Part shown: positions 1 through 64,000 of the stretch, piece by piece | Layout of the letters: each line of letters begins with the position of its first letter | How positions within the stretch are numbered: position 1 is the first letter of the stretch | Origin: an uncultured archaeon | Lineage (GTDB): Archaea > Aenigmatarchaeota > Aenigmatarchaeia > PWEA01 > JAGHBM01 | Reading direction: 5' to 3' | Assembly (NCBI GenBank): GCA_964584335.1 | Contig: CAZOZN010000002.1 | Location: 8,025 to 72,024, forward strand | DNA length: 64,000 bases | Translations under genes and position numbers: made by a program | Notes under the pieces: generated by a model | Seen by the model: the letters and a program-made list of their open reading frames with translations, nothing else | What the model was told of the DNA's origin: nothing | Databases searched by the model: none

Positions 1-3000
1 GAGTTTATGTAAAGTATCGTTCCTGTACAATCTGTTATGTTTTTAGTCAAAGTAGTGGATTCATTGACGTAATCACCGCAATCCAAAACCTTCTTTACCT
101 TTATCTCGTGTTCCGAACCAAGGTTTATAGTAAAAGATGGAAGGTTGCCGGAGCCGTCCGTGATTAAGGTATAAGCAATCACAGAATTGTTGTAAACATT
201 ATAATATTCGTTTGAAAGCAATCCACTCAAGTCGTAAGTTGTCGTTACTCCGGAACCGCTCGTATTGCTGTCATTCCACTTCAATTCTCCCTGCTTCCAG
301 GTTAACAGTTCTCTTTCCAGAGTTGCCTGCGTGGAAACGGAAGTATTTAGCCATATACCTGACGAAGAATCGTTCTTGTAGTTAAAGCTGCTTGAAGTAT
401 CATTTAAGTTTATTTCTCTTGCTGTCGTGAATCCAGTATCAACAAAGTAGTCCGCGTCCGAACCCATTAATACATAATCATCACCGGAGCTGGCGCTTAT
501 TACTCCGCCGGTAATGCCTGAACCCGAACCCTTGAAAAGCCTTACTCCCGCATTCTGACCGGTTATTGTGTTGTCTGTTAAGGTGTTGTCGGAAGAACCG
601 AAAAACACTATACCCTCGTAACCGTCATCTATGATATTATTGTTCATTACTATGTTGCTGTGATTTATCCACAATCCACGCCCCCTGTAATCAGAAATAT
701 CGGAATTCCAACCGCAGTAATAAAGACTGCTGTCGTTCATCAAAAATCCTTCAGAGCTGTAAACCCAGAAGAAGAAATGAGCGCTTTCATTTCCTCCGTT
801 AACCTTTCCACCATTTGATATTATAGATTTGTCAAAAATCTCAAGATATCCCCTTGGAGTAACTTCTATTCCAATATGACCGTCTCTCGAAGCATTAATA
901 AGAAGCTTGGTGCGATTTACGTAATACCTGCCTACTATAGTTACATTGTTATTAACTATCAATGTCTCATTTGAAAGGACTGTCTTAAGGGTAGCATTGT
1001 CCTTAACTACCAAGGAACTCATATTTATGCTTCCCCTCCTGAAAACAACTTCCATATCGCTATCTATCACAAGATTCTTGTCAGTTGTTATGTTCATGTT
1101 CTCGCAAGTTAAGTTTCTGTTTATTGTCCAGTTTTCTCCGTACTTTGGAGGATAACACCTGCTCTTTGTGGTAAAGGAATATGTCTGGGAATTATTCCAC
1201 TTGTTTGAGGTATCGTTTGCGTAAACCTTCCAGGCAATTCCCGCGCCATAAGTAGAGTTGATTACCTTGGTAACGTTTGACCAGTCCTGAGTCCCACCGT
1301 TTGGGAAAGAAGACCACGTGTCGTTGTGCCAATTATCGTCGGATGAGGTAATGTTCCAAAACATTGAGTACTCAAAAATCGCACCGTTTTGGTTAACATT
1401 CCTTATATTTTTCCAATCGCCTGAAGTATTATAACAGTACCAATCAATATCTCCATTAATTGCATTAGAAAAAAATCTAAAAACTAGTTTAGAACTATCA
1501 TAGTTCCAGCAAGAAGAAGGTATTGTAAGATTATCGCTGCCGAAACCATCCTTAATTTTCAACAAGCTAAAGCTTAAGGCGCCATCGGGTTTAGTATAGT
1601 TAAAGTAATAATATGTACCAGGGCCGGAAATCGAAGTACTCCAATTTCCATCACGAGATAATGAACCATCAGGACCGTCATCGTAGTAAGAACCGGTGTA
1701 ATACAAAGCACAGTTTCCGTCAACAGGAGGATCTTCATCAGTTGAAGTTTGGTTAGTTGAATTGTCTGTCATATTTGTAAATTCTTGATAACATAAGCTT
1801 CCGCTAGATACAGCTCCGCAATCAGTCCCGTTCCAGCTACCGTTGCACAAGGAAAAAATGTAGCCGCTTAATCCGGAATCCTCCGTCCAGTTAAGTCCGA
1901 ACTTTACGGCTTCACCGGCATAGCTTGAATTAGTGTAATTATTCCAGTACTTTGGTGCAGCATTACCAACGACTCTTATCTCCTTTTCGCTGCCGTCATG
2001 GCTTATCGTAAAGCCTTCCAGTTCCCCGTTTGCGTCAGTGCTCAAAGTGTAAGCAAGAACAGAATTATTGTATACATTATAGCTTTCACTGGCATCGAGC
2101 CCGCTTATGTTGTATGTCGCAACCAAGGATGAAGAAGACGTATCGTTCCATTTTACCAAACTAACTCCCCAGTTGGTTATCTTTCTTGTAAGGTTGTGAC
2201 CGCCCGTGTCAACGGATGTGTTGACAAAAAGACCGCCGGAGTCGTGGTCATAGTTAAACCTAGAACCCGTGTCCACGAGATGGATTATTCTTTCCCGGGA
2301 AAAATTTGTCTCAACGAAAGAGTTGTTGTATGAATTCGACTCAAGTCTGTAATCTCTCATGTTCGAGTGAATGGAGCCAAGTTTTATCAGGTTGTTTGAG
2401 GAATCATAAGCAACTAAACCATTTGTATTTGACTTGATTATGTTGCCTGTCAAATAGTTATCAAGAGATTTGTATATGTAAATTCCGCTTGTGCTATAAG
2501 TTACGTTGTTGTAACTTACGTTATTTGAAGATGAAGGAGTGGAAGAAATCTTGAATATATAAATTCCTTTTGTGGCATTATATATTTCGTTATATTTTAC
2601 TATGTTGTTTTCACTGCCGTGAACTTCTATTCCATAACAAAAATTGGAACCATTAAATTCATTATTTAAAATATTATTGTAATTAGAATAAGACAACCTT
2701 AATAAGTATGAGTTAGATTCCTGACCTTTAAGTAAATTATTTTGAATAGTATTATTGTAAGATTGATAAAGACCGATTCCGTCTCCTTCTGTTCCCCTAA
2801 AAGTATTTTGAATTATAGTATTGTTTCTCGACTTTAAATAAATCTTTTGATTTCTTCCGTCATAAAAAGTATTATTCTCAACTAAACAAAAATCCGAACC
2901 AGTATCTATAATCAAAGAAATCTCATCTAAACCAGTATGTTTAACAGTATGTATAGTGTTGTTTTCAATTGTGCTGTTAGGACAGGAATCCAAATCAACG

Positions 3001-6000
3001 TTATAATTGGCATTATTGTGAATTGTATTGTTTAGAATAGTAGTGTTTCTGCCTGATTGGCATTGTATCCCATCGTAAAAATCCCTTATTTCGCAGTTCT
3101 TTATTGTATTGTAGTTTGAGCCGTCGCCTGTGTTATCCAATATAATTCCATACTCATGGGAGCCCGCACCATCGCCATCAAAGGTGTTGCCCTGACAGTC
3201 AAAAGTAACACCGTCCTTACCATTGAAATCTATACATGTTCCGTCATATTCCGCGGGTGTGGTTATCAACCTGACTTCATCCCCCGAAGAGGTGTTTCCA
3301 ACAGCCGATTCACAGTCATCACAATCGGTGCACTCAGCTATGTTTGTCACTGTGAATGTTCCTATTGAAGTAGAATTCTGGTTTCCGTAGGTGTTGTTTG
3401 CGTAGAACCTGTAACCAACCGCCTTGTTGAGACAGCCAAAAGGTATCCTCTTTGTTGTATTTGTCCAGTTGCCTGCCTGGAAAGTTGAAGTGCTTACGTT
3501 GGACCATCCGCCGGAGCAGTTGTTTGTTCCGTTCCAGCTGAAGGTATAATTTGAAAGCTCGCTTTCGTCAGTCCACTGCGAATACATCTTAACATAGGTT
3601 CCGGCGTTAGGTCCGGTAACGTTATCGCCGAAGTTCGAATAACTCGGTTTTTCCACATAAGACAGTGTGGTGTTGAAGGTGTATATTTCAGATGTGTTCC
3701 AGTTACCGGATGTGTCATTTGCCCTTACCTGCCAGGCAATCCAAGAACCGACAGTAGAATTAACTACCTTGGTAACATTGGACCAGTCTTCCGTACCGGA
3801 AAAGCCACCGCTTTCGTCGGTCCATGTATCATTCTGCCAACCCGATCCAAGACAATTTGCTCCGTTCCACGTCCCGTTACAAAAACTGAAAATGTATCCG
3901 GAAAGACCGACGTTGTCTGTCCATCTCAGACTGAATTCAACATCCTCGCCAGCTCCCGTAGAATTAGTCGAGTTGTCAAAATACTTGGGCTCCTCTGAGT
4001 CAACAACAGTGTATGTCTGCATTGGCATCGTGTAATTCCAGTTATCGCTGGTGTCATTAGCATACAAGAACCATCCAATGAGAGAGCCTGCTCCGGCAGT
4101 TGCCTGACTAGATACGTTAGACCATCCATAAGTTTTATTCTCAGTGGTGGTGAACATCAAATCGTAGTCAGAGCCTGTTCTGTTAGCATATGAAATTACC
4201 GCGTAATCCATAGAATCATATTTTTCTGCGACAAGAGTTCCCCTATTAATAGATATAGACCTGTCTCTGCCGTAAGTATACCTGTAAAGTCCCACAATAT
4301 TTCTGCAGGACCAACCACCGTCACCTTTGCAGTATCTCATTCTGTAAGGAACGGTATAGTTAACGTGAACTATGTGTATATCGTTGTTTTCATCGATAGC
4401 GATAGAGGAATAACGCCCGACATCGCCTCCTGTATCGATAGCACCACAATCCGGGCTTCCGCCAGAAATTCTACAGTACCTTAAATTGTCGTTTGTTGAA
4501 TCATAATGGCTTATATGAGAAACCCCATTAGGAGAAAGTGCTATCGACGAAAAAGAACCGTAAACATTCGTAGCATGACTGTCAGCGTCCATGCAACTAA
4601 AGCTCATACTATTAAAACCACTTTCCTCGCAATATCTCAAGTTACCGGAACTGGCATTCTGATGGCTTATTATAGAAATCAAATCTCTTCCAATGGCTAT
4701 TGAATTGTAGTAACCAACATTTCCTCCAGATTCAACGTCAGTACAGGACCAAGAGCCCCCATAAAACCTACAATATCTCAGGTCTCTGTTATCTATTTCC
4801 TGGTGTACGATTCTTACCATATCTTTATCTCCGACCGCTATAGAGCAATAGTAACCATCCTGTGTCTCCGAGTCAGGCGAAGAACAGCTCCAGGAACCCC
4901 CAGAGTTGTTGCAGTACCTTAAGTCCCTACTGGTATCATTGTAGTGACATATGTGAAGTACGTCAAATCTGTCTACTGCTATTGAAGAATGCATACCAAC
5001 AACACCTCCCGTCTCCACTGCAGTACAGCTCCAAGAGCCCCCCGAATTATTGCAGTATCTCAGGTCTCTGTTATCAGCATCATAATGGCTTATATGGTAG
5101 ACACCGTTGGAATCCACCGCAATAGAACTGTCATATCCCAAATTATTTGTAGTTTCCACCGTGCCGTTTGTCTGGTCAAAAAACTTTTCAGTATAGTTGG
5201 TCCAGGAACTCGTACCGTTCCACGAGAAAGTGTATGAATCCAGTTCCACGTCATCCTCCCAGAAGGCATAGTGCTTTACGTAATCATTTTGTTCAGGGTA
5301 TGTTCCAGCCGAAGAGTTATCACCCTCTTTTGAATATTTCGGCGGCTCGGAATCTATTGTTGTGGTTGTGGAGGTTGTTGATGTGGTGGAGGTAGTTGAA
5401 GTGGTCGATGTGGTGGAGGTGGTGGAAGTTGTTGAGGTGGAGGTTGAAGTCGAGGTTGATGTCGTGGAGGTGGTGGAGGTTGTGGACGTAGATGTTGAAG
5501 TCGAGGTTGATGTTGTTGAAGAAGCACTGCATATACATTCTTGAAACGGCTGGCAATTATTCTGTACTGGCAACTTACAATCACCAAATCTGCATCCTGA
5601 AACAGTACAGTTTGGTTGATTAACCATACTACAAGAACCGGAAGCACAATAACTCAAAGCTTGACAACTACTGTCACAGTCGTAAATTGTTGTTGTTGTT
5701 GTTGTTGTTTCTACGTCGCATACACAAAATCTCTCTGGAGCGTCATTGCATGGGTCCGTGTCAAATATACATGGCGTGCTGTCGCATGTACCACTGCAAC
5801 CCGGATAACTATCATCCGTACAATACCCCGTATCACAATTCTCATCCATTTTTTGGCAAGCTTCCGCACATTCTTTATCATCCAGAGTCCCGTAATCCCC
5901 CCCGCTTTCCGCATCACCGTACCAGCCGTAGTCGTATGGCTCCATTGTTTTTTTGTTTTTTACCGCGTTATGGAGGTCCAGACGGGATATGTTTATTTCA

Positions 6001-7784
6001 AGAGTCGAGTTGTATTCGTAGATAATTGGAAGCCCTGTGCTCCTGAGCCTTTGCTTAAGGTCCGTTACGTTGAGTGTTTCTTTTTCAAGCAAAAGAAGCG
6101 ATGCACCAGATACGTGAGGTGCTGAAAAGGAGGTTCCGGTTCCGGTTCCTGAAGGCGTGGTTATGTTTACTCCGGGAGAAAAAGAGTCAAGGGTGGGATT
6201 GACTGAAGAAAAATTTGCTATGTTGTCATTATCATCCGTGGCTCCTACGGAAAAAACCTTTGAGCCGCACGCGGGCGCTTTCATGCTCCTGTTTCCCTCG
6301 TTTCCGGCGGCGGCGACAACAAAAATCTGCTGGTCAAACGCCTGTGCGCTCATGCTAGCAACGAGGTTTGAATCGCAAAAACCGTCGTAATTTCCCGAAC
6401 CTATGGAGAAGCTTATCAAATCGGGCTCCTGGTCTATGCACCATTCAAGACCTGCAAGTACGTCCGATTCGTAGCCAAAACCGCTTCCGTTTATAACCTT
6501 TGCAACAAGTATATCCGCATCAGGTGCAATTTCATCTATTATCGAAACTACTTTTGTGCCGTGTCCGTTGTTGTCTTCGGGGTCGGTATCATTGTTAACA
6601 AAATCATAACCGTCTAAAAAATCGATGCCGGAAACGCCCGTGTCCAGAACACAGACAGTCTTTCCAGAACCTGTCAAGTTAAATTCATCTACTGACTCGT
6701 TCCATCTTATTATTGGAAGGGATTCCTCAAGCAGGAGAGAGAATTTGCTGTCTATTCTTATCTCCAATATATCAGTATTGTTTCTAAGTAATTCGAGGTC
6801 CTCTTCACTTAATTTGGTAGAAATAAAATTAATCCTGTCAAGACCCTTTGTTTTCCTGTCATAGCTTTCACTTCCTCTCAGGGAAGGTATTCTTTCATTA
6901 ATCAATTTCCAGTAGGCAGACTGGTTTCTTGCCCTTACCAAAACTCTTACCCTTTCCTTTTTTCTTAATTCTTCCTCTACTTTTCTGTCAACATCAACAT
7001 TGTACTTCACAGAAAGAAATGGATTTTCTTCCTTTACCAAGGGATTTTTAAGCTTGATTTCCTCAAAACTGTAATCAATCTCATCTATGTATAAAACCAC
7101 ATTATCAAGTTCCATCTCTATGCTGTAAGAACTGTCGGTAAGGTTTTCGACACTTAGATTGCATGTTTCCCTGCATTCGTTGTTAAAATTTACTGTAACA
7201 GAATCCAAATTAATTTCCCGTGATATCGATGAGGTAGTTTGAAGAGAAGTTGTTGTGTTTGTTAATTGTTCTGTTTCATTTTCCAAAGTCTTATTTTCTT
7301 TTATTGTATTATTTGAGAAGGTATCGTTTTGAATTATTGTCGTTTGTGTTGTTGATGTTGTAGGTATTGTTGTGTTTACAGAAGTTTCATTTTGTCTAAT
7401 TGTTGTGGTGGTGTTTTCATCTTTGTTTGTTTCATTCCCAAAAGTAGTATTATCTCCTATAATATAACCTGTTATGCCTGATTCTGTCCTTATTATTGTA
7501 TGGTTTAAAAGTAGATATCTTTTTTCTTCATTTACAAGATAAACTCTTGCGTATCCTGTATCATTTCCCCTTATGTAACCTGTCGCCTTTAAAAAAGAAA
7601 GCTTGCCCTCATCATAATTATCAGGTTCCCAGACAAAACTACTGTTACCCTCTGCAATTACATCAATTTCCTGAGACTCCGCGGCAGTATAGAGACCAGT
7701 TATGCCGCTTCTTTCATAAAAGACCAAAGGACTGAGCGCCAGAATTATAAGTGAGAATAGCAAAAATTCCCTTAAAATTTTCAT
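1..7784 (-). CDS. Giant secreted/surface multidomain protein (partial; C-terminal end runs off the window; >=2594 aa). Domains: signal peptide, S8 subtilisin-like protease, Ser/Thr linkers, Cys-rich segment, ~45-aa repeats, two parallel beta-helix regions.
   Basis: Manual minus-strand translation from ATG at 7784-7782 (SD GGAGGTG 7 nt upstream): MKILREFLLFSLIILALSPLVFY... Subtilase triad motifs read directly: VLDTGVSGID (~6625-6660), NNGHGTKVVSI (~6555-6590), GTGTGTSFSAPHVSGAS (~6095-6135). Poly-STSTS and TTTTTTT linkers (~5340-5545, 5688-5711). Repeats SIA.D..G..HI.HYD...RDLRYC.NSGGSWSC (~4250-5150). PbH1-like NNTIxNN repeats (~2400-3100 and ~500-1100). The ORF track lists no plus-strand ORFs here and no >=60-aa minus-strand ORF sharing this start. 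It is absent from the track because it has no in-window stop. Confidence 0.8.
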   Translation of the reverse strand, partial: MKILREFLLFSLIILALSPLVFYERSGITGLYTAAESQEIDVIAEGNSSFVWEPDNYDEGKLSFLKATGYIRGNDTGYARVYLVNEEKRYLLLNHTIIRTESGITGYIIGDNTTFGNETNKDENTTTTIRQNETSVNTTIPTTSTTQTTIIQNDTFSNNTIKENKTLENETEQLTNTTTSLQTTSSISREINLDSVTVNFNNECRETCNLSVENLTDSSYSIEMELDNVVLYIDEIDYSFEEIKLKNPLVKEENPFLSVKYNVDVDRKVEEELRKKERVRVLVRARNQSAYWKLINERIPSLRGSESYDRKTKGLDRINFISTKLSEEDLELLRNNTDILEIRIDSKFSLLLEESLPIIRWNESVDEFNLTGSGKTVCVLDTGVSGIDFLDGYDFVNNDTDPEDNNGHGTKVVSIIDEIAPDADILVAKVINGSGFGYESDVLAGLEWCIDQEPDLISFSIGSGNYDGFCDSNLVASMSAQAFDQQIFVVAAAGNEGNRSMKAPACGSKVFSVGATDDNDNIANFSSVNPTLDSFSPGVNITTPSGTGTGTSFSAPHVSGASLLLLEKETLNVTDLKQRLRSTGLPIIYEYNSTLEINISRLDLHNAVKNKKTMEPYDYGWYGDAESGGDYGTLDDKECAEACQKMDENCDTGYCTDDSYPGCSGTCDSTPCIFDTDPCNDAPERFCVCDVETTTTTTTIYDCDSSCQALSYCASGSCSMVNQPNCTVSGCRFGDCKLPVQNNCQPFQECICSASSTTSTSTSTSTSTTSTTSTTSTSTSTSTSTTSTTSTTSTTSTTSTTSTTSTTTTIDSEPPKYSKEGDNSSAGTYPEQNDYVKHYAFWEDDVELDSYTFSWNGTSSWTNYTEKFFDQTNGTVETTNNLGYDSSIAVDSNGVYHISHYDADNRDLRYCNNSGGSWSCTAVETGGVVGMHSSIAVDRFDVLHICHYNDTSRDLRYCNNSGGSWSCSSPDSETQDGYYCSIAVGDKDMVRIVHQEIDNRDLRYCRFYGGSWSCTDVESGGNVGYYNSIAIGRDLISIISHQNASSGNLRYCEESGFNSMSFSCMDADSHATNVYGSFSSIALSPNGVSHISHYDSTNDNLRYCRISGGSPDCGAIDTGGDVGRYSSIAIDENNDIHIVHVNYTVPYRMRYCKGDGGWSCRNIVGLYRYTYGRDRSISINRGTLVAEKYDSMDYAVISYANRTGSDYDLMFTTTENKTYGWSNVSSQATAGAGSLIGWFLYANDTSDNWNYTMPMQTYTVVDSEEPKYFDNSTNSTGAGEDVEFSLRWTDNVGLSGYIFSFCNGTWNGANCLGSGWQNDTWTDESGGFSGTEDWSNVTKVVNSTVGSWIAWQVRANDTSGNWNTSEIYTFNTTLSYVEKPSYSNFGDNVTGPNAGTYVKMYSQWTDESELSNYTFSWNGTNNCSGGWSNVSTSTFQAGNWTNTTKRIPFGCLNKAVGYRFYANNTYGNQNSTSIGTFTVTNIAECTDCDDCESAVGNTSSGDEVRLITTPAEYDGTCIDFNGKDGVTFDCQGNTFDGDGAGSHEYGIILDNTGDGSNYNTIKNCEIRDFYDGIQCQSGRNTTILNNTIHNNANYNVDLDSCPNSTIENNTIHTVKHTGLDEISLIIDTGSDFCLVENNTFYDGRNQKIYLKSRNNTIIQNTFRGTEGDGIGLYQSYNNTIQNNLLKGQESNSYLLRLSYSNYNNILNNEFNGSNFCYGIEVHGSENNIVKYNEIYNATKGIYIFKISSTPSSSNNVSYNNVTYSTSGIYIYKSLDNYLTGNIIKSNTNGLVAYDSSNNLIKLGSIHSNMRDYRLESNSYNNSFVETNFSRERIIHLVDTGSRFNYDHDSGGLFVNTSVDTGGHNLTRKITNWGVSLVKWNDTSSSSLVATYNISGLDASESYNVYNNSVLAYTLSTDANGELEGFTISHDGSEKEIRVVGNAAPKYWNNYTNSSYAGEAVKFGLNWTEDSGLSGYIFSLCNGSWNGTDCGAVSSGSLCYQEFTNMTDNSTNQTSTDEDPPVDGNCALYYTGSYYDDGPDGSLSRDGNWSTSISGPGTYYYFNYTKPDGALSFSLLKIKDGFGSDNLTIPSSCWNYDSSKLVFRFFSNAINGDIDWYCYNTSGDWKNIRNVNQNGAIFEYSMFWNITSSDDNWHNDTWSSFPNGGTQDWSNVTKVINSTYGAGIAWKVYANDTSNKWNNSQTYSFTTKSRCYPPKYGENWTINRNLTCENMNITTDKNLVIDSDMEVVFRRGSINMSSLVVKDNATLKTVLSNETLIVNNNVTIVGRYYVNRTKLLINASRDGHIGIEVTPRGYLEIFDKSIISNGGKVNGGNESAHFFFWVYSSEGFLMNDSSLYYCGWNSDISDYRGRGLWINHSNIVMNNNIIDDGYEGIVFFGSSDNTLTDNTITGQNAGVRLFKGSGSGITGGVISASSGDDYVLMGSDADYFVDTGFTTAREINLNDTSSSFNYKNDSSSGIWLNTSVSTQATLERELLTWKQGELKWNDSNTSGSGVTTTYDLSGLLSNEYYNVYNNSVIAYTLITDGSGNLPSFTINLGSEHEIKVKKVLDCGDYVNESTTLTKNITDCTGTILYIN

Positions 7785-7993
7785 TTCTTTGCACCTCCGT
7801 TGAGGTAGCAAAGCTTTGCTATGCCCAGCTTTCTTATCTTTATCTTTCCAGAGCCCTCCAGCCTGTAAACATACTTGGTAACCGTGTGCCTGTGGGCTCC
7901 TATCGCATCCGCAAGGTCAAGTATCATCGTGCCTTCTGGATGCTTCTTGAGGTATTTTAGTATCTTTTTTTCTATTTCTTCCATTAAAAACAC
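7781..7993 (-). CDS. Small winged-helix (wHTH) DNA-binding transcriptional regulator; its stop overlaps the giant gene start (ATGA).
   Basis: 70 aa; ...ILDLADAIGAHRHTVTKYVYRLEGSGKIKIRKLG is a typical HTH recognition helix plus wing. TGA stop at 7783-7781 overlaps ATG 7784-7782 of the downstream giant gene. Confidence 0.6.
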   Translation of the reverse strand: MFLMEEIEKKILKYLKKHPEGTMILDLADAIGAHRHTVTKYVYRLEGSGKIKIRKLGIAKLCYLNGGAKK

Positions 7994-8229
7994 TATCTGG
8001 TTAATATTTGGAATGGGGGTGAGGGTGTCCCAATTTTTGGTAGACCTAAATGGTGGACCTATAAATTGTACATATATGTATAATTATATTACCATGTCGA
8101 TGTTTAAATAGAACATACGAACTGTCGAAAAAACATTAACAAAAAAACTCTATTTTAATTTTCATTGACTCTAAGACCTTTATAAAGAAAAACCGACAGC
8201 TTTTTAAATAATATAATACCATTTATTTT

Positions 8230-8622
8230 ATGGGTGTTAAATTGGGTGACAAGAATCAGGGGAAAATTCTTGTTTCTGAAGACTTGCTCAAGGTAAGAAA
8301 CCTGATAGGAGCACCAAGAAAAATAAGAGTTAGGGATAACAGAGAAGAAGTTCTTACACAGCTTAAGGAGCTGGGCTATAAGATAGAAACAATTGAAAAA
8401 AACAAGAAAAGAAACAAAAAGAGCATAACACCCAAAAGAAAAAAGCAGATTTTGTTCATACTAAAAGACAAGAAATTGACTTCTAGAAAAGTTGGTAAAA
8501 TACTCGGTATGTCGAGAAGCAGGGCAAACGAATACCTCAAGTTCATGGAGGAAGAAGGTATTTTAGTGGGCGAAAAGAAAGGAAGGAAAAAATATTATAC
8601 AATAAAATTGGTGACAAAATGA
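8230..8622 (+). CDS. Lys-rich DNA-binding protein with C-terminal wHTH; overlaps the downstream MinD/ParA gene by 4 nt.
   Basis: 130 aa; C-terminal LTSRKVGKILGMSRSRANEYLKFMEEEGILVGEKKGRKKYY is a wHTH; ATGA overlap at 8619-8622. Confidence 0.5.
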   Translation: MGVKLGDKNQGKILVSEDLLKVRNLIGAPRKIRVRDNREEVLTQLKELGYKIETIEKNKKRNKKSITPKRKKQILFILKDKKLTSRKVGKILGMSRSRANEYLKFMEEEGILVGEKKGRKKYYTIKLVTK

Positions 8623-9368
8623 AGGAAGTTATAGGAATTGTATCGGGCAAGGGTGGCGTAGGAAAAACCACAACAACAGTTAACCTCGGGATGGCAATGC
8701 ACAAACTCGGGGAAAATGTTATAGTAGTTGACGGTGACATAAAGAATCCCAACTTTGGAATGCATCTTGGTGTCTTTGACTACCATGTTACTTTAAACGA
8801 GGCAATGGAAAAAAATATCCCTGTTTTTGAGGCCCTTCATATACATGAAACCGGTCTAAGGTTCATACCCTCTCATATATCTTTGCACTACCTTAACACC
8901 AATCCAGAAAAAATTAAAAACAAGTTTGACCGTCTTGATTCAAAAATACTTATAGACTCCCCGCCGGGACTCGACAAAAGTGCCCTGTCAGTGTTGGAGG
9001 CATGTGACAGCATAATAGCAGTGACCAGACCGCATCTTCCTGACTTGACAGACTGCATGAAGACAGTAGAAGTTGCAAGAGATATGGGGAAAGATATAAA
9101 AGGAATAGTTATAAACTCGATGAGATACGAAGACTACGAAATACCAAGCGAAGAAATAGAGGCGATAACAGGCCTTCCTATAATACAAAAAATACCGTGG
9201 GATGAAAATGTTCTAAAAAGCCTTGCAAGAAAAAAACCTATTGTTGATTTGAGAGATATATCGCCAGCAGCAATAAGCTACTACCAGCTGGCTTCAAAAA
9301 TAACTAACATAGAATATAAAAAACCGCTTTTCCTGGATTTCAGAAGGTTTTTCGCCAGGAGATTATGA
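8619..9368 (+). CDS. MinD/ParA-family P-loop ATPase (deviant Walker A).
   Basis: GIVSGKGGVGKTTTTVNLG deviant Walker A; VVDGD Walker A' region; ~250 aa, typical of archaeal MinD/ParA. Confidence 0.8.
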   Translation: MKEVIGIVSGKGGVGKTTTTVNLGMAMHKLGENVIVVDGDIKNPNFGMHLGVFDYHVTLNEAMEKNIPVFEALHIHETGLRFIPSHISLHYLNTNPEKIKNKFDRLDSKILIDSPPGLDKSALSVLEACDSIIAVTRPHLPDLTDCMKTVEVARDMGKDIKGIVINSMRYEDYEIPSEEIEAITGLPIIQKIPWDENVLKSLARKKPIVDLRDISPAAISYYQLASKITNIEYKKPLFLDFRRFFARRL

Positions 9369-9384
9369 ATAACGGCATTAATTA

Positions 9385-9393
9385 TTTATATAT
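9385..9393 (+). promoter_or_regulatory. Candidate archaeal TATA box (TTTATATAT) upstream of tuf; SD GGAGGTG at 9441-9447.
   Basis: AT-rich TATA-like octamer about 60 nt upstream of the ATG at 9454; a strong SD precedes the start. Confidence 0.3.
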
Positions 9394-9453
9394 GTATTTT
9401 TACAAAAATTAACACATCTAATCATTTAGATAAAAAATATGGAGGTGTAAAGA

Positions 9454-10722
9454 ATGGCAGCAGACAAACCTCACTTAAATTTGGTAACTATTGGTCACAT
9501 AGACCATGGTAAGAGTACTCTTATTGGTAGACTTCTTTGGGATACCAAAAACCTACCAGAAGAGCAAATGAGAAAATTAAAAGACTTGGCAAAAGAACTA
9601 AAGAAAGAGACTTTCGAATTTGCTTTCGCTATGGATAGACTTAAGGAAGAAAGAGAAAGGGGGGTTACAATAGACGTTATGCATACGAGGTTCGATACAA
9701 ACAAGTATTATTTCACGGTGATAGATGCACCGGGACACAGGGACTTCGTAAAGAACATGATTACAGGAACTTCCCAGGCAGATGCCGCTATTTTGGCTGT
9801 TTCTGCAAAAGAAGGTCCCCAAGAACAGACAAAAGAACACGTTTACCTGGCAAAGGTTTTAGGAGTAAACCAAATGATAGTGGCTGTAAATAAGATGGAC
9901 ACCGTAGAATATGCAGAAAAAAGGTACAAAGAAGTAAGCGAAGAAGTAACAAAGATACTAAAGACAATAGGATACGATGCAAGTAAGATACCATTCATAC
10001 CTGTATCGGCATACAAGGGAGACAACATAGCAAGCAAATCAGAGAACATGAGTTGGTACGGTGGCAAGACTCTATTGGAAGCTTTGGACGACATAACAGA
10101 ACCAGAAAAACCAGTCGACAAGCCTTTGAGATTGCCTATACAGGACGTTTACTCAATAACCGGTGTTGGTGCTGTTCCAGTCGGAAGAGTGGAAACAGGA
10201 ACAATAAACAAAGGCGATAAGATTCTTTTCTTGCCGTCAAACGTTACCGGTGAAGTAAAATCAATAGAGATGCATCACGAAGAAGTACCAAAGGCAAACC
10301 CAGGAGACAATATAGGATTTAACGTAAGGGGTGTAGACAAGAAAGCTGTGAAAAGAGGAGATGTAGTTTGTCATCCAGACAAACCAGCTACAATAGCAAA
10401 GGAATTTAAAGCACAGATAATCGTGTTAAACCATCCTAACGTAATAGCAAAAGGTTACACACCAGTATTCCATTGCCACACGTCGCAGATAGCATGCAAG
10501 ATAATGGAAATTGAAAAGAAAATAAATCCGAAGACCGGTGAGACAATAGAAGAAAACCCGGACTTCATAAAAACAGGTGACGCGGCAATAGTAAAGGTTG
10601 TACCAAACAAACCTATGGTAGTAGAGAGCAACAAAGAGTTCCCAGAATTGAGCAGATTTGCTATAAGAGACATGGGACAGACAGTTGCAGCCGGTGTTTG
10701 TATAGAAGTAACAGCAGCTTAA
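9454..10722 (+). CDS. tuf: Translation elongation factor EF-1 alpha (aEF1A).
   Basis: [10 protein letters not shown] (G1), DAPGHRDF (G3), NKMD (G4); 422 aa; followed by rps10 as in archaeal tuf-rps10 operons. Confidence 0.95.
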
Positions 10723-10753
10723 AGGGTTTAAACCCTTTACTCTCTTTTTTTTT
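10723..10753 (+). terminator. Perfect 14-nt palindrome AGGGTTTAAACCCT immediately after the tuf stop, followed by a T9 run.
   Basis: Hairpin plus oligo-T read directly at 10723-10736 and 10745-10753. Archaeal termination commonly occurs at oligo-T tracts. Confidence 0.45.
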
Positions 10754-10838
10754 ATTTTAAACTTCATTTTAACGAAAAAATAAACTATTTAAATGTGACT
10801 GTATAACTATTCTCTTAGAAAAATGTTAAAATAGGTAT

Positions 10839-11168
10839 ATGGTGAAAATAATGCAAAAAGCAAGGATAAAATTGGCAGGCACGAACCCTGATGACTTGAA
10901 TAAGGTATGCAACCAAATAAAGGAGATAACAGACAAATTCGGGGTATCTATGAGAGGACCCATTTACCTTCCCACAAAAAAGCTTGTAATACCTACAATG
11001 AAACAAAAAAAGACAGGAACCGGACACGGAAACGCAACCTGGGACAAATGGGAAATGAGAATACACAAAAGGCTTATAGATGTCGGAGCAAACCAAAGAG
11101 CGCTGCGTTACATAATGAGGATAAATATACCTGATAATATAAACATAGCGATAGAACTTACAAACTGA
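10839..11168 (+). CDS. rps10: Ribosomal protein uS10.
   Basis: [13 protein letters not shown]...[14 protein letters not shown]...[11 protein letters not shown] matches the S10 fold; position after tuf. Confidence 0.9.
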
Positions 11169-11170
11169 TT

Positions 11171-11764
11171 CTAAAACCCTGATAAAGAAAGTACATAATA
11201 AAAAAGCGCCACTATAAAACCTGTCAAAATAGTTTTTAAACCGTATATTATTTTATTTTCCTTTGCTATTTTTGCCATAAAAATACCCATATAAAACAAA
11301 ATTATACCGCCAAATAAAAATGATATGTAATAAGAATATTGATTAAATACAAAAAATGGAGAAGTTATAATTAATCCGGAAATAAGCGGAGACAGCCCAT
11401 TTGAAAGGGAAACTAAAAATACGTTTTTTTTCATCTTGTTATGTATATCTGTTCCCTTCAAACCCTTCATCATGTGTTTTTCAATATTAAAAAAAGAATC
11501 CCTGAACTCCGACTTTTCAGAAAGATAAGCACTCCAGCTTCCTGAAACAAACATAGCAAAGCTAGCTCCTATAGATGGAAGTATTATAATTCTGGGGTCA
11601 TTGGTACCAACCAATAAGTTGGCTATTATTATAGCCAGAACTGCCAAGGTGCCGTCAAAAGAGTTTACAACCATGTATCTTCTGACTATTCTATTACTTT
11701 TTATTAGATTATTTATCTCTTTAATCATCTTATCAGTTCTTGGTCTTTTTAAGAACTGCAGCAT
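11171..11764 (-). CDS. Integral membrane protein, probable VIT1/CCC1-family (COG1814-like) Fe/Mn transporter. True start probably at the internal Met near 11728.
   Basis: RRYMVVNSFDGTLAVLAIIIANL resembles the VIT-family signature helix; 4-5 TM helices; adjacent to DUF211, a known COG1814/COG1888 pairing. Confidence 0.4.
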   Translation of the reverse strand: MLQFLKRPRTDKMIKEINNLIKSNRIVRRYMVVNSFDGTLAVLAIIIANLLVGTNDPRIIILPSIGASFAMFVSGSWSAYLSEKSEFRDSFFNIEKHMMKGLKGTDIHNKMKKNVFLVSLSNGLSPLISGLIITSPFFVFNQYSYYISFLFGGIILFYMGIFMAKIAKENKIIYGLKTILTGFIVALFYYVLSLSGF

Positions 11765-12008
11765 CTATACTATGAACAACTGCGCCGAGTTTTTCTATTC
11801 TTTTTCTCAATTTATCAAAGTTAACATTTTTTCCGTTAACAACTATTTTCAATGTTTCAGTTTCCCTGTCTATTTCCAAAACAGAAATCTCAAGGCTTTC
11901 TATACTACTCTCCTTTGAAAGTATTTCCCTTCCGAGTTTTAGAATATCAGGTTCGTGGGGTTTTAGTACATCAAGAACAACAGATTTGAGGTTATTCAAT
12001 AAAATCAC
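11733..12008 (-). CDS. DUF211/COG1888-family small archaeal protein.
   Basis: LDVLKPHEP...IDRETETLKIVVNGKNVNFDKLRKRIEKLGAVVHSIDAAV matches the conserved DUF211 pattern (LDvlKPh ... IHSIDeV). Confidence 0.5.
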   Translation of the reverse strand: MILLNNLKSVVLDVLKPHEPDILKLGREILSKESSIESLEISVLEIDRETETLKIVVNGKNVNFDKLRKRIEKLGAVVHSIDAAVLKKTKN

Positions 12009-12064
12009 CTATTTTATTTTTATTATATAGATATAAAAATAAAGAACCTAATAAATAAACATTT

Positions 12065-12194
12065 GCTGGGATGGCCGAGCGGACCAAGGCGCTAGCCTGG
12101 AAAGCTAGTATGCTTCGGCATGCGAGGGTTCGAAAGTGTATATTTTCTTTTATCAAAAGAGAAAATAATGCTGTAATTCCCTCTCCCAGCGCCA
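12065..12194 (+). tRNA. tRNA-Ser(GGA) with a ~43-nt intron in the T-loop region (about position 59/60); encoded CCA.
   Basis: Acceptor GCTGGGA/TCCCAGC, discriminator G, class-II D-arm GCC-GAGCGGACCAAG-GGC, anticodon stem CTAGC/GCTAG, loop CTGGAAA, variable hairpin ATGC-TTCG-GCAT, T-stem GAGGG. T-loop TTCGAA(A) is then interrupted by 12136-12178 before CCCTC. Confidence 0.75.
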
Positions 12195-12411
12195 TTTGAC
12201 TTCTTCCAAAACATTTAAATACATTACATTACAAGATTAAAAGTCTCTCAACGCGATGGATTAGTATAATGAAACACCGCATTCTTGAAAAAGGGCCAAA
12301 GAAAAGGTCGTGAAAAAGCTTAAATAACAATAGTATATAATATTCATATCCGTTTTTAACGGGTTGGGTGATTGATACGACCAAGTTAAGTATCCAATCA
12401 AAGGTGAATAA

Positions 12412-13362
12412 ATGCCACACACACATAAACCAAGAGATGGAAGTTTACAATATTGGCCAAGAAAGAAGTCAAAAAGGATATATCCCAATATTTCTAATTA
12501 TCCGAATGTTAAGGAAGCTAAACCTCTTGCTTTTGCCGGATATAAAGTCGGTATGACAAGAGTTTTCTTTAAGGACAATAAAAAAGGCTCTCCGACATAT
12601 GGACAAACTATTTCTCACCCCGTTACTGTTATTGAAACACCTTCTATCTTCGTTCTCGGTTTGCGAGCTTATTCTAATGATTCAGGTGTCATAAGCGAAT
12701 TATATGCAAAAGATATACCAAAAGAAATTAAAAAGAAAATCAACATCAAAAAAAATAAAACAAAAGAATTAGAAGATTTTGACGATTTAAGACTAATTGT
12801 ATGCACACAGCCGAACAAAACAGGAATAGGTAAAAAGAAGCCCGAAATATTTGAGATAGGAGTTGGCGGAGAAAAGGAAGATAAAAAGAAATTTGCAATG
12901 GAAAAAATCGGCAAGGAACTAAAAATAAGTGAAGTATTTAGCGAGGGTGAATATATAGACAGCTTGTCTGTTACCAAAGGAAAAGGATTTCAAGGTGTCG
13001 TTAAAAGATATGGTGTCAAGCTTAGAGGCAGAAAGGACGAAAAACATCACAGACAGATAGGAGTAATAGGAACAGAAGGAGTTGCAAGAGTTATATATAC
13101 TGTTCCCCAGCCCGGTCAGGTAGGTTTTCACAGAAGAACAGAATTCAACAAAAAAATATATAAAATAGGGGAAGATCCTAAAGAAATAAACCCAAATGGC
13201 GGTTTTCTAAATTATGGATTAGTAAAAGATAACTATATACTAATAAAAGGTTCGGTTTCCGGGCCAAAAAAGAGATTGATATTGCTAAGAGCTCCTGTTA
13301 GAGCAAATAAGAAAGGTTATCCAATTGAAATAGAAAAAATGGATAAAACAAGTCAGCAGTGA
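12412..13362 (+). CDS. rpl3: Ribosomal protein uL3 (with Lys-rich insertion).
   Basis: N- and C-terminal L3 motifs (FAGYKVGMTRVF...; GKGFQGVVKRYG); first gene of the L3-L4-L23-L2 block. Confidence 0.9.
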   Translation: MPHTHKPRDGSLQYWPRKKSKRIYPNISNYPNVKEAKPLAFAGYKVGMTRVFFKDNKKGSPTYGQTISHPVTVIETPSIFVLGLRAYSNDSGVISELYAKDIPKEIKKKINIKKNKTKELEDFDDLRLIVCTQPNKTGIGKKKPEIFEIGVGGEKEDKKKFAMEKIGKELKISEVFSEGEYIDSLSVTKGKGFQGVVKRYGVKLRGRKDEKHHRQIGVIGTEGVARVIYTVPQPGQVGFHRRTEFNKKIYKIGEDPKEINPNGGFLNYGLVKDNYILIKGSVSGPKKRLILLRAPVRANKKGYPIEIEKMDKTSQQ

Positions 13363-13616
13363 TTTTTATGATAAAAGATTTTTTAAAACCAAATTTGAAG
13401 AAAATTATAATTTTTATTATACTTTTAGTTTTAGGTTTTATTCTAAATCAATTAGACATTTCTTTTTTCATACTAGATCCAATTACAACAATAATAAAAG
13501 GAGTACCCTGTGCTGGAGGATATTGTTCTGAATTGCCTCTTGGTTTTATAACTCTAATACTTTTTTACATTTTATCATGTCTAATAGCATATTTCTTAAG
13601 AGGTAGAAAGAAATGA
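13359..13616 (+). CDS. Small two-TM membrane protein inserted between rpl3 and rpl4 (GTG start overlapping the L3 stop; stop overlapping the L4 start).
   Basis: 85 aa, two hydrophobic helices, CAGGYCSE motif. Exactly fills the L3-L4 gap with 4-nt overlaps on both sides. Confidence 0.45.
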   Translation: MIFMIKDFLKPNLKKIIIFIILLVLGFILNQLDISFFILDPITTIIKGVPCAGGYCSELPLGFITLILFYILSCLIAYFLRGRKK

Positions 13617-14410
13617 AAGCTAATGTTTTGAATTTGGAAGGAAAAAAAGAGGGTACGGTAGACTTGCCTGATTTGTTCTTGACTGATTACAGACCCGATT
13701 TGATTAAAAGGGCTGTATTGGCCGCCAGAGCTAACAGAAGACAAAAATACGGCTCGGATAAAATGGCAGGAAACAGAACATCAGCACACTATCATGGTTT
13801 AACAAGCAAAGACCCCAGCCAAAAAATGATGCAAAGGGATATGGCAAGAATACCAAGAGAGCACGGTGACACAGCAAGGTTTATGAGAGGAAGGCTGGTG
13901 CCTCAAACTGTCGGTGGTAGGAGAGCACATCCCCCAAAGACAGAAAGAAATTGGAGCAAAAAAATAAACAAAAAAGAAAGGCTTCTCGCAATAAGAAGTG
14001 CGATAGCCGCAACAAACAAAAAAGATATAGTAAAAAAGAGGAACCATTTGTTTGATTGTGAGCTTCCGATAGTAATTATAGACTCTGTCGAGAGCATCAA
14101 GAAACCAAAAGAAGTTATAGAAATGATGAAAAAAATCGGTCTTGAAGATGAAATAAAAAGAACCAAAGAAAAAAAGAAAAGGTCCGGAAAATCAAAACTA
14201 AGAAGAGGTAAGAAAAAGAACAAAATAGGCCCGCTTATAGTAATAAAAGATGATAAGGGAATCGTTAACGCGTGCAAAAATATACAAGGCATGGAAGCAA
14301 TAAAACTTAAAGAATTGAATTCTGAGTTACTTTCTCCCGGAGCTCATGGCATAAGATTGACTATATGGTCAAAAACTGCATTTGAAGAGCTTAAAAAATA
14401 CAATAAATAG
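13613..14410 (+). CDS. rpl4: Ribosomal protein uL4.
   Basis: L4 N-terminal core (VLNLEGKKEGTVDLPDLF, ...QKYGSDKMAGNRTSAHYHG); conserved position. Confidence 0.9.
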   Translation: MKANVLNLEGKKEGTVDLPDLFLTDYRPDLIKRAVLAARANRRQKYGSDKMAGNRTSAHYHGLTSKDPSQKMMQRDMARIPREHGDTARFMRGRLVPQTVGGRRAHPPKTERNWSKKINKKERLLAIRSAIAATNKKDIVKKRNHLFDCELPIVIIDSVESIKKPKEVIEMMKKIGLEDEIKRTKEKKKRSGKSKLRRGKKKNKIGPLIVIKDDKGIVNACKNIQGMEAIKLKELNSELLSPGAHGIRLTIWSKTAFEELKKYNK

Positions 14411-14412
14411 GT

Positions 14413-14721
14413 GTGAAAATGGCTAAAAAGGATGATAAAAAAGAGGACAAAAAATTACTCGTAGACCCTTGGAAGATAGTAATAGCTCCGCACCTGAGTG
14501 AAAAAAATATAGGATTGGTGGAATCGGAAAACAAATTAGTCTTCATAGTTAACGAAAAATCAAACAAAAAACAGATAAAATGGGCTGTAGAAAAATTATT
14601 TGATGTAAAAGTAGATAACGTCAATGTTTTGAACGATATGAAGAATAGAAAAAAAGCATTTGTTAAATTAACAAAAGACTACATAGCACTTGACGTTGCA
14701 ACAAAACTAGGAATGTTGTGA
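14413..14721 (+). CDS. rpl23: Ribosomal protein uL23.
   Basis: PWKIVIAPHLSEKN...VFIVNEKSNKKQIKWAVEKLFDVKV is typical of L23. Confidence 0.9.
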   Translation: MKMAKKDDKKEDKKLLVDPWKIVIAPHLSEKNIGLVESENKLVFIVNEKSNKKQIKWAVEKLFDVKVDNVNVLNDMKNRKKAFVKLTKDYIALDVATKLGML

Positions 14722-14725
14722 TAAT

Positions 14726-15403
14726 ATGGGTAAGATAAGAGCACAGAAGAAGGGAAAAAGTAAGAGATATAGAGTCCCTAAAGGAAGGTATAAAAATCAA
14801 TCAAAATACAAAGAAGGGAAAGGAAAAATAATAGATATTGTTCATTCGATAAGAAGGCCAATGTTAAAGGTGGAAAAAGAAGGTGATACCTTTTTTATGA
14901 TAGCACCCGAGGATGTTTCTGTCGGAGATGAGATAGAAATAGGAAAAGATGCAAAAGCAAGAAAGGGTAATGTTCTTCCTTTAAAGGATATACCGGAAGG
15001 CACTCCTATATTTAACATAGAAAAATTCCCAGGAGATAACGGCTCTTTTATAAGAAGCAGCGGTGGTTTCGGCATAATAACCAGCAAAGATAAGAAATGT
15101 ATTGTAAAGTTTCCATCCAAAAAAACAAGATCATTTAACTTAAACTGTAAGGCAACAGTTGGCGTTGTAGCAGGAAGCGGGAGGGTTGAAAAACCCATAC
15201 TGAGAGCGGGCACAATGCACAAAATAATGAAATCAAAAGGAAAATTATATCCAATAACCTCTGGAACAGCTATGAACCCTGTAGACCATCCTTTTGGTGG
15301 TAAGACCAGACCCGGAATACCAAAGACAACATCCAGAAACGCACCGCCTGGAGCAAAGGTCGGTTCAATAGCAGCAAAAAGAACAGGAAAGAGGAGAAGG
15401 TGA
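14726..15403 (+). CDS. rpl2: Ribosomal protein uL2.
   Basis: L2 C-terminal signature SGTAMNPVDHPFGGKTRPG. Confidence 0.9.
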   Translation: MGKIRAQKKGKSKRYRVPKGRYKNQSKYKEGKGKIIDIVHSIRRPMLKVEKEGDTFFMIAPEDVSVGDEIEIGKDAKARKGNVLPLKDIPEGTPIFNIEKFPGDNGSFIRSSGGFGIITSKDKKCIVKFPSKKTRSFNLNCKATVGVVAGSGRVEKPILRAGTMHKIMKSKGKLYPITSGTAMNPVDHPFGGKTRPGIPKTTSRNAPPGAKVGSIAAKRTGKRRR

Positions 15404-15407
15404 TAAA

Positions 15408-15788
15408 ATGGTTAAGAAATTTATGTTCAGGGGAAAGACAATTGAAGAAATAAAGAAAATGGACTTGAAAGAATTTTCAAAGTATCTAAGCTCTAGAAAA
15501 AGAAGAAGTTTGGAAAGAGGATTCACTCACGAACAAAAAACATTAATTAAGAAAATTGAAAAGGGTAAAAATTTCATAAAGACCCATAGAAGAGATATGA
15601 TAATAATACCTCAAATGTTGGATAAAAAAATAAGCGTTTATAACGGAAAAGAATTTGTAACACTGGAAATAACCCCGGAAATGTTAGGATATTACTTGGG
15701 AGAATTCGTAAGAACAAGAAAAGAAACTAAACACTCTTCTCCTGGTATGGGAGCGACAAGAAGCTCTAAGTTTGTACCTTTGAAGTGA
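15408..15788 (+). CDS. rps19: Ribosomal protein uS19.
   Basis: FRGKTIEE...GKEFVTLEITPEMLGYYLGEFVRTRK...HSSPGMGATRSS is the S19 signature. Confidence 0.9.
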   Translation: MVKKFMFRGKTIEEIKKMDLKEFSKYLSSRKRRSLERGFTHEQKTLIKKIEKGKNFIKTHRRDMIIIPQMLDKKISVYNGKEFVTLEITPEMLGYYLGEFVRTRKETKHSSPGMGATRSSKFVPLK

Positions 15789-15792
15789 TAAT

Positions 15793-16203
15793 ATGGTTAA
15801 GTATCCTGTAAAAGCTGAAAAAGGAGAAGTAAAGGCAGCTGGTATAGGTCTCCCCATATCAACAAAAAGAAGTATTATGGTATGCAAAAAAATAAACAAG
15901 CTTGAGTTAGAAAAAGCAAAGAATTTTTTAGAGGATATGATAAGCGGGAAAAGAGAAATAGAAAGAAAGCATTTCACAAAAACTTGCAAGGAAATATTGA
16001 AAATACTTGAAAGCGGGGAAAAGAATGCAAAATACAGCGGTATGGAATATCCTCTAATAAAAACAATATGTGCTGAAAAGGGCGCTAAGAGACTCAGGAT
16101 GAAAAGAAGAAGGTCTTTCGGTTCAAGCATAAAAAACACAAACATAAAGTTAATCCTAAAAGAGGGCAAGAAAAAAACCAAAAAAGAAGGTGCTAAGAAA
16201 TGA
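15793..16203 (+). CDS. rpl22: Ribosomal protein uL22.
   Basis: AKAAGIGLPISTKRSIMVCKKINKLELEKAKNFLEDMI is L22-like; operon position. Confidence 0.85.
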   Translation: MVKYPVKAEKGEVKAAGIGLPISTKRSIMVCKKINKLELEKAKNFLEDMISGKREIERKHFTKTCKEILKILESGEKNAKYSGMEYPLIKTICAEKGAKRLRMKRRRSFGSSIKNTNIKLILKEGKKKTKKEGAKK

Positions 16204-16958
16204 GTATAAAAAACAAGTTCATATTTAACAACACAAAAAAACCGAAAATAGAAAAGTTCCTTTGCAAGGAATTCGAAAGATATGGTTACTCTCATTCCAC
16301 TATAAGAAAAACACATACAGGAATGAATATAACAATATACGCAAACAAACCCGGACTGATAATAGGAAGGGGTGGGGAAAATATTAATAAAGTATCGGAC
16401 AAGCTCAAAGAAAAATTCAATTTTGAAAACATAAAGATAGACGTTCAGGAAATAGATAAACCTTACATGAATTCAAAAATAGTTGCAGAGGAAATTAAAA
16501 ATGCACTAGAAAGGGGTGTAAACAACAGAAGAATAGGCAACATAATGCTAAGAAAGGTAATAGAAAGCGGTGCCATAGGATGTGAAATAAGATTAAGCGG
16601 CAAACTCGGTTCCGCAAAATCAAGAGTCCAAAGATTCTACAAAGGTTATCTAAAATACTCAGGAGATACTGCAAAAAACTTTGTAGACTACGCAAAAGTA
16701 AGTGCAGTTACAAAAGCAGGTTCAATAGGGATAAAGGTCAGGATAATGAAAGATTACCCGGAGGCAAAAATAAGAGAAATAAAAGAAGTGAAAAAGAAAG
16801 AAGAGAAAAAAGATTTAAAATGCCCGTATTGTGGTAAGGTTTACGAAAAAGAAAGAAGTCTGAAGATACATATAGGACAGAAACACTCAGAAGAAGATAA
16901 ACCAAAAAAAGAAGATAAAAAAGAAAAGGTAGATAAAAATGACGATTCTAAGAAGTAA
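16200..16958 (+). CDS. rps3: Ribosomal protein uS3 (KH domain) with C-terminal Lys/Glu-rich extension carrying a classical C2H2 zinc finger.
   Basis: KH motif GLIIGRGGENINKV; C-terminal CPYCGKVYEKERSLKIHIGQKH fits C-x2-C-x12-H-x4-H. Confidence 0.9.
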   Translation: MSIKNKFIFNNTKKPKIEKFLCKEFERYGYSHSTIRKTHTGMNITIYANKPGLIIGRGGENINKVSDKLKEKFNFENIKIDVQEIDKPYMNSKIVAEEIKNALERGVNNRRIGNIMLRKVIESGAIGCEIRLSGKLGSAKSRVQRFYKGYLKYSGDTAKNFVDYAKVSAVTKAGSIGIKVRIMKDYPEAKIREIKEVKKKEEKKDLKCPYCGKVYEKERSLKIHIGQKHSEEDKPKKEDKKEKVDKNDDSKK

Positions 16959-17151
16959 AGAAGTTAGGAAAATGACAGACAAAGAGATAGACAAAAAGGT
17001 AGAGGAGCTTAACCTGGAACTTTCCAAAAAGAAAGCTCAGATAATAGTGGGTGGTGCTCCTGAAAACACTGGCAGAATAAGAGAAATCAAAAAAACTATT
17101 GCCAGGATATTAACAATAAAAAAAGAAAAAAAGGTGATAAAAAATCAGTGA
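16939..17151 (+). CDS. rpl29: Ribosomal protein uL29.
   Basis: ILRSKEVRKMTDKEIDKKVEELNLELSKKKAQ is L29-like; operon position. Confidence 0.85.
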   Translation: MTILRSKEVRKMTDKEIDKKVEELNLELSKKKAQIIVGGAPENTGRIREIKKTIARILTIKKEKKVIKNQ

Positions 17152-17152
17152 A

Positions 17153-17452
17153 ATGTGTCCAAATTGCGGACTCCCGAAAGACCTTTGTATATGTGAGACA
17201 CTAGCAAAAGAGGAAAAAAAATTAAATGTCTATGTTGATAGGAGAAGATACGGAAAAGCTATGACTGTAATAGAAAACGTATCAAACGACATGAATCCAG
17301 GAGAAATATTAACAAAACTCAAAAAAAGACTTGCTTGTGGGGGCACATACAAAAACGGGAAAATAGAACTACAAGGAAATCACATAAGAAAAATGGAAAA
17401 CCTATTGACGAAACTTGGTTTTTCAAAAAAGCAACTTGAAATAAAAAATTAA
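17153..17452 (+). CDS. sui1: Translation initiation factor SUI1 (aSUI1/eIF1).
   Basis: Cys-rich N-terminus and SUI1 core RRYGKAMTVIENV...LACGGTYKNGKIELQGNH; conserved position after L29 in archaea. Confidence 0.85.
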   Translation: MCPNCGLPKDLCICETLAKEEKKLNVYVDRRRYGKAMTVIENVSNDMNPGEILTKLKKRLACGGTYKNGKIELQGNHIRKMENLLTKLGFSKKQLEIKN

Positions 17453-17718
17453 TGATGATAACAAAAAAGAACATAAAAAAACACGAGATAATCGGTCTTG
17501 AAGTAGAGGTATTAAAAAGCAAAAACAAATCACAAGAAAAAATGAAAGGTCTTGTGGTTGATGAAACAAAAAAAACCATAAAAGTAGATACAAAAAAAGA
17601 GGAAAAAACGATACCTAAACAGGATACCGTTTTCATGTTCAAGAAAAACAAAAAGGTAATCAAAGTAAACGGAAACGATATAATGTTCAGACCAGAAGAA
17701 AGAATAAGAAAATGTTAA
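17452..17718 (+). CDS. rnp1: RNase P protein component Rpp29 (Pop4-like).
   Basis: IGLEVEVLKSKNKSQEKMKGLVVDETKKTIKV...IPKQDTVFMF matches the Rpp29 Sm-like core; canonical position between SUI1 and S17. Confidence 0.6.
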   Translation: MMITKKNIKKHEIIGLEVEVLKSKNKSQEKMKGLVVDETKKTIKVDTKKEEKTIPKQDTVFMFKKNKKVIKVNGNDIMFRPEERIRKC

Positions 17719-17719
17719 G

Positions 17720-18055
17720 GTGAATAAAATGAATGAAATAGGACTAAGCGTAAATGCACCAAAAGATAAATGCAACAGTAGAAAATGCCCATTCCATGGA
17801 ACCCTGCCTGTAAGGGGAAGGGTCTTTAATGGCATTGTGATTAGTGATAAGTCTAAAGATACTGTAATCGTAGAGTGGGATTATTTCAATTTTATACCAA
17901 AATACGAAAGATATGAAAGAAAAAAGACAAGAATACTCGCGCACAATCCGTCTTGTATAAACGCGAAAAAAGGAGATTCTGTTACAATTGCAGAATGCAG
18001 ACCGATTAGCAAGAAAAAGAACTTTGTTGTAGTTGAGAAAGAGGTGAAAAAATGA
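17720..18055 (+). CDS. rps17: Ribosomal protein uS17.
   Basis: CPFHGTLPVRGRVFNGIVISDKSKDTVIVE is an S17 OB fold. Confidence 0.9.
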   Translation: MNKMNEIGLSVNAPKDKCNSRKCPFHGTLPVRGRVFNGIVISDKSKDTVIVEWDYFNFIPKYERYERKKTRILAHNPSCINAKKGDSVTIAECRPISKKKNFVVVEKEVKK

Positions 18056-18450
18056 AGGCAACGGGTTCTAGAATAACCAAGGGAATAAATAACGGTGCAA
18101 TTATAAAGTGCATAGATAACAGCGGAGCGAAATTACTTAAGGTTTTTGCTGTAAAGGGTTATAAAGGTCGTAAGAGAAGACAACCAAAGGCCGGTGTCGG
18201 AGACATCGTTTTGTGTTCAGTAAAAAAAGGTACACCAAAAATAAGACAGGAAACCCCGACTGCAGTAATAGTAAGACAAAAAAAGGAAATAAAAAGGCCG
18301 GACGGGACTGTTATAAAATTTGAAGATAATGCTGCCATATTGGTAGGTGAAAAAAAGGAGCCAAGAGGTTCTGAAATAAAGGGTCCTATAGCAAAAGAAG
18401 TCGTAAAAAGATTTCCGCCTATAGGGAAAATAGCAAGAATAGTGATTTAA
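18052..18450 (+). CDS. rpl14: Ribosomal protein uL14.
   Basis: CIDNSGAKLLKVFAV...GDIVLCSVKKG is the L14 signature. Confidence 0.9.
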   Translation: MKATGSRITKGINNGAIIKCIDNSGAKLLKVFAVKGYKGRKRRQPKAGVGDIVLCSVKKGTPKIRQETPTAVIVRQKKEIKRPDGTVIKFEDNAAILVGEKKEPRGSEIKGPIAKEVVKRFPPIGKIARIVI

Positions 18451-18975
18451 ATGAAAACAACTCAGCCAAGAAAACAAAGAAAAAGATTGTACAACATGCC
18501 AATTCATCAAAGGCATAAATTGATAAATGTTGGTCTGAGTGAAAATCTAAGAAAGAAATTCAACAGAAGAAATATGGCAATAAGAAAAGGAGATAAGGTA
18601 GAAGTAATGAGAGGGGAATTCAAGGGAACAAAAAGTATCGTAAATAAAGTTGACCTTAGAAACTTAAAAATAATATTAGATGAAGTCAAGAGAAGCAAGA
18701 CCGACGGAACCGAAGTAAGAATACCGGTTCATCCATCAAATTTAAGATTAATAGAACCAGACATGACAGACAAAAAAAGACAGAAAGTAGTAAAAAGAGT
18801 TAAAGGAGAATTCGAAGTTAAAAAACCCAAACCAAAGAAGAAAAAGGAAAAGAAAGAAGTAAAGAAAAAAGATGAAGGTATTAAATGCCCGGTTTGTGGT
18901 AAGAAGTTTGAAAACAAGAAAGATTTGAATACTCACGTAGAGAAAGATCATAAACAATTCAGAAAAGGTGAATAA
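18451..18975 (+). CDS. rpl24: Ribosomal protein uL24 (KOW) with C-terminal Lys-rich extension carrying a classical C2H2 zinc finger.
   Basis: KOW region IRKGDKVEVMRGEFKGTKSIVNKVD; C-terminal KCPVCGKKFENKKDLNTHVEKDH fits C-x2-C-x12-H-x4-H. Confidence 0.85.
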   Translation: MKTTQPRKQRKRLYNMPIHQRHKLINVGLSENLRKKFNRRNMAIRKGDKVEVMRGEFKGTKSIVNKVDLRNLKIILDEVKRSKTDGTEVRIPVHPSNLRLIEPDMTDKKRQKVVKRVKGEFEVKKPKPKKKKEKKEVKKKDEGIKCPVCGKKFENKKDLNTHVEKDHKQFRKGE

Positions 18976-19668
18976 ATGCATCAAAAAAGATTATCAGCAC
19001 CAAAAAGTTACCCAATAAAAAGAAAATTAAATAAAAGGTTCTTGGTATGTCCTAGACCGGGCCCTCATCCAAAAAACAACTGTATAACTCTTTTATCGGT
19101 TTTAAGAGACATGCTTGAGTACTGTGAAAACTCCAGAGAGGCCAGATATACAATAAAATTGGGTAAAGTAATGGTAGACGGAAAAACTAGAAAAGACCTG
19201 AAATATCCTGTAGGAATTTTCGACATAATAACATTACCCGAAATAAAGGAGAGCTACATCGTTGTATCGGGAGAAAAATATCTTAAATTATTGAAAACTG
19301 ATAAAAAATCAAAAATTTGCAGAATAGAAAACAAGACAAAGATAAAGGGAGGTAAGACTCAGCTAAATCTTCATGATGGTAAAAATTTAATAGTAGATAA
19401 AGACCGGTACAAGACTAAAGATTCTTTGGTTTTGGAATTACCAAACTTAAAAATAGAGAAACATCTAAAGAGAAAAGAAAATTCATTGTGTCTTATAATA
19501 AAAGGAAGTAACATGGGTAAGATTGGGAAAATTAAAGATATTAAAAAAACACCGGGTTCAAAACCTAACATGGCTTCCATAGAGATTAATCAGAAAACGG
19601 TTGATATACCGGAAAAATTTGTTTTTGTTATAGGAGAAAAAACCCCCGAAATAAAGATAAGTGATTAG
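18976..19668 (+). CDS. rps4e: Ribosomal protein eS4.
   Basis: HQKRLSAPKSYPIKRK...FLVCPRPGPHP is the eS4 N-terminus. Confidence 0.9.
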   Translation: MHQKRLSAPKSYPIKRKLNKRFLVCPRPGPHPKNNCITLLSVLRDMLEYCENSREARYTIKLGKVMVDGKTRKDLKYPVGIFDIITLPEIKESYIVVSGEKYLKLLKTDKKSKICRIENKTKIKGGKTQLNLHDGKNLIVDKDRYKTKDSLVLELPNLKIEKHLKRKENSLCLIIKGSNMGKIGKIKDIKKTPGSKPNMASIEINQKTVDIPEKFVFVIGEKTPEIKISD

Positions 19669-20179
19669 TATGAAAGAAAATCCAATGAGAAAAATCACAA
19701 TAGAGAAAGTCACCTTAAATATAGGCATAGGTGAATCTGGAGAAAAACTTGAAAAAGCGAAAAAATTACTTGAAAACTTCACTGGGAAAAAGGTAGTGTT
19801 AACAAAAGCAAAAAAAAGAAACACTTTCGGTTCATCAAAGGGAAAGAAAATAGGAGCAAAAGTAACTCTGAGAGATGAGAAAGCGATAGAAATACTTAAG
19901 AAAGTTTTGGAAGCAAAAGAAATGAAGCTAAAAGAAAGGTGTTTCGATAAAAACGGTAATTTCTCTTTCGGAATACACGAACATATAGACATACCGGGTG
20001 TGAAATACGACCCCAAGATAGGGATATATGGAATGGATATATGCGTTACGCTTCAGAGACCGGGTTTCAGCATAAAAAGAAAGAAAATAAACAAAAAAAT
20101 CGGAAAAACCCACAAGATAAAAAAAGAAGATGCAATGGATTTCGCTAATAAAAAACTAGGAATTGACGTGATAAAATGA
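19661..20179 (+). CDS. rpl5: Ribosomal protein uL5.
   Basis: [24 protein letters not shown] is the L5 N-terminus; operon position. Confidence 0.9.
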
Positions 20180-20328
20180 AAAATGATGATATCAAAAAAA
20201 ATAAACCAAAATCAAGGAAATGTGCAAGATGTGGGAGGCACGGAGCACTAATAAGAAAATATGGCCTTTGCTATTGCAGGCACTGCTTCAGAGAAATAGC
20301 AGAAGAAATTGGGTTTAAAAAATATTAA
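20176..20328 (+). CDS. rps14: Ribosomal protein uS14 (Zn-type, ~50 aa); below the ORF-track length cut-off.
   Basis: Manual translation: [50 protein letters not shown] with the C-x2-C...C-x2-C S14 Zn motif; ATGA overlap with the L5 stop. Confidence 0.8.
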
Positions 20329-20340
20329 AGGTGATAAAGA

Positions 20341-20715
20341 ATGCGCCATGACAATCTAGCAGACTTTTTTTCAGCAATGAAGAACGCTGAAATGGTAGGT
20401 AAAGGTATATGTTTTGCACCTGTATCGGGTTTAATAAAAAATGTACTCGAAGTAATAAAGAATAATAATTATATAAAAGATTTTAATCAAGAAGGCAAGA
20501 GATTTAAAATAGAACTCAACCATAAGATAAATGACTGTAATGTAATAAAACCTAGATTCTCTTTCAAGAAGGACGAACTCAAAAAATGGGAAAAAAGATT
20601 CCTGCCATCTACAGATTTTGGTATAATAATTGTAACAACACCTAAAGGAGTCATGACTCACGAAAAAGCAAGGAAAGAAAATATAGGAGGAAAACTGCTT
20701 GGTTACGTGTACTAG
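20341..20715 (+). CDS. rps8: Ribosomal protein uS8.
   Basis: DNLADFFSAMKNAEMVGK...GIIIVTTPKGVMTHEKARKENIGGKLLGYVY is S8. Confidence 0.9.
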   Translation: MRHDNLADFFSAMKNAEMVGKGICFAPVSGLIKNVLEVIKNNNYIKDFNQEGKRFKIELNHKINDCNVIKPRFSFKKDELKKWEKRFLPSTDFGIIIVTTPKGVMTHEKARKENIGGKLLGYVY

Positions 20716-21264
20716 GTGAATATAATGAAAAAAGAAATGAACATACCCAAAGGAATTGAAACAGAATTAAAAGAAGACTTATTAACAGTTAAAGGTGGGA
20801 ATGGTGAAATAACAAAAAAATTCTATTATCCGAAACTTGAAATCAAAAAATCGGGAGATAAAATAATAATAAAGTCAAAAGACGAAAAAAAGAAGACAAA
20901 GGCGATAATAGGAACATGGTCATCCATTATAGAAAATATGTTCAAAGGGGTTGAGAGATTTTACGAATATAAAATGAAAATATCTCATGTTCATTTTCCA
21001 ATGAACGTTTCTGTTGAAGGAAATAAAGTCATAATTAAGAACTTCCTTGGTCAGAAAAATGATAGATATGCAAAGATAGTAGAAGGTGTTGAAGTAAAGA
21101 TAAACGGCGAAGACGTGATAATAAAAGGTATAGATAAAGAAAAAGTTGGTCAAACGGCTGCTAACATAGAAAAATCAACAAGTTTAAAAACAAGAAGAGA
21201 TAGAAGAGTTTTTTCTGATGGTATATATATAACACTAAAAGACAGGGGTGAAGAAGATGAATAA
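20716..21264 (+). CDS. rpl6: Ribosomal protein uL6.
   Basis: Two-domain L6 pattern (LTVKGGNGEITKK...; SHVHFPMNVSVEGNKVIIKNFLGQK). Confidence 0.9.
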   Translation: MNIMKKEMNIPKGIETELKEDLLTVKGGNGEITKKFYYPKLEIKKSGDKIIIKSKDEKKKTKAIIGTWSSIIENMFKGVERFYEYKMKISHVHFPMNVSVEGNKVIIKNFLGQKNDRYAKIVEGVEVKINGEDVIIKGIDKEKVGQTAANIEKSTSLKTRRDRRVFSDGIYITLKDRGEEDE

Positions 21265-21598
21265 AAAATACAGAAGGCATCCTGAACTTAAAAAACTCGG
21301 AGAAAAATGGAGAAAACCGAAGACCAGAACAAACAAAATAAGAAGAAAACTAAAAGGCAAAAAACCGATGCCTTTGATAGGTAGCGGATCACCTAAAAAA
21401 GAAAGAAATAGGCACCCTTCTGGTTTATTTGAAATAAGAGTGTCAAATCCAAAGGAACTTGATGAAGTAGACAAAAAAACAGAATGTGTTAGAATATCCG
21501 GCAGTGTTGGTAATAAAAAGAAAATTATTATAACAAAAGAAGCGAATAAAATGGGAATAAAAGTTTTGAATCCTAAATTGAGGGTGGTTAATAAATGA
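21248..21598 (+). CDS. rpl32e: Ribosomal protein eL32.
   Basis: KKYRRHPELKKLGEKWRKPKTRTNKIRRKLKGK is the eL32 N-terminus; canonical position. Confidence 0.85.
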   Translation: MKKMNKKYRRHPELKKLGEKWRKPKTRTNKIRRKLKGKKPMPLIGSGSPKKERNRHPSGLFEIRVSNPKELDEVDKKTECVRISGSVGNKKKIIITKEANKMGIKVLNPKLRVVNK

Positions 21599-21780
21599 TA
21601 AGTCTAGCTAAAAAAAGCGAGAATTGTCCTTTATGTGGCAATTTGGGTAAAAATTTTGATGTAGAAAAGGATAGTCTAAAAAATTGTCCTATATGCGGGA
21701 CAGTATTTAATGAATTTGGAATAATATTGACTCAAGAAATGGACGATGAAATGTTAAAAAACAGAATAGAAAACAACTAA
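21595..21780 (+). CDS. Small zinc-ribbon protein (CPLCG...CPICG) inserted between rpl32e and rpl19e.
   Basis: 61 aa with two CxxC pairs; ATGA overlap with the L32e stop; ends 10 nt before L19e. Confidence 0.4.
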   Translation: MISLAKKSENCPLCGNLGKNFDVEKDSLKNCPICGTVFNEFGIILTQEMDDEMLKNRIENN

Positions 21781-21789
21781 TGTGTTACT

Positions 21790-22248
21790 ATGGATATAAA
21801 AAACAAGACCAAAATGGCAGCAAGCATACTGAAATGTGGAATTAAAAAAGTTTGGATAGACCCGAACGAAATGGAAGAGGTGTCTAAAGCCATAACAAAG
21901 GCGGATATAAGAAATCTAATAAAAAAGGGTATAATTAAAAAAAGGTCGCTTAACGAACAAAGCAGAGGCAGGGCAAGGAAGATATTAAGGCAAAAAAAAC
22001 TAGGTAGAAGAAAAGGAAGAGGAAAAAAGAAAGGAAAGAAACTCTCAAAGACTACAAAAAAGAAGGAATGGATAAAAACAATAAGACCGCTCAGAAAAAA
22101 GCTAAAAGAACTAAGAGACTCTGGTAGTATAGACAAAAACCAATATAGAAAACTCTATTTAATGGCAAAGGGTGGCAGGTTCAAAAACAAATCAAATTTA
22201 AATCTTTACATAAAAAACAACATTGGAGTCAAACAAGAAAATAAGTGA
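21790..22248 (+). CDS. rpl19e: Ribosomal protein eL19.
   Basis: AASILKCGIKKVWIDPNEMEEVSKAITKADIRNLIKKGIIKKR is eL19. Confidence 0.9.
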   Translation: MDIKNKTKMAASILKCGIKKVWIDPNEMEEVSKAITKADIRNLIKKGIIKKRSLNEQSRGRARKILRQKKLGRRKGRGKKKGKKLSKTTKKKEWIKTIRPLRKKLKELRDSGSIDKNQYRKLYLMAKGGRFKNKSNLNLYIKNNIGVKQENK

Positions 22249-22744
22249 TTTTATGAGAAAAAAATACAAAATGCCCCACAAAAGAAGAAGACTAAAGAGA
22301 ACTAACTATAAATTAAGACTTGGTCTGCTCAAGAGCAGTAAAAGCAGGCTTGTTATAAGAAAATCAAACAAGCATATAATGGGGCAAATAGTAAAATATG
22401 AAAAAAACGGAGACAAAACAATAATCTCAGCTCATAGTATTATGTTGAAAAAGCTTGGATGGGAAAAAAACTGCAGTAATGTTCCAGCTGCCTACCTGAC
22501 AGGTTTTTTCTTGGGAAAGAAAGCAAAAGAAAAAAATATAAACGAGGCTGTCTTGGATTTGGGGCTTCAAAATAACACAAAAGGTAATAGAATATATGCC
22601 TTCCTAAAGGGAGCTCTAGATGCCGGGTTGAAAATAAATCATTCAAAGGATGTAATACCAAAAGAAGAAAGAATATCAGGTGAACACATAAACAAAGATA
22701 TAGTAAAAGAATTCGAGGCATTAAAGAATAAAATAATAAAGTGA
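22223..22744 (+). CDS. rpl18: Ribosomal protein uL18 (true start possibly ATG ~22253).
   Basis: RRRLKRTNYKLRLGLLKSSKSRLVIRKSNKHIMGQIV is the archaeal L18 N-terminus. Confidence 0.85.
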   Translation: MESNKKISDFMRKKYKMPHKRRRLKRTNYKLRLGLLKSSKSRLVIRKSNKHIMGQIVKYEKNGDKTIISAHSIMLKKLGWEKNCSNVPAAYLTGFFLGKKAKEKNINEAVLDLGLQNNTKGNRIYAFLKGALDAGLKINHSKDVIPKEERISGEHINKDIVKEFEALKNKIIK

Positions 22745-23430
22745 TTTTTATGAAGAGGAAAAAAGAAAATAGAGAATCTTACACAAACATAGAAGAATGG
22801 GTTCCTAAGACGAAGTTAGGTAAAGACGTAATAGAAGGCAAAGTAACTTCAATGGAACAAATATTTGAAGAAGGAAGAAAAATTATGGAGCCTGAAATAG
22901 TAGACTTTTTACTGCCAGGCATAGAACACGAACTAATATTGATAGGAGGTAGTCCGGGTAAAGGCGGTGGAAAAAGAAGAACACCAGGAAAAAGAACCGC
23001 AAGAATGCACAAAAGTGGAAGAAGGTTCAGCAACACATGCCTTGTCGTAGCAGGAAACAAAGACGGTTTTGTAGGAATCGGTATAGATAAAGCACCGGAC
23101 TTCAGGGAAGCTCTTAATAAGGCTCTAAATAAAGCAAAAATAAACATAATACCCATAAAAAGAGGTTGCGGTAGCTGGGAATGTGGCTGTAAAACCGAAC
23201 ACTCAATACCATTTGAAGTAAGAGGTAAACAGGGCAGTTCAATAGCTTTATTAAAACCTGCACCAAAAGGTCTTGGGTTATGTGTATCAGACAGTGTAAA
23301 GAAAGTTATGATACTAGCAGGAATAAAAGATTTGTGGATAAAATCATATGGAAAGACAAGAACAAGGACAAATTTCATAAAAGCTGTTTTTAATGCATTA
23401 AAGAAAATAAACACAATAAAATCGGATTGA
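22741..23430 (+). CDS. rps5: Ribosomal protein uS5.
   Basis: S5 dsRBD plus C-terminal domain (VVAGNKDGFVGIGIDKAPDFREAL...). Confidence 0.9.
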   Translation: MIFMKRKKENRESYTNIEEWVPKTKLGKDVIEGKVTSMEQIFEEGRKIMEPEIVDFLLPGIEHELILIGGSPGKGGGKRRTPGKRTARMHKSGRRFSNTCLVVAGNKDGFVGIGIDKAPDFREALNKALNKAKINIIPIKRGCGSWECGCKTEHSIPFEVRGKQGSSIALLKPAPKGLGLCVSDSVKKVMILAGIKDLWIKSYGKTRTRTNFIKAVFNALKKINTIKSD

Positions 23431-23434
23431 TAAT

Positions 23435-23878
23435 ATGTTGGCAATAATAAGAATAAGGGGTAATGTAGGAGTAAAAAAAGATATAAGGGACACTTTAGAA
23501 ATGCTTAATCTTAAAAAAGTAAACACATGCACAATAATACCAGAAACGCCAAATTACTTAGGCATGCTTAAAAAAGTTAAAGACTTCGTTACCTGGGGAA
23601 CAGTTTCAAAGGATAACTTGAAAAAACTCATTGAGAAGAGAGGGTTTAGCAAGAAAAACGAGAAAATAACAGAAGAATTTCTTAAAGAAAACAAATTAAA
23701 AATAGAAGAAATTATTGAAAATTTTGATAAAAACAAAAAAGAGAAAACAATAAAGCCTTATTTTAGATTAACGCCTCCAAGCAAAGGATTTAAAAAATCT
23801 ATAAAGCAGCATTATCCAAAAGGAGCGCTTGGTAACAGAAAAGAAGAGATAAATGAACTTTTAAAAAAGATGATGTGA
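23435..23878 (+). CDS. rpl30: Ribosomal protein uL30.
   Basis: LAIIRIRGNVGVKKDIRDTLEMLNLKKVNTC is L30 ferredoxin-like. Confidence 0.85.
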   Translation: MLAIIRIRGNVGVKKDIRDTLEMLNLKKVNTCTIIPETPNYLGMLKKVKDFVTWGTVSKDNLKKLIEKRGFSKKNEKITEEFLKENKLKIEEIIENFDKNKKEKTIKPYFRLTPPSKGFKKSIKQHYPKGALGNRKEEINELLKKMM

Positions 23879-23882
23879 TTTT

Positions 23883-24323
23883 ATGGGTAAAAAAAGAACA
23901 AAAAAAATGAGGGGTAAGAAAACTTTCGGATACGGCAGCAAGAAAAAACATAGAGGAGCAGGAAGCCGTGGTGGAAGAGGAATGGCAGGAATTTTCAAGC
24001 ACAAAAAATTAAAGATTATAAAAGAAAACCCGGAACATTATGGCAAAAAGGGTTTCAAGAAAAAAAACAAAAGGTCCATAAAATCAATAAACCTAAAGAA
24101 AATTGACGAAATGTCCAGAAAACTTGATAAGAATAAAATAGACCTTTCTGAAATGGGTTACGACAAAGTTTTAGGAAGTGGAAAAATTACTAAAAAACTT
24201 GAGATAAAAGCTAATTTCTTCTCAAAGAAAGCAATGGAAAAAATAGAGAACGCGGGTGGAAAAATTATAGAACCTTCCAAAAAGGAAGAAAACAAAGAAA
24301 AAAAGAACGAATCAAAAAAATAA
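23883..24323 (+). CDS. rpl15: Ribosomal protein uL15.
   Basis: KKHRGAGSRGGRGMAG is the L15 glycine-rich motif. Confidence 0.85.
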   Translation: MGKKRTKKMRGKKTFGYGSKKKHRGAGSRGGRGMAGIFKHKKLKIIKENPEHYGKKGFKKKNKRSIKSINLKKIDEMSRKLDKNKIDLSEMGYDKVLGSGKITKKLEIKANFFSKKAMEKIENAGGKIIEPSKKEENKEKKNESKK

Positions 24324-24425
24324 TTCCTTAACTAAAAACAAAAGCTATTTATTTATTAAAATTTTTTCTTACATTAAAGGATTTATAAATCTTTCGAACA
24401 AAATATAAAGGTTGTGTGATTAAAA

Positions 24426-25805
24426 ATGGGAATAGACTATATAGGACTGATGAGGTTTTTGCCTGGTGTTCAGAAGCCAGATAAAAGACTAAACTTCAAG
24501 CAAAAACTAAAATGGACCGGTTTAATACTGGTGCTGTTCTTTGTAATGAGTCAGATAATAGTATGGGGAGTAGACGTAAATGCAGTACAACATTTCATGT
24601 TCTTAGAAACTGTTCTTGGTTCAAGCATGGGTTCTTTGGTTACTCTTGGTATAGGTCCCATAGTAACCGCATCTATAATTCTGCAACTTTTGGTAGGAAG
24701 CGGTATACTTAACTGGGATACTCACACAAAAGAAGGAAAAATGAGATTTATGGGAACACAGAAAATATTAGCAATATTCTTCTGTTTCTTTGAAGCCATA
24801 GCTTTTGTAGTGTTTGGTGCAATACCAGCAGCAGGAGGTCAGTTTGTGATGTTAGCTTTAATACTACAGTTAGCAGCTGGTGGAATACTAGTTATGTTGA
24901 TGGACGAAGTTGTTTCAAAGTGGGGTATAGGTTCCGGTGTATCTTTATTCATTGCAGCAGGTGTATCAAAGACCATAATAATAAGAACACTGAGCTTCAT
25001 CGGTGAAGGAAGCCCCGTAGGTGCGATACCATCAGCCATAATAAGCGCAATGGCAGGAAGGCCGGAAGCATCTTTGATAAGTCTTATACCATTATTTTTC
25101 ACGATAATAGTATTCATTATAGTCGGTTATGCTCAACTCATGAAAGTAGAGATACCTTTGACAATGGGCCGGGTTAGAGGTTTTGGATACAGACATCCTT
25201 TAAAGTTCATATACGCATCAAATATTCCTGTAATATTGACCTCAGCGCTTCTTGCAAACATGGAAATATTCTCAAGAATGCTGCATAGTAGGGGATTCTC
25301 ACTTTTAGGCACTTTTGATGCAGAAGGACAGATAATAGGGGGACTTATATACTACTTATCTCCCCCAAGGTCTAACACAATATCAAATATTGTAGTTTCC
25401 ACTATTTCAGGAGTATCAATACCGCCGGCGGCATTTACATGGATAACATACACTCTCTTTATGGTTATAGGCTCAATAATATTCTCTGTATTCTGGATAT
25501 CAACCACGGGCATGGACTCAAAGAGTGTGGCAAAACAGTTACACGGTATGGGATTGGGTATACCTGGTTTCAGAAGAGATATTAGAATAATAGAGAAAAT
25601 ATTGGACAGATACATACTTGCATTGTCCATAATGGGTGGTATTTTCGTAGGTCTTTTAGCATCTTTCGCAGATTTTGCGGGGGCATTCGGGTCAGGTACA
25701 GGTATACTTCTTACCGTAATGATAATATTCAATTTCTATGAACAGATAACTCAACAACACATGGAGGATATGAATCCTTCTGTTAGAAAATTCCTAGGAA
25801 AATAA
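24426..25805 (+). CDS. secY: Preprotein translocase SecY.
   Basis: 10-TM profile; conserved SecY segments (TLGIGPIVTASIILQLL, plug and hinge regions); end of the ribosomal operon. Confidence 0.95.
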   Translation: MGIDYIGLMRFLPGVQKPDKRLNFKQKLKWTGLILVLFFVMSQIIVWGVDVNAVQHFMFLETVLGSSMGSLVTLGIGPIVTASIILQLLVGSGILNWDTHTKEGKMRFMGTQKILAIFFCFFEAIAFVVFGAIPAAGGQFVMLALILQLAAGGILVMLMDEVVSKWGIGSGVSLFIAAGVSKTIIIRTLSFIGEGSPVGAIPSAIISAMAGRPEASLISLIPLFFTIIVFIIVGYAQLMKVEIPLTMGRVRGFGYRHPLKFIYASNIPVILTSALLANMEIFSRMLHSRGFSLLGTFDAEGQIIGGLIYYLSPPRSNTISNIVVSTISGVSIPPAAFTWITYTLFMVIGSIIFSVFWISTTGMDSKSVAKQLHGMGLGIPGFRRDIRIIEKILDRYILALSIMGGIFVGLLASFADFAGAFGSGTGILLTVMIIFNFYEQITQQHMEDMNPSVRKFLGK

Positions 25806-25808
25806 AAT

Positions 25809-26627
25809 TTATTTCTTCTTTTTCTTGGTCTTCTTCTTTTTATGTTTTCTTTTTGAAACTTTTTTACTTATCGATAAGTAAAAGTTTACTTGAGAAGAAT
25901 AGGAAAACAATCCAGTATAACTAGTAAACAAGATTTGTACCAGGGAAAAAATAAAAATTTCTCTACCAGTAAAATATGAATACAATGCTTCTGGAACAGA
26001 ACCGATAAAACTAATTAAAAGCATAAACATAATCAAAACAATCCAAAAAACAAAAGTTACTGATTTGTTCACTTTTATTAGGTCAAAGCTCTTCTTTAAA
26101 GAATCCAAAGGATTCTTTTTCTCCAACAAGCAAACCACTGGAGACAAGAAAATAAAGAAACCTATTATAAATAAACTAATAAGACCGATTATTATACCAA
26201 AAATTACAGAAAAATTATTCGAAAGACCAAACAAAGCAGGCAAAAAGAACAGCCCAACAAAAAATAAAAATGAAATTAACATTATAGCTAAAATTAAAAT
26301 TTGAGTTATCAAGAAAGGAAAATACCTCTCCTTGGCTGCCTTATAAGATTTACCTAGATTAAAGTATTTCATATTTTTAAAATATTTTGAAGAATTGTGA
26401 AAATAAAAAACAGCCAAGAAATTACTAACAAAAAAAGAAACAATCCATAAAGGAACAAAAATATACATCAATGACTTGAATTCGGAAAAAGTAAGCGCAC
26501 CGTTTCCAGGAGGAGCAAAAAACAAAGTAGGCAAAGTTACAAAAAAATTGTAAACAAAAATTATAGAAAAAATCCTATAATTTAATGGATATCTAAATGC
26601 TCTACCAAAAATCTTTCCAAAATCCAT
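25809..26627 (-). CDS. Polytopic membrane protein with poly-Lys C-terminus, unknown function.
   Basis: 272 aa, >=6 hydrophobic helices, KRKHKKKKTKKKKK tail. Occupies the position where adk is usually found after secY. Confidence 0.4.
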   Translation of the reverse strand: MDFGKIFGRAFRYPLNYRIFSIIFVYNFFVTLPTLFFAPPGNGALTFSEFKSLMYIFVPLWIVSFFVSNFLAVFYFHNSSKYFKNMKYFNLGKSYKAAKERYFPFLITQILILAIMLISFLFFVGLFFLPALFGLSNNFSVIFGIIIGLISLFIIGFFIFLSPVVCLLEKKNPLDSLKKSFDLIKVNKSVTFVFWIVLIMFMLLISFIGSVPEALYSYFTGREIFIFSLVQILFTSYTGLFSYSSQVNFYLSISKKVSKRKHKKKKTKKKKK

Positions 26628-26696
26628 ATTTATTATTTAAAATATTTTTATATAAAGTTAAAATCTTTTTAAAGATAAAAAAATAAAGGGTTAAGT

Positions 26697-27338
26697 ATGA
26701 TTGAATTAGTAAATCCGATGATAACTGTCTTAGTTATAAGCATTACTGTATCGTTAATTTTATCTCTAATTTACAAATTTTTAACAGACCAAAAAGAGCT
26801 AAAAAAATTAAACGAAGATATAAAGGAAATGAACTCAGAACTGAAGGAAGCACAAAAGAACAAAAACCAGAAAGAACTGATGAAACTACAAAGCAAAATG
26901 ATGGAACTCAACAGCAAAAAAATGAAAAGTAGTATGAAACCGATGATGCTATCCTTTATTGTAATTATACCAATATTCGTTTTTCTGCTACCATCATTAT
27001 ATGGAGATTTAAACGTAGAACTTGACGAATCTTTAAGCGGGACCATAGAATTTGATGGAACTCAAAAGAATGTTAGGATAATGGAAGAAGATCCGATAAA
27101 GATAAAAATAGACGGAGAGGAAATAACAAAAGAAGAAGCATTTGAGTTAAAAAATGAGGAATTTCTTTTCAAAGATTATGACGATGGCAAAAAAACCGTA
27201 TCATTCAAAAGGGTTATAATTGAGCTTCCTTTTTCTATGCCTATTTGGGGGTCTAAAATTGGATGGCTGGGTTGGTATATACTGGTTTCCCTGTCAATGA
27301 CAACAATATTCAGGAAAGCGCTTGGTGTGGTGCAGTAA
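26697..27338 (+). CDS. DUF106-family archaeal Oxa1/YidC-like membrane protein with an inserted soluble segment.
   Basis: TM1, then a K/E coiled coil, then TM2 (MMLSFIVIIPIFVFL), then a final TM with the conserved GW...YIL motif (IGWLGWYILVSLS). Canonical neighbour of secY in archaea. Confidence 0.5.
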   Translation: MIELVNPMITVLVISITVSLILSLIYKFLTDQKELKKLNEDIKEMNSELKEAQKNKNQKELMKLQSKMMELNSKKMKSSMKPMMLSFIVIIPIFVFLLPSLYGDLNVELDESLSGTIEFDGTQKNVRIMEEDPIKIKIDGEEITKEEAFELKNEEFLFKDYDDGKKTVSFKRVIIELPFSMPIWGSKIGWLGWYILVSLSMTTIFRKALGVVQ

Positions 27339-27370
27339 AAACTTAAATTAATAAAAACTACTTATTCATT

Positions 27371-28321
27371 ATGATTGAAAAGTCTACTGAGATATCAAAC
27401 CCAGATTTCGGAAATTACCCCGGAGAAAGAAAAACAATAGAAATAATAAATAATGGTATAGTTGTTCTAGACAAGCCATCAGGACCCACTTCTCATCAAG
27501 TAGCTTCATGGGTTAAAAATATATTGAAAATAAAAAAGGTAGGTCACTCGGGTACTCTAGACCCTAAGGTTACGGGCGTTTTAGTTCTAACTCTAGGAAA
27601 AGCTACAAAAATGATACCTGCTTTAATGGGATTAGACAAGGAATATGTTTCCATAATGCATCTTCACGAAAATGTTTCAAGAAAAGACCTTGAAGAAACA
27701 GTCAAAAAATTCACGGGAAAAATAAAACAAAAACCACCTAAAAGAAGTGCGGTAAAAAGAAGAAGAAGAGTGAGAGAAATATACGACATTAAAATATTAG
27801 AAAGAAAGGAAAACGACGTTTTATTGGATATTAAATGCCAAAAAGGCACTTACGTAAGAAAATTAATACACGACATGGGCAAAGATTTAGGAAAGGGGGC
27901 GCACATGAAAGAGCTAAGAAGAATAAAGGTCGGCCCATTTGATGAAAGTTCATGCGTAAATCTTCAGGAGCTAAAAGATTCTTTTGTTCTGTGGGAAGAG
28001 GAAAAAGAAAATAAAATAAGGGAAATTATAAAACCGGTCGAATTCGGTGCAGAACACCTTAAAAAAATAATAGTAAGAGACAGTGCAGTAAACGCTCTTT
28101 GCAACGGAGCACCTCTTGCTGTTGGAGGTATATGCAAACTTGATGAAAAAATAAAAAAAGGAGACATGGTTGCTGTACTAACACTCAAAGGGGAATTGAT
28201 AGCTCTGGGTTATTCGAAAATGGACTCGGAAGAAATAAAGAATTCTAAAAGGGGAATAGCGACAAGCACTGATAGGGTAATCATGAAAATTGATTTATAC
28301 CCGAAAATGTGGAAGAAATGA
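27371..28321 (+). CDS. cbf5: H/ACA RNP pseudouridine synthase Cbf5 (TruB family, PUA domain).
   Basis: VVLDKPSGPTSHQV...KVGHSGTLDPKVTGVLVL is the TruB catalytic motif with the catalytic Asp; C-terminal PUA-like region. Confidence 0.85.
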   Translation: MIEKSTEISNPDFGNYPGERKTIEIINNGIVVLDKPSGPTSHQVASWVKNILKIKKVGHSGTLDPKVTGVLVLTLGKATKMIPALMGLDKEYVSIMHLHENVSRKDLEETVKKFTGKIKQKPPKRSAVKRRRRVREIYDIKILERKENDVLLDIKCQKGTYVRKLIHDMGKDLGKGAHMKELRRIKVGPFDESSCVNLQELKDSFVLWEEEKENKIREIIKPVEFGAEHLKKIIVRDSAVNALCNGAPLAVGGICKLDEKIKKGDMVAVLTLKGELIALGYSKMDSEEIKNSKRGIATSTDRVIMKIDLYPKMWKK

Positions 28322-28328
28322 TATAATA

Positions 28329-29489
28329 TCAATCGAGTTCGTTGTAAATTCTCAAGAATACCCCATTGGTCCATCCGAATCCTGTCTCCACGGGATACCT
28401 GCCTCTGTTGCCAACATCTCCCTTTACCACATCATATTTTTCCCAGAACTTGCCGGTATCAAGAAATACCTTTCTATTCATATCAAGCCATTTAAATCCT
28501 ATTCTCTCTGCATCATCCCTGAAACCATAGTTCAAAAGACCCTTGACAACTATCCAATGGAGAGGTGCCCATCCATTAGGGTAATCCCACTGTCTGATAC
28601 CAATAAGTCTTTTCTTCTGAGTGGCGGCAAGACCTCCTGTATATTCAAATTTTTTCAATTCTTTAACCGTTTCTTTTGACTGTTTTTTTGTAGCCAGCCC
28701 GGCCCATAAAGGAAAGAAACCGGCAAGTGAATAAAAATTACTCTGCTTAACATCTTTGTAATTATAATCAAAGAAAAATCCTTTATTGCGATTCCACATG
28801 AGACTTCTCATGACCCTTTTTCTCTTTTCTGCAAGTTTAGAGAAATTCTTGCTTTTCTTTTTATTGCCTAAAATGTCGTGAATATGTTCCAGGTCTCTTT
28901 CGTACTTGTAAAGACACGAATTCAAATCAACAGGCAAAAAATCCTTGCATTTTCCGCCAAAACGTGAGGTCATGTCCCAGCCTGATTCATGTTCTGAGAC
29001 TGTATTAGAAGAATACCTATCACAATATCTAGAAAGACCTTTGTAAACAAGATGTGCTTTCCACTTTTCCTCAGAATATTGCCAATAACCTTTTAATTCA
29101 TTCTCAGCAGTAACAGAAACTCTTTTAAGCCATTTTTTGTCCTTAGTCTTTTCGAAAACTTCTAAAATCATTGAAGTGAGAAAGGGTGCCTGAGAAATGA
29201 GAGTGTTGTAATACCTATTTCTGGAGGGAATAAAACCCATTTTATTGAAAAGGTATTCAAAATTATTTATCATTCCTTCGGCTAATTTTTCTTTTCCCGA
29301 GTCAACAAGGCCTAGAATTATAAAATAACTGTCCCAGTAAAACTGGTCCTTGTCGAATTTTATATGATTGGGTGCAACGAATGGGTTTGGCAGGCCCAGA
29401 TGAAAACCGGAATCCTTTTTAAATTTGAAAGTAGATTTGCTCCAATAATCGTCTATATAATCAAAACATTTCTTATAGTCATAAGGCAT
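28329..29489 (-). CDS. Glycoside hydrolase family 37 alpha,alpha-trehalase.
   Basis: Trehalase signature-2-like QWDYPNGWAPLHW and signature-1-like FYWDSYFIILGL; 386 aa; no signal peptide. Confidence 0.75.
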   Translation of the reverse strand: MPYDYKKCFDYIDDYWSKSTFKFKKDSGFHLGLPNPFVAPNHIKFDKDQFYWDSYFIILGLVDSGKEKLAEGMINNFEYLFNKMGFIPSRNRYYNTLISQAPFLTSMILEVFEKTKDKKWLKRVSVTAENELKGYWQYSEEKWKAHLVYKGLSRYCDRYSSNTVSEHESGWDMTSRFGGKCKDFLPVDLNSCLYKYERDLEHIHDILGNKKKSKNFSKLAEKRKRVMRSLMWNRNKGFFFDYNYKDVKQSNFYSLAGFFPLWAGLATKKQSKETVKELKKFEYTGGLAATQKKRLIGIRQWDYPNGWAPLHWIVVKGLLNYGFRDDAERIGFKWLDMNRKVFLDTGKFWEKYDVVKGDVGNRGRYPVETGFGWTNGVFLRIYNELD

Positions 29490-29610
29490 AATATTTTTAA
29501 AGTTTTTATATAAAAATAAGCTTTAAATACCTTTGTTTATTAATTTTAAAGGTTAAAAAGATGGTAAACAACAAAAGTAAAACTTTAATGTTTTATCACA
29601 AAGTGATAGA

Positions 29611-29775
29611 ATGACCATAAGCAAGGAACTTTTGGATATACTGGCCTGCCCTAAATGCAAGGGTGAAATAAAGCTAGAAAAAGACTATATAATATGTGAA
29701 AAATGCAGGCTTAAATTCAATATACTGAAAGGAGATATCCCTGACATGTTAATAGAAGATGCTGAAAAGTTTTAA
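29611..29775 (+). CDS. Trm112-like (UPF0434) small zinc-ribbon protein, 54 aa (below the ORF-track cut-off).
   Basis: Manual translation: MTISKELLDILACPKCKGEIKLEKDYIICEKCRLKFNILKGDIPDMLIEDAEKF, the classical Trm112 pattern (LLDILACPxCKG...CxxC...GIPDML). Confidence 0.5.
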   Translation: MTISKELLDILACPKCKGEIKLEKDYIICEKCRLKFNILKGDIPDMLIEDAEKF

Positions 29776-29828
29776 ATCAAAAAAACCATCAAAAATATAA
29801 GCCTAAAAAATATAAACCCCGTATAGAT

Positions 29829-30049
29829 GCTGGGGTGGCCGAGCCAGGCTAAAGGCGCTGGAGTTCTATACAACGGCGAGACTTGAGTACCTGGTATTGT
29901 CCATCAATCTGGGAATGATCAAATGGCTTGAATCTGACTATGGCGGAGATGATGATGGATGGCTAAGATATCCAGTTCCACGAAAGATGATGTTGATTTT
30001 TTCGCATCAGTTGAATGGAGCGGGGGTTCGAATCCCTCCCCCAGCGCCA
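29829..30049 (+). tRNA. Class-II (Ser-type: 3-bp D-stem, discriminator G) tRNA gene of 221 nt with ~130 nt of intronic insertion. Probably more than one intron. Anticodon not resolved by eye (candidates include TGA).
   Basis: Acceptor GCTGGGG/CCCCAGC with G discriminator and CCA; D-arm GCC-GAGCCAGGCTAAA-GGC; 5' anticodon-stem half CTGGA (29858-29862) and its complement TCCAG at 29971-29975; T-arm GGGGG-TTCGAAT-CCCTC at 30022-30038. Confidence 0.6.
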
Positions 30050-30068
30050 AAAAAACAGAGGTAATATA

Positions 30069-30578
30069 ATGAGAAAGAACAAGAGTCGAGTAAAAGAAGG
30101 TAAAGAGAAGAAAGAGAGAAAAAGCGAGAACTTGTTAGAGATAGTAAGATTAATGGCAACTGACTTAAACGGAAAGATAAAAATAAGAGATTCGTTGAGA
30201 AAGATAAAAGGAATAAACTTTGCAACAACCAAATTAATTTGTCAGAAAGCAGGCATAAATCCGGATAAAATTACAGGAAAGATAACGGATGAAGAAAAAA
30301 AGAAAATAGAAGAATTTATAAAAAATCCGGAAAAATTTGGAATTCCTGATTACATGTTTAATTTAAGAAACAACCCGGACACGGGAAAAAGCGAACACTT
30401 GACAGGAGCGGACTTGCAGATAAAATTAAGAAACACAATAAACCAAAAAAAGAAATTGGGTTCTTATGTGGGACTGAGACATAGAGAAGGTCTTCCTGTG
30501 AGAGGACAAAGAACAAAATCAAGTTTTAGAAAAAGTAAAAGTGTCGGAGTTTCAAGGCAGAGACTTAAGCAGAAATAG
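30069..30578 (+). CDS. rps13: Ribosomal protein uS13. The ORF-track start at 30015 lies inside the tRNA; the ATG at 30069 with SD GAGGT is preferred.
   Basis: LLEIVRLMATDLNGKIKIRDSLRKIKGINFATTKLICQKAGI is the S13 N-terminus; Lys/Arg-rich C-terminus. Confidence 0.9.
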   Translation: MRKNKSRVKEGKEKKERKSENLLEIVRLMATDLNGKIKIRDSLRKIKGINFATTKLICQKAGINPDKITGKITDEEKKKIEEFIKNPEKFGIPDYMFNLRNNPDTGKSEHLTGADLQIKLRNTINQKKKLGSYVGLRHREGLPVRGQRTKSSFRKSKSVGVSRQRLKQK

Positions 30579-30586
30579 GTGATTAA

Positions 30587-31063
30587 ATGGGAGATCCCAG
30601 AAAAAAAAGGAAGAAGTATGAAAAACCACTTAGGCCTTGGGATAAAAAAAGGATAGAAGAAGAATTAGAATTAATAAGAAGGTACGGTCTTAGAAGAAAA
30701 AACGAAATCTACAGAACAGAAAGCATATTAAGAAGCTTTAGAAGACACGCAAGAAACCTTGCAGCAAACAAAAACGAAAAACAAGAAAAAGAACTTATAG
30801 AAAAACTTAACAACCTGGGTCTAATAGAAAAAGATTCTACATTAGATGATGTGCTTGAGTTAAAACTGGAAGACATACTTGAAAGGAGACTTCAGACAAT
30901 GCTATTCAAAAAAGGTCTTGTAAAGACTCCAAAACAGGCGAGGCAGTTTATAGTTCATGGCCATGTTAAAGTCGATAAGGTTAAGATAAAATGGCCTTCT
31001 TATATTTTACCAAAAAAATTCGAAAAAAACATAAAAATAAACATAGGTGTTGAAAATGACTGA
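30587..31063 (+). CDS. rps4: Ribosomal protein uS4.
   Basis: [42 protein letters not shown] plus C-terminal S4 domain. Confidence 0.9.
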
Positions 31064-31442
31064 GAGAGTTGGTATAGCGCATATATATTCATCTAAAAAC
31101 AATACAATTATTCATATTACAGATATAACCGGAGCAGAGACTATAGCAAGGATATCTGGGGGCGTGGTAACAAAGAACGACAGAGAAAAGGGTAACCCAT
31201 TCCCTGCCTTGATAGCAGCAAAAAGAGTTGCAGAAGAAGCTAAAAACAAAGGAATAACAAAATTAAATGTAAAGGTAAGGGCTCCTGGAGGTCACAAATC
31301 AAAAAACCCAAGCAAGGGAGCACAACCAGCAATAAGAGCCCTAGTAAGATCCGGCTTTAGGATAGGTGATATAGAAGATGTCACACCATTACCCCATGAC
31401 AGCACTAGAAAAAAAGGTGGTAGAAGGGGTAGGAGGTTATAA
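31047..31442 (+). CDS. rps11: Ribosomal protein uS11.
   Basis: [31 protein letters not shown]...[14 protein letters not shown] is S11. Confidence 0.9.
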
Positions 31443-31443
31443 G

Positions 31444-32043
31444 ATGAAGATAAAGATAACCAAAAAAAACAATGAAAAAATAGAATTTGAAATTGATAAA
31501 GCAACGCCAGCATTTGCAAATGCACTAAGAAGGGTAATGATGATGGAAGTCCCTGTTCTCGCTATAGATGATGCGAGCTTTAGAAAAAATAATTCACCTT
31601 TATTCGACGAAGTGATTGGACACAGGCTTGGTTTAATACCTTTAAAATTTAAGCCAAGGACGCTGAACAAAATGGGCGATTGTAGCTGTAACGGGGAAGG
31701 TTGTATAAACTGTCAGGTAGTTTTTGTTTTAGACAAAAAAGGTCCTTGTACTGTATACAGCAAAGACCTTAAGAGCACAAACCCAGAAGTAAAACCGCTA
31801 TATGAAAAAATTCCAATAACAAAATTAGGGGAAAACCAAGAACTAAATTTAGAGGCAGTGGCAACCATGGGAACTGGAAAAGAGCACGTAAAATGGAAAG
31901 CATCAAATACTTTTTACAGTTACGATAAAGACAAGTTTAATTTCACAGTTGAAACAATGTCGGGCCTAAGCCCAAAAGAAATAGTAATACAGGGAACAGA
32001 AATATTAGAGAATAAAGCAAAAGAATTAATTAAGTTACTGTAG
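31444..32043 (+). CDS. rpoD: DNA-directed RNA polymerase subunit D (Rpo3). Start taken at ATG 31444 after SD AGGAGGT rather than the ORF-track 31378.
   Basis: ATPAFANALRRVMMMEVPVLAIDDASFRKNNSPLFDEVIGHRLGLIPLKF is the RpoD dimerisation domain; Cys cluster CSCNGEGCINC; canonical S11-rpoD order. Confidence 0.85.
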   Translation: MKIKITKKNNEKIEFEIDKATPAFANALRRVMMMEVPVLAIDDASFRKNNSPLFDEVIGHRLGLIPLKFKPRTLNKMGDCSCNGEGCINCQVVFVLDKKGPCTVYSKDLKSTNPEVKPLYEKIPITKLGENQELNLEAVATMGTGKEHVKWKASNTFYSYDKDKFNFTVETMSGLSPKEIVIQGTEILENKAKELIKLL

Positions 32044-32193
32044 CGGGGGTACCCAAGAAAGCTTTTTGCTTTGGGAATGGTCAAAGGGGCTAGAAGTTAT
32101 GGTCAAGCTTAGGATTGATTTGTTCGACGCTAGGTAAATAGGAAACCTAGTGACTTAGTGTCTTCATGAGTTCGAATCTCATCCCCCGCACCA
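32043..32193 (+). tRNA. Leu-type tRNA (discriminator A, 3-bp D-stem, long variable region) of 151 nt with ~65 nt of extra sequence. Likely an 18-nt insertion in the D-loop plus anticodon-region intron(s). Anticodon not resolved.
   Basis: Acceptor GCGGGGG/CCCCCGC, A, CCA; D-stem CCC...GGG with a loop containing hairpin AAAGC-TTTTT-GCTTT; T-arm TGAG-TTCGAAT-CTCA at 32167-32182; duplicated ATGGTCAAG segments at 32077-32086 and 32099-32107. Confidence 0.5.
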
Positions 32194-32210
32194 AAAAAGA
32201 GGAATGTTAA

Positions 32211-32549
32211 ATGAAAAAAAATACCAGAATTAAAAAATTGATAGAAAAAACATCAGAAAAAGATGAAAAGATTTGGAAAGATATAGCCAGGAGGCTATCA
32301 AAACCGAGAAGAAATATGGCTGAAGTTAATATAAACAAAATAAAAAGATTTGCAAAAGAAAAAGAGACAATAGTGGTTCCTGGTAAAGTTCTTGGTTACG
32401 GTAATTTAGACAAAAAAGTTGAAATAGCTGCATTTTCATTTTCAAAAACTGCCGAAGAAAAGATAAAGAAAAAAGGCGGGAACTGCATTAAAATAGAGGA
32501 TTTTCTAAAAAATAAACCTAAAGGAGTAAAAGTGAGATTGATGGGGTGA
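32211..32549 (+). CDS. rpl18e: Ribosomal protein eL18 (L18e).
   Basis: IWKDIARRLSKPRRNMAEVNINKIKRFAKEKETIVVPGKVLGYGNL is L18e; conserved rpoD-L18e-L13-S9-rpoN order. Confidence 0.85.
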   Translation: MKKNTRIKKLIEKTSEKDEKIWKDIARRLSKPRRNMAEVNINKIKRFAKEKETIVVPGKVLGYGNLDKKVEIAAFSFSKTAEEKIKKKGGNCIKIEDFLKNKPKGVKVRLMG

Positions 32550-32553
32550 AGAA

Positions 32554-32961
32554 ATGGATAACTTTATAATAGATGCAAAGGACCAAGTACTAGGAAGATT
32601 ATCATCTTCTGTAGCAAAGAAATTACTAAATGGAGAAAGAATAATAATAATAAACAGCAAGAAAACTATAGTTAGCGGTAAGCCGAATATAATAATGAAA
32701 GATTTCGTCACAAAAAGAGAAAGAGGCGACCCATTTCACGGTCCATTCTATCCAAAAACTCCAAACGGAATTCTAAGAAGGTCGATAAGAGGCATGATAC
32801 CCTATAAGAAAACTAAAGGAAGGGAAGCTTTAAAAAGACTTAAAATTTATGAGGATAATCCAAAAAAACTTGAAGGTAAAAAAATACAAAAAACAAGAAA
32901 AGATTTGGATTGCAAATACATGACACTAGAAGAAATATCAAAAAAACTAAAAGGTAAGTAA
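32554..32961 (+). CDS. rpl13: Ribosomal protein uL13.
   Basis: IIDAKDQVLGRLSSSVAKKLLNGERIIIINSKK is the L13 N-terminus. Confidence 0.9.
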   Translation: MDNFIIDAKDQVLGRLSSSVAKKLLNGERIIIINSKKTIVSGKPNIIMKDFVTKRERGDPFHGPFYPKTPNGILRRSIRGMIPYKKTKGREALKRLKIYEDNPKKLEGKKIQKTRKDLDCKYMTLEEISKKLKGK

Positions 32962-32962
32962 A

Positions 32963-33370
32963 ATGACCAAAAAAAATAAGCCGACAATAGGAAAAAGAAA
33001 AGAAGCCGTAGCAAAAGCATTTGTAGAAAAAGGTAACGGAAAGATAAAAGTAAACGGTAAATTATTAGAAAACATGAGACCAGAAATAGTAATGTTAATG
33101 ATAAAAGAGCCACTAATGATAGCTGGAGATTTGTCTAAAAAAGTAAATATAAATGTAAGTGTTAGTGGTGGAGGAATAATAGGACAAGCAGAAGCTGTAA
33201 GGCAGGCAATAGCAAACGGTTTAATAAAGTTCGGCGGGAAAAAATACAAGAAAATATTTGAAGATTATGACAGGCACTTGATAGTTAAGGATTCAAGAAG
33301 AACAGAACCTCATAAACCATCAAGGTCTTCGCAGGGACCAAGAAGACATAAACAAAGGAGTAAAAGGTGA
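32963..33370 (+). CDS. rps9: Ribosomal protein uS9.
   Basis: C-terminal ...[24 protein letters not shown] is the S9 signature. Confidence 0.9.
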
Positions 33371-33374
33371 TGTT

Positions 33375-33569
33375 ATGATTATACCAGTTAGATGTGTAAG
33401 TTGCGGTAAACCCATAGGCCACTTATGGGAAGAATTTAAAAAAGAAGTTGAGAGCGGAAAAGACCCAAAAAAAGTACTCGACAAGCTAGGTGTTGAAAGA
33501 TATTGTTGTAGAAGTTCTTTTATAACAAACGTTGATTTGATTGATTATATGTTGGAATCGAACGAATAG
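33375..33569 (+). CDS. rpoN: RNA polymerase subunit N (Rpo10).
   Basis: [21 protein letters not shown]...ERYCCR is the Rpo10 Zn motif. Confidence 0.85.
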
Positions 33570-33606
33570 TTAGTTTTATATTTGGCTGAAACAAAAATTA
33601 ATTGGT

Positions 33607-35004
33607 GTGAGGGTGTACAAAAAAGCTGTTTTTTACTTGGGAATAGCATTAATATTTTCAATATTTATTTCTCCATTTTCACTTGCAGATATAAATGTCG
33701 ATTTGAAGACCGACAACCTTTACCTTTCTCCTGGTTCCTATCTGTTACAAATAGAAGGAGAGGAGGGTGAAGACTACGGAGTAACTTCAATAGGTCCTTA
33801 CAGAAGCTGGGTGTTATTCGAGAATGACTACGTCTCAACAAAAAATGGAAAAGGAGAAGTAAATTTTTCAATATATTTGCCTGAAAAAGCAAAGGCGGGT
33901 TCTTATAAATTTCCTATACTAGTTTACAAAATGTCTAACAGCTCGGTATACTCCATAGAAAATTACAAGCTTATAATAGAAGAAAAAACAGAAGCAAAAA
34001 TAATGGATTTAGAAATAAACAAAGACTCTTTCAGTCCTGGAGATAAAATAAAAATAAACACAACATTGAAAAACACAGGAACGTCCGACCTTGAAGAATT
34101 GAATTTATTAATAGAATATCAGGGACCTGATTTTTATGAGAAAGAAGAAAAAACGTTTTCTCTGTACGTAGAAGAAGAAAAAAGTTTTGATGAAGACTTT
34201 GAAACATCTATAAATCAAAACCCGGGAGAATATAAGATATTAACTACTATGTCTAAGTTTGGTAAAAAATTGGACTCAAAAACAAGAATATTTGAAATAC
34301 AAGAAATCGGTAAAATAAAGAAAACCCATGAATCATCTTGGAGAGTATTGCAAGAATCAGGAGAATTTAGACTAGAAAACACAGGAAATATAGAAAAAGA
34401 AGAAGAAATACAGATGGAAATAACAAAACCATGGGATTGGTTTATATTCTTCTCAGAAATGCCAGTCATAAAAGACGAAGGAACAAAGATGTCTTACTCT
34501 TGGAAAATGAGTTTAAAACCGGGAGAATCAAAGAACATAAGTTATAACATTCATTATTGGCCATTCGTAATAATAGCAATAGTTCTTATATACGGAATTT
34601 ATTTAGCATCAAAACAAATAAGAAAACCGAACATAAAAAAACATTCTATAGAAACCAAAGTTTTAGACGATGACAGAAAAGAAATAATGGTTGCAATAGA
34701 AATAAAGACTTGCGGAAAGAAGATGAAAGATGTCGTAATAAAGGACAGGATACCGCCGATGGGTAATGTAATTAAAAAATATTTCAAAACCATAAAACCC
34801 ACAGTAAGTAAACAAGATAACGGCACAATTTTAAGATGGAAAATAAAGAACCTAGAAAAAAATGAAAATATAATACTAACATATAAATTCAGGACATCAA
34901 TTGGAACCACTGATTATATAAAATTGCCAAAAGCTGTTCTAAGTGCTAAAATAAACAAAGTATATACGGAATATTTCTCAAATTCTCTTAAAATAAAAGA
35001 ATGA
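33607..35004 (+). CDS. Secreted/membrane-anchored protein with signal peptide, CARDB-like beta-sandwich segment and a mid-protein TM helix; GTG start.
   Basis: N-terminal hydrophobic signal (AVFYLGIALIFSIFISPFSLA); KIKINTTLKNTGTSDLEELNLLIEY is CARDB-like; TM WPFVIIAIVLIYGIYLA; Lys-rich tail. Confidence 0.45.
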   Translation: MRVYKKAVFYLGIALIFSIFISPFSLADINVDLKTDNLYLSPGSYLLQIEGEEGEDYGVTSIGPYRSWVLFENDYVSTKNGKGEVNFSIYLPEKAKAGSYKFPILVYKMSNSSVYSIENYKLIIEEKTEAKIMDLEINKDSFSPGDKIKINTTLKNTGTSDLEELNLLIEYQGPDFYEKEEKTFSLYVEEEKSFDEDFETSINQNPGEYKILTTMSKFGKKLDSKTRIFEIQEIGKIKKTHESSWRVLQESGEFRLENTGNIEKEEEIQMEITKPWDWFIFFSEMPVIKDEGTKMSYSWKMSLKPGESKNISYNIHYWPFVIIAIVLIYGIYLASKQIRKPNIKKHSIETKVLDDDRKEIMVAIEIKTCGKKMKDVVIKDRIPPMGNVIKKYFKTIKPTVSKQDNGTILRWKIKNLEKNENIILTYKFRTSIGTTDYIKLPKAVLSAKINKVYTEYFSNSLKIKE

Positions 35005-35040
35005 AATTTTTATATACTTTAATGTTAAATTATTCTTAAT

Positions 35041-35163
35041 CCCCGGATAGCTCAGCGGTAGAGCGGTCGGCTGTAGACTCATACTAAAAGTATTAGTTGA
35101 ATAGCAATCGTTCAAAAAGCAGGAACCGACAGGTCCTGTGTTCGAATCACAGTCCGGGGACCA
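35041..35163 (+). tRNA. tRNA-Tyr(GTA) with a 47-nt intron at the canonical anticodon-loop position (37/38); encoded CCA.
   Basis: Acceptor CCCCGGA/TCCGGGG, discriminator A; D-arm GCTC-AGCGGTA-GAGC; anticodon stem GTCGG, loop CTGTAG|intron|A, 3' stem CCGAC; T-arm CTGTG-TTCGAAT-CACAG. Confidence 0.75.
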
Positions 35164-35318
35164 AAATTATAATTATAAATAACTACAAAAAAGTAAAAAA
35201 TCGACTGTTTTCTTTATGACGAAATCTGAGAGGTGCCCAATAAAGGCTCTAGATGGTAAATAAGAGTATATTTAAACTAACCGAAAGCTTTTTAAAGGTT
35301 TTCATACTAATAGTAGAC

Positions 35319-35433
<115 letters not shown>

Positions 35434-35548
35434 ATCAATAAATCATGTTCACTTGGGGTCGATAAGATTTTAATGAAAAAAATTAGCCTGTTAGAATTAC
35501 CTATTTAAAGCTTTATAACTAACATTTAGAGTTAACTATTAAAAATTT

Positions 35549-35647
35549 GCCCCGGTAGTGTAGCGGTCTAGCATACGGCCCTGTCGGGACCCTCAGTAAA
35601 GTTGCGGTAAGGCTGTGACCCGGGTTCGAATCCCGGCTGGGGCGCCA
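35549..35647 (+). tRNA. Class-I tRNA (99 nt) with a ~23-nt intron in the anticodon loop; best model is tRNA-Asp(GTC).
   Basis: Acceptor GCCCCGG/CTGGGGC (one G-U), G, CCA; D-arm GTGT-AGCGGTCTAGC-ATAC; candidate anticodon stem CGGCC, loop CTGTCG|intron 35587-35609|A, GGCTG; variable TGAC; T-arm CCGGG-TTCGAAT-CCCGG. Confidence 0.5.
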
Positions 35648-35653
35648 AAGATT

Positions 35654-35742
35654 GGGCCTATAGCTCAGCCTGGTAGAGCACCGGCCTTTTAACATTAGAG
35701 GAAAGCCGGGTGTCGAGGGTTCGAATCCCTCTGGGCCCGCCA
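35654..35742 (+). tRNA. tRNA-Lys(TTT) with a 12-nt intron at 37/38.
   Basis: Acceptor GGGCCTA/TGGGCCC, G, CCA; D-arm GCTC-AGCCTGGTA-GAGC; anticodon stem CCGGC, loop CTTTTA|ACATTAGAGGAA|A, GCCGG; variable GTGTC; T-arm GAGGG-TTCGAAT-CCCTC. Confidence 0.65.
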
Positions 35743-35761
35743 GAAGTCTTTAACAGTTGGT

Positions 35762-36049
35762 GTGAAAATGTCAAAAAGTGAAAAAAATAAAATCGAAAAG
35801 GAAGAAAGCACTGAAAAAGAATTCAAACTAACAGACCATTTTCTAGTACCTAAACATGAAATAATAACAAAGGAAGGAAAAGAAAAAATACTTGATAAGT
35901 TAAACGTAAGTGAAAAACAAATACCTGTAATACTAAAATCTGATCCAATAGTAAAAGAAATAAAAGCAAAACCCGGCGACATGATAAGAATAACAAGAAA
36001 AAGCCAGGTTTCCGGTCAAATAGAATATTACAGAATTGTTTCGAAGTAG
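35762..36049 (+). CDS. rpoH: RNA polymerase subunit H (Rpo5).
   Basis: HFLVPKHEIITKEGKEKILDKLNVSEKQIPVILKSDPIVKEIKAKPGDMIRITRKS matches the RpoH consensus; first gene of the rpoH-B-A operon. Confidence 0.8.
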   Translation: MKMSKSEKNKIEKEESTEKEFKLTDHFLVPKHEIITKEGKEKILDKLNVSEKQIPVILKSDPIVKEIKAKPGDMIRITRKSQVSGQIEYYRIVSK

Positions 36050-36056
36050 TGATTTT

Positions 36057-37529
36057 ATGGAAAATTTTAAAATTCTATTAAAAAAGTTTGTAGAAGAAAG
36101 AGGTCTAGTTAAATTTCAGATAGAAAGCTATAACAATTTCGTAGAAAGCAAGCTTCAAAAAATATTTGATGAAATAGGAGAAATAAAACCAGAAAGTGAT
36201 AGGTTAAGGGAATTTAAGGTAAAGCTAGGTTCGGTAAGGCTTGGCGTACCAAGTGTAAAAGAATCAGACGGGTCAATGAGAGAAATACTTCCAGCAGAAG
36301 CAAGGCTTAGAAATCTGACATATTCTGCTCCGCTTTTCCTAGAAATGACACCTGTAATCGGAAATAACGAACAGGAAACAAGCGAAGTAAAAATAGGTAA
36401 CATACCAATAATGCTAAAAAGTAACTTATGCCCGTTAAAAAAAATGAACAGAGAGGAATTAATTAAAGCCAAGGAAGACCCAGATGAACCAGGCGGGTAC
36501 TTTATAATAAACGGAACTGAAAGAGTATTAACATTAATAGAAGAAATTACACCCAACAAAGTTATTCTAGAAATGAAAAAAGGAGAGGCGAACGGGAGAA
36601 TAACAAGCGAAAGAAGGGGTTGGGGACAAAAACACAATCTTATTAGAAAAAAAGACGGTATACTAGAAATATCCTTTGCTAGCCTAAAAGGATTTTCTCT
36701 TATAGTTTTACTAAGAGCTTTGGGTCTTAGCAGCGACAAAGAGATAATAGAAACAATAAATGCAAAAGAAGAATACAATGAAGAACTTTATGTTAATATA
36801 TATGAAACAGACATAAGTAGCACCGAAGAAGCACTTGAATATATAGGAAAGAAAATGAAAGTTTTTCAAAAAGAATATAGAAAAGAAAGAGCTGAACAAA
36901 TAATAGATAAATATTTACTTCCTCATATAGGTCAGGAACCCGAAGATAGAATAAAGAAGTCAAAATATTTATCAAGAATAGGTTTAAATCTCATAAAGCT
37001 TGCCCACGGTGAAATAGAAGAAGATGATATAGACCATTACAGCAACAAAAGACTAAAAACTGCCGGAGATTTAATGGAAATACTTATAAGAAGCATACTT
37101 TTAGGTAAGTGGGGATTAATAGAAAGGATAAATTATAACTATAAAAAAATTGCAAAGAGAGGTAAAATACCTTCTGTATCCACGGTTGTAGAAAGTAACG
37201 TATTGACTAGCCAAATAAACTCATCATTGGCTACAGGAATGTGGGTAGGAGGAAGAACCGGTGTTAGCCAGAGACTGGAAAGAACAAATTTCACTAGGTC
37301 TTTGGCACACTTAAGAAACATAATATCACCTCTATCAACGACACAAGAACATTTTAAGGCAAGAGAATTGCATTCAACACACTGGGGCAGAATCGATCCA
37401 TCGGAAACCCCAGAAGGTCCTACAATAGGATTGAGAAAATACATGGCAATGATGGCAGAAATAACAAATGGCATCGACCCTGAAAAAAGTGAATTGATAA
37501 TTAAAAATTTAAAAACAAAAATAAGTTGA
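36057..37529 (+). CDS. rpoB2: RNA polymerase subunit B'' (N-terminal part of split Rpo2). The ORF-track start 36036 is a TTG overlapping rpoH; ATG 36057 is preferred.
   Basis: Conserved Rpo2 N-terminal regions (GYFIINGTERVL, ...). Confidence 0.9.
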   Translation: MENFKILLKKFVEERGLVKFQIESYNNFVESKLQKIFDEIGEIKPESDRLREFKVKLGSVRLGVPSVKESDGSMREILPAEARLRNLTYSAPLFLEMTPVIGNNEQETSEVKIGNIPIMLKSNLCPLKKMNREELIKAKEDPDEPGGYFIINGTERVLTLIEEITPNKVILEMKKGEANGRITSERRGWGQKHNLIRKKDGILEISFASLKGFSLIVLLRALGLSSDKEIIETINAKEEYNEELYVNIYETDISSTEEALEYIGKKMKVFQKEYRKERAEQIIDKYLLPHIGQEPEDRIKKSKYLSRIGLNLIKLAHGEIEEDDIDHYSNKRLKTAGDLMEILIRSILLGKWGLIERINYNYKKIAKRGKIPSVSTVVESNVLTSQINSSLATGMWVGGRTGVSQRLERTNFTRSLAHLRNIISPLSTTQEHFKARELHSTHWGRIDPSETPEGPTIGLRKYMAMMAEITNGIDPEKSELIIKNLKTKIS

Positions 37530-37534
37530 TATCT

Positions 37535-39325
37535 ATGACTAATGTATTTTTAAACTGGTCTTTAATTGGTGAAGTAAAAACCCCAAAGAGTCTTGTGAAT
37601 GAGATAAGAAAAAAAAGAAGAACTGGGAAAATATCAAAAGAAGTTAACGTATCTTACGACGAAGAACTTGATGAAGTAATAATAAATAACAGTGGCGGCA
37701 GAATTAGAAGACCGTTAATAGTAGTAAAAAACGGCACATCTTTGTTGAAGAAGAGTCATTTAAAGGACCTAGAATCAGGTAAAATAACATTTGAAGATTT
37801 GATTAAGAATGGTATAATAGAATATCTTGACTGTGACGAAGAAGAAGACTCTTACATAGCACTTTGGCCAGAGGACTTAACAAAAGAACACACACATCTT
37901 GAAATAAATCCACTTATAATGTTTGGCTTATCTTCTTCCTTAATACCCTACGGAGAATATGACCGTGGTGACAGGGTAAATTTTGGTGCAAAAATGATTG
38001 GTCAAAGTCTAGGATTTTATAGTTCAAGTTTTAGAAAAAGAACAGACACAAAATCAAACATACTGCTTTACCCGCAAGTTCCTCTTGTAACTTCATCTAC
38101 TTACGATATATTTGACTTAGACAAACACCCATCAGGACAAAATGTTGTAATAGCACTTCTGACATACGGCGGTTACAACATAGAAGACGCTGTAATAGTA
38201 AACAAGGGGAGTATAGAAAGAGGTCTTGGGAGGTCTTTCTTCTTCCGCACATACAATATAGAAGAAACAAGGTACGGAGGAGGTCAAATAGACGAGATAA
38301 AGATACCAGAAAAAGATGTAAGGGGTTACAGGTCAGAGAGTGCATATTCTATGTTATCGGAGGATGGTTTAATACATCCAGAAAGAAACGTAGCGGATGG
38401 AAGTGTTCTTGTAGGAAAAACTTCACCTCTAAGATTTCTTAACAGAGGAGAATTCTTAACTGGAATACAAAACAGAAGAGAAACCTCACTCGTATTGAGA
38501 CATGGAGAAAAAGGAAAGGTAGATAAAGTTTTAATATCAGAAACAAACAATGGTGACAAAACGGTAAAGGTTACTGTTAGAGATTTGAGAGTACCTGAAC
38601 TGGGAGATAAATTTGCATCAAGGCATGGTCAGAAAGGAGTTATAGGTTTAATAAGACCTGAAGAAGATATGCCTTTCACATCAGGAGGAATAACACCAGA
38701 TATAATAATGAATCCTCATTCAATTCCATCGAGGCTTACGGTAGGGCAGCTTCTGGAAATGATATCAGGAAAAGTGGCCGCACTAGAAGGCAGGAAAACA
38801 AACGCTACAATGTTTAATGGAGAAAAAGAAGAAGACCTGAGAAAAACACTGAAAAAAGCTGGATTCAAGGAAGATGGAAAAGAAATATTATACAACGGTA
38901 TTACCGGAGAAAAGATGGAAGTAGAGATATATGTAGGTATGATATACTATCAAAAACTTGAACATATGGTAGCAAACAAAATACATGCCAGGTCAAGAGG
39001 TCCGGTAACGCTTCTAACAAAACAACCCACAGAAGGTAGAGCCAACGAGGGTGGTCTGAGATTCGGAGAAATGGAAAAAGACTGTCTGATGGCACACGGA
39101 ACTCCTCTACTTTTGAAGGAAAGATTTTCATCAGACGACTCGATAATACCTGTATGTGAAAAATGCGGAGGCGTAGCTGTTTATGATTGGAGAAAAAACA
39201 AACACTTCTGTCCCCTATGCAAGAAAACCAAGATAAAAGAAATAAAAATGAGTTATGCTTTCAAGCTTATGTTAGATGAATTAAAATCTCTTATGATAAT
39301 GCCAAAATTATATGTAGGTGAATAA
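37535..39325 (+). CDS. rpoB1: RNA polymerase subunit B' (C-terminal part of split Rpo2). ATG 37535 is preferred over the overlapping TTG at 37526.
   Basis: GDKFASRHGQKGVIG, GGQRFGEME-like LRFGEMEKDCL, C-terminal Zn ribbon CEKCG...CPLC. Confidence 0.9.
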   Translation: MTNVFLNWSLIGEVKTPKSLVNEIRKKRRTGKISKEVNVSYDEELDEVIINNSGGRIRRPLIVVKNGTSLLKKSHLKDLESGKITFEDLIKNGIIEYLDCDEEEDSYIALWPEDLTKEHTHLEINPLIMFGLSSSLIPYGEYDRGDRVNFGAKMIGQSLGFYSSSFRKRTDTKSNILLYPQVPLVTSSTYDIFDLDKHPSGQNVVIALLTYGGYNIEDAVIVNKGSIERGLGRSFFFRTYNIEETRYGGGQIDEIKIPEKDVRGYRSESAYSMLSEDGLIHPERNVADGSVLVGKTSPLRFLNRGEFLTGIQNRRETSLVLRHGEKGKVDKVLISETNNGDKTVKVTVRDLRVPELGDKFASRHGQKGVIGLIRPEEDMPFTSGGITPDIIMNPHSIPSRLTVGQLLEMISGKVAALEGRKTNATMFNGEKEEDLRKTLKKAGFKEDGKEILYNGITGEKMEVEIYVGMIYYQKLEHMVANKIHARSRGPVTLLTKQPTEGRANEGGLRFGEMEKDCLMAHGTPLLLKERFSSDDSIIPVCEKCGGVAVYDWRKNKHFCPLCKKTKIKEIKMSYAFKLMLDELKSLMIMPKLYVGE

Positions 39326-39326
39326 A

Positions 39327-41855
39327 ATGATAGAAAAGGTAAAAGCAATTGGATTTGGTCTTCTGTCCCCTAAAGTATTGAGAAAAATATCTACGGTAGA
39401 AATAAACAGATACGACCTTTACGACAGAGACGGCTATCCTGTAGAAGGAGGTATAATGGACTCAAGGCTTGGTGTTGTAGACCCTGGAATGAGATGCAAG
39501 ATATGCGGCGGCGGTGTAGGAACTTGTATGGGACATTTTGGTTATATAGAATTAGCAAGACCTGTTATTCATGTGAGATATGTAAAAACTATTTACAAAT
39601 TACTAAGAGCAACCTGCCAGGATTGTGGAAGGGTTCTAGAGTCAAAAGAAGATGTAAAACTAAGAAAAAGACCTCTTTATGAACTTTATTTGGCAAAGAA
39701 AAAGAAATGCCCGCATTGCGGAGCAGAACAGGAACCAATAAGGCTAAACAAGCCATATAATTTTACAATAGACAAGAAACCACTCACGCCTCTTAGAATA
39801 AGAGAATGGATGGAAAAAATAAACGATAAAGACCTAAAGCTTTTAGATATGAACGGGGGGAGGCCAGAATGGCTTATAATTACAATTCTACCAGTACCTC
39901 CGGTAACAGTAAGACCTTCAATAACACTTGAAACTGGAGAAAGGTCGGAAGACGATTTGACACATAAGCTAGTTGATATTATAAGAATAAACGGAAGGTT
40001 AAAAGACAACATAACAATAGGTGCTCCTGATTTCATAATAGACGATTTGTGGGAGTTGCTTCAATATCATGTATCAACTTTATTCAACAACAATCTTTCA
40101 GGCGTGCCTCAAGCAAGGCATAGAAGTGGAAGAGCACTCAGGACACTATCACAAAGACTAAAAGGAAAAGAAGGCAGGTTCAGGAATAATCTATCTGGGA
40201 AAAGAGTTAACTTTTCTTCAAGGACTGTAATATCTCCGGACCCAAACATAAGTATAAACGAAGTGGGGGTTCCAATAAAAATAGCAAAGGAACTTACAGT
40301 ACCGATAACTGTAAATGACAGAAACATTTCCACTCTAAGAGCTATGATAAGAAGAGGTCCTGATGCTATAGACGGAGCTAATTATGTAGTAAGGCCTGAC
40401 AAAAGAAAGAAGAAAATAACAAGTGAAAATTGCGATGAGATAGCAGAGGAAATAGAAAAAGGCTATATTGTAGAGAGGCATTTGAAGGATGGTGATGTTG
40501 TAATATTTAACAGACAACCATCTTTGCACAGAATGAGTATAATGGCACATAAAGTCAGGTTAACTCCATGGAGAACGTTTACATTGAACCTGTGTGATTG
40601 TGCACCTTATAACGCAGACTTTGACGGAGATGAAATGAACCTTCATGTACCGCAAACCGTAGAAGCTTCAACAGAGGCAGAAATGTTGATGCTCGCAGAA
40701 AAAAATATAAGAAGTCCCAGATTCGGTGGCCCTATAATAGGATGTATAGAAGACCATGTATCGGGAAATTACATGCTTACCAAAAAATCAACAAAAATAA
40801 ACAAAGAAGATGCAATACAATTACTCTCAAACATAGGAGTAGAAGTAAAAATTAAAAAAGAAATATCAGGAAAAGAATTGTTCAGCCATCTTTTACCAAA
40901 AGACCTTAACATAAAATTCAAGAGCAACGGTTGTAAAGGTTGTGATAAGTGTGAAAAAGAGAAATGCCCCTACGACCTTTTTGTTTCAATAAAAAATGGT
41001 AAACTAAAAACAGGTGTAATAGATTCAAAGTCGTTAGGAAAAGAAAAGGGATTGCTTTTAGACTACATAGAAAGAAATTATGGAAGCGAAGAAACAAGAA
41101 TTTTCTTGGACAGGGTTTCCAAATTAGGAATAACTTTCCTAATGAGCAAAGGATTTACTATAGGTATATCAGACCAAGATATACCAAAAGAAGCAAAGAA
41201 AAAAATAAACAAAGTTGTTAAGGATGTAGAAAAAGAATGTATGGATTTAATAGAAAAATACAGAAAAAAAGAATTAGAACACTTGCCTGGACAAACTCTT
41301 AAAGAAAGTCTTGAAACTTACATCATGAAAGCATTAAGAAAGGTTGTAGACAAGGCTTCCGATGTAATATCAGACACTCTCTCTGAAAACTGCGCTGTTA
41401 TAATGGCAAAATCAGGAGCAAGAGGCAGCATGTTGAATCTTACTCAGCTGGCAGGTTGTATAGGACAACAAACGCTTCAAGGAGAAAGAATACACAGGGG
41501 ATATAAAAAGAGAACCCTGCCTCACTTCAAGAAAGGAGAACTTTCTCCGCAATCAAGAGGATTCGTGCCAACATCATTCAAAGACGGTTTAAATCCGTTC
41601 GAATTTTTCTTTAATGCAATGAATGGAAGAGAAGGTCTTATGGATAAATCACTTAGAACAAGAAAATCTGGTTACATGGAAAGAAGACTCGTTAACGCTC
41701 TGCAGGACTTGAAGATAGAATATGACTACACAGTAAGAGACGATTGGGGAAGAATAGTACAGTTCCATGTAGCAGAAGATGGTTTGGATCCCTCAAAAAC
41801 AGAATGGGGTTCATTAAATATAAGAAAAATAATTGAATCTGAGATGGGTGATTAA
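39327..41855 (+). CDS. rpoA1: RNA polymerase subunit A' (Rpo1 N-terminal). ATG 39327 is preferred over the overlapping GTG at 39318.
   Basis: Zn-binding N-terminus (CKICGGGVGTCMGHFGYIEL), catalytic YNADFDGDEMNLHVPQ. Confidence 0.9.
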   Translation: MIEKVKAIGFGLLSPKVLRKISTVEINRYDLYDRDGYPVEGGIMDSRLGVVDPGMRCKICGGGVGTCMGHFGYIELARPVIHVRYVKTIYKLLRATCQDCGRVLESKEDVKLRKRPLYELYLAKKKKCPHCGAEQEPIRLNKPYNFTIDKKPLTPLRIREWMEKINDKDLKLLDMNGGRPEWLIITILPVPPVTVRPSITLETGERSEDDLTHKLVDIIRINGRLKDNITIGAPDFIIDDLWELLQYHVSTLFNNNLSGVPQARHRSGRALRTLSQRLKGKEGRFRNNLSGKRVNFSSRTVISPDPNISINEVGVPIKIAKELTVPITVNDRNISTLRAMIRRGPDAIDGANYVVRPDKRKKKITSENCDEIAEEIEKGYIVERHLKDGDVVIFNRQPSLHRMSIMAHKVRLTPWRTFTLNLCDCAPYNADFDGDEMNLHVPQTVEASTEAEMLMLAEKNIRSPRFGGPIIGCIEDHVSGNYMLTKKSTKINKEDAIQLLSNIGVEVKIKKEISGKELFSHLLPKDLNIKFKSNGCKGCDKCEKEKCPYDLFVSIKNGKLKTGVIDSKSLGKEKGLLLDYIERNYGSEETRIFLDRVSKLGITFLMSKGFTIGISDQDIPKEAKKKINKVVKDVEKECMDLIEKYRKKELEHLPGQTLKESLETYIMKALRKVVDKASDVISDTLSENCAVIMAKSGARGSMLNLTQLAGCIGQQTLQGERIHRGYKKRTLPHFKKGELSPQSRGFVPTSFKDGLNPFEFFFNAMNGREGLMDKSLRTRKSGYMERRLVNALQDLKIEYDYTVRDDWGRIVQFHVAEDGLDPSKTEWGSLNIRKIIESEMGD

Positions 41856-42995
41856 ATGAATTATAAAGAAATCATATCAAAATCTATTTTATCTGAAAAA
41901 ATGAAAGAAGAAACAGAAAGTTATTTCAATGAATATAAACCAACTGAAAAACAAGCAAAAGATATAATGGAGAAAATAGAAAAAAACTACAAAAAAATGA
42001 AATATGTTCCAGGAGAGGCGGTTGGTATTATAGCAGCACAATCGATATCAGAACCTGCCACTCAGATGACTATGCGTACATACCACACGGCTGGTTCTGT
42101 GGTTAAACAGGTTTCTTTGGGTCTTCCCAGATTAATAGAAATAGTAGATGCCAGAAGGGAAGCCAAAACACCTATAATGCAAATATACCTAAAAGAAGAA
42201 AACAATACAAAGGAAAACGCTAAAAAAATAGCAAAAAAGATAAAGGAAACCAAAATCAAAAGCATAATAATAGAAGACATAATAGATTTGGTAAATTTGG
42301 TAATAGAAATAAAGGTTGATGATAAAAAATTAAAAGACTTGGAAATAGAATTAGAAGAAATAAAGAACATAATAAACAAGAAAATAAAAAATTACGAAGT
42401 AAATATAGAAAAGAATAAAATAGAGTTAAAGTCGAAAAAAGAAAACGTAACGATAAAAGACCTTCAAAAAACTAAGCTTAAATTATTTGACATAAGATTA
42501 AGAGGAATATCAGGCATAGAACAGGCAATGGTAACGAAAGAAAGTAGTGAATGGGTAATAACTACCATAGGCTCAAATATTAAGAAAACTATAAAGATAG
42601 AAGGAATAGATAAAGGAAGATTATATTCAAATAATATAAAAGAAATAGAAAAACTTTTTGGAATAGAGGCCGCAAGAAATGCAATAATAAAAGAATCCTG
42701 CGATACACTTGCAGACCAAGGTTTGTCAGTTGACCCCAGACATATCATACTTGTTGGTGATATCATGACTATAACAGGAAAGATAATGGCAATAGGAAGA
42801 TACGGTATAGCAGGAAATAAAAGGTCTGTCTTGGCAAGAGCTAACTTCGAGACTACAGTAAAGCATTTGACAGAAGCTGCGGTTAGTGGTAATATAGATC
42901 ACATGGATTCAATAATAGAAAACATACTAATAAACCAAGTACCTCCTATAGGAACCTGCATATGCGACACTACATTTAAATCTAAAAAGAGTTGA
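41856..42995 (+). CDS. rpoA2: RNA polymerase subunit A'' (Rpo1 C-terminal) with Lys-rich insertion.
   Basis: [28 protein letters not shown] (trigger-loop region), C-terminal GIAG...VSG motifs. Confidence 0.85.
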
Positions 42996-42999
42996 TTTT

Positions 43000-43248
43000 A
43001 TGGACAAAATAAATGAAAATGAAATAAAAAAATTTATAAAGGAAAGGGAGTATCTGTGCGGTTATAAGCAGGCAAAAAAGGCGCTAAAAGACGGTAAAGC
43101 GGAAAAAATAATAATTGCAGGTAAGAGTATCGGTAAAGAGGAATTTAAAGATTCTTTAATATTCGAAGGTAATTCTAAACAACTTGGGATAGCATGCAAC
43201 AAACCATTCAGCATTTCAGTATTAACAATTTTAAAAGAAAGTAGATAA
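43000..43248 (+). CDS. rpl30e: Ribosomal protein eL30 (short form).
   Basis: L7Ae/L30e-like fold signature (KAEKIIIAGKSI...); conserved position after rpoA2. Confidence 0.65.
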   Translation: MDKINENEIKKFIKEREYLCGYKQAKKALKDGKAEKIIIAGKSIGKEEFKDSLIFEGNSKQLGIACNKPFSISVLTILKESR

Positions 43249-43249
43249 T

Positions 43250-43654
43250 ATGATAAAAAGTTTCGACATGCAAACAATTGGTCTAATAAACACTTTTGAA
43301 AAAAATACAAAAGTATCTGTACTTGATTGTATATTCGATGAAAAGAATATATATTTTCTTGTGGAGTTTGGCAAAGCCGGTAAAGCTATAGGAAAAAATG
43401 GAAAAAACATAAAAAAAATGCAAAATAGCTTAAAAAAGCAAATAAAGGTATTCGAGTATAACAAAAAACCAAAAAAGTTCATAGAGAACATGATACCAAA
43501 CAGCTCAGTAGAAATAAAAGATTCAGCAAAAGCATCGGTAAAAATAGACCCAAAAGAAAAAGGAAAAATAATAGGAAGAATGGGTTGTAATATAAACAAA
43601 ATAAGAGAACTATTGAAAAGAAATTCAGAAATAAAGACACTTGAAATAAAGTAA
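43250..43654 (+). CDS. nusA: Archaeal NusA-like transcription termination factor (two KH domains).
   Basis: Two KH GxxG motifs (AIGKNGKNIKKM; IIGRMGCNINKI); canonical position after L30e. Confidence 0.7.
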   Translation: MIKSFDMQTIGLINTFEKNTKVSVLDCIFDEKNIYFLVEFGKAGKAIGKNGKNIKKMQNSLKKQIKVFEYNKKPKKFIENMIPNSSVEIKDSAKASVKIDPKEKGKIIGRMGCNINKIRELLKRNSEIKTLEIK

Positions 43655-43694
43655 TATTTTAATATATTCTTATAAAAATAGTATAGAAATAATT

Positions 43695-43853
43695 GGGCCC
43701 ATAGCTCAGCCTGGTAGAGCACTCGGCTCTTAACCGAGTTGTCGAGGGTTCGAATGAGCCTTTCTTCAAAAGAAAGCCTCAAGGGAAAGAACTTGGAAAA
43801 CTCTCTGAGTTTTCCCATGCTTAAATCCTAAGAAAATCCCTCTGGGCCCGCCA
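43695..43853 (+). tRNA. tRNA-Lys(CTT) with an ~82-nt intron in the T-loop (about 59/60).
   Basis: Acceptor GGGCCCA/TGGGCCC, G, CCA; D-arm GCTC-AGCCTGGTA-GAGC; anticodon stem CTCGG, loop CTCTTAA, CCGAG; variable TTGTC; T-stem GAGGG; T-loop TTCGAA(T) interrupted by 43756-43837 before CCCTC. Confidence 0.75.
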
Positions 43854-43857
43854 TTTT

Positions 43858-44400
43858 TCAAAATTCAAACTCTTCTAGCTGACAATTGCATATATCAAGG
43901 TTCCATATTTCTTGGTCAGAAAGTTTCTTTAAAAAACCAATTATTATCTTAATTGGTTCACCATGTGAAACCAAGAGAACATTTTCATAATTCGAATTCT
44001 TCAAATGCTCTAGGAAAGAAAAAACTCTTTCTTTTTCTTCATGGAAAGATTCACCATCTCCAATTTTCATATCGAAAACATCTTCCTCAACAGATTTAAT
44101 AAACTTACTGTATGGTTTTCCTTCCATACCCGTATTTCTATCATCCAATCTGGCATCGACTTTAATTGGAGAATCATGATAAATATTGATAAAATCTGCG
44201 GTTTCTCTTGTTCTGGGCAAACGAGATACAAAAATAACATCTATCTTTTTTTCTTTTAATTTCTCAGCAACATCTTTTGCCTGAGATATGCCAAGTTTTG
44301 TTAAGTGAACGTCTTTAGATGGGTCAGAATTAACCAAATCCTTTTCTGCGTTATAATTGGTCTGGCCATGTCTTACAAAATACAATTTCATCAGAAACAC
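43858..44400 (-). CDS. Histidine phosphatase superfamily (phosphoglycerate-mutase-like) protein.
   Basis: N-terminal LYFVRHGQTNYN (RHG catalytic motif); central SRLPRTRETAD; later SHGEPIK (second His). Confidence 0.7.
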   Translation of the reverse strand: MFLMKLYFVRHGQTNYNAEKDLVNSDPSKDVHLTKLGISQAKDVAEKLKEKKIDVIFVSRLPRTRETADFINIYHDSPIKVDARLDDRNTGMEGKPYSKFIKSVEEDVFDMKIGDGESFHEEKERVFSFLEHLKNSNYENVLLVSHGEPIKIIIGFLKKLSDQEIWNLDICNCQLEEFEF

Positions 44401-44685
44401 TTAAATCAAAGTAACATTTTCAACTTCAACCGATGCCACTCCTTTGATATCAGAAACAACGTTCTCTATATCATCAGTACCCTGTCCTTCTGCATCTGGT
44501 CTTACAACCATTACTCTAAGAGCTTTCAAGCCAAATCCTATGTTTATTTCTTCCATATCCTCAACAGGAAGCTTATCTTTTATAGAAGTTTTTAAACTAT
44601 CAATTTCAACTTCGGGTCCTTCTGTATTGACTTTTAAAGATATTGCGACTTTACCCATAAAATCATTCTCTTCTCTCTTTTCCAA
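44401..44685 (-). CDS. Translation elongation factor EF-1 beta (aEF1B).
   Basis: ~90 aa; [43 protein letters not shown] matches the aEF-1beta guanine-exchange fold consensus. Confidence 0.75.
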
Positions 44686-44848
44686 GTCTTTTAGTTCTCC
44701 AGTTTTCCTTATTTATTTTGGTTGATTTTCCAAAACCGCAGGCTGAACAAAAGCCTTTCCTTCTGTTGAAAGAATGCTTTCCACATCTTCTACATCTTAT
44801 ATGGGTTTTCCTTTGATGTTTACCAAAAGAAGGAGTTCCCTTAGTCAT
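44663..44848 (-). CDS. rpl37e: Ribosomal protein eL37 (start at internal ATG 44848 of the 82-aa ORF-track entry).
   Basis: [39 protein letters not shown] is the canonical L37e N-terminus and C4 Zn ribbon. Confidence 0.85.
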
Positions 44849-44867
44849 AAAATCACAATATAAGTTT

Positions 44868-45092
44868 TTACTCTGGGGATATAAAGAGTATGTTGTCTCC
44901 TCGTATAACAATGGTACCTAGTTTCGTAGTTTTATCACTGTTTCTTTTTTCTGCATCCTCAAGCCATAGGTTAAGGTGCAAATCAAAGGCGTTTAAAACT
45001 CCTATTATTTCTTCGCCGTTTTTTAGGCTTAAAATTACTCTTTTACCTTTAGCATTGTTTAATGCATCCAGTGGTCTGCTATCGTCTGTCAT
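44868..45092 (-). CDS. Sm-like archaeal protein (SmAP/LSm).
   Basis: Sm1/Sm2 motifs: [30 protein letters not shown] ... [13 protein letters not shown]; classic Sm-L37e gene pair. Confidence 0.8.
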
Positions 45093-45160
45093 ACTCTCTT
45101 TTTAATATTTAATATATTTAAAGTTTTTTCCACAAAGATATTTAAATTAAGGAGTTTAAA

Positions 45161-45547
45161 GTGATAACTATGAAAATACAAGGAAGAAGCAGAAGGACTT
45201 CGACAGGAGCACTTTATCACAGTCATAAAAAGAAGAAAAAATACGAGTCAGGAAGAGAATTACTTAGAACCAAATTGGAAGAAAGGGTAAGAAAAATAAA
45301 CTTAGATTCAAGAGGCAATACAAAAAAACTGAGATTAATGTCTTTTAAGGATGCAAATGTATCAGACCCCAAGGAAAACAAAACATATCTTTTGCCGGTA
45401 AAGAACGTATTAGAAAATCCTGCAGATTCCCATCTTGTAAGAAGAAACATAATAACAAAAGGAGCAATAATAGAGACTGAAAAAGGTAAAGCAAGAGTAA
45501 CATCAAGACCTTCTCAAGATGGAACAGTAAATGCAGTTCTTATATGA
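45161..45547 (+). CDS. rps8e: Ribosomal protein eS8.
   Basis: SRRTSTGALYHSHKKKKKYESGRE...ITKGAIIETEKGKARVTSRPSQDGTVNAVLI matches the eS8 consensus. Confidence 0.85.
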   Translation: MITMKIQGRSRRTSTGALYHSHKKKKKYESGRELLRTKLEERVRKINLDSRGNTKKLRLMSFKDANVSDPKENKTYLLPVKNVLENPADSHLVRRNIITKGAIIETEKGKARVTSRPSQDGTVNAVLI

Positions 45548-45580
45548 TTTTTCTAAAGAGTAATTTATATTAGTATAGTA

Positions 45581-46288
45581 TTGACTATACTAAACATGAT
45601 AAAAGGAGTTATCTTTGATTTGGATAATACTTTAATAGACTTCATGAAAATGAAAAAAATTTGTTCTGAGGAAGCGATAACAGCAATGATAGACGCCGGT
45701 CTTCCCTTAAAAAAAGAAGAAGGCATAAAAATATTATTCGACCTTTACAAAAAATATGGAATTGAAAACCAAAAAATATTTCAAGAGTTCTTAAAAAAAA
45801 CAATAGGAAGAATAGACAAGAAAATTCTTGCAAACGGAATATCAGCATACAGAAAAGTAAAGATTGGTTTCATAAAACCTTATCCTAATGTAGTTCCTGT
45901 ATTAATAGAACTAAAGAGGAGAGGAATAAAAATTGGAATATTATCAGATGCCCCAGAACTTCAGGGCTGGATTAGGTTAGCTGATATGAAGATAATTCAT
46001 TTCTTCGACTTAGTACTGACTTTGGGAGAAACAAAAAAACTAAAACCATCAAAAAAACCATTTGAAATGGCACTAAGTAAACTTAAAATAAAGCCAAAAG
46101 AGACACTTTTCGTGGGAGAAAATCCAGAAAGAGATATAAAAGGGGCCAAGTCAGTTGAAATGATTACTGCGCTGGCTCTTTATGGTCTTGACTATAAAAA
46201 AAAGTATAAAAAAATAAAGGCAGATTATGAAATAAAAGACGTAAAAGAAGTAATTAAAATAGTCGATTTGTATGAAAACAAAGATTAA
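45581..46288 (+). CDS. HAD-superfamily hydrolase (phosphatase).
   Basis: Motif I VIFDLDNTLIDF, motif II ILSDA-region, motif III/IV ...FVGENPERDIKGAK (K and DD-like). Confidence 0.7.
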   Translation: MTILNMIKGVIFDLDNTLIDFMKMKKICSEEAITAMIDAGLPLKKEEGIKILFDLYKKYGIENQKIFQEFLKKTIGRIDKKILANGISAYRKVKIGFIKPYPNVVPVLIELKRRGIKIGILSDAPELQGWIRLADMKIIHFFDLVLTLGETKKLKPSKKPFEMALSKLKIKPKETLFVGENPERDIKGAKSVEMITALALYGLDYKKKYKKIKADYEIKDVKEVIKIVDLYENKD

Positions 46289-46541
46289 CGTTTATGGAAA
46301 GGTTCAGGGTGTTTTTTTTAGGTATAACACAAAAAAGGCAGCAGAAAAACTAGGGATAAAAGGCTGGGTAAGAAACATTAAAGATGGTAGCGTGGAAATA
46401 ATAGCAGAAGGAGAAAAAGAAAAAATAAAAGAATTTACAGAATGGATTAAAAAAAGCCCTGGTTCTTCTGTAGTGAAAAAAATAGACATAAAAGAAGAAA
46501 AAACAAAAGAAAAGTTTTCCGGTTTTAGCATCCGCCTGTAG
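46272..46541 (+). CDS. acyP: Acylphosphatase.
   Basis: VYGKVQGVFFRYNTKKAAEKLGIKGWVRNIKDGSVEIIAEGEKEKI is the acylphosphatase signature (V.G.VQGV.FR / GWVRN..DGSVE). Confidence 0.75.
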   Translation: MKTKINVYGKVQGVFFRYNTKKAAEKLGIKGWVRNIKDGSVEIIAEGEKEKIKEFTEWIKKSPGSSVVKKIDIKEEKTKEKFSGFSIRL

Positions 46542-47628
46542 ATGAAGCGCTTCCGCTGCCCGATCCTATTGGACCAATTCCAGGATCTTCTGTCAGGTCG
46601 CTCAAAGTCTGGTCACATTCTTCAGGTGGATTTGTAAATGCTGAACATATTGTGTTCTTTATTGCCTCTGCAGATCTACCGACGCTTACAGTTTTTCCAT
46701 TTACAACGAAAGTAGGAGAACCTCTAACACCGTACTCCTCATTCAAATCACTTTCTACTGGGAACTGAGGAAATCTTCCTCCTGACCAGGTATTTTCATC
46801 ATTGTAAAGACCTGTTATATTGTATTCATTATCAGTACTTTGTATACAGGTTTCTAGCTTTGATTTATCCACACCTGATTCGCTGATGCAACTTTCATAA
46901 TCATCTGTCTCTACAAAACATCTAAGATAGTCGCTAAACTTATCTTTCTGTTCTTTCTGTATGCAATACATCCTCAAATTCTCATCCAATTCCTCCTTGC
47001 CGTGCATCGCATAATCTACAAAGTTTAACATAACGTCAGCTTTATCGCCTAACAATTCTATAACCGGTATATAAGCCTTCATGAATTGAAGACCGTAAGG
47101 ACAATAAGACATTACAAAAGCCTGCGCCTTGGGTTCATCTGTTTTTGGAATATCTTCCTGTTGCTGTTGTTCCTCTTGCTGCTGTTCTTCCAAAGCCATC
47201 TCAACTTCAGTAATATTCACTGCTTGAGGGAAAAATATCTCCGCATTCTTTGTAACATAAGAATCAACGTTCTGTGTCTGTGAACCGCTTTTTACTTCAA
47301 TAACTACTTTGTAAAGCCCTAGTTCTTCTTTTACTTCCTTAACGCTTATTTCTACTCCCGGACCAACCATATTTTCCTGTACAAAAGATAAGGCTCTATC
47401 TGACGCGTCTTCAGGGCTTAAGGCTCCCTCGAAATCATCACCGCCAACTATGTTAGAACCACTGCCAATTCCCGTGGCCAATACAATGGCGAGTATTACA
47501 CATAGAGCAACAGAAGCTATTGAAACAGACTTCCATACGCTTTTTACGTACTTCTGTTCCGATTTTGTTTCCTTTTTGTCTTTAAAATTGTCCTCTTCGT
47601 GTTTTCCGCTTTTCTTTTCTTCAGACAT
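46525..47628 (-). CDS. Membrane-anchored extracytoplasmic thioredoxin-fold (DsbA-like) protein with a degenerate active site (CPYG, single Cys).
   Basis: N-terminal K/E-rich region then TM (VSIASVALCVILAIVLATGIG); FVMSYCPYGLQF and RGSPTFVVNGK resemble Trx/DsbA motifs; poly-Q/E linker; C-terminal GSGSGSASS. Confidence 0.4.
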   Translation of the reverse strand: MSEEKKSGKHEEDNFKDKKETKSEQKYVKSVWKSVSIASVALCVILAIVLATGIGSGSNIVGGDDFEGALSPEDASDRALSFVQENMVGPGVEISVKEVKEELGLYKVVIEVKSGSQTQNVDSYVTKNAEIFFPQAVNITEVEMALEEQQQEEQQQQEDIPKTDEPKAQAFVMSYCPYGLQFMKAYIPVIELLGDKADVMLNFVDYAMHGKEELDENLRMYCIQKEQKDKFSDYLRCFVETDDYESCISESGVDKSKLETCIQSTDNEYNITGLYNDENTWSGGRFPQFPVESDLNEEYGVRGSPTFVVNGKTVSVGRSAEAIKNTICSAFTNPPEECDQTLSDLTEDPGIGPIGSGSGSASSTGGC

Positions 47629-47688
47629 AAACCATATTAATAGCGTAATATATTTAAATGTTAAAAATGACCATTTAATTTTGATATA

Positions 47689-48837
47689 ATGAAATCAAGT
47701 ATGATACTTTGCAGGTTTGGAGAGAGTGTGCTTAAAGCGGATTATACAAGAAGATATTTCGAAAACAAGCTTTTATCAAACATATCAAAAGAATTTAAGA
47801 AAAAAGATATAGAGTTTTCAGTAAAAAGGGAACCGGGGAGACTTTTCATAAAGACAAAAAAAATAGATAAATCGTGCGATATACTAAAAAAGACATTCGG
47901 CATTACAAGTGTTTCTCCAGTAAAGGAAATTAAAATAAAAAGCGATATAGAGAAGATTGTAAAATACTCGGAGAAAATAGCAAGAGATTTAATCAAAAAA
48001 GACAATACTTTCGCAGTAAGGGCAAGAAGAACAGGTAATGATGCATTTACAAGCAAGATGATAGAAAGGAAGGTAGGTTCCAGGATAATAGAAAAAACTG
48101 GTGCGAAGGTGGACCTTGATAAACCGGATAAAATACTATATATTGAAGTAAGACAAAACAAAGCCTATTTTTTTACAGAAAGAATAAAATGTCCGGGAGG
48201 TCTTCCTTTAGGAACACAAGGGAATGTGGTAGTTCTTTTTTCGGGCGGAATAGACTCGGCGGTAGCTTCCTGGATGTTAATGAAAAGAGGATGTAGGATA
48301 TTCCCTCTGTATATAGACCCTTCTCCTTATGTAGAAGGCAAAAAAAGTTTAATCAGAGCAGAAAAGGTCTTGGAAGATTTAAAAAAGTGGTCTGTTGGTC
48401 AAAATATTGAACTGAAAAAAGTAAAAACTGGTAAAATAATGGATTGTTTTACAGAAAAATGCAAGCTTAATCTTACATGCTTGTTATGTAAGAGACTTAT
48501 GTACAGAATAGCTGAAATTTTTTGCAAAAAGAAAAAAGCGAAAGCAATAGTGACTGGAGAAAACTTGGGACAGGTTGCATCTCAAACACTTGACAACATA
48601 AACGTTTTAAATCAGGCCGTTTCACTCCCTATTCTAAGACCACTTATAGGTATGGACAAAACAGAAATAATAAAAATTGCAAGAAATATAGGAACATACG
48701 ACTCATCTACAATAAAAACTTCCGGTTGTTCTGCAGTTCCAGAATCTCCGAGAACAAAAGGCAGGATAGAAGAAGTTTTAAAAGAAGAAGAAAAAATAGA
48801 CATTAAAAAAAAGATGGAAGAATTATTAAAAATGTAA
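47689..48837 (+). CDS. thiI: tRNA 4-thiouridine synthase / sulfurtransferase ThiI (THUMP plus PP-loop).
   Basis: PP-loop VVVLFSGGIDSAVASWMLMKRGCRIFPLYID; N-terminal ferredoxin-like/THUMP region. Confidence 0.8.
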   Translation: MKSSMILCRFGESVLKADYTRRYFENKLLSNISKEFKKKDIEFSVKREPGRLFIKTKKIDKSCDILKKTFGITSVSPVKEIKIKSDIEKIVKYSEKIARDLIKKDNTFAVRARRTGNDAFTSKMIERKVGSRIIEKTGAKVDLDKPDKILYIEVRQNKAYFFTERIKCPGGLPLGTQGNVVVLFSGGIDSAVASWMLMKRGCRIFPLYIDPSPYVEGKKSLIRAEKVLEDLKKWSVGQNIELKKVKTGKIMDCFTEKCKLNLTCLLCKRLMYRIAEIFCKKKKAKAIVTGENLGQVASQTLDNINVLNQAVSLPILRPLIGMDKTEIIKIARNIGTYDSSTIKTSGCSAVPESPRTKGRIEEVLKEEEKIDIKKKMEELLKM

Positions 48838-48869
48838 ACTTTTTAATATAACAAAAAACAATCTAACAT

Positions 48870-49268
48870 GTGTGTGTTATGGGTGTTAAAATACCTAATT
48901 CTGAACTAGTAAAAAGAATTATCTTTTATTCAATGAAAAAAAGGGGTGTAATACATTCACAAGATGAATTATCAGAGATTGTGAAGAGAGAACTAAAAAA
49001 AATAAACAAAAAATTTACAATAACCCCGCACAGGGTAAGAAAAATTGCACTTCAGATAGAAAATATGGAAATAAAGGTTAAAACAAAAAAAAGCAAGAAA
49101 AGCAAACCAAAAAAATGTCCTGTTTGTGAAAACAAGTTAAAGCCAATATATGCAAAAAATCTTCTCAACAAAAGAATAACTGTTGGTTTTAGGTGTAAAG
49201 TTTGTGGTTATCACGCCGACGAAAAATTTTTTGCGCCAATGAAGTATGAATTCAAGTTAATCAATTAA
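48870..49268 (+). CDS. Hypothetical protein with C-terminal zinc ribbon (CPVC...CKVCG).
   Basis: 132 aa; K-rich linker then C-x2-C-x~30-C-x2-C. Confidence 0.35.
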   Translation: MCVMGVKIPNSELVKRIIFYSMKKRGVIHSQDELSEIVKRELKKINKKFTITPHRVRKIALQIENMEIKVKTKKSKKSKPKKCPVCENKLKPIYAKNLLNKRITVGFRCKVCGYHADEKFFAPMKYEFKLIN

Positions 49269-50169
49269 TAGTATTCAATAATTCGCAAGCCTTACACACA
49301 GAACGAGAAGTTGGTTCACCGCACTTTGAGCAATACCTTATCTCTGAAGAATTCTTAAAATTTTTCTCTATCGGAGGTATTATCTTGTCCATATGCCTGA
49401 TTATATTATGTTTTGTACCGGGGTATTTTTCTTCAATTTCATTTAAAAATTTTTTTACGTCAAATCTGACGCTTTCTTTAGAATTCGGGCAGTGTGAATG
49501 GTAAAATTCTATACCATTAAGATAGCAATAAAGAGCGCTTTCTTTTTCCGGTATCTCCCTAAGAGGCTTTATCCTAGTAACAAAACCTTTCTTCTTGGTG
49601 GGCGGTTTTGGTCCAAGCCTTATAAGCCTGCCTACATCACCCTTTAGATTGTTTATTAAAAAACTTTGTATCTCGTCGTCTAAGTTATGCCCTGTTGCTA
49701 GTTTTGTAGCACCCATTTCTCTTGCTTTCTTGTTTATTATAAACCTTCTTAAAACTCCGCAGTATGTGCAGGCACGGGCATCTATTTTAACAATATCATC
49801 CATATTCTTTCCAAATTCTTCCCTGAAAGAACATACAGTCAATTCAACACCTATCATATTTGATAATTTTTTTAGAGATTTTATGCTTATATCCCTATAA
49901 CCCTTTATACCCTCGTCAATTGTAATTGCATTTACCTTTATGTCAGGCCTTTTTCCGAAGATTTTTTTAATTAAATAAAGAGTAAGAGATGAATCCTTAC
50001 CTCCAGAAACGGCAACAAAAATATTATCATTCTTTACTATAAGATTATTTTTTCTTATGGTCGCCTTTACTTTTGATTCAAGCTGTTTTGAAAAATGACT
50101 TTTACACCAAGCCCTGCCCTCGTACTTTCTATAAATTACTGCATCATTTCCACAGGAATAACACCTCAT
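49261..50169 (-). CDS. PP-loop ATPase of the TtuA/NcsA (Ncs6/Ctu1-like) tRNA 2-thiolation family.
   Basis: N-terminal CxxC Zn finger (CYSCGNDA...WCKSH), PP-loop VAVSGGKDSS, central CTYCG, C-terminal CSKCG...CKAC; ~300 aa. Confidence 0.8.
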   Translation of the reverse strand: MRCYSCGNDAVIYRKYEGRAWCKSHFSKQLESKVKATIRKNNLIVKNDNIFVAVSGGKDSSLTLYLIKKIFGKRPDIKVNAITIDEGIKGYRDISIKSLKKLSNMIGVELTVCSFREEFGKNMDDIVKIDARACTYCGVLRRFIINKKAREMGATKLATGHNLDDEIQSFLINNLKGDVGRLIRLGPKPPTKKKGFVTRIKPLREIPEKESALYCYLNGIEFYHSHCPNSKESVRFDVKKFLNEIEEKYPGTKHNIIRHMDKIIPPIEKNFKNSSEIRYCSKCGEPTSRSVCKACELLNTIN

Positions 50170-50771
50170 CTTTCACCATCCCATTCTGCAAAGAACTCTT
50201 CCAAAAAATCTCTCATGTACTTGTCTCTTTCCTCTGCCATTCTAATTGCAGTATTAGTATTCAGACTGTCTTTTATTTTTAGAAGTTTTTCATAGAAATG
50301 ATTTATAGCAGTATCACTTTCTCCGGTATAAACATCAGATATCTCCTTGCCTGGTATATGAACAGGCCTGTTCTTACAGCCAGTGTAAACCATGGTCCTG
50401 ACTATCCCCATAGCACCAAGAACGTCAAGTCTGTCGGCATCCTGAAGTATTTTTGCTTCCAAAGTGTCTACTTTCTTTCCCTTGCTAAATCTATGATTTT
50501 TTATACAGTAAACAACTTTTTCCCTCTTTTCATAATCAGAAAGTAGTTTTTCTGCTATCCTAGAGCTGACTATTTCATGATTCTTTCTATCCTCGTATAT
50601 TCCAACATCATGTAAAAGCGCGGCAAGCTTGAGAACTTCCATATCTGCACCTTCCTTCTCGCCTATCTTAACACAAAGATTGTAAACTCTTTGTACATGG
50701 TCCCATCCATGTGCAATATCATTTTTATCCATATATTTCTTGGCAATTTTGCTTATCTCTTTTAAATCCAT
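50166..50771 (-). CDS. HD-domain metal-dependent phosphohydrolase (ORF-track GTG start at 50780; ATG 50771 equally possible).
   Basis: H..HV (HGWDHVQRV), LLHDVG (HD motif), ...DADRLDVLG (distal D). Confidence 0.7.
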   Translation of the reverse strand: MDLKEISKIAKKYMDKNDIAHGWDHVQRVYNLCVKIGEKEGADMEVLKLAALLHDVGIYEDRKNHEIVSSRIAEKLLSDYEKREKVVYCIKNHRFSKGKKVDTLEAKILQDADRLDVLGAMGIVRTMVYTGCKNRPVHIPGKEISDVYTGESDTAINHFYEKLLKIKDSLNTNTAIRMAEERDKYMRDFLEEFFAEWDGER

Positions 50772-50772
50772 T

Positions 50773-50970
50773 CTAACCACGCGAAATTATTTCTATTACC
50801 TCAATATCATCTTTATCTCTTAATTTTTCTTCAACGGGAACAAACAATCCGTTTCTTTTTACTAAAACAGATTCTGTTATTATTCCCATCTCTTTAAGAA
50901 GTTCTTCTATAGTATCTTTCTCAGTCTTAAATTTTTTGGTTTTGTTTTTAATTTTAACTTTAATAATCAT
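50773..50970 (-). CDS. ThiS/MoaD-like beta-grasp small protein (sulfur-carrier-like) ending in -SRG rather than -GG.
   Basis: 65 aa; ...VLVKRNGLFVPVEEKLRDKDDIEVIEIISRG* follows the ThiS/MoaD pattern (vNG..vp...L.dGDeIeii..vsGG) except for the terminal dipeptide. Confidence 0.5.
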   Translation of the reverse strand: MIIKVKIKNKTKKFKTEKDTIEELLKEMGIITESVLVKRNGLFVPVEEKLRDKDDIEVIEIISRG

Positions 50971-51029
50971 ATTATTTATAGAAAGAGGAGACTTTTATGT
51001 ATTGCTCCAAAAAATACATTATATTAAAT

Positions 51030-51190
51030 GCTGAGGTGGGAGAGCGGTTTAATCCGGTTGGCTCGAGACCAACTGCATCTTTGATGCACGCAGGTTCAAA
51101 ACAGACCCTTTAGAAAAGTGTCTGTACTTCCAAAAATGTTTGGAAATCTACGATTTCCCAATTGGAACGAGAATCCTGCCCTCAGCGCCA
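51030..51190 (+). tRNA. tRNA-Ser(CGA) with a ~73-nt intron in the T-loop (about 59/60).
   Basis: Acceptor GCTGAGG/CCTCAGC, discriminator G, CCA; class-II D-arm GGA-GAGCGGTTTAA-TCC; anticodon stem GTTGG, loop CTCGAGA, CCAAC; variable hairpin TGCATC-TTTG-ATGCA; T-stem GCAGG; T-loop TTCAAA(A) interrupted by 51102-51174 before CCTGC. Confidence 0.7.
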
Positions 51191-51204
51191 AAAAAGGTTT
51201 TAAA

Positions 51205-51636
51205 ATGAGAAAAACTCCAAAAGTCACAGTAGACATAATTTTAGAGAAGGAAGACAAGATAATACTAGTAAAAAGAGGTATAGAGCCTTGGAAAGGTAAG
51301 CTTGCCTTGCCGGGTGGTCATGTAGAATACGAAGAAAACGTTGAAAATGCAGCAATAAGAGAAACAAAAGAAGAAACAAACCTTAATGTAGAAGTTAAAG
51401 ACATACTTGGAGTATACTCAGAATCAAAGAGGGACCCAAGATACCATGCAATATCAACAGTATTCATAGGTAAAATTATCAATGGTAATTTAGAAGCAGG
51501 TTCTGATGCGAATGATGCAAATTTTTACAATATAAAAAAAATTAAAAAAGAAGATATGTCATTTGACCATTGGAAAATAATAAAAGACTATTTAAAATGG
51601 AAAGAAAATAAAGGCACATATTGGTCTTCGAAATAA
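51205..51636 (+). CDS. NUDIX hydrolase. Start taken at ATG 51205; the ORF-track start 51118 lies inside the tRNA.
   Basis: NUDIX box GGHVEYEENVENAAIRETKEETNL (G-x5-E-x7-REUxEExGU). Confidence 0.75.
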   Translation: MRKTPKVTVDIILEKEDKIILVKRGIEPWKGKLALPGGHVEYEENVENAAIRETKEETNLNVEVKDILGVYSESKRDPRYHAISTVFIGKIINGNLEAGSDANDANFYNIKKIKKEDMSFDHWKIIKDYLKWKENKGTYWSSK

Positions 51637-51666
51637 ATTTAAGTATGCTTTTATAAAATTGTCTTT

Positions 51667-51867
51667 ATGAAGTGTCCAAACAAAGAAATAAACCTTGAAG
51701 AATGTAACTGCAGTTACCCCGGTTGCAGCAGAAAGGGCATTTGCTGTGAGTGTATAAGATACCATAGAAAAATGAGAGAAATCCCAGCATGTTTGTTTCC
51801 AGACGATGTAGAAAAAACATTTGACAGGTCAATAGACAAATTTATTGAGACGCAAAAGCGATGGTAG
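51667..51867 (+). CDS. Small Cys-rich (putative metal-binding) protein; its 3' end overlaps the tRNA-Gly 5' end by 10 nt.
   Basis: 66 aa; [21 protein letters not shown] cluster of 7 Cys plus His. Confidence 0.3.
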
Positions 51868-51931
51868 TCTAATGGTAGGACACCACCCTGCCACGGTGGT
51901 AATCCGGGTTCAAATCCCGGCCTTCGCACCA
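51858..51931 (+). tRNA. tRNA-Gly(GCC), no intron.
   Basis: Acceptor GCGATGG/CCTTCGC (one T-T mismatch), A, CCA; D-arm GTCT-AATGGTA-GGAC; anticodon stem CCACC, loop CTGCCAC, GGTGG; T-arm CCGGG-TTCAAAT-CCCGG. Confidence 0.8.
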
Positions 51932-51947
51932 ATATAATATTCTGGTT

Positions 51948-52412
51948 TTGTTTATGTTCACTAAAAAAATTTATTCTGCTTGGGAAGAAAAACAGATTGA
52001 AAAATACAAAGAAATGAGAGATTTGATTCCCAAAGATTTTAATCTGGCATTGGACGTCGGTGTAGGTCCCGGTTGGTTTGAAGAATTCTTTGGTATGAAT
52101 ATCCTGGGAATTGACATTGACAAAAACTCTGCTGCTGATATAATAGCAAGCGGTGATTTTATTCCAATCAGGGAAAATTCCTTTGATTTTGTTATATGTT
52201 TGGATACTATTCATTTGGTTGGAGGAGAAGAAATTAAAAGAGTTCTTAAGCCCCGGGGTTACTTGTTATTATCACACTTCATAAACAAAGACAACGAAAA
52301 CGAGATAGAAAAAAAGCTTTTAAATATGTTCAAAGAATTTAAATTACTGAAAAGAAAAATAGTAGGTAACAAAGAAAAAGACCTTGCAATTTTGTTTGGG
52401 CCTGTGGTCTAG
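51948..52412 (+). CDS. Small class-I SAM-dependent methyltransferase; its last 15 nt overlap the downstream tRNA.
   Basis: Motif I ALDVGVGPGWF; acidic residue after beta2 (LGIDID); motif-IV-like FDFVICLD. Confidence 0.6.
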   Translation: MFMFTKKIYSAWEEKQIEKYKEMRDLIPKDFNLALDVGVGPGWFEEFFGMNILGIDIDKNSAADIIASGDFIPIRENSFDFVICLDTIHLVGGEEIKRVLKPRGYLLLSHFINKDNENEIEKKLLNMFKEFKLLKRKIVGNKEKDLAILFGPVV

Positions 52413-52571
52413 TGGCTATAGATTGACGTGCATTTTTGTGCGTTTCAGCCAGGACGCCACCTTGACGTAAGCTTTTGCAAAAAGCTTAAGCAAAATAAAA
52501 GCTTTCAAAATGGTGGATATCCCCGGTTCGAGAAAGACCCTTAAGGAAAGAGAATCCGGGCGGGCCCACCA
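52398..52571 (+). tRNA. Intron-rich tRNA (174 nt), apparently three introns: D-arm/anticodon junction, anticodon loop, T-loop. Candidate identity tRNA-Val(GAC).
   Basis: Acceptor GGGCCTG/CGGGCCC (one G-U), A, CCA; D-arm GTCT-AGTGGCTAT-AGAT; candidate anticodon stem CCACC (52449-52453)/GGTGG (52512-52516) with loop start TTGACG; duplicated TTGACGT at 52424-52430 and 52456-52462; T-stem CCCGG; T-loop TTCGA interrupted by ~22 nt before CCGGG. Confidence 0.5.
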
Positions 52572-52581
52572 CTTCTTTTTA

Positions 52582-53790
52582 CTAGAACTTTAGCTTAAAT
52601 GAATATATTAAAAGAGCTAGAGAAATAAAAGAACCGAGTAGAAAAACATACCTTAAGCCAAAAAAATCCGCTATTAATCCAGCCACTATAGGGCTTATGC
52701 CCCTGCCTAAATTGCTTAATGAGCCAATCATTCCTGTCATTTCACCGATGTTCTTTTTTGGCATGAGCTCAGTAGTCCTGCCCAGCAGAGGAGGTAATAC
52801 AACAGAAAATCCTAAAAATGAAAGAAGAAAAGCAATTAAAAAAAGAAAAGCTAAATTTTCAACAAAAAACATAAGAAAGAAAAAAACAAAAGAGAAAAAC
52901 AAACCCTTCATTAGAATAATTCTCTTTCCAAACTTATCAGCTAAAACAGAAAAATATCCTTCAGATAAGCGGGGTAAGAAAAATAAGGAAAAAAGCAACC
53001 CGATTTGAATCGGAGTCGCGCCTAGTTTACTAGAAAAAAGAGGCAAAAGCATAAACAAAAAGGATATGCAAAAATATATAAAAAATGAAAGTACCGAGAA
53101 TTTTATCAATTCTTTGTTTTTTGAAAAATCTATAATTTCCTTCTTGAATATCTTATCCTTTATTATAATTTCTTTAGTGGAAGACCAAAAACCCTTTATT
53201 TTTTTATCCTTTATTGAAAAAGATACCAACAAGCCGAAAAAAGAAAAAACAGTTATAAACCATATAATAGAGAAACCAAATTTCATGAACAAGAAACCAC
53301 TCAAAGCAGAACCTATAACCAGAGATAATACCCAGCTTATATCAAAAAAACCTAAAGATTCTGATGTTTTCTTTTTTGGAGAATGCTGTCTTACAAGTGC
53401 CTCAGTATTAAGCCATATGGAAGATGATAAAAAAGAGTGATAGAATCTAAAAAGAACGAAATGTAAAAAATTCTTTAGTGAAAGCAATATATAACCCATA
53501 GGAAGATAGAGAAAAAGAGTAATTATTATCATAAACCTTTTTGAAACCTTGTCTGATAGTTCCCCCAAAGGCAAGAACCAAAAAAAACAGAGAATATAAA
53601 CAAGACCCATTATTATACCTATTTCTGTATAATTGCTCAGTATGCTATCTAAATATAATGGGAAAAAAGGACTTACTATAGACCATCCCAGATAATAAAC
53701 AAAAATCAAAAAACCAATAATTTTCACAGAACTAGGCAGACTAGAAAGTTCAGAGAATACAGAAATTAATTTTATGTGCCTGTGTCTCAT
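52582..53790 (-). CDS. Major facilitator superfamily (MFS) transporter.
   Basis: 402 aa, ~12 TM helices in two 6-TM halves; MFS-like loop motifs (GxLaDrxGrR-like LSDKVSKRF). Confidence 0.7.
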   Translation of the reverse strand: MRHRHIKLISVFSELSSLPSSVKIIGFLIFVYYLGWSIVSPFFPLYLDSILSNYTEIGIIMGLVYILCFFWFLPLGELSDKVSKRFMIIITLFLYLPMGYILLSLKNFLHFVLFRFYHSFLSSSIWLNTEALVRQHSPKKKTSESLGFFDISWVLSLVIGSALSGFLFMKFGFSIIWFITVFSFFGLLVSFSIKDKKIKGFWSSTKEIIIKDKIFKKEIIDFSKNKELIKFSVLSFFIYFCISFLFMLLPLFSSKLGATPIQIGLLFSLFFLPRLSEGYFSVLADKFGKRIILMKGLFFSFVFFFLMFFVENLAFLFLIAFLLSFLGFSVVLPPLLGRTTELMPKKNIGEMTGMIGSLSNLGRGISPIVAGLIADFFGLRYVFLLGSFISLALLIYSFKLKF

Positions 53791-53892
53791 AAGATAACTG
53801 GGTTTTTAATCAAATAAATAAGTCAAAGAATATTTCTCAGAATATACCTAAAGCTAGATAATAAAAATATAAGAAAAGGAAAATTGGGGGTT

Positions 53893-54840
53893 TTAAGGTG
53901 ATTCTGCTCCTTCTACTGTTACTGTTGTGTGTACGTCTTCAAAGTATCCGTATCTTAACGTAACTGTTACTGGTATGTCTGTCCTTGTGCTGAAATCTTT
54001 AGGATCTAAGTCACAACTGTACGTGAAAGATTGTCCTCTTCTAAGTGTCTGGTCTGTTGGAGTATCGTATGCATCACAATCTGAACCTGAAGCACCGTCA
54101 ACTCCATCCGCATTTATTTCCAATTCAATTATATCCATTTCATCAGATGTTATGTCCAAAGTGCTCATATCATGGTCAGGGTCTATCAGACTTCCTCTCT
54201 CAAGCAAATCAACTGTTATCCTAAAATCTATTGTATCGTCTGCTGGATCGTCCACTACTACTGGTGTTCTTGCAACAATTTCAACAGCAAGAGGACCTTT
54301 TGTTACTTCTGTAGTTACTGGTGGTAAATTTAGCATGTTTCTTTCTCTTAGTCTCTTGTATTCTTCCTTTGTCAAAACTGGTATGGTTGCAGATGCAATC
54401 GTTTCATAATTATACATTAATCTTGCTCTGGGGGTGTACTTGAATACAACTCCCTCTGGTATTCCCGTTGGAGTCTGTAATTCCCATTCAACATCAGCTA
54501 TCTCTCCTGGAATGTCTGCAAGTGTATCAGGCTGTTCAAGCTCTGCTGCAACTTCCTGTGAAAAGTCAGTTGTTCCTGGGTCCCATACGTCCTCATCTAT
54601 ATCATATAAATGAGCCCATACGTCTTCTGCCATAGAACCTCCGACATTTTCGACTTCCATATACAATTCAACATCTTCATTTTCAGATTCATAGTCAGGG
54701 AAGTCAGAGCTGAACTCGTGTATTACAACTCCACCAGCGGTGCTTGTTATTTGTTCATTTCCCATTATTCCTTCTAATCCTACACATCCGCTGGAAAATA
54801 AAACGGTTGCAACCAAGACCAATATTAAAGCTTTTTTCAT
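53893..54840 (-). CDS. Secreted lipobox-bearing protein (signal peptide ...LFSSGC), CARDB-like; paralogue of 54855-55739 and 56567-57547.
   Basis: MKKALILVLVATVLFSSGC; VELYMEVENVGGSMAED beta-sandwich-like; shared EEYKRLRER motif with paralogues. Confidence 0.5.
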   Translation of the reverse strand: MKKALILVLVATVLFSSGCVGLEGIMGNEQITSTAGGVVIHEFSSDFPDYESENEDVELYMEVENVGGSMAEDVWAHLYDIDEDVWDPGTTDFSQEVAAELEQPDTLADIPGEIADVEWELQTPTGIPEGVVFKYTPRARLMYNYETIASATIPVLTKEEYKRLRERNMLNLPPVTTEVTKGPLAVEIVARTPVVVDDPADDTIDFRITVDLLERGSLIDPDHDMSTLDITSDEMDIIELEINADGVDGASGSDCDAYDTPTDQTLRRGQSFTYSCDLDPKDFSTRTDIPVTVTLRYGYFEDVHTTVTVEGAESP

Positions 54841-54854
54841 TATATTATTCCTCC

Positions 54855-55739
54855 TTAATTTGGTTTTACTTCGATATTAATAGTTTTGTAGTAGTTATAT
54901 ATATAATTTGCCTCGGCCTTAAATTGTCCTTTTTCCCTTACATCGACCGAGCCAACCGTAAATTTGCATGTGGCCTTCTTTGTCCTGCCGTTCTTAAACT
55001 TGAGTGGCGTGTTTAAAATCATCTGCCCTCCCCCAGCAGTAAAATCGTTGCACTGAGGGTTTATCAAGAAATCAGGGTATTCGATAACTAAATCAGTTCC
55101 TGAAATCTCTTCTTCCGGCATACCGCTTCCCCTGTTTATTAACTGTACGTAAAAATATAATTCCAAACCCTCGTACAGCGGCTGGGGTTTTGATATAGAC
55201 AAATCTATTTCAACTGGTGTCTTGGTCTTATAATAGTAAAGATTTATCTCTCCTGTTCTTCCCTGTCTTTCAAGTCTGCCGTATTCTTCTTCTGTCATTG
55301 CTATGACATCGTACATAGAAGAAGCCTTGGATTTGTAATTAACCCTGTACCTTAAAGTTTCCCTTTGACTTGAATGTATTTCATCAGAAAGGTCTAGCTT
55401 CCACTCCCAATTTTCCATATCGCCCTCTTCCATCTCGATTATATATTCGCTGGTAGCACCTAAAGAAGTAAAATCAACCAAATCTGTCATCTCGACATTT
55501 ATATCCTCTAGAGTCGTGTTTCCAGAGTTATACAAGTCAAAATACAATATGGTGCTCTTACCTTCATAAACCACATTAGGTATTGCTTCAACATCTACAT
55601 CTAAATCCTCATATTGATTATATTTTGGCTCATCGGGTCCCATATCAAGTCCCAATTGAGAAAAAACATCACCGCCTGTTATACAACCAGAAGTAAGTAA
55701 TACTAAAGATAAAAACAAAATTAGAAAGTAACTCTTCAT
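54855..55739 (-). CDS. Secreted lipobox-bearing protein (signal peptide ...LLTSGC), CARDB-like; paralogue.
   Basis: MKSYFLILFLSLVLLTSGC; STILYFDLYNSGNTTLEDINVEMTD; EEEYGRLERQGR motif. Confidence 0.5.
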   Translation of the reverse strand: MKSYFLILFLSLVLLTSGCITGGDVFSQLGLDMGPDEPKYNQYEDLDVDVEAIPNVVYEGKSTILYFDLYNSGNTTLEDINVEMTDLVDFTSLGATSEYIIEMEEGDMENWEWKLDLSDEIHSSQRETLRYRVNYKSKASSMYDVIAMTEEEYGRLERQGRTGEINLYYYKTKTPVEIDLSISKPQPLYEGLELYFYVQLINRGSGMPEEEISGTDLVIEYPDFLINPQCNDFTAGGGQMILNTPLKFKNGRTKKATCKFTVGSVDVREKGQFKAEANYIYNYYKTINIEVKPN

Positions 55740-55778
55740 AACTAAATTATAGAAAGTGTTCTTTTTAAATGTTCTGCA

Positions 55779-56132
55779 TTAACCCATCCCGAAAGGTTCT
55801 ACACAGCCACAAGCTCTCGCGACTTTCCTTATGTTATCTTTATCACTACAATCAAATTTTGAAAAATCTTTTTTTTCTATTGAAGAATAAGAACAACAAA
55901 GTTCGTAAGGTATCTCGTCTCCCTTGCAATTAGTCCTTGCCCAGGAAACACATAAAGAATTAAAGTCCTGTTTTTGCCTGTATATATCCAAGCCCGGTGA
56001 AAAGGTACCCATAAAGAAAATAAAAGTCGCAGCGAGAAAAACACCACCTGATATAATTATAATTAATTTTTCCGAGGTGATTATAACTCCCTTCATGTTA
56101 ACCACTATAACAAAAGAAAAATAAAAGAACAA
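55779..56132 (-). CDS. Pilin-like small secreted protein with class-III (type IV prepilin-like) signal peptide and Cys-rich C-terminal domain. Start probably at the internal Met near 56096.
   Basis: MKG|VIITSEKLIIIISGGVFLAATFIFFMGTF then C.SWARTNC ... ARACGCVEPFG; paralogous to 56144-56512. Confidence 0.4.
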   Translation of the reverse strand: MFFYFSFVIVVNMKGVIITSEKLIIIISGGVFLAATFIFFMGTFSPGLDIYRQKQDFNSLCVSWARTNCKGDEIPYELCCSYSSIEKKDFSKFDCSDKDNIRKVARACGCVEPFGMG

Positions 56133-56143
56133 AATGGGTTATG

Positions 56144-56512
56144 CTAGTATGTAAAGTCACGACCAAATGGTTTTAGACAGTTACAGGCTTCAGCGACTAC
56201 TTCGTACCTAGTATCTATACTAGTATCTGGTACATAACCGACACCAGTCATGTTGTGGTAAGCTTTTGCTACATTATCAGGCATTCCTAGACTATCAGTA
56301 CTTTCCACACATCCAGCTGTACCTATAGTACAATTATCACAATTAGATAAGGCCCAGCTTTGGCACTTAGAGTTAAAGTTCTGCTGTAATGTCTGCTGTT
56401 GTGCTGTGGGTCCGAAAGCACCCATAAACCAAGCAACTGCTGCTAGTAACACTATTATTGCCACTGCTAACATAACCAAAGTGTTTATTGGTATTGAAAC
56501 TCCTTTTTCCAT
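56144..56512 (-). CDS. Pilin-like small secreted protein with class-III signal peptide and Cys-rich C-terminal domain.
   Basis: MEKG|VSIPINTLVMLAVAIIVLLAAVAWFMGAF (K-G then ~25 hydrophobic residues); C.SWALSNC ... AEACNCLKPFG. Confidence 0.45.
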   Translation of the reverse strand: MEKGVSIPINTLVMLAVAIIVLLAAVAWFMGAFGPTAQQQTLQQNFNSKCQSWALSNCDNCTIGTAGCVESTDSLGMPDNVAKAYHNMTGVGYVPDTSIDTRYEVVAEACNCLKPFGRDFTY

Positions 56513-56566
56513 TTTTATCTCCTTTTTATTAATTTATTTAACTTATTTAAATACTTTTTTCATTTC

Positions 56567-57547
56567 TTAATCCATAGTATATGTTGGTTTTATTGTAACC
56601 ATCCTTTCCTCATATAGAGGATAAACATAATCCTCTAATTTTGCGACAGCCTTGTATGTCTTTATATCACTAATATCAGCAGATTGTAAGTCACATCTTA
56701 TAGGAGGAGATACTCCTTTTATTAAAGGTATGGGTGCATCGTTAACTATTTCTGTGTCACTGACCACGTTTATCCAATTTACAGGATGGCATGAGTTAAC
56801 AGTAAGACCGTTATCAAATTCAACACTAAACACACCAGAAGGAACTTCTTCATACATACCACTTCCTTCATCATGAATTCTGATTATTGCTGGTATAACT
56901 AAGTTTTCATCCACTGGTTGTTGGGTTTCAAAAAGCATTTCTATTTTTAATGGTCCTCTTGACTGTGTCTGAACTGGAGTAATTGATATTTTCTCTCCAG
57001 CCCTATTTGCATTTATTAATCTATCATGGTCAATAACGGCTATATCCGAGGTCGTGTAGGAATCATATTCATATTCAACCTTAAAACGTATTGGACACTT
57101 CCCTTCCATTCTCCCCAGGTCTTCGTTAGTAGGTGCCTTGAATTGCCATTCAACAAGTTCGGCGCCTCCTCCAGGATAAATTGTAGCACCTCCTATATCA
57201 TTGCTTATATCCACTTCATCACATCTACCCCAGTCATAAACAGTTGCATATACATCTTCAGCGGCTTTTGCGCCCTCATCTGTGAGTCCTATATTGGTTA
57301 CTATAAAAGAAATCGTGAAAGTAGAATCTGTAGTTTCAGTAGATGCAGAAACGGGCGGATTAGGTATTACCTCTATATCTTCTACCACAATAACATCAGT
57401 AGGAGCTTTTACTGTTTCAGTCTCAACTATACCAAGAGATTCGAAAACAGATTGCATACCGCCTCCCTCAACACAACCTGAAACAAAAATAACAGGAGAT
57501 AAAATAAAAACAATACTCAAAACAGACAAAATTTCCTTTAAACTCAT
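56567..57547 (-). CDS. Secreted lipobox-bearing protein (signal peptide ...IFVSGC), CARDB-like; paralogue.
   Basis: LSVLSIVFILSPVIFVSGC; TFTISFIVTNIGLTDEGAKAAEDVYATVYD; DHDRLINANRAGE motif. Confidence 0.5.
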   Translation of the reverse strand: MSLKEILSVLSIVFILSPVIFVSGCVEGGGMQSVFESLGIVETETVKAPTDVIVVEDIEVIPNPPVSASTETTDSTFTISFIVTNIGLTDEGAKAAEDVYATVYDWGRCDEVDISNDIGGATIYPGGGAELVEWQFKAPTNEDLGRMEGKCPIRFKVEYEYDSYTTSDIAVIDHDRLINANRAGEKISITPVQTQSRGPLKIEMLFETQQPVDENLVIPAIIRIHDEGSGMYEEVPSGVFSVEFDNGLTVNSCHPVNWINVVSDTEIVNDAPIPLIKGVSPPIRCDLQSADISDIKTYKAVAKLEDYVYPLYEERMVTIKPTYTMD

Positions 57548-57593
57548 TTCACCACCTTTAATTTTTAATTTTTTGAATATAAAAGTTTCTTAT

Positions 57594-60191
57594 TTATTTT
57601 ACACATTTTCCGTTGCTACATCCATTTGGACAATTATGTAAGTTTCTTGTTGCACTGCCACCTTCACAAACAGCTTCAGCAAGATTAGTTGCAGAATCCA
57701 AACAATCTCCACCAGAACTTTCCATACAACAATCATTATAAGTCGTATCTCCCTCAGTAGCTCTGGATTTTCTATAATAGTTATAACCACCATCATAATC
57801 CGTACAGTTAACGTCAACATAATTATTACTGTTACACTTTCCATTACTGCAACCATTCATACAATTGTAATTATGACTTGATACAGAATCTCCATCACAA
57901 TCCCACTCGGTCAACTGATCACCACTACATGAATCAGTATGTCCTATACCATCGGTTCCTGTTGCAGTTCCTTTGTTAAAGTGGTCTGGGCCGTTATCGC
58001 TATCCGTGCAAGATGATCCCCCGTCTCCACTATCTCCATCATCACCTTCAGAGGGTTCCCTACAATCTACCATATTCCAAGAACCACATAAACTTGAACA
58101 AGCACTGTTTCCACTACCGCACTCATAAATTCTAAGAGTTTTCATCTGCCCACTAGTTGGATCTTGACATATACATTCCATATAAGACCCAAAACTAACT
58201 TTCATTTTATTTTCAATTTTATCAACATAAGTATAATTAACCAAACCAGTCAATGCAAAAGTTTTCTGCTCTACGTCTATATTAGGTATCCTTGATATAC
58301 ATATAGCCTTTACAGGTTTTCCTATTGTTTCGTTTCCGTCCATGTACTCAGCCAAGCCTCTTAACTTCAAATCATTATCATCTCCAAGACTTGGTTCACA
58401 ATAAGTATCTTCTGTTCCCTCTATATCGCTAACATCAACTCTTGCATATTTTATATTATCAACATAACCATTAGCTACATTTTCCAAATAAAGCATAACC
58501 GGAACTTCCTCCAAATCATCTCTTACCGGCATGTTGTTTCTCATTAAAGCAATACCAAGTCTTACAGGACCACCAGTATCTTCTGTAACTTGTTCCTTTA
58601 CATCCAATTTGCCGTTTCTATCAAGCCTATAATAATAAGATTTATTCATTATCATTACATCTACAAGACCTTCAACACTCAAGTCATAACTTATATTTAC
58701 ACCGTAAGAAACATAATTACCACTAACAAGATTATCAATATTATATCTAAGAACTATTTCACGCATCTCTCCTGGTATTAATTTAGGTAAAGGACAACTT
58801 GGATTTGCTGTATTTCCATCTTCACATGTCATACTAACCGTACCAGCAAGAATCCTTTCCTCTTCCAAAGTACCCTGTGTATAGTATGGTTCTATTGGCG
58901 TTATACTTATATCATAAGCACTCCTGTCACCTTTATTTTCTATCCTACCAATAATCAAAACCTCGCCGGGTTTTTCTATATTTTCGTTACCGAAAATTTG
59001 TAAATCGGTTACCTCAACTGCTTTTATACTTCTCTTGGTATAAGTTTTTGGTTTATAATCCTGATAACATGCTATAGGATTAGCAAGACAAGAATAACCA
59101 TATCCTAATGTTCCCAAAGGAGACCCTAGATTTTCCATTATAGGTCCCGCTATCTGGTCTATGTTATAATCAATTGTAGGCCACCAGTCACCAAAAACAG
59201 CTTCTCCCATTATATCAGGGTAAGCTATTGCTGTGCTTGCAAGAGCAACAACAAGTATTGGTACGCCTATGAAAGTTTTTGCCTTGTCCACGGGGACGGA
59301 AGCGAGTATTCCCAAACCAACAACTGATGAGAATATTACAAAACCAACAAGACTGCTAGTGCCTGACTGTCCTAAGAACGAAACTGAACTAAGTGCAAGA
59401 CCGCCTCCACCAAGAGCGCCCAGTATTATACCATTTACGTTTCTACCCAACAAAAAACCAATACCCACCGAAACCGCAGCCATGACAATCCCGATTCCAA
59501 TAGTGAAAAACTTAGTTAAATCAACAGATATGTCAGGAGCTGTAATAGAAAGTAAAAAAACTACCAAAGTAACAAAAACAAGGATAATAACAAGATACAT
59601 AAAAAATTTTCCAATCTGACCAGCGTCTTTCTCCCCGGCAGATCTTCTAACACCTTCACTTAATCTTTCCCCAACTTCGTAAAATTTTTGAAGCATTTTT
59701 GCTGAGACATCATTTCTACCCTGAACATCAACGGATGGTATAGTTATGAAAAATCCTGAAGCAATTAAAATAAGAGACCAAAACAAAGTCGGATTGCTTG
59801 AGCTAATATCTGAAAATATGTATCCGAATGTGATTACCATTAAAATTCCTAAAATCATTTTCAAAACAGAAAGACCGACTTCCTCGTCTGAAGAAACGCT
59901 ATCAGAAGGCGAGCTCATTATTCCAACAGAAAGAACAAATAATGGTATAAACTTCAAAAACGGGAGAGGACCAAACATCAATAATGTCCCCAAGCTCAAA
60001 AAGATGAAACCACAAGACCTGAAAAAAGCCCTTACATAACCTATATACTCAAATGAATCAATGTTAAAAACAGAAGTGGGTTTTTCAGGATGATAACCTC
60101 CCTGATCTAACAAACCCGGTTTTTCAGCATGACAAATAGGACAAGGATAGCTACTTATTTCCTCTCCGCAGTTGAAACATCTCTTTGTCAT
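57594..60191 (-). CDS. Large polytopic membrane protein: N-terminal cytoplasmic Zn ribbon, ~8 TM helices, large extracytoplasmic CARDB-like domain, Cys-rich C-terminus with duplicated C(x)NGCSNGKC motif.
   Basis: 865 aa; CFNCGEEISSYPCPIC; multiple long hydrophobic segments (residues ~60-330); C-terminal YNCMNGCSNGKC and HNCPNGCSNGKC; 36 Cys in the last ~230 aa. Confidence 0.55.
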   Translation of the reverse strand: MTKRCFNCGEEISSYPCPICHAEKPGLLDQGGYHPEKPTSVFNIDSFEYIGYVRAFFRSCGFIFLSLGTLLMFGPLPFLKFIPLFVLSVGIMSSPSDSVSSDEEVGLSVLKMILGILMVITFGYIFSDISSSNPTLFWSLILIASGFFITIPSVDVQGRNDVSAKMLQKFYEVGERLSEGVRRSAGEKDAGQIGKFFMYLVIILVFVTLVVFLLSITAPDISVDLTKFFTIGIGIVMAAVSVGIGFLLGRNVNGIILGALGGGGLALSSVSFLGQSGTSSLVGFVIFSSVVGLGILASVPVDKAKTFIGVPILVVALASTAIAYPDIMGEAVFGDWWPTIDYNIDQIAGPIMENLGSPLGTLGYGYSCLANPIACYQDYKPKTYTKRSIKAVEVTDLQIFGNENIEKPGEVLIIGRIENKGDRSAYDISITPIEPYYTQGTLEEERILAGTVSMTCEDGNTANPSCPLPKLIPGEMREIVLRYNIDNLVSGNYVSYGVNISYDLSVEGLVDVMIMNKSYYYRLDRNGKLDVKEQVTEDTGGPVRLGIALMRNNMPVRDDLEEVPVMLYLENVANGYVDNIKYARVDVSDIEGTEDTYCEPSLGDDNDLKLRGLAEYMDGNETIGKPVKAICISRIPNIDVEQKTFALTGLVNYTYVDKIENKMKVSFGSYMECICQDPTSGQMKTLRIYECGSGNSACSSLCGSWNMVDCREPSEGDDGDSGDGGSSCTDSDNGPDHFNKGTATGTDGIGHTDSCSGDQLTEWDCDGDSVSSHNYNCMNGCSNGKCNSNNYVDVNCTDYDGGYNYYRKSRATEGDTTYNDCCMESSGGDCLDSATNLAEAVCEGGSATRNLHNCPNGCSNGKCVK

Positions 60192-60198
60192 ATTATCA

Positions 60199-61575
60199 CT
60201 AAATTTTACTCAAGCCGAAAAATATTATTCCCACTCCTATTAGTGTTGCCCCCAGCTGGTTTGTGTATGGGCCCAAGACCAAAGATACCAAAAGACCTAA
60301 AACCAAAGATGTTACAATAGGAGTTATAGATGAATGCAAAATGCCCACACTAGTACCTTCCAAGCCTTTCTTATCTGGATAAAAATCATACCCAGATCCT
60401 ATAAAACCGCACGAATTGCATGCAATTTTACCATCGGCGTCATATCTTAAATTATGGGAACCGCATTTGGGGCATTTTCCTCCACTTGGTTTTTCTCGAT
60501 TTGTTGTCTTTTTATCTTTTTCCTCATCTTTTTTCCTTTGAGACTCTATTTTTTTCTCCGTCATATCGAAAAACTTACCTGATTGTTCCAAAGCTTTTTC
60601 TTTCTCTAACTTTTTCTCAGTTTGTTCAAAAAACTTTCCGGTATCTTTCAGAGCTTGATCATACTCATTTCTCTGTAAATCAAGCAATTTTTTTCTTGCT
60701 CTTTCATTTTCTTTTTCAGTCCTTTCAAACCAATCACCGGCCTCTTTGTAAGCAGCCGGTATTTTTTTCTTTTCTCTTCGTGTAGAAACTCCACTATCCT
60801 TTCTCCTAATTAATTTACCAATACTAGGTTTTTCATATTTTTTTGAACTATATTTTTTCAATAGATCTTTGGATACATTAGGAGGTTTATTCATATCCCC
60901 GACAGACTTAGATTCAACTCTTTTTCTGTGTCTTTCCTTTTCAGCCTCTCTTTCCAACAAAAATTTATTCAATATCTCGTACTGTTCCTCGGTTATCTTG
61001 CCTTCGTCAGCAAAAACTCTTATAAGCAGCCTTAAACTACTAAAATCTTCAAGTTGTGAATTAGAAATAATATTTTTTAATTTTACAACGGCTTTTGAAC
61101 CCAAGACTTTTTTCTTTCTAAGTGCTTCTTCTTTTTTATTCAAAAATTCAAACAAATAATTTATATCATTATTACTAAGACCGGGTGATTTGGATATTAT
61201 ATCATTTAACAACTGGTCTCTGTCTACGTTTCCTTTGTTGATTTTTTTAACATGTTTCTTAACAAAATTCCCGGGTCTTGTATCCTGATATGCTTCGGCT
61301 TCATAAGCTACCCATCTCATAGCCTTGTTTAATTCACTTCTCAGCTTTTCAAGCTCATAATCACTAAATTTATCAATATTATTTGTTATTTTCTCTCTGC
61401 AATATTTCAATTTGTTCATGTCTTTATTAGAAACGGCACTCTTTATCTGCTTTGATATGTGTTTATATTCGCTTCCCATTCCTTCACCTGAGGGTGCTCT
61501 TTTTATATTTAAGTTATTGGATTTCCTATTTTTAAGCTTTTTTTCTTTTATAACAATTCCTTTGTTTTTAATCAA
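60199..61575 (-). CDS. Tail-anchored membrane protein: long K/E-rich coiled-coil cytoplasmic region with three G(K/D)(F/W)FE.TEK repeats, a Zn ribbon (CPKCG...CNSCG), and two C-terminal TM helices.
   Basis: 458 aa; repeats GDWFERTEKENERARKK / GKFFEQTEKKLEKEKA / GKFFDMTEKKIESQRKK; C-terminal ITPIVTSLVLGLLVSLVLG and LIGVGIIFFGL. Confidence 0.5.
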   Translation of the reverse strand: MIKNKGIVIKEKKLKNRKSNNLNIKRAPSGEGMGSEYKHISKQIKSAVSNKDMNKLKYCREKITNNIDKFSDYELEKLRSELNKAMRWVAYEAEAYQDTRPGNFVKKHVKKINKGNVDRDQLLNDIISKSPGLSNNDINYLFEFLNKKEEALRKKKVLGSKAVVKLKNIISNSQLEDFSSLRLLIRVFADEGKITEEQYEILNKFLLEREAEKERHRKRVESKSVGDMNKPPNVSKDLLKKYSSKKYEKPSIGKLIRRKDSGVSTRREKKKIPAAYKEAGDWFERTEKENERARKKLLDLQRNEYDQALKDTGKFFEQTEKKLEKEKALEQSGKFFDMTEKKIESQRKKDEEKDKKTTNREKPSGGKCPKCGSHNLRYDADGKIACNSCGFIGSGYDFYPDKKGLEGTSVGILHSSITPIVTSLVLGLLVSLVLGPYTNQLGATLIGVGIIFFGLSKI

Positions 61576-61615
61576 AGATAATCTTAATCACAGATATTGC
61601 TCCAATTTTTATATT

Positions 61616-62803
61616 TCATAAATCAACATGGAAATCTGATATAGTGTAGCCACCGCTTCCTGTTACCGAGAATATTACCTTGTTTTCACCAACCCCTGCA
61701 TAGTTCTTAGGAAGCCTCAAGCTTATGGTATTTCCCTCGTCAAGAACACCCTGCACAACAAGAGAATGTTTGTCTCCGTCAGGATTTTCTACAGTAGCTA
61801 CAAGAGAAGTTGGTGTTTCAAATATTTTCTCTATCTTGAATTTTATTTCTCCCGGTAATCTTCTATGTTGAGAACCGGTCAAGTAGAAATTCATTTCAAG
61901 TTCTTCCGAAGCCTCTCTATCCCAGAATATAATTATTTCCGCATCTCTTGCTGTAAATTCGGTTCCCCTTTCAGAAGACATTTCAATCAAGTTATCTCCT
62001 TCTCTTATTATGTCTTCAAAATCAATCCACTGTATAAACCTGGGTGTATCGCTGAAAACATTTACCCCATTAACATTAACAAAAAGTTTTCCGTCACCTT
62101 CTATTTCGTCAAAATTAATTATAATTCTTCCCAGATTTACCGGTGTTTCTTTTTCGCCTACATAAAAATTGAAACTTTGTGATACTGTTCCAACAAAGTC
62201 ACTCTTCAGCTCAAGGTTCCTTAACTTATATACAGTGGGAGCCCACATTCTCCAGCCGCTGGACTCCGAAGTAACCAAAAATTCATTATCTTCTGAGAAA
62301 AAACTAATATCAATAGGTATTTCAAAACTTTCTCCGGTTTTAAGTGGCTCTGAGAAAATCTCTTTACCGTTTAAACCAAAAATCAATCTTCCGTAAAGAT
62401 TTGTATCGTATACTTCTCCCAAAAGAGAAACAGATTTCATCTTGTTCAAATCATCCTCGGTGAGAGAAAATATTTTATTATATTCTTTCGATTCGAGTAT
62501 GCCGTTTTTAACTGTCAACTCATCCTCTTGTATAAAAGATTTCTTCTCTGTTACATAACTTATTTTGAAGGGTTTTCTCATAAGATATATGTGCCTCAAA
62601 TCTTCAACTTCTCTGGTACCCACAAAATCATCTTCCGGTAGATTTATTTCGGGCTCGCTGACAGAACGATTGCTTCTCTCCGGAGGCACAAACCTGTAAC
62701 TTGGACCAACAAGAAAATTACCACCATCCATCATCATGTAAAAACTAAAAAAAAGCAAGATACCTACTATAAAAACCTTTGTAAAATACGGGATTTTTCC
62801 CAT
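61616..62803 (-). CDS. N-terminally anchored (signal-anchor TM) extracytoplasmic protein, unknown function.
   Basis: 395 aa; TM VFIVGILLFFSFYMM then an acidic beta-rich domain. Confidence 0.5.
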   Translation of the reverse strand: MGKIPYFTKVFIVGILLFFSFYMMMDGGNFLVGPSYRFVPPERSNRSVSEPEINLPEDDFVGTREVEDLRHIYLMRKPFKISYVTEKKSFIQEDELTVKNGILESKEYNKIFSLTEDDLNKMKSVSLLGEVYDTNLYGRLIFGLNGKEIFSEPLKTGESFEIPIDISFFSEDNEFLVTSESSGWRMWAPTVYKLRNLELKSDFVGTVSQSFNFYVGEKETPVNLGRIIINFDEIEGDGKLFVNVNGVNVFSDTPRFIQWIDFEDIIREGDNLIEMSSERGTEFTARDAEIIIFWDREASEELEMNFYLTGSQHRRLPGEIKFKIEKIFETPTSLVATVENPDGDKHSLVVQGVLDEGNTISLRLPKNYAGVGENKVIFSVTGSGGYTISDFHVDL

Positions 62804-62862
62804 GGGGGCGCCTCCTTTATTCTATTTATTTTATAGTACCGTCGTATAAATATATAGGCCAA

Positions 62863-63906
62863 ATGAAGCTGTTAAATGGTGAAATAATGAAGATACTTAA
62901 AAAAGACTTAAAGAAAGGTCTGGTAAAAGTTAAAATAGAAACACCGGATGACGCATGGAAATTAGAAAGTTTACTTGAAGAAGAGGATTTGATTAGTGCA
63001 AAATCTCCAAGAAGTATCGAAATATTAAGAGGCGACAAAAAAGAAAAGGCAGGCAAAAAATTGTTTTTTATCAAAATTTCTCTTGAAAAAAAAGAATTTC
63101 ACGAATACTCAGGTAAGCTAAGACTTACTGGAAAAATAATAGAAGGTCCTGATAATACACTGGGTTCTTATCACACGATAACAGCAGAAGAAGGAAAAAT
63201 AATAAACATAGAAAAAAACTGGAAAAAATGGCAGATAGAAAAGCTTAAAAAATCTTTGATAAAACAACCAAGATTATTGATATGCATAATGGATGAAAGA
63301 AAATCATCTTTTTTTGAAGTAACTGATAAAATAAAAAAAATATCTGACATAAATAACGAAAAACCGGGCAAGCAATTTGGTGAAAGTGACTCAAAAAAAT
63401 ATTTTAAAGAGATAATTAATTTCTTAAAAAACAAAAAAGATTATGAGAAGATTATACTGGCAGGTCCCGGATTTACAAAAGAAGACCTTTATAAAGAAAT
63501 AGATGGAAAAAACATAGAAATTAAAAAAAACATAAGTGTTGCATCTTGTTCACATGCAGGTGAAAACGGATTACAGGAAATAATAAAAAAAGGTGTTATA
63601 GATAAAATAACCAGAGAATCTAGGATTAGCTTTGAAACAAGAATAGTGGAAGATTTTTTTGATGAATTAAGTAAGGAAAATTCAATTGTTACTTACGGCA
63701 AGAACGAAGTAAAGGAGGCTGTTGAAATGGGTGCGGTAGAAAAACTTCTTGTATCCGAAAAAGAACTGAAAAAACACGAGAAACTAATGGATGAAGCCGA
63801 AAGAAAAGGAGCAGAAATATTGATAATATCAGAAGAACACGAATCAGGACAAAAATTATCCAGGCTGGGTGGTATAGCTGCCTTTCTAAGATTTAAAATA
63901 AATTAA
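62863..63906 (+). CDS. pelA: Pelota/Dom34-like mRNA surveillance factor (eRF1-fold).
   Basis: N-terminal Sm-like domain (VKVKIETPDDAWKLESLLEEEDLISAKS), central ILAGPGFTKEDL, C-terminal eRF1 domain 3 (LLVSEKELKK...AEILIISEEHESGQKLSRLGGIAAFLRFKI). Confidence 0.8.
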   Translation: MKLLNGEIMKILKKDLKKGLVKVKIETPDDAWKLESLLEEEDLISAKSPRSIEILRGDKKEKAGKKLFFIKISLEKKEFHEYSGKLRLTGKIIEGPDNTLGSYHTITAEEGKIINIEKNWKKWQIEKLKKSLIKQPRLLICIMDERKSSFFEVTDKIKKISDINNEKPGKQFGESDSKKYFKEIINFLKNKKDYEKIILAGPGFTKEDLYKEIDGKNIEIKKNISVASCSHAGENGLQEIIKKGVIDKITRESRISFETRIVEDFFDELSKENSIVTYGKNEVKEAVEMGAVEKLLVSEKELKKHEKLMDEAERKGAEILIISEEHESGQKLSRLGGIAAFLRFKIN

Positions 63907-64000
63907 AATTCTATGTATAGTTTACCGTCTTTCTTTCTTACTATACCCTTTATTACACCCCTTCCTTCATAGCCAGCGTGCCTACACAAGCCGCTTATCT
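63903..64000 (-). CDS. 3' end of a minus-strand CDS running off the right window edge (C-terminus ...GYEGRGVIKGIVRKKDGKLYIEF*); function undetermined.
   Basis: Open frame on the minus strand from the window edge to TAA (complement of 63903-63905), convergent with pelota. Not in the ORF track because it is truncated. Confidence 0.3.
   Translation of the reverse strand, partial: ISGLCRHAGYEGRGVIKGIVRKKDGKLYIEF

Follow-up and report, generated by a model that had tools for sequence, protein, structure and literature searches.

Position 59/60, in the T-loop, is a listed site of non-canonical introns in archaeal tRNA genes (PMC4090602), and 59/60 introns with a BHB motif are known from Crenarchaeota. 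In the Thermoproteales, the occurrence of like introns in different tRNA species has been read as transposition (Sugahara 2008; Fujishima 2010, as relayed in PMC4033280 and PMC4090602), and Chan et al. (2021) report 0.84 introns per tRNA gene for this group and 71 introns in the 46 genes of P. calidifontis, compared with 0.21 per gene across 217 archaeal genomes (PMC8450103). A first-pass annotation of the DNA studied here held that T-loop introns had previously been reported mainly from Thermoproteales-type crenarchaea. This is incomplete, as the DPANN archaeon ARMAN-2 (Candidatus Micrarchaeum acidiphilum) also has 59/60 introns: they interrupt its pre-tRNA-Cys(GCA) (13 nt) and its pre-tRNA-Pro(GGG), the latter at both 53/54 and 59/60, and the epsilon2 EndA of ARMAN-2 cleaves a relaxed 59/60 substrate in vitro (Fujishima et al. 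2011, PMC3239211). Loop-bearing EndAs of DPANN archaea were linked to tRNA gene disruption by Kaneta et al. (2018), Aenigmarchaeota not being among the organisms analysed, and the same authors noted incomplete tRNA sets in DPANN genomes, in which hidden disrupted genes were suspected (PMC5829648).

The gene under study lies at 12065-12194 (plus strand) of a 64,000-nt stretch of archaeal DNA, referred to here as the window, with EF-1alpha/S10 on one side and the L3-L4 ribosomal protein operon on the other. Its stems, its discriminator base and the ARAGORN call after splicing bear out the earlier assignment as a class II tRNA-Ser with a GGA anticodon and a G discriminator. The acceptor stem reads GCTGGGA/TCCCAGC, the D-arm GCC-GAGCGGACCAA-GGC, the anticodon arm CTAGC-CTGGAAA-GCTAG and the long variable arm ATGC-TTCG-GCAT, while the T-stem is formed by GAGGG (12124-12128) and CCCTC (12179-12183); G73 is at 12191 and the encoded CCA at 12192-12194. 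Within the T-loop, 43 additional nucleotides separate TTCGAA from T-CCCTC. In its unspliced form the gene receives no call from ARAGORN, which gives only three tRNAs in the window, and the match of the Rfam tRNA model is confined to the 5' part (12065-12120, 23 bits, E=2.4). With 12135-12177 removed, ARAGORN recognises the remaining 87 nt, over their full length from base 1 through the CCA, as tRNA-Ser(gga). The 43 nucleotides, mostly a single hairpin (12141-12151 with 12157-12167), then lie between a 5' exon of nucleotides 1-59 (12065-12134), which ends in the T-loop sequence TTCGAA, and a 3' exon (12178-12194) made up of T60, the 3' strands of the T-stem and acceptor stem, G73 and CCA. Judged by its sequence and by the relatives described below, this insert is very probably an EndA-type BHB intron at position 59/60.

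The BHB rule that we applied has four exon bases ending 2 nt before the 5' cut paired with four intron bases ending 2 nt before the 3' cut, and outer and inner helices that flank two 3-nt bulges. As a positive control, the canonical 37/38 intron of tRNA-Val in the window gave a perfect motif (central helix H 4, outer helix 5, inner helix 9). For Ser(GGA), register 59/60 yields an outer helix of 5, H of 3/4 and an inner helix of 4, and it is the sole register that keeps the 5-bp T-stem as the outer helix. On the exon side, the central helix consists of T54 T55 C56 G57 (12129-12132), which face TGTA (12172-12175), the four positions being a U-A pair, a U.U mismatch, a C-G pair and a G.U pair, and the inner helix h' joins GTGT (12136-12139) to ATGC (12168-12171). 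The predicted 5' bulge (12133-12135) consists of A58, A59 and the first intron base, A, with the cut placed after 12134, and the predicted 3' bulge (12176-12178) of A, T and T60, with the cut placed after 12177. Strict hBHBh' motifs are the substrate type of the classical alpha4 and alpha'2 EndAs; with its U.U mismatch in the central helix, the Ser(GGA) junction falls short of this form and is near-strict. The unspliced 130-nt RNA has a fold z-score of -5.3 (200 shuffles). In its minimum-energy RNAfold structure a symmetric 6x6 internal loop lies between the T-stem, which closes it, and the intron hairpin; this loop stays open, and the central BHB helix is not formed.

The window contains nine tRNA genes, all on the plus strand and all with an encoded CCA, of which eight are interrupted, four of them at 59/60. 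Beside Ser(GGA), the interrupted T-loops are those of tRNA-Lys(CTT) (43695-43853), with an 82-nt 59/60 intron at 43755-43836 that belongs to intron family B (splicing with ARAGORN, register analysis and BLAST), tRNA-Ser(CGA) (51030-51190), with a 73-nt 59/60 intron at 51101-51173 of family A (splicing with ARAGORN and alignment), and tRNA-Val(GAC) (52398-52571). The earlier claim that one insertion point recurs in Lys(CTT), Ser(CGA) and a gene at 52398 is thus upheld by splicing, the third of these being Val(GAC). That gene carries introns at 22/23 (52420-52452), 37/38 (52468-52510) and 59/60 (52533-52554, 22 nt), and excision of all three leaves a 76-nt perfect cloverleaf. Three introns in one gene is, to our knowledge, the maximum reported for archaeal tRNA genes. 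The D-arm intron of Val was placed by hand and then verified, automated excision of one to three BHB-like introns being too noisy. The 37/38 introns of the window have the outer-5 geometry with H of 4/4; without a closing inner helix, the canonical introns of the window have perfect central helices.

All four T-loop-split genes of the window were missed by ARAGORN and by the Rfam tRNA model. A strict detector, which called for a split T-arm, a 7-bp acceptor stem, an ARAGORN hit on the spliced product and no overlap with an intact tRNA, returned exactly Ser(GGA), Lys(CTT), Ser(CGA) and Val(GAC) in the window, and, run on 80 loci (~1.3 Mb) from other archaea, it gave zero matches even at a permitted insert length of 8-320 nt. 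Upstream of the rpo operon, 35041-35742 (plus strand) holds the series Tyr(GTA), 5S rRNA, Asp(GTC) and Lys(TTT), whose three tRNA genes have anticodon-loop introns of 48, ~23 and 12 nt, respectively; the Tyr(GTA) gene, with C1-G72 and A73, is miscalled His by ARAGORN. At 29829-30049 (plus strand) is a 221-nt class II Ser-like tRNA gene with the acceptor stem GCTGGGG/CCCCAGC, G73, CCA and an intact T-arm, in which the anticodon-stem halves CTGGA and TCCAG are ~108 nt apart and the variable arm has a ~35-nt insert. We attempted to read it as a standard tRNA, and no combination of excisions yielded a standard anticodon loop.

The closest named relatives of the window's L3 and RpoA'' proteins are Candidatus Aenigmarchaeota/Aenigmatarchaeota MAGs, at 60-74% identity, and on these protein sequences the host is an uncultured DPANN archaeon of the Aenigmarchaeota. 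The exact contig is present in the Logan assemblies of SRR15425351 and SRR15425353 as well as in an NCBI record, and the G+C content of the window is 35%. A scan of genome contigs with the single L3 protein found no close relatives. With RpoA'' as anchor, ±10 kb was taken from each of five relatives, including the closed 833-kb genome CP070662.1, and the clade sample consists of the window and ten related loci, with 44 tRNA genes validated by splicing plus ARAGORN. Distant archaea from an L3-alignment scan, at no more than 51% identity among the matches listed, served as negative-control loci.

Across this sample, 59/60 inserts, of 17-190 nt with a median of 75, are present in 28 of the 44 genes, and 29 genes have at least 8 extra nucleotides elsewhere, while in 15 the 59/60 insert is accompanied by an anticodon-loop intron. 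Only three genes are uninterrupted, leaving 41 interrupted, and the inserts number at least 57, or ~1.3 per gene. With these numbers the clade ranks with the tRNA sets of highest recorded intron density, and in this Aenigmarchaeota subclade 59/60 and the anticodon loop are used at about the same frequency. Ser(CGA) has a 59/60 insert in all five genomes in which it is covered, and the other loci are mosaic. A lineage-wide preference for T-loop introns, as earlier proposed, holds within the window's subclade (L3 at least 65% identical) and fails outside it, as seven more distant Aenigmatarchaeota loci (L3 47-51% identical) have eight ordinary tRNAs and no 59/60 insert. The expansion thus appears as a subclade trait and not a phylum-wide one, in clade and outgroup samples that are small and composed of orthologous regions rather than whole genomes. 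We found no report in the literature of the T-loop intron load in this clade, nor any literature on the closed relative genome CP070662. A 3' CCA is encoded in every recognised tRNA gene of the clade (the window and L083-L099).

The synteny from S10 to L3 is kept in all relatives, which makes the orthologous Ser(GGA) gene readable. In L085 (GCA_023133195.1) this gene is uninterrupted, with the T-loop TTCGAAT, and TTCGAAT is also the mature T-loop of the window's gene in register 59/60. L086 has a 47-nt insert at 59/60, unrelated in sequence and with H of 2/4, L087 has 190 nt (gene at 8330-8605), L091 has 140 nt (3645-3870), and L090 has 98 nt together with a ~38-nt insert in the loop of the variable arm (1319-1537). 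The T-loop is intact in L083, where a ~100-nt intron with the perfect central helix GTTC/GGAC occupies the D-loop instead (4020-4207). At 59/60 of this single locus the insert therefore measures 0, 43 (window), 47, 98, 140 or 190 nt. Between L087 and L091 the Ser(GGA) exons and the 150-nt 3' flanks are identical, and yet the 59/60 introns, of 190 and 140 nt, differ in sequence; a partial copy in L092 is missing an internal module of ~60 nt. The differences among these three sequences indicate intron turnover among very close relatives. When the spliced Ser(GGA) exons are aligned, all 144 of 144 pair cells are standard pairs. Compensatory changes occur in six pairs, three of which belong to the split T-stem (3/5 T-stem pairs covary), and the covariation score of the exons exceeds those of all 500 shuffles and of all slid controls.

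The 28 introns at 59/60 share a common junction. Nucleotide 60 is T in every case and nucleotide 59 is A in 26; the fourth nucleotide upstream of the 3' junction (n-4, at 12173 in the window's Ser(GGA) gene), which pairs with C56, is G in 28/28, and n-3 and n-2 are A or G in 26 and 24 introns, respectively. The central helix has four of four pairs in 12 introns, three in 12 and two in the other 4, so that H reaches at least 3/4 in 24 of 28 introns, against 20% of random 4-mers. By our count these introns fall into at least 11 unrelated sequence groups, and the invariant junction bases would thus not derive from one common ancestor. Just two of the 28 junctions are strict hBHBh' and two more, including that of the window's Ser(GGA), are near-strict; a closing inner helix is missing in most. 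A hairpin begins at intron base 2 in 16 of the 28, an observation to which we give no evidential use, a helix of 4-5 bp being likely by chance, on a rough estimate, in an AT-rich intron of ~70 nt. From these sequences, relaxed hBH-type substrates seem to be the norm in this organism, and with two strict junctions in 28 they fit the inference of the first-pass annotation that the splicing endonuclease is of relaxed specificity. Enzymes that take such relaxed motifs are those of the (alpha-beta)2, epsilon2 or loop-bearing alpha4 type.

Taken together, the junction bases suggest how the precursor could be processed. The T-stem (49-53 with 61-65) would serve as the outer helix, and T54-G57 would pair with the four intron bases ending 2 nt before the 3' junction to form a 4-bp central helix, leaving two 3-nt bulges, one of A58, A59 and i1 and the other of n-1, n and T60, while the intron's own stem would supply the inner helix. 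EndA would then cut in both bulges and an RtcB-type ligase would join the exons. This would restore the T-loop TTCGAAT, which only then could be modified and dock on the D-loop. For Ser(GGA), the excision of the insert, the ligation of the exons and the enzyme are all put forward here on the strength of the DNA sequence. A search for EndA by tblastn and by an HMM built from five EndA catalytic domains, with a query set validated against the PDB, detected none, either across the window or across 1.63 Mb of related loci, and none was seen among the Pfam-scanned proteins of the window; a ligase gene for splicing was not found in either of these bodies of sequence.

Could the 43 nucleotides instead stay in the mature RNA, where they would enlarge the T-arm or form an extra arm with which the tRNA functions as it is or takes on another role? 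The insert is a stable hairpin and the precursor as a whole folds well, as this would require. Every elongator tRNA, however, needs the T-loop fold, which an insert between A59 and T60 would abolish on established tRNA structure. The same locus has no insert in L085, and the inserts range from 17 to 190 nt and are free in sequence except for the few bases that pair with the T-loop. The alternative fold as a long variable arm or T-arm, named beforehand as the outcome that would overturn the intron reading, is contradicted by the intronless ortholog and by this freedom of length and sequence, and we regard retention of the insert as highly improbable. A decaying pseudogene, broken by an insertion and with tRNA-Ser(GGA) supplied by another gene, has in its favor that only 64 kb of the genome is in view, so that a second copy could exist. 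Against it, all helices are intact, the locus between S10 and L3 is kept in all relatives, the exons covary with 100% pairing, and with 41 of 44 clade tRNA genes interrupted, interruption is the normal state. Fully paired, covarying exons together with an intronless ortholog speak against both a retained arm and a pseudogene, and we give the latter just as little credence.

Equally improbable, in our assessment, is that the insert is the scar or a fragment of a mobile genetic element within the tRNA gene's 3' half, whose removal, if any, would not be by EndA. tRNA genes are targets of archaeal integrative elements, which have been proposed as a source of introns (PMC3293823), and intron families are common to unrelated genes of this clade; but the 43 nucleotides lack an ORF, terminal repeats and any duplicated piece of tRNA, and the conserved junction bases stand exactly in the BHB register. 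Self-splicing introns of group I or group II are likewise not indicated, the insert being only 43 nt long and matching no Rfam intron family at the gathering score or at E up to 10. A slightly less remote alternative, though still very unlikely, retains an EndA intron and moves it to 60/61 (12136-12178) or a nearby register, which would give the mature loop TTCGAAA. Either register leaves a 7-nt T-loop, and sequence alone does not fix the junction. At 60/61, however, the outer helix is 0 and H is 2/4, compared with 5 and 3/4, and an inner helix of 4, at 59/60; moreover, T60 is present in the intronless orthologs and follows all 28 related inserts. The first-pass annotation had chosen this 60/61 register, and while its length of 43 nt and its placement in the T-loop stand, we shift the coordinates one base to the left, to 12135-12177. 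An EndA-type intron at 59/60 is accordingly the reading that we prefer for Ser(GGA).

Three families, defined by BLAST and alignment, recur among the 59/60 introns of the clade. Family A, A(A)CAGACCCTTT...AGAAAAGTNCTGTA..CCAAAA...GGAAAGAGAA, is found in six tRNA identities (Ser(GGA), Ser(CGA), Val, Lys(CTT), Tyr and Asp), family B, (A)GAGGCCTTTCTTCAAAAGAAAG..., in three (Lys(CTT), Lys(TTT) and Tyr), and family C, TAGNTTGAGCTGCA...GTGCAACC...GGAT, also in three (Ser(GGA), Ser(CGA) and Lys(TTT)). In this sample all three families occur at 59/60 only, and one orthologous gene can have different families in different genomes. Within the window, the 59/60 introns of Ser(CGA) and Val match at 19 of 22 end positions, a value reached by none of 100,000 shuffles, and from the aligned sequences the Val intron looks like a shortened, internally deleted copy of family A. 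The hosts of this family differ in their T-stems, of which there are at least seven, their acceptor stems are unrelated, and homology stops at the junction, which argues for precise placement and not for conversion of a whole T-arm. In L098, the Lys(TTT) and Lys(CTT) genes of one genome (3731-3904 and 11877-12035) share 100% identical 82-nt 59/60 introns of family B; this identity points to gene conversion within the pair or to a recent copying event. Of the 59/60 introns in the window, those of Ser(CGA), Val(GAC) and Lys(CTT) belong to families A and B, whereas the Ser(GGA) intron is an orphan with no BLAST relative among the 28, and family membership therefore lends this copy no support.

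Whether 59/60 is the preferred landing place in this subclade for small mobile intron families, with one intron functional in any tRNA, is to our minds an evenly balanced question. The rationale would be that the invariant T54-T55-C56-R57 forms the exon side of the central helix and that any T-stem can act as the outer helix, so that one intron would suit any tRNA. If this is true, families could, through such portability, reach the majority of tRNA genes and take one another's place in orthologs, and their spread might proceed by reverse splicing or by recombination through the T-loop.

The surroundings of the gene have features of their own. Between tRNA-Ser and L3 (12225-12411, plus strand) are two TTTAAATA boxes, and after each comes a block that is conserved in L083, L085 and L090; block one reads AAGTCTCTCAACGC... 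and block two is a hairpin, CATAATATTCATATCCGT..ACGG.TTGGTGATTGATACG, and GGTGA directly precedes the L3 start. These boxes and blocks may represent an operon leader together with a small RNA. Interspersed with the window's tRNA genes are three genes for tRNA modification, encoding a Cbf5/TruB-type pseudouridine synthase (27371-28321), ThiI (47689-48837) and a TtuA-like 2-thiouridine synthetase (49261-50169), the last of which adjoins a ThiS/SAMP-like gene in relatives; TtuA acts on position 54 of the T-loop. The first 8 kb, which are ORF-poor and GC-richer, were considered as a source of RNA, a possibility that we rejected in view of a giant minus-strand ORF (3-7916) of at least 2,638 aa that runs off the left edge of the window and contains a Thr/Ser-rich linker of period 9 as well as repeated DLRYC..GGSWSC units. 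Just past the right edge of the window is a 3,063-aa ORF with no Pfam match (L094 1466-10657, minus strand).

The kind of intron described here is already known, and what the clade adds is near-universal interruption, a dominant T-loop site and intron families that extend across unrelated tRNA genes. Since standard tools miss T-loop-split genes, annotations of this lineage will under-report tRNAs and may suggest false decoding gaps. The clade also offers a clean natural system in which to study the spread of archaeal tRNA introns and the features of a permissive endonuclease, for which the Thermoproteales have so far been the main source.

Compared with ARMAN-2, the locus and its relatives share the position 59/60, a DPANN host, mostly relaxed hBH-type junctions and the interruption of most tRNA genes (56% in ARMAN-2). 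They differ in that the host is an Aenigmarchaeon and the introns are longer (17-190 nt, median 75), and in that 59/60 is occupied in 64% of the sampled genes, where in ARMAN-2 it is one site among several; in ARMAN-2, furthermore, the endonuclease is of the epsilon2 type and cleavage has been shown, while the system described here is known as sequence. With the Thermoproteales the clade has in common a heavy load (at least 57 inserts in 44 genes, against 0.84 per gene and, in P. calidifontis, 71 in 46 genes; PMC8450103), up to three introns per gene and similar introns in different tRNA species. Here, however, the lineage is an AT-rich DPANN group and not a hyperthermophilic crenarchaeon, the shared families are, in this sample, confined to the one site 59/60, and DPANN are not expected to have an (alpha-beta)2 endonuclease that bears the crenarchaeal loop (PMC5829648). 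The canonical 37/38 introns, finally, occupy a structurally equivalent position, behind base 6 of a 7-nt loop on a 5-bp stem, and follow the same BHB logic; at 59/60, by contrast, the exon half is the invariant T-loop rather than a gene-specific anticodon loop, and the central helix usually has three of four pairs.

Follow-up and report, generated by a model that had tools for sequence, protein, structure and literature searches.

Two ribosomal protein genes and their C-terminal extensions

The 64,000-nt stretch of DNA analysed here (the window) contains, within one operon, the genes of the ribosomal proteins uS3 and uL24. As the first-pass annotation had stated, both proteins end in a K/E-rich linker followed by a C2H2 zinc finger, which is borne out by the ORF translations and a six-frame scan. 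The uS3 gene (252 aa, positions 16200..16958 including the stop codon, + strand) is an ORF identified by the Pfam domains KH_2 and Ribosomal_S3_C (PF07650 and PF00189), by NF003219 (228.1 bits versus a cut-off of 147 bits) and TIGR01008 (196.4 versus 150.25), and by its top Foldseek matches, which are archaeal uS3 chains. Its canonical body (aa 1–186, 16200..16757, + strand) aligns over 184–194 Foldseek columns to solved archaeal and eukaryotic uS3 chains, and the continuation into a finger is absent from every one of these aligned chains. On the same strand follow the K/E-rich linker (aa 187–207, PEAKIREIKEVKKKEEKKDLK, 16758..16820), delimited by length, conservation and AF2, and the C2H2 zinc finger (aa 208–229, CPYCGKVYEKERSLKIHIGQKH, 16821..16886), defined by motif scan, conservation, codons, AF2 and Pfam. 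The protein closes with a K/E/D-rich disordered tail (aa 230–252, 16887..16955, + strand), recognized by its length spread, conservation and AF2 model; in the ORF list, the last 20 nt overlap with uL29 (16939–17151), which starts at 16939.

The uL24 gene (174 aa, 18451..18975 including the stop codon, + strand) matches Ribosomal_L26 (PF16906, 88.7 bits) and TIGR01080 (122.7 versus a cut-off of 47.65 bits), and the ATG of eS4 lies directly after it, at 18976. Its canonical body (aa 1–118, 18451..18804, + strand), the point at which outgroup uL24 sequences stop, covers 112–118 Foldseek columns of solved archaeal uL24 chains with a target-normalised TM of about 0.9; the match to T. kodakarensis uL24 has a target-normalised TM of 0.90 and an rmsd of 1.5 Å. 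The extension, likewise on the + strand, opens with a clade-specific motif, G-E/K-F-E-V-K-K (aa 119–125, 18805..18825), which is conserved at 0.89 in the clade and absent from the outgroup uL24 sequences. It continues with a K/E-rich linker (aa 126–145, 18826..18885; length, conservation and AF2) and the C2H2 zinc finger (aa 146–167, CPVCGKKFENKKDLNTHVEKDH, 18886..18951; motif scan, Pfam, relatives and AF2), and ends in a short conserved cap, K-E/Q-F/Y... (aa 168–174, 18952..18972), which belongs to an H-K-[EK]-[FY] pattern conserved across the clade. The K/E-rich stretches preceding the fingers read AKIREIKEVKKKEEKKDLK in uS3 and KPKPKKKKEKKEVKKKDEGIK in uL24. Elsewhere in the locus, a clade-specific C4 mini-protein is encoded between eL32 and eL19. 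An 85-aa hydrophobic ORF between uL3 and uL4, considered as a further addition, is not conserved in relatives.

Motif, fold and family of the fingers

Both fingers fit C-x2-C-x12-H-x4-H exactly, with one finger per protein, and both carry the Y/F and the Leu that the first-pass annotation had placed at core positions, three residues past Cys2 and three residues ahead of His1, respectively. A six-frame scan of the whole 64 kb yielded exactly two strict matches to this pattern, those in uS3 and uL24, while 2000 within-ORF shuffles gave a mean motif count of 0.02 and never reached two (0/2000). The possibility that the fingers are an artefact, i.e., stop-codon read-through, misassembly or Cys and His residues that fall into the pattern by chance in a low-complexity tail, draws on the low-complexity flanks and on nothing else. 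An independent Logan assembly of run SRR15425351 encodes an identical uS3 and an identical uL24 of 174 aa, which give the same weak or faint zf-C2H2 Pfam matches, and neither ORF is interrupted in any of nine related genomes, whose codon usage is very different, so that sequencing-error read-through and misassembly are excluded. Together with the shuffle test and the purifying selection described below, this leaves the artefact with virtually no probability.

Structure prediction of the tails by AF2 returned a beta-beta-alpha arrangement for both, two short strands followed by an 11-residue helix. The pLDDT is about 80 for the uS3 finger and 69–76 for the uL24 finger, in which the strands span 144–145 and 152–153 and the helix 156–166. 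Both fingers are putative zinc binders, each of which would hold one Zn2+ through its two Cys and two His. Confidence is lower in the flanking parts: the uS3 linker is modelled as a helix at 187–201 with a low-confidence stretch at 197–203, pLDDT falls below 50 for uS3 232–252, and it is about 55 for the uL24 linker; with linker pLDDT this low, AF2 gives no confident placement of either finger against its own body.

Against Pfam zf-C2H2 (gathering score 25.2 bits), the uL24 finger scores above the threshold (26.2) and the uS3 finger below it (20.2); the uL24 finger also scores 26.4 bits against zf-C2H2_4. The profiles of the two tails align with each other at 98% HHalign probability, and the PDB sequence matches of the tails are C2H2 fingers, the best ones being designed or natural. 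In a Foldseek search of the PDB, the full models matched through their bodies alone, leaving the fingers without a match, and an NCBIfam search of the isolated tails returned no meaningful family. Membership of the dsRNA-binding JAZ/zf-met families (PF12171/PF12874) was rejected, as the scores stay below gathering (uL24: zf-C2H2_jaz 16.5 versus 22.6, zf-met 14.2 versus 21.2; the uS3 relatives P0025 and P0019: 16.5–16.9 bits); the His spacing here is x4. The archaeal 22-aa C2H2-like family DUF7410 (gathering 27.5 bits) was also matched below threshold, by the uS3 finger (18.3) and by P0008 (17.4) and P0019 (13.5).

With classical C2H2 fingers (PF00096/PF13894) the uS3 and uL24 fingers share the ligand spacing, the aromatic and Leu core, the predicted beta-beta-alpha fold and the best PDB matches. 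They differ from them in that each protein carries a single finger rather than an array, has no TGEKP-type inter-finger linker, shows x4 instead of the usual x3 His spacing, and has its finger at the C-terminus of an archaeal ribosomal protein. A kinship with the C4 zinc-ribbon ribosomal proteins was discarded, because ligands and fold differ. Zinc-binding ribosomal proteins such as uS14, eL37, eL40, eL42, eL43, eS27 and aS21 are likewise small zinc-stabilised building blocks of the ribosome, but they are Cys4 ribbons or treble clefs that form the protein core, whereas the modules on uS3 and uL24 are of the Cys2His2 type, predicted as beta-beta-alpha, appended and tethered. A C4 example lies in the same operon (uS14, 20176–20328, read from its ORF translation), and aS21 is a small zinc-finger ribosomal protein (PMC12605026, PMC7531240). 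Altogether, the data support reading the tails as genuine C2H2-type fingers that one lineage acquired and that selection has preserved on two ribosomal proteins of the same operon.

Distribution, selection and possible source

The first-pass annotation had supposed the extensions to be lineage-specific, and comparison with orthologues places them in one Aenigmatarchaeota clade. In body-only trees of uS3 and of uL24 alike, the finger-bearers form a single clade within Aenigmatarchaeota; the finger is absent from other Aenigmatarchaeota, among them lineages of similar lifestyle, and from all other archaea retrieved. The Cys and His residues, whose loss in relatives would have spoken against the annotation, are kept in nearly all of them: of the 25 closest uS3 relatives, 24 have the uS3 finger and the remaining one is cut off by the end of its contig; the uL24 finger occurs in 32 of the 33 closest uL24 relatives; and both are found in all nine related species-representative loci, which range in GC from 35 to 57%. 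The related chromosomes measure 0.83–0.87 Mb. Our best reading is that the clade acquired both fingers close to its base and has passed them on together ever since. In the lineage that branches deepest among the finger-bearers, the uS3 finger is inserted ahead of an older C-terminal module, which argues for accretion and not for replacement.

Majority-residue conservation within the clade is 0.92 in the uS3 finger versus 0.80 in the uS3 body, and codon differences in the finger comprise 484 synonymous versus 135 non-synonymous ones, the former including Ser AGY/TCG and Arg AGR/CGY switches. By these codon counts, the uS3 finger is under purifying selection. Among 22 uS3 sequences, C208, P209, C211, Y215, E218, S220–G226 and H229 are invariant, among them the putative zinc ligands and the core residues Y215 and L221; the signature ..ERSLKIHIGQKH is better conserved than the uS3 body. 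The invariant helix face (E, R, S, K, I) is of mixed character, with both charged and hydrophobic residues, some of the latter exposed, and its composition suggests that it could equally serve protein binding. In the uL24 finger, conservation is 0.73 versus 0.76 in the uL24 body, and its Phe, Asn and Lys persist along with the ligands. Among the 33 closest relatives, the last His is replaced by Gln in one and the spacing is H-x3-H in two; the core Phe is invariant, and the core Leu is at least 90% conserved, with Ala in two high-GC genomes. The changes of the core Leu to Ala and of the last His to Gln indicate that the uL24 finger is more tolerant of change.

Many archaeal uL24 and uS3 proteins have low-complexity, K/E/A/P-rich C-terminal extensions of 20–100 aa, and eukaryotic uL24 has a C-terminal helix (138–142 aligned Foldseek columns); a folded metal-binding domain is absent from all other uS3 and uL24 tails retrieved. 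The two C-termini are evidently, from such comparisons, permissive sites of accretion. As regards the source, a profile of the uS3 finger gave as its best-scoring match a metagenomic archaeal TFB with at least 13 fingers, whose helices read ..ERGL.IH.G..H; the scan was dominated by animal poly-zinc-finger proteins, and its single-finger high scorers were uS3 alone. A 78-aa two-finger protein with ..DLKIHMGIVH is encoded on an integrase-bearing contig, and the Sulfolobus virus protein B-129 is among the PDB matches of the tails. Together with the sub-threshold DUF7410 matches, these proteins suggest that the fingers could have come from an archaeal or viral pool. The exact uS3-type or uL24-type finger was not found on any free-standing protein, and a full-text literature search, incomplete in coverage, turned up no account of archaeal uS3 or uL24 proteins bearing C2H2 fingers.

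Putative role on the ribosome surface

The uS3 linker, counted after the PE motif, measures 18–30 aa across the clade and 19 aa in most members, at a conservation of 0.64, and the uL24 linker, counted after the G-x-F-E-V-K motif, 17–24 aa (30 sequences) at 0.53. Linker length is, as far as these sequences indicate, constrained while linker sequence drifts. Behind the finger, the uS3 tail varies from 6 to 100 aa in relatives (conservation 0.35), and the uL24 tail is always 4–7 aa. In established ribosome structures, the C-terminus of uS3 is found next to the mRNA entry channel, on the solvent face of the small-subunit head, and that of uL24 at the rim of the polypeptide exit tunnel. With modest confidence, we lean towards a mechanism in which the fingers are permanent, tethered modules of the ribosome surface that dock at fixed sites, since a narrow linker length despite sequence drift, seen against the 6–100 aa of the uS3 tail, points to a fixed docking distance. 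A K/E-rich tether of about 20 residues, fixed in length, would connect each C-terminus to a single zinc-binding beta-beta-alpha finger, which would dock at a defined site no farther away than the tether allows. We infer that the docking partner is most probably an rRNA helix or junction, possibly together with a neighbouring protein. In this way, two functionally busy sites of the ribosome would each gain a folded element peculiar to the clade. Weighing against this mechanism, and against the RNA binding put forward in the first-pass annotation, are the below-threshold scores with dsRNA-binding families and the mixed make-up of the uS3 helix face; the low AF2 confidence in finger placement and the greater tolerance of the uL24 finger also count against the mechanism. 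Part of the role of the finger tails may be simply electrostatic, by analogy with the K-rich unstructured tails of many archaeal uL24 and uS3 proteins.

Instead of acting as structural staples, the fingers might serve on their tethers to recruit or to sense: at the entry channel, the uS3 finger would meet a factor or the mRNA coming in, while the uL24 finger would meet a tunnel-exit partner such as SRP, SecYE, a chaperone or a nascent-chain-processing enzyme, or the membrane surface. Both attachment points are factor-docking hot spots, the eukaryotic C2H2 proteins Rei1/Reh1/ZNF622 and ZNF598 act at comparable sites, and the Foldseek matches of the uL24 body include the M. jannaschii ribosome–SecYEbeta complex (4V4N); moreover, the tethers are flexible and poorly predicted, and the exposed hydrophobics on the invariant uS3 helix surface would suit protein contacts. 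However, the very tight linker length fits fixed docking on the ribosome better than a fly-casting tether, and lone fingers are usually weak binders, so that we regard recruitment as possible, though on balance unlikely.

The suggestion of the first-pass annotation that the fingers make up for rRNA helices or ribosomal proteins lost in a reduced DPANN ribosome would suit the small genome of a DPANN archaeon, and protein extensions do replace lost RNA in other reduced ribosomes. Against it, the operon from uL3 to uS5 looks complete (ORF translations read, six ORFs domain-checked), the uS3 and uL24 bodies are full length with no deletions relative to outgroups, finger-less Aenigmatarchaeota have similar lifestyles, and the addition of the uS3 finger ahead of an existing module in the deepest lineage speaks for accretion; of rRNA genes, the window holds 5S only. 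We consider such compensation improbable. An extraribosomal or regulatory role, be it autoregulation through the operon mRNA, DNA binding by free uS3 or uL24, or a zinc store released under Zn limitation, strikes us as very improbable: C2H2 fingers classically bind DNA, ribosomal proteins often autoregulate their operons, and the best uS3-finger profile match is a TFB fused to similar fingers, but one finger gives little sequence specificity, and two different ribosomal proteins gained and kept different finger types together.

The closest solved precedent is chain Bk of the Pyrococcus 70S ribosome (PDB 9QF4-6 for P. furiosus; 9SRA-E and 9T7H for P. abyssi), a free-standing 64–65-aa 'C2H2-type domain-containing protein'. 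It resembles the fingers described here in being a lone archaeal C2H2 finger flanked by tails, and it is a physical component of a solved ribosome, in the chain set to which uL24 also belongs (chain BU in 9QF4). It is, however, a separate Thermococcales polypeptide and not a fusion, and the similarity is at the generic C2H2 level, with weak repeated matches to both tails (E 0.0012–0.027) ranked under many eukaryotic fingers. The text and supplements of the HibA paper do not mention this chain, and a query of half a finger plus tail gave no hit in the search for it. By analogy, the fusions might be 'Rosetta-stone' forms of trans-acting ribosome-binding C2H2 proteins, single fingers being an old decoration of the archaeal ribosome surface, supplied by a separate protein in Thermococcales (chain Bk) and by covalent fusion in the Aenigmatarchaeota clade; the C4 mini-protein between eL32 and eL19 may then be a third such module. 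We hold this to be unlikely, but if it were true, the fingers would mark the mRNA entry channel and the tunnel exit as places of functional docking and hint at archaeal forerunners of eukaryotic ribosome-associated C2H2 factors.

In one DPANN branch, two core ribosomal proteins thus each carry a conserved C2H2 finger, tethered by a short flexible linker. Few proteins are as conserved as those of the ribosome, so that the gain of a folded domain by two of them, followed by strong purifying selection, points to a clade-specific function of the ribosome. The mRNA entry channel serves translation initiation and mRNA unwinding, and the exit-tunnel rim nascent-chain targeting; fingers attached there could show how a DPANN archaeon that depends on a host adjusts these steps. 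To the few classical C2H2 fingers on record for Archaea, the finding adds examples attached to the core translation machinery, and the signatures ..ERSLKIHIGQKH of uS3 and G[FY]KCPxCGKxFxNKxxLNxHxxKEHK of uL24 provide clean sequence markers of this Aenigmatarchaeota subclade.

C-terminal fingers of uS3 and uL24

The uS3 gene (16200-16958, + strand, 252 aa) and the uL24 gene (18451-18975, + strand, 174 aa) lie in a r-protein operon of typical archaeal order on the + strand: uL3, a small ORF, uL4, uL23, uL2, uS19, uL22, uS3, uL29, aIF1/SUI1, RNase P Rpp29, uS17, uL14, uL24, eS4, uL5, uS14, uS8, uL6, eL32, a small ORF, eL19, uL18 and uS5, with names mostly read off ORF translations and a domain check on six ORFs. 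Both canonical bodies score above NCBI equivalog cut-offs (uS3: NF003219, 228 bits, and TIGR01008, 196 bits; uL24: TIGR01080, 122.7 bits). Beyond its canonical end, uS3 continues with a K/E-rich stretch, CPYCGKVYEKERSLKIHIGQKH (aa 208-229) and a 23-aa K/E/D tail, while the uL24 extension runs from GEFEVKK through a K/E-rich stretch to CPVCGKKFENKKDLNTHVEKDH (aa 146-167) and KQFRKGE. The uL29 gene begins in a different frame, with its start codon 20 nt before the uS3 tail ends (16939-16958), and the eS4 ATG directly follows the uL24 stop codon TAA (18973-18978). Owing to this tight coupling, the 3' end of each extension doubles as the initiation region of the downstream gene.

The first-pass annotation had described a K/E-rich linker and a C2H2 zinc finger at the end of both proteins, and this is confirmed in every detail. 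When all 64 kb were searched in six frames, just these two motifs matched C-x2-C-x12-H-x4-H strictly, and shuffling the residues of each ORF of 60 aa or more yields a mean of 0.02 matches, with 0 of 2000 shuffles reaching two. The uS3 finger is present in 24 of the 25 closest relatives, the exception being a contig that ends two residues before the first Cys, and the uL24 finger in 32 of 33. A scan of GTDB species-representative genomes recovered both fingers, in uninterrupted ORFs, in 9/9 Aenigmatarchaeota MAG loci of 35-57% GC, two of them on chromosomes that are complete (0.83 and 0.87 Mb; complete relatives CP070662.1 and CP066684.1); no further plausible C2H2 motif occurs within these nine loci. 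The exact uS3 and uL24 proteins are also encoded on a 270,512-bp NCBI contig, and an independent Logan assembly (run SRR15425351) contains an identical uS3 and a uL24 of 174 aa with the same faint zf-C2H2 Pfam matches. The independent assembly, the retention of the fingers in relatives and the uninterrupted ORFs in nine loci thus rule out an artefact.

Conservation and history of the fingers

Across a 22-sequence alignment of the finger-bearing clade, uS3 residues C208, P209, C211, Y215, E218, S220, L221, K222, I223, H224, I225, G226 and H229 are invariant, and majority-residue conservation is 0.92 in the finger, 0.80 in the body, 0.64 in the linker and 0.35 in the tail. Pairwise codon differences in this finger among ten genomes amount to 484 synonymous versus 135 non-synonymous, and switches between AGY and TCG for Ser and between AGR and CGY for Arg indicate that the peptide, not the nucleotide sequence, is preserved. 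The extension of uL24 opens with a clade-specific G-x-F-E-V-K-K motif (conservation 0.89), and its finger, conserved at 0.73 versus 0.76 for the body, shows 233 synonymous versus 362 non-synonymous codon differences. It retains the ligands, the Phe, the Lys/Asn pattern F-x-N-K-x-x-L-N-x-H and a trailing H-K-E-F/Y; individual homologues vary in the last His (Gln in P0138), the His spacing (H-x3-H in P0135 and P0142), the CP pair (CL in P0147) or the core Leu (Ala in two high-GC genomes, loci L008 and L009). The uL24 finger is under looser constraint than that of uS3.

All further uS3 and uL24 homologues among the matches listed lack the finger, be they from other Aenigmatarchaeota (e.g. P0042, P0183 and P0187), Woesearchaeota, Nanoarchaeota, Thermoprotei or methanogens. 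In neighbour-joining trees of the canonical bodies only, the finger-bearers form a single clade for both proteins, and in the uS3 tree finger-less Aenigmatarchaeota are their sister group. These trees and the finger-less archaeal homologues bear out the earlier suggestion of acquired, lineage-specific extensions. The simplest history is that each finger was gained once near the base of the subclade and then co-inherited; the gain is old, as the bodies share as little as 48% (uS3) and 46% (uL24) identity within the clade.

The two high-GC genomes make up the deepest finger-bearing lineage, and their uS3 proteins (P0025 and P0318) have both the finger and a C-terminal module of ~50 aa (..LLK.EKEGKNRKGVV.YLERR..). 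This module has no Pfam match and is common to the finger-less sister clade (P0028, P0030 and P0042; BLASTP E = 6e-9 between the tails of P0318 and P0028), from which it follows that the uS3 finger was inserted after the body but ahead of a tail module that predates it. In some Aenigmatarchaeota the module has the pattern ..D[YW]..[LM]L[KE].EK[ED]GK.RKG....[LF]L..[KR]... The low-GC subclade, including the present genome, later swapped the module for low-complexity sequence. The uS3 finger thus arose by accretion at a permissive C-terminus, and not by replacement of a lost part. The uS3 protein of Aenigmarchaeota archaeon ex4484_52 (P0073, 404 aa) is annotated with a C-terminal HAD-type hydrolase fusion (PF00702/PF13419), reflecting either one more fusion at the uS3 C-terminus or a gene call that merges two genes.

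Predicted fold and possible role on the ribosome

As the first-pass annotation had proposed, the structure of the tails was predicted, for both proteins by AlphaFold2 with family alignments, and each tail comes out as a pair of short strands followed by a helix of 11 residues (uS3: strands 206-207 and 214-215, helix 218-228, pLDDT ~80; uL24: strands 144-145 and 152-153, helix 156-166, pLDDT 69-76). Low-confidence linkers flank both fingers, the uS3 tail is disordered, and neither finger is placed confidently against its own body. At 26.2 bits the uL24 finger exceeds the gathering score of Pfam zf-C2H2 (25.2 bits), while the uS3 finger remains below it (20.2 bits), as do its DUF7410 matches below theirs. 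Judging from their profiles (HHalign probability 98%, 32% identity), the two are related as C2H2 fingers yet are of two distinct types. Solved archaeal and eukaryotic uS3 and uL24 chains align over the bodies only, and none has such a domain.

In established ribosome structures, the C-terminal domain of uS3 lies at the mRNA entry channel, on the solvent-exposed side of the 30S head, and uL24, together with uL23 and uL29, sits on the rim where the polypeptide tunnel exits. The uS3 linker measures 18-30 residues (19 in most sequences) and that of uL24 17-24; the uS3 tail, in contrast, can be as short as 6 residues or as long as 100. A linker whose length is tightly held while its sequence drifts fits a module reaching one defined docking site. 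Given these linkers and the known positions of both proteins, we favour the interpretation that the fingers are permanent, tethered surface modules which would dock near the mRNA entry channel (uS3) and the exit-tunnel rim (uL24), their partner most likely being rRNA. A simple RNA-binding role is nevertheless weakened by the sub-threshold scores of dsRNA-finger families, the chemically mixed invariant helix face of uS3 (E-R-S-x-K-I) and the lack of a confident AlphaFold2 placement. It had also been suggested that the fingers compensate for elements lost from a reduced ribosome. This idea gets no support: in the deepest lineage the uS3 finger was added before an older tail module, which speaks for accretion, and the uS3 and uL24 bodies are intact within an apparently complete operon.

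Related fingers and neighbouring features

When the full library was scanned with a profile of the uS3 finger, animal poly-finger proteins dominated the matches. The top match, P0241, is a metagenomic archaeal TFB of 1005 aa on a 9.4-kb contig, with a TFIIB zinc ribbon (Zn_Ribbon_TF), a cyclin/TFIIB repeat and an array of C2H2/DUF7410 fingers, at least 13 in number, whose helices read ..ERGL.IH.G..H; basal transcription factors do not usually have such an architecture. A small two-finger protein shares its contig with integrases and with many small ORFs that lack annotation, and among the PDB matches is the Sulfolobus virus protein B-129. The fingers could plausibly stem from a pool of single fingers in archaea or mobile elements; neither the profile scan nor the PDB searches yielded a specific donor protein.

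Both tails repeatedly match a 64-65-aa "C2H2-type domain-containing protein" (E 0.0012-0.027), chain Bk of the 70S ribosome models of P. furiosus (9QF4-6) and P. abyssi (9SRA-E, 9T7H). As uL24 is chain BU in 9QF4, Bk falls among the chains of the large subunit, and a free-standing C2H2 finger is hence already found within a solved archaeal ribosome, whereas the fingers described here are fused to uS3 and uL24. Should Bk sit near the uL24 C-terminus, the uL24 fusion would be a Rosetta-stone case; the paper associated with the Pyrococcus models does not discuss this chain. Extensions of r-proteins in particular lineages are familiar, as are r-protein modules that bind Zn. What is new is that in an archaeon two r-proteins of different subunits bear a classical C2H2 finger, and our literature search found no prior description of such finger-bearing uS3 or uL24.

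Between eL32 and eL19, a 61-aa ORF (21595-21780, +) contains two CxxC pairs (CPLCG...CPICGTVFNEFGIILTQ). Of the 9 finger-bearing relatives, 8 keep this ORF, its four Cys and its CGTV[FY]NEFGIIL motif; no match was obtained in L003, a locus whose contig probably ends before that position. The ORF was not detected in the outgroup loci L010 and L011 and belongs to no Pfam or NCBIfam family. Its product may be a third zinc module specific to the clade, or else a ribosomal protein not yet recognised as such, encoded inside the operon. A strongly hydrophobic 85-aa ORF between uL3 and uL4 (13359-13616, +), also called in the independent assembly as an 82-aa gene, probably encodes a small membrane protein; having no family match and no tblastn match in nine related loci, it is genome-specific or spurious.

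Outside the operon, two Rfam tRNA matches (35041-35160 and 43695-43762) lack an ARAGORN call. A 5S rRNA (35319-35434) lies within a cluster of tRNA matches (35041-35742), whose unusual lengths of 120, 96 and 86 nt suggest intron-containing tRNAs.

Follow-up and report, generated by a model that had tools for sequence, protein, structure and literature searches.

A putative ubiquitin-like sulfur carrier with a conserved S-x-G terminus beside an NcsA-like thiolase in Aenigmarchaeota-type archaea

The 64,000-nucleotide stretch of archaeal DNA analysed here (the window) carries two plus-strand genes that converge on a minus-strand operon of three genes. On the plus strand lie the gene of the tRNA U8 4-sulfurtransferase ThiI/TtuI (47689..48837; TIGR00342, 348 bits for a cut-off of 264.5) and an ORF of about 130 amino acids with a C-terminal CxxC...CxxC motif, for which only sub-threshold Pfam zinc-ribbon matches were obtained (48870..49268). 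The minus strand encodes a 65-amino-acid ubiquitin-like (Ubl) carrier resembling ThiS, TtuB and SAMP2, which ends in ISRG followed by TAG (50773..50970; Pfam ThiS, E=1.3e-6), an HD phosphohydrolase of the YpgQ/YedJ family (50166..50771, 201 amino acids from an ATG; Pfam HD, E=7e-17) and a [4Fe-4S]-type PP-loop tRNA 2-thiouridine synthetase of the NcsA/TtuA family, identified from NCBIfam and PDB matches (49261..50169, 302 amino acids). These genes and their convergent layout were found as described in an earlier, sequence-only reading. That reading also described all stops and starts of the operon as overlapping, which is correct for the HD and NcsA genes (4 nt, ATGA) and would apply to the Ubl and HD genes only if the latter started at the alternative GTG at 50780. 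In L009, an independent assembly with identical DNA, the HD start was automatically called at the ATG at 50771, one base past the Ubl stop, and in one relative, L012, the HD gene (203 amino acids) is likewise called directly past its Ubl stop. The convergent NcsA gene and zinc-ribbon ORF overlap by 8 nt, and the ORF is found at the same position in L001-L006, L099-L102 and L112 (E values of 1e-55 to 1e-74). Two further plus-strand genes, absent from the earlier reading, lie just upstream of the Ubl gene: a tRNA-Ser(CGA) gene with encoded CCA and a T-loop intron of about 72 nt (51030..51190), and a NUDIX hydrolase gene divergent from the carrier operon (51205..51636; Pfam NUDIX, E=6e-20), whose start was placed at the first ATG past the tRNA gene. 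The NUDIX gene keeps this divergent placement in L001, L005-L009, L013, L099 and L100.

The thiolase of the operon aligns with its PP-loop (S55-GGKDS), the cluster cysteines C134-x-x-C137 and C227, and the two Zn fingers (C3/C6/C22/H25 and C280/C283/C292/C295) all invariant. Its PDB matches were PhTtuA (5MKO, 9e-54), MmNcsA (6SCY, 7e-53) and TtTtuA (5GHA, 4e-45), and it scored 253 bits against the NcsA model and 200 bits against that of Pyrococcus TtuA, both under the equivalog cut-offs of 500 and 450, respectively. The thiolase of L011, the partner of another carrier with a non-Gly residue before the terminal Gly (xG), is clearly nearer to TtuA (329 versus 136 bits). Regarding ThiI, the protein comprises the Pfam domains ThiI_fer, THUMP and ThiI without a rhodanese domain, and its residues C264-x-x-C267 and C347 match the three-cysteine motif C265/C268/C348 of M. 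maripaludis TtuI (PMC9825150). Judged by these residues, it belongs to the rhodanese-less Fe-S (CxxC+C) class.

The sequence-only reading had left room for the small protein to fit a non-carrier beta-grasp family better, and no such match emerged, the best ones being P. furiosus SAMP2/PF1061, MTH1743 and TtuB by both sequence and structure. The Ubl scored 29.3 bits against Pfam ThiS (PF02597, cut-off 22.5) and came near the threshold of Pfam SAMP2 (24.5 bits, cut-off 27). It fell below the NCBIfam equivalog cut-offs of ThiS TIGR01683 (29.5/80), PRK08364 (26.4/37.45) and SAMP2 NF041919 (20.6/70). A profile built from the xG relatives matched P. furiosus SAMP2 (5LDA_B) and PF1061 with E=3e-14 and TtuB (5ZTB) with 6e-10. 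The AF2 model (pLDDT 89) adopts the beta-grasp fold, and a Foldseek search with it returned 1RYJ and TtuB (5GHA/5ZTB) as top matches, with TM values of 0.7-0.84.

The 3' end of the carrier gene reads ATT TCG CGT GGT TAG, so that the protein does not end in Gly-Gly and has a free terminal Gly65 directly before the TAG. Gly-Gly is indeed the norm for carriers, as the earlier reading held: it was found in 113 of the 154 retrieved relatives and in all 21 NcsA-adjacent carriers of other archaea. The base that distinguishes CGT from GGT is plus-strand 50781, and not 50780 as had been proposed. A Logan assembly of run SRR15425353 shows no difference from the window over 301 bp, in which the CGT codon is contained. 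The Arg-Gly end seen in the window DNA recurs as a non-GG end throughout the clade, in which all retrieved relatives terminate in S-x-G (x = R, S, N, K) and the closest homologs in SRG or SSG. All 13 related loci encode S/T-x-G followed directly by the stop, with CGT, CGG, AGA, AGG, AGT, AAT and AAA as penultimate codons, four of them for Arg. Among the best 150 cluster representatives, 30 have an xG terminus (RG 11, SG 11, KG 4, CG 2, QG 1, VG 1), and the three that bear a taxon name are all from Aenigmarchaeota (HDI02701.1, RLI96481.1, OYT34994.1). The terminal G is the sole invariant column over 27 xG sequences. Across the 13 loci, pN was 0.17-0.41 and pS 0.51-0.97, and dN/dS is about 0.15-0.4, which indicates purifying selection. 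The xG tail is thus a conserved trait of an entire group of Aenigmarchaeota-type archaea, and the penultimate Gly therefore appears dispensable there.

These data bear on the proposals that the terminus reflects a sequencing error or that the carrier is inactive. A single base change at 50781 would restore GGT. However, the independent assembly is identical, every clade member has a non-Gly penultimate residue written with seven different codons, and the gene is under purifying selection and yields a confident beta-grasp model. Sequencing error, misassembly or decay of a GG carrier into a pseudogene is refuted on these grounds, and the chance that the true end is GG is negligible. The invariant terminal Gly and the conserved operon linkage described below also make an inactive protein unlikely.

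The NcsA/TtuA gene lies directly after the carrier gene or one gene off in the window and in L001-L006, L011, L012, L015, L096, L100, L101 and L112. In L007-L010, L013 and L108 the contigs end before the thiolase position, and nothing contradicts the linkage. The slot adjacent to the carrier is occupied by the HD gene in the window and in L012, L100, L101, L102, L107 and L108, and in sister lineages by a CYTH protein gene (L001-L007, and also L112, where the genes are ordered differently). The HD protein is clade-specific, with CYTH replacing it in the sister lineages. The HD protein matched 3DJB (E=2e-42), YpgQ (5DQV, 6e-25) and YedJ (3GW7, 5e-17), retains the metal-ligand residues H25 and H54-D55 and the motif QDADRLD, and scored 90 bits against NCBIfam PRK10119, under the cut-off of 286. 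It should be noted that the HD and CYTH families both have members acting on nucleoside triphosphates.

An E1-like gene was detected neither in the 64-kb window, where two E1 queries were run in tblastn and phmmer and Pfam scans were added, nor in some 100 kb of sequence flanking other xG loci (flanks of at most 10 kb). Genes for JAMM, rhodanese and cysteine desulfurase proteins were likewise not found among the window ORFs scanned. By contrast, the relatives from Nanoarchaeota, Woesearchaeota and Bathyarchaeia combine GG carriers with an E1 within the cluster. The earlier statement that the HD gene sits in the usual place of an E1 or JAMM component holds in that other clusters do contain an E1, and fails as to position, since that E1 follows NcsA or else lies upstream of the Ubl gene, and not between Ubl and NcsA.

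These searches also weigh on the idea that the carrier is mainly a SAMP-like modifier, whose terminal Gly would be conjugated to lysines and whose altered tail would tune recognition by conjugating or deconjugating enzymes. The best sequence match, P. furiosus SAMP2, was solved with a JAMM protease, the Pfam SAMP2 score is near its cut-off, and archaeal ThiS-type Ubls often have dual functions (PMC2948915, PMC11323500). Conjugation, however, would need an E1 as well, no JAMM gene accompanies the carrier among the ORFs scanned, and the tight, recurrent operon link is to the thiolase, so that a predominantly modifying role appears quite unlikely.

The explanation that we favour, with slightly better than even confidence and from comparative sequence data, is that the carrier is a functional sulfur carrier of the TtuB/SAMP2 type which serves the adjacent NcsA/TtuA thiolase, needs only its terminal Gly and is activated by an unlinked enzyme. 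The usual S-G-G tail would have become S-x-G in the Aenigmarchaeota-associated clade, with x being R, S, N or K and rarely C, Q or V, and the remaining constraint would fall on the terminal Gly alone, whose carboxylate would be adenylated and thiocarboxylated and would then dock on the thiolase cluster at its free iron. Adenylation of Gly65 would fall to an activator that depends on ATP, the simplest candidate being an E1-like enzyme (ThiF/MoeB/UbaA) with its gene outside the window, and persulfide or sulfide sulfur would convert the residue to Gly65-COSH. The tail would then enter NcsA, bind the unique Fe and give its sulfur to an ATP-activated tRNA U34 (or U54). In agreement with such docking, TtuB reaches the unique Fe in the cluster of TtuA with its C-terminal carboxylate or thiocarboxylate and binds it there (PMC7138817), and the pairing of ThiS-family and PP-loop ATPase genes is widespread among archaea (PMC2948915). 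Several points weigh on the other side. Gly80 and Gly81 of E. coli MoaD are both reported to be essential for MPT synthase activity (Schmitz 2007, summarised in PMC4326299), and a bulky Arg would accordingly be expected to interfere with a classical MoeB-type pocket. The lack of an E1 in the window and in the xG flanks, set against the in-cluster E1 of the GG relatives, also counts against this explanation, as does the direct use of sulfide by such thiolases described below. Outside the sulfur carriers, the eukaryotic ubiquitin-fold proteins Atg8, Atg12 (Phe-Gly) and Ufm1 (Val-Gly) undergo E1-like adenylation without a penultimate Gly, and the carrier resembles them in having its terminal Gly preceded by a non-Gly residue; they differ from it in not being sulfur carriers and in having dedicated E1s (Atg7, Uba5), and the carrier showed no specific relationship to them in sequence.

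The same observations can be read as those of a carrier without sulfur. In vitro, sulfide can serve Fe-S thiolases of the NcsA/TtuA family as a direct sulfur source (PMC10067955, PMC7138817), and because of this a carrier is not strictly required. The thiolase would then take sulfide itself, and the Ubl would persist as a non-covalent accessory that either uses its terminal carboxylate to cap and stabilise the oxygen-labile [4Fe-4S] cluster or serves to gate the active site. Once E1 activation was lost, the constraint on the penultimate Gly would have relaxed, whereas docking would have preserved both the terminal Gly and the S-x-G geometry. Several results fit such a role: the xG loci and the window are without an E1 that GG-type DPANN clusters possess, the penultimate residue varies (R/S/N/K/C/Q/V) as expected under relaxed rather than redirected selection, the tail as well as the TtuA cluster becomes more stable when TtuB-COOH binds (PMC7138817), and the neighbouring ThiI also belongs to a sulfide-competent Fe-S class. 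The E1 absence, however, rests on the window and on flanks of at most 10 kb, not on whole genomes. Moreover, the tail is never shortened or extended and its substitutions are for the most part polar or basic, so that some constraint on it remains. We also know of no precedent for a ThiS-family protein that acts beside TtuA or NcsA in a purely structural way. This accessory role thus seems unlikely, albeit with a real chance of being correct.

Activation could also proceed independently of an E1, with the YpgQ-type HD protein, or CYTH in the sister lineages, acting on the alpha-beta bond of ATP to activate or process the xG carrier, for instance by forming or proofreading an acyl-adenylate in place of the E1 of other DPANN clusters. 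Two unrelated nucleotide/polyphosphate hydrolases fill the slot next to the xG carrier, and a 43%-identical HD protein stands beside the distant xG carrier of L114, with no NcsA gene within 10 kb. HD was found in 0 of the 80 NcsA loci of other archaea, whose adjacent carriers all end in GG. YpgQ, the sole characterised member of the family, is a Mn-dependent (d)NTP pyrophosphohydrolase (PMC8177086). On the other hand, the xG carriers of L011, L015 and L096 have neither neighbour, the CYTH gene also occurs unlinked (L113), and the linkage could be inherited synteny in related compact genomes with mixed operons, the NUDIX and tRNA genes being equally conserved. Enzymes of the HD and CYTH families act as hydrolases or cyclases, and adenylation of a protein carboxylate is, to our knowledge, described for no member of either family. 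We therefore regard this activity as very unlikely. Taken more broadly, that the carrier escaped the E1 paradigm, either through non-E1 activation with the adjacent HD/CYTH proteins as candidates or through thiocarboxylate-free capping of the cluster of a sulfide-using thiolase, is rather improbable; in that case, the missing penultimate Gly would be the trace left in the sequence when the constraint of the E1 pocket disappeared.

Among known systems, the locus stands closest to TtuB-TtuA of Thermus thermophilus, SAMP2-NcsA of Haloferax volcanii and P. furiosus SAMP2/PF1061, in which a beta-grasp carrier of about 65 amino acids is encoded next to, or works together with, a 2-thiouridine synthetase of the PP-loop [4Fe-4S] type. 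These systems gave the best matches in sequence and structure to the carrier and thiolase described here, and share with this thiolase the cluster ligands, PP-loop and Zn fingers. The characterised TtuB/SAMP2 members all end in Gly-Gly, whereas the present clade has S-x-G. The locus further differs in having an HD or CYTH hydrolase gene inserted in the operon and in having no TtuC/UbaA-type E1 or TtuD-type rhodanese nearby. With ThiS and MoaD, the thiamin and molybdopterin carriers of E. coli and Bacillus, the present carrier shares PF02597 and a terminal glycine at which the chemistry presumably takes place, but the pathway is another one, thiamin and Moco genes being absent nearby. The carrier scores far under the NCBIfam ThiS equivalog cut-offs; the reported need of MoaD for both glycines is a further difference. 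The Ubl(GG)-NcsA-E1 clusters of Nanoarchaeota and Woesearchaeota (L093, L069, L045) are likewise DPANN tRNA-thiolation loci with Ubl and NcsA and often ThiI, but theirs combine GG with an E1, whereas here xG occurs without an in-cluster E1 and with HD or CYTH and NUDIX.

A di-glycine C-terminus has served as a search criterion for prokaryotic ubiquitin-like sulfur carriers (PMC2948915), of which it is commonly taken as the defining, essential mark. A clade with S-x-G ends under purifying selection suggests that in the TtuB/SAMP2-NcsA branch the terminal Gly alone is indispensable and that GG-based screens may miss real carriers. It also offers a natural experiment on the purpose of the penultimate Gly, fit to the E1 pocket or docking on the thiolase, and the recurrent HD/CYTH neighbours, together with the missing in-cluster E1, make the activation step testable with few recombinant proteins. 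If an ordinary E1 activates the carrier, the outcome would be a modest widening of the motif definition.

Finally, the tRNA-Ser gene upstream of the carrier was reported by neither ARAGORN nor Rfam when the uninterrupted sequence was submitted; excision of roughly 51101-51172 led ARAGORN to call tRNA-Ser(cga), and L009 and L100 have both exons conserved in the corresponding position.

The gene encoding the carrier, a 65-aa ThiS/TtuB/SAMP2-like β-grasp protein (Ubl; 50773-50970, minus strand), is the first of three tightly packed head-to-tail genes. It is followed on the same strand by the gene of an HD-domain protein (HD; 50166-50771 from an ATG start, or 50166-50780 from an upstream GTG start) and by that of a 302-aa PP-loop enzyme of the NcsA/TtuA type (49261-50169), and ThiI (47689-48837) and a 132-aa zinc-ribbon ORF (48870-49268), both on the plus strand, converge on this trio. 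Family searches agreed with the identities proposed by the sequence-only reading (ThiS, NcsA/TtuA and ThiI). The overlapping stops and starts that it described hold for HD and NcsA, which share an ATGA, but the carrier and HD genes overlap only if the GTG start is used. An automatic gene call on identical DNA from an independent assembly placed the HD start at the ATG, one base past the carrier stop (201 aa), and the 203-aa HD of the related locus L012 was likewise called directly after its carrier stop. The wider gene order, seen across loci with NcsA proteins 61-71% identical, is conserved: NUDIX, tRNA-Ser, and the divergent carrier-HD-NcsA operon converging on the zinc-ribbon ORF and ThiI.

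The 3' end of the carrier gene, ATT TCG CGT GGT TAG, encodes I-S-R-G-stop, so that the Arg-Gly terminus noticed earlier is confirmed; the base deciding between CGT and GGT is, however, position 50781 of the plus strand and not 50780. Sequencing error, one of the explanations then considered, is ruled out by an independent Logan assembly of the public run SRR15425353, identical over 301 bp with the CGT codon included rather than a codon giving Gly-Gly (GG), and by the clade-wide occurrence of non-GG tails. SRG or SSG is also the tail of the four nearest homologs (55-63% identity). Comparison of C-termini was extended by an HMMER scan over 1.84 billion cluster representatives, which yielded 249 relatives; among the 150 of these listed, in which tails were read, 113 ended in GG and 30 in a terminal Gly preceded by another residue (xG: RG 11, SG 11, KG 4, CG 2, QG 1 and VG 1), a proportion that is not an unbiased frequency because the seed profile is slightly biased towards them. 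Nearly all of these xG tails read V/I-S-x-G. At the 13 loci compared at the DNA level, the penultimate codon specified Arg (CGT, CGG, AGA or AGG), Ser (AGT), Asn (AAT) or Lys (AAA), the stop codon immediately followed the terminal Gly in every case, and pN for the carrier was 0.17-0.41 versus a pS of 0.51-0.97. The terminal Gly was the sole invariant column in 27 xG sequences. The carrier is neither an error nor a dead gene, and both possibilities are excluded for practical purposes.

The carrier passes the Pfam ThiS threshold (29.3 bits, threshold 22.5) and lies near that of Pfam SAMP2. By sequence it is most similar to P. furiosus SAMP2/PF1061 and TtuB, and its AlphaFold model (pLDDT 89) is a β-grasp fold that most closely resembles MTH1743 and TtuA-bound TtuB. 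The sequence-only reading had envisaged better alignment to some non-carrier β-grasp family; this was not observed, TGS, RnfH and ubiquitin proper giving far poorer matches than SAMP2 and TtuB. A protein acting mainly as a SAMP-like modifier is improbable. The GG terminus has been treated as defining for the carrier family and used as a search filter (PMC2948915); in the literature searched we found no description of natural xG sulfur carriers, and one may exist.

The constant feature of the xG loci is the pairing of carrier and thiolase, found in the window and in the relatives' loci L001-L006, L011, L012, L015, L096, L100, L101 and L112. A 2010 paper (PMC2948915) linked ThiS-family genes to arCOG00042 PP-loop ATPases, and the archaeal Ubl-NcsA/TtuA tRNA thiolation module is already known; what is new is the conserved clade-wide S-x-G tail, together with recurrent HD or CYTH neighbours and the lack of an in-cluster activating enzyme (E1, ThiF/MoeB/UbaA-like). 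The window thiolase scores closest to NcsA (253 bits, against 200 bits for Pyrococcus-type TtuA), matches PhTtuA, MmNcsA and TtTtuA, and retains the PP-loop, the three [4Fe-4S] cysteines and both zinc fingers. At L011 the partner of the xG carrier is clearly TtuA-like, and the xG trait is therefore not tied to U34 or U54.

We somewhat favour the view that the carrier is a working TtuB/SAMP2-type sulfur donor, thiocarboxylated at Gly65 via an unlinked E1-like enzyme. Gly65 would be adenylated and thiocarboxylated by this enzyme, the penultimate residue would take no part in the chemistry, and the tail would become a ligand of the cluster's free Fe in NcsA, as that of TtuB does in TtuA. E1-type adenylation can accept a non-Gly penultimate residue, as in Atg8, Atg12 and Ufm1. 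The tail of TtuB coordinates the free Fe of the TtuA cluster (PMC7138817). Against E1 adenylation of an xG tail speaks E. coli MoaD, which is reported to need both glycines (PMC4326299).

No ThiF/MoeB-like gene was detected within the 64-kb window by tblastn with E. coli MoeB, by phmmer with a Nanoarchaeota E1 or by Pfam scans that together covered ~45 window ORFs, those outside the ribosomal-protein block at 18-24 kb; the same ORFs gave no JAMM, rhodanese or cysteine desulfurase by Pfam, and no E1 was seen in the flanks of other xG loci. By contrast, E1 lies inside the cluster in Nanoarchaeota (L093, Ubl-NcsA-E1), Woesearchaeota (L069 and L045) and Bathyarchaeia (L087). When the Nanoarchaeota E1 was used to look for an Aenigmarchaeota E1, the matches listed were all from Nano- or Woesearchaeota and are uninformative on Aenigmarchaeota. 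The main rival to the sulfur-donor reading is motivated by the neighbourhoods without E1, by the variation at the penultimate position and by the ability of Fe-S enzymes of the thiolase type to use sulfide. In this rival the thiolase uses sulfide, and the Ubl is kept as a subunit for docking or capping that carries no sulfur; we consider it rather unlikely. The finding would weigh more if complete genomes proved to lack E1.

All three xG proteins with a source taxon name are from Candidatus Aenigmarchaeota (HDI02701.1, RLI96481.1 and OYT34994.1). An NcsA-alignment scan of one genome per GTDB species, covering lineages other than the window's own, returned at least 80 loci (35-47% identity) from methanogens, Thermoplasmata, Bathyarchaeia, Woese-, Nano- and Micrarchaeota and others. 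A ThiS-like gene adjoins NcsA in 21 of the 80 loci listed, and all 21 end in GG. One NcsA locus of the scan, L091, is labelled Dialister hominis, a bacterium, although its NcsA is of the archaeal type (42% identity to the query); this contig or bin is probably contaminated. A metagenome search for related loci with a narrow Ubl alignment found none. In a neighbour-joining tree of 146 short carriers, xG types were scattered among GG types, and the resolution does not suffice to tell a single origin from several. At L011 (1964-4076), an RtcA (RNA 3'-phosphate cyclase) gene overlaps the start of the SRG-ending carrier gene, which in turn overlaps the gene of the TtuA-type thiolase. This contig (46% GC) also encodes CheR, PilZ and UbiD/UbiE, and xG carriers may therefore extend beyond AT-rich Aenigmarchaeota.

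HD belongs to the YpgQ/YedJ family (3DJB, 2e-42; YpgQ, 6e-25), whose only characterised member, YpgQ, is a Mn-dependent (d)NTP pyrophosphohydrolase (PMC8177086). It was found in none of the 80 NcsA loci listed from other archaea. The middle gene is not always HD: in L001-L007 the slot holds an unrelated 189-aa CYTH/TTM protein, assigned from its NCBI name, weak Pfam and NCBIfam matches and an ExExR motif. Foldseek matched its model (pLDDT 70) to 2FJT, 3BHD and 7NSF, with a class IV adenylyl cyclase, a thiamine triphosphatase and SaTTM hit at E ~1e-4; a profile search against PDB sequences gave no match, the fold search alone doing so. The CYTH genes of relatives (189-193 aa) lie at 10200-10769 in L001, 4614-5183 in L005 and 231-812 in L112, in the last upstream of the carrier and not in the HD slot, and the CYTH protein on one of the named contigs is also labelled Candidatus Aenigmarchaeota. 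The swap looks like an in-place exchange of two phosphohydrolase families beside the xG carrier. At L114 (10001-11157, GCA_964407715.1), a distant carrier ending in IASRG lies ~300 bp from a YpgQ-type HD 43% identical to that of the window, with no NcsA within 10 kb, and the carrier-HD pair therefore recurs without a thiolase. The xG carriers of L011, L015 and L096 have neither neighbour. These associations hint that xG carriers are functionally connected with a nucleotide or polyphosphate hydrolase, and they would also fit synteny inherited within compact genomes; that HD or CYTH itself activates or processes the carrier is very improbable. A cysteine desulfurase beside the L096 carrier was considered and rejected, the class-V aminotransferase at that position scoring as similar to pyridoxamine-pyruvate transaminase (253 bits, against ~30 bits for IscS/NifS).

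Window ThiI passes the equivalog cut-off, and its C264-x-x-C267 and C347 place it in the Fe-S class as defined in PMC9825150. The zinc-ribbon protein (~130 aa) has a C-terminal double-CxxC zinc ribbon and is without family assignment; throughout the clade its gene lies between those of NcsA and ThiI (E 1e-55 to 1e-74 from locus to locus). It may serve as a regulator or as an accessory factor in tRNA modification.

An unannotated tRNA-Ser(CGA) with encoded CCA lies at 51030-51190 (plus strand); an intron of ~72 nt interrupts its T-loop at a non-canonical position. ARAGORN and Rfam missed the gene as it stands, and ARAGORN calls it once ~51101-51172 is removed. Both exons are conserved at the corresponding position of L009 and L100, around an intervening stretch of ~103 nt. 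The NUDIX start is more likely the ATG at 51205, because the GTG-started ORF at 51118 overlaps this tRNA. At 35549-35742 (plus strand), ARAGORN called a tRNA-Asp of 99 nt and a tRNA-Arg of 89 nt, 7 nt apart, whose unusual lengths suggest introns or mis-called boundaries, as for tRNA-Ser. Finally, for six consecutive large ORFs (294-865 aa) at 53893-62803 on the minus strand, Pfam gave nothing at E<=1e-5. The first bears an N-terminal signal or lipobox-like sequence, and the six proteins may therefore be secreted by a DPANN cell or exposed on its surface.

Follow-up and report, generated by a model that had tools for sequence, protein, structure and literature searches.

A tRNA-Ser(CGA) gene with a probable protein-spliced T-loop intron at position 59/60, upstream of a NUDIX gene in an Aenigmarchaeote-like archaeon

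An interrupted tRNA-Ser(CGA) gene

The 64-kb window, by which we mean the whole stretch of DNA that was analyzed (C2:8025-72024 of genome G000), contains a 161-nt pre-tRNA-Ser(CGA) gene at 51030-51190 of the + strand. It is followed on the same strand, after a spacer of 14 nt (51191..51204), by a NUDIX hydrolase coding sequence of 143 aa (51205..51636), whose ATG start at 51205 was assigned by comparison. The 5′ exon (51030..51100) supplies tRNA positions 1-59 and holds the acceptor 5′ strand, D arm, anticodon arm, variable arm, T-stem 5′ strand and T-loop nucleotides 54-59 (UUCAAA); a BLAST match to the ortholog in genome G002 stops exactly at its last base, 51100 (query base 71). Within this exon, the acceptor strand is followed by U8, a 3-bp D stem, an anticodon loop that reads CUCGAGA with the CGA anticodon at 51064-51066, a 16-nt variable arm, and the T-stem strand GCAGG. 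An AT-rich intron of 73 nt (51101..51173), a member of what we call family A, separates it from the 3′ exon (51174..51190), which contributes U60, the T-stem strand CCUGC, the acceptor 3′ strand, G73 and a CCA encoded at 51188-51190. Without 51101-51173, the sequence forms a class II cloverleaf of 88 nt that keeps G73 and the encoded CCA.

The source genome comprises 962 kb in five contigs, with a G+C content of 35% and an estimated completeness of 92%. The nearest named homologs of the NUDIX protein belong to Candidatus Aenigmatarchaeota, and the host looks like a DPANN archaeon that is Aenigmarchaeote-like. An encoded CCA is present in every tRNA gene examined.

Standard tRNA finders do not report the tRNA-Ser(CGA) gene. 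In the window, ARAGORN detects three tRNAs and Rfam five, with tRNA-Ser(CGA) absent from both sets; ARAGORN misses the gene in the unspliced window sequence, and Rfam returns no match overlapping 51030-51190 even at E <= 10. We scanned the genome for sequences with 7-bp acceptor pairs followed by N-CCA, which yielded 2595 candidates, and each of these was scored as the best cloverleaf obtainable after one deletion. The tRNA-Ser(CGA) locus scores 30.5, while the background peaks at 10-14 and only ~30 of the 2595 candidates score above 26. As this score cannot place anticodon-loop introns, the anticodon labels that it gives to other loci are unreliable, and it was used only for locating genes. 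A brute-force deletion scan with ARAGORN alone as the judge was discarded as too permissive, since nearly any deletion in a real tRNA gave a call. The tRNA-Ser(CGA) locus is real and lies far above chance, and it is the only gene with a CGA anticodon found in the genome. The initial annotation had described it as a tRNA-Ser(CGA) gene with a 73-nt T-loop intron, the third such gene in the window; the coordinates hold, tRNA prediction succeeds once the intron is removed (the 88-nt spliced form is called over its full length as tRNA-Ser(cga) by ARAGORN, which makes no call in the 161-nt precursor), and two T-loop-intron tRNAs do precede it, at 12065-12194 and 43695-43853, with a further one at 52398-52571.

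T-loop introns in the genome and in orthologs

The tRNA-Ser(CGA) gene is one of many with this arrangement. A census was made by searching for a T-stem followed by UUCRA and then by a matching 3′ T-stem strand, acceptor strand and CCA, with AT-rich false matches discarded. The T-loop was intact in ~21 of the genes it returned and interrupted by an insert in 20, or in 21 when tRNA-Thr(GGT) is counted, so that ~21 of the ~42 tRNA genes of this 0.96-Mb genome carry an insert at the same spot in the T-loop. Single-copy isoacceptors are among them.

All of the tRNA-Ser(CGA) orthologs found also carry a T-loop intron at this site, and the sequence of the intron varies by genome. Within the same genus, the gene in G004 resembles that of the window in having a family A intron, here of 128 nt, no other introns, and a NUDIX gene downstream. 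In G002 the T-loop intron is 45 nt long and unrelated to family A, other introns are again lacking, and the NUDIX gene is missing from between the tRNA-Ser(CGA) gene and the DUF6485 gene, which comes immediately after the tRNA (G002:C9:4713-7783, locus L004). The gene in G001 (locus L005, G001:C1:495473-498513), which has a NUDIX gene downstream, contains three introns: 12 nt at 37/38, ~37 nt in the loop of the variable arm, and 52 nt in the T-loop. The last of these belongs to a second family and is 96% identical to the T-loop intron of tRNA-Glu(TTC) in G000. Two genomes of a sister genus, G005 and G007, have related, longer T-loop introns together with a variable-arm intron, and a NUDIX gene was not seen in the sequence fetched from them. 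The exons are kept in orthologs from G001-G005 and G007, with compensatory changes at acceptor pair 3:70, at anticodon-stem pair 29:41, and in the variable arm. Intact exons with compensatory changes point to a working gene in which introns turn over at a fixed site. Such turnover could proceed by reverse splicing, or different tRNA genes could recombine through their similar T-arms.

The probable splice junction

[quoted passage not shown] For the tRNA-Ser(CGA) intron, only 51100/51174, corresponding to position 59/60, fits this rule. Helix h at this junction is the 5-bp T-stem GCAGG/CCUGC. The 3′ end of the intron consists of GAG (51169-51171), which pairs with U54-C56, and AA (51172-51173); in this GAG register the central helix is made up of U54.G, U55-A and C56-G plus an A57.C mismatch, or three of four pairs with one G.U. 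The 5′ bulge is AA^A, formed by A58, A59 and the first intron base, and the 3′ bulge is AA^U, formed by the two terminal intron adenines and U60. A strict hBHBh′ motif with an inter-strand h′ was sought for this intron and not found. The motif is instead a relaxed BHB, in which a local hairpin, P1 (51101-51125), replaces the inter-strand h′; this hairpin opens with the first intron base, at the very point from which h′, the outer helix, would extend in a canonical BHB.

The 59/60 register is also supported elsewhere in the genome. Across its 21 T-loop introns, all four central-helix pairs form in 10 and three of four form in 8, and the introns of tRNA-Thr(GGT) and tRNA-Asn(GTT) have textbook hBHBh′ motifs. 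The tRNA-Ser(CGA) intron fits a relaxed BHB intron at 59/60, and we infer its cleavage and exact junction from this geometry. A single splicing endonuclease would cut after A59 and before U60, and the ligase RtcB would then join the exons to give an 88-nt tRNA with the T-loop UUCAAAU.

It is unlikely that the cut is made elsewhere, although several observations leave room for this. Junctions at 57/58, 58/59 and 59/60 all yield an identical mature T-loop, UUCAAAU, so this run of A residues gives one product from three junctions that sequence alone cannot distinguish. Additionally, the minimum free energy (MFE) fold of 51090-51179 prefers a UUC/GAA pairing with a 1-nt bulge, which is not a cleavable geometry, and relaxed motifs with bulges of 1-4 nt are known (PMC3239211). 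With the UUC/GAA register, however, the 3′ cut would fall within the T-stem, and the enzyme must therefore use the GAG register. In family members where the candidate junctions do differ, for example tRNA-Thr(GGT) and the tRNA at C3:64988, it is 59/60 that gives a perfect 4-bp helix and two 3-nt bulges, with P1 serving as h′ in the latter. We retain 59/60 as the probable junction.

A self-splicing group I or group II intron, which would have a ribozyme core of hundreds of nt recognizable by the Rfam intron models, was rejected, as the intron is only 73 nt long and has no Rfam match at E <= 10. Inspection by eye revealed no C/D-box (RUGAUGA/CUGA) or H/ACA (ACA after a hairpin) motifs in it.

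The start of the NUDIX gene

The longest open reading frame for the NUDIX protein (172 aa) starts at a GTG at 51118, within the 3′ strand of the P1 hairpin, and the public record that represents the cluster (P0001, 166 aa) begins with the ATG at 51136; both positions lie inside the intron. The initial annotation had proposed that 51118 falls in the intron, that the gene starts instead at ATG 51205, 14 nt beyond the CCA end of the tRNA, and that T-loop introns mislead the calling of open reading frames, and all of these proposals are supported. The NUDIX domain (PF00293, E = 6e-20) spans residues 35-157 of the 172-aa frame and so begins 5 residues after the Met of 51205, wholly downstream of it, and the residues of the Nudix box REx2EE (R81, E82, E85 and E86) are invariant in the alignment of homologs. 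Most homologs are 141-150 aa long, and 16 of them start at, or within a few residues of, this Met. The ortholog in G001 has a stop 12 codons upstream of the aligned start and no alternative start, and the only upstream start in G004 is a GTG that lies after the CCA. An AGGT at 51195-51198 matches the anti-Shine-Dalgarno sequence of the genome's 16S 3′ end (GGAUCACCUCCU) and would act as the ribosome-binding site.

A true start upstream, at GTG 51118 or ATG 51136, would make the NUDIX gene overlap the tRNA gene. The frame is indeed open for 40 codons before 51205, and a few homologs (P0004, P0012 and P0024) are called in extended form, as is P0001. Such an extension would nevertheless translate the intron and the tRNA 3′ exon, its PALSAK stretch being the acceptor strand, and no Shine-Dalgarno-like sequence precedes 51118 or 51136. 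Together with the domain boundary, the homolog lengths and the frames in G001 and G004, this makes an upstream start very unlikely, and ATG 51205 is preferred. The consequences for annotation are practical: about half of this lineage's tRNA genes are invisible to standard finders, and the hidden genes cause false N-terminal extensions of their neighbors, of which the public 166-aa NUDIX record is an example.

A promoter would not fit into the 14 nt between the two genes, which makes co-transcription the likely arrangement, and the NUDIX gene is probably transcribed together with tRNA-Ser(CGA). A promoter could not be placed for either gene. A conserved CTTTTATGTATT motif is found upstream (50992-51003), but its distance to the tRNA varies among orthologs, and it may belong to a divergent ThiS-like gene. 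That gene is a ThiS/SAMP2-like open reading frame of 65 aa on the - strand (50773-50970), and its product ends in Arg-Gly instead of Gly-Gly. Downstream of the NUDIX gene, a DUF6485 open reading frame (51667-51867, + strand) has its TAG stop (51865-51867) inside the gene for tRNA-Gly(GCC) (51858-51931, + strand), an overlap of 10 nt.

The splicing enzymes and related systems

A predicted splicing endonuclease, EndA, is encoded at C2:104645-105187 (L001:1261-1803). This 181-aa protein carries the only match in the genome to the catalytic domain PF01974 (C2:104888-105166, E = 1e-26), and its best match in the PDB is the alpha4 enzyme of M. jannaschii (1a79). In its C-terminal domain, the stretch from the catalytic Tyr to the catalytic His is 6 residues longer than in M. 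jannaschii; this Lys-rich insert, in KLKRGPKSAKEH, aligns without gaps to the one in the N. equitans alpha subunit. No second EndA-like (beta) gene was found when all open reading frames of at least 50 aa in the 92% complete genome were searched with Pfam, phmmer and jackhmmer. The presence of a single gene suggests that EndA is alpha4-like, an oligomeric state that is to be read against this level of completeness. The ligase RtcB (PF01139, E = 9e-172) is encoded at C4:74404-75711. The sole EndA gene lies ~500 nt downstream of two T-loop-intron tRNA genes, that of tRNA-Asn(GTT) at C2:103843-103949 and another at C2:103985-104111, all within locus L001 (C2:103388-106666).

Kaneta et al. described alpha4 EndAs with a C-terminal L3 loop in several DPANN lineages and linked them to large numbers of disrupted tRNA genes (PMC5829648). 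The EndA of G000 shares its Lys-rich insert, placed between the two catalytic residues, with these enzymes and with the N. equitans alpha subunit (3iey). It differs from the N. equitans enzyme in that no beta subunit gene was found. A relaxed intron of the hBH type at 59/60 was shown by Fujishima et al. to be cleaved in vitro by the endonuclease of ARMAN-2 (Candidatus Micrarchaeum acidiphilum), which has 59/60 introns in pre-tRNA-Cys(GCA), where the 13-nt hBH intron is the one cleaved in vitro, and in pre-tRNA-Pro(GGG) (PMC3239211). The two systems share the 59/60 site, which is the probable one here, a relaxed BHB with the T-stem as helix h, a DPANN host, and many disrupted tRNA genes. In contrast to ARMAN-2, the intron described here is 73 nt long and folds as a junction of three helices in which a local hairpin substitutes for h′, the candidate enzyme is a single alpha4-like protein rather than a three-unit epsilon2 enzyme, and about half of the tRNA genes have an insert at this site. 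The insertion site, the class of motif and the class of enzyme are thus already in print (PMC5829648, PMC3239211); the tRNA-Ser(CGA) intron belongs to a known kind of feature. In this lineage, one alpha4-like endonuclease bearing an L3 insert apparently deals with large numbers of relaxed motifs at a non-canonical site, in agreement with the published view that the range of substrates depends on loop inserts and not on subunit type.

A structured intron family

The MFE structure of 51090-51179 contains the T-stem, its extension through 54-56, and the P1, P2 and P3 helices, arranged as a three-way junction (z = -4.2). P2 is formed by the pairing of 51128-51133 with 51162-51167 and P3 is a hairpin at 51142-51158. 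We define family A by a P1 hairpin that starts at intron base 1-2, an AC-UUCC(C)AAAA linker, P3, and a 3′ end of GAR-AA before N60. The first 37 nt of the tRNA-Ser(CGA) intron are 92% identical by BLAST to the T-loop intron of tRNA-Cys(GCA) in the same genome, and further matches were obtained to T-loop introns of other tRNAs in G001, G002, G004, G005, G007 and G013. A covariance model, R1, was built from P1 and the linker, and its best score in G000 is that of the tRNA-Ser(CGA) intron (55.6 bits). R1 finds 8 copies in this genome, 3-13 per genome in six of seven relatives from the same family, and 1-2 per genome in three of nine genomes from a second family of the order.

Among 29 copies that were fetched, 26 are located at 59/60, one in a tRNA-Trp 37/38 intron, one directly after a CCA, and one elsewhere; G000 holds one further copy in a Trp intron and two further copies after CCA ends. 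In the tRNA-Trp(CCA) gene, the P1 module opens a canonical 37/38 intron of 130 nt, right after position 37 (C1:219753-219794 in G000; also at L046 in G006). The modules that follow an encoded CCA directly (C1:98464-98505, - strand, and C3:52141-52180, + strand, in G000; L042, G004:C121:4063-4104, - strand) consist of P1, the linker and P3, without the P2 3′ strand and the GAR-AA end, and two of the three lie in tRNA-tRNA spacers.

Across 18 copies, P1 is 98.9% paired and five of its ten pairs are changed on both sides; the copies are interrelated, and these counts overstate their independence. The observed covariation score was reached by 0 of 500 shuffles, and pairing drops to 44-67% when the P1 partners are slid by 1-3 columns. 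The P3 hairpin is kept in 17 of 18 copies with differing stem sequences. The comparison clearly points to a family A structure that is conserved while its sequence changes.

That the tRNA-Ser(CGA) gene is dead because a small repeat was inserted into it, with TCG codons read by tRNA-Ser(UGA), might be argued from the eight copies of the inserted element in the genome, from copies that lie outside introns directly after CCA ends, and from the failure of standard finders to see the gene, but is scarcely credible given that no other CGA-anticodon gene was found, that the exons are intact with compensatory stem changes in orthologs, that the intron is at the same site in every ortholog examined, that about half of all tRNA genes, single-copy isoacceptors included, carry such an intron, and that a matching endonuclease and ligase are encoded. 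We consider it highly probable that 51030-51190 is the only tRNA-Ser(CGA) gene found, that its intron at 59/60 is protein-spliced and belongs to a structured family, and that the NUDIX gene starts from ATG 51205.

A lineage-wide, structured and spreading family of 59/60 introns is the more interesting part of this system, and we found no paper that describes such a T-loop intron pattern for Aenigmarchaeota. The family is similar to the introns of Thermoproteales, in which, according to a summary in PMC4090602 of Fujishima et al. (2010), related introns are common to different tRNA genes. As there, near-identical introns are found in tRNAs of different identity, namely tRNA-Ser(CGA) and tRNA-Cys(GCA) (92% over 37 nt) and tRNA-Ser(CGA) of G001 and tRNA-Glu(TTC) of G000 (96%). 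Relative to the Thermoproteales introns as they are summarized, those described here occur in another phylum with another type of endonuclease, are nearly confined to 59/60 (26 of 29 copies examined), and have helices with compensatory changes.

It is possible, if doubtful, that the intron is more than filler and represents a structured RNA element (P1, linker and P2/P3) that spreads through the tRNA genes of this Aenigmarchaeote-like family, its 5′ end always placed at an RNA processing site. If so, the sites used would be the T-loop 59/60 position, the anticodon-loop 37/38 position of tRNA-Trp, and the position directly after an encoded CCA. P1 might then serve as a movable outer helix through which the one alpha4 endonuclease, with its L3 insert, can cut at these places, or the element, once released, might have its own role as a small RNA carried by tRNA transcripts. 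As a structured and spreading intron family, it offers a usable system for studying how archaeal tRNA introns move.

A shorter variant is present within the window, in the multi-intron tRNA gene at 52398-52571 (C2:60422-60595). Its T-loop intron is only 22 nt long and resembles a family A intron with the middle deleted, in which the start of P1 is joined to the AAGGAAAGAGAA end.
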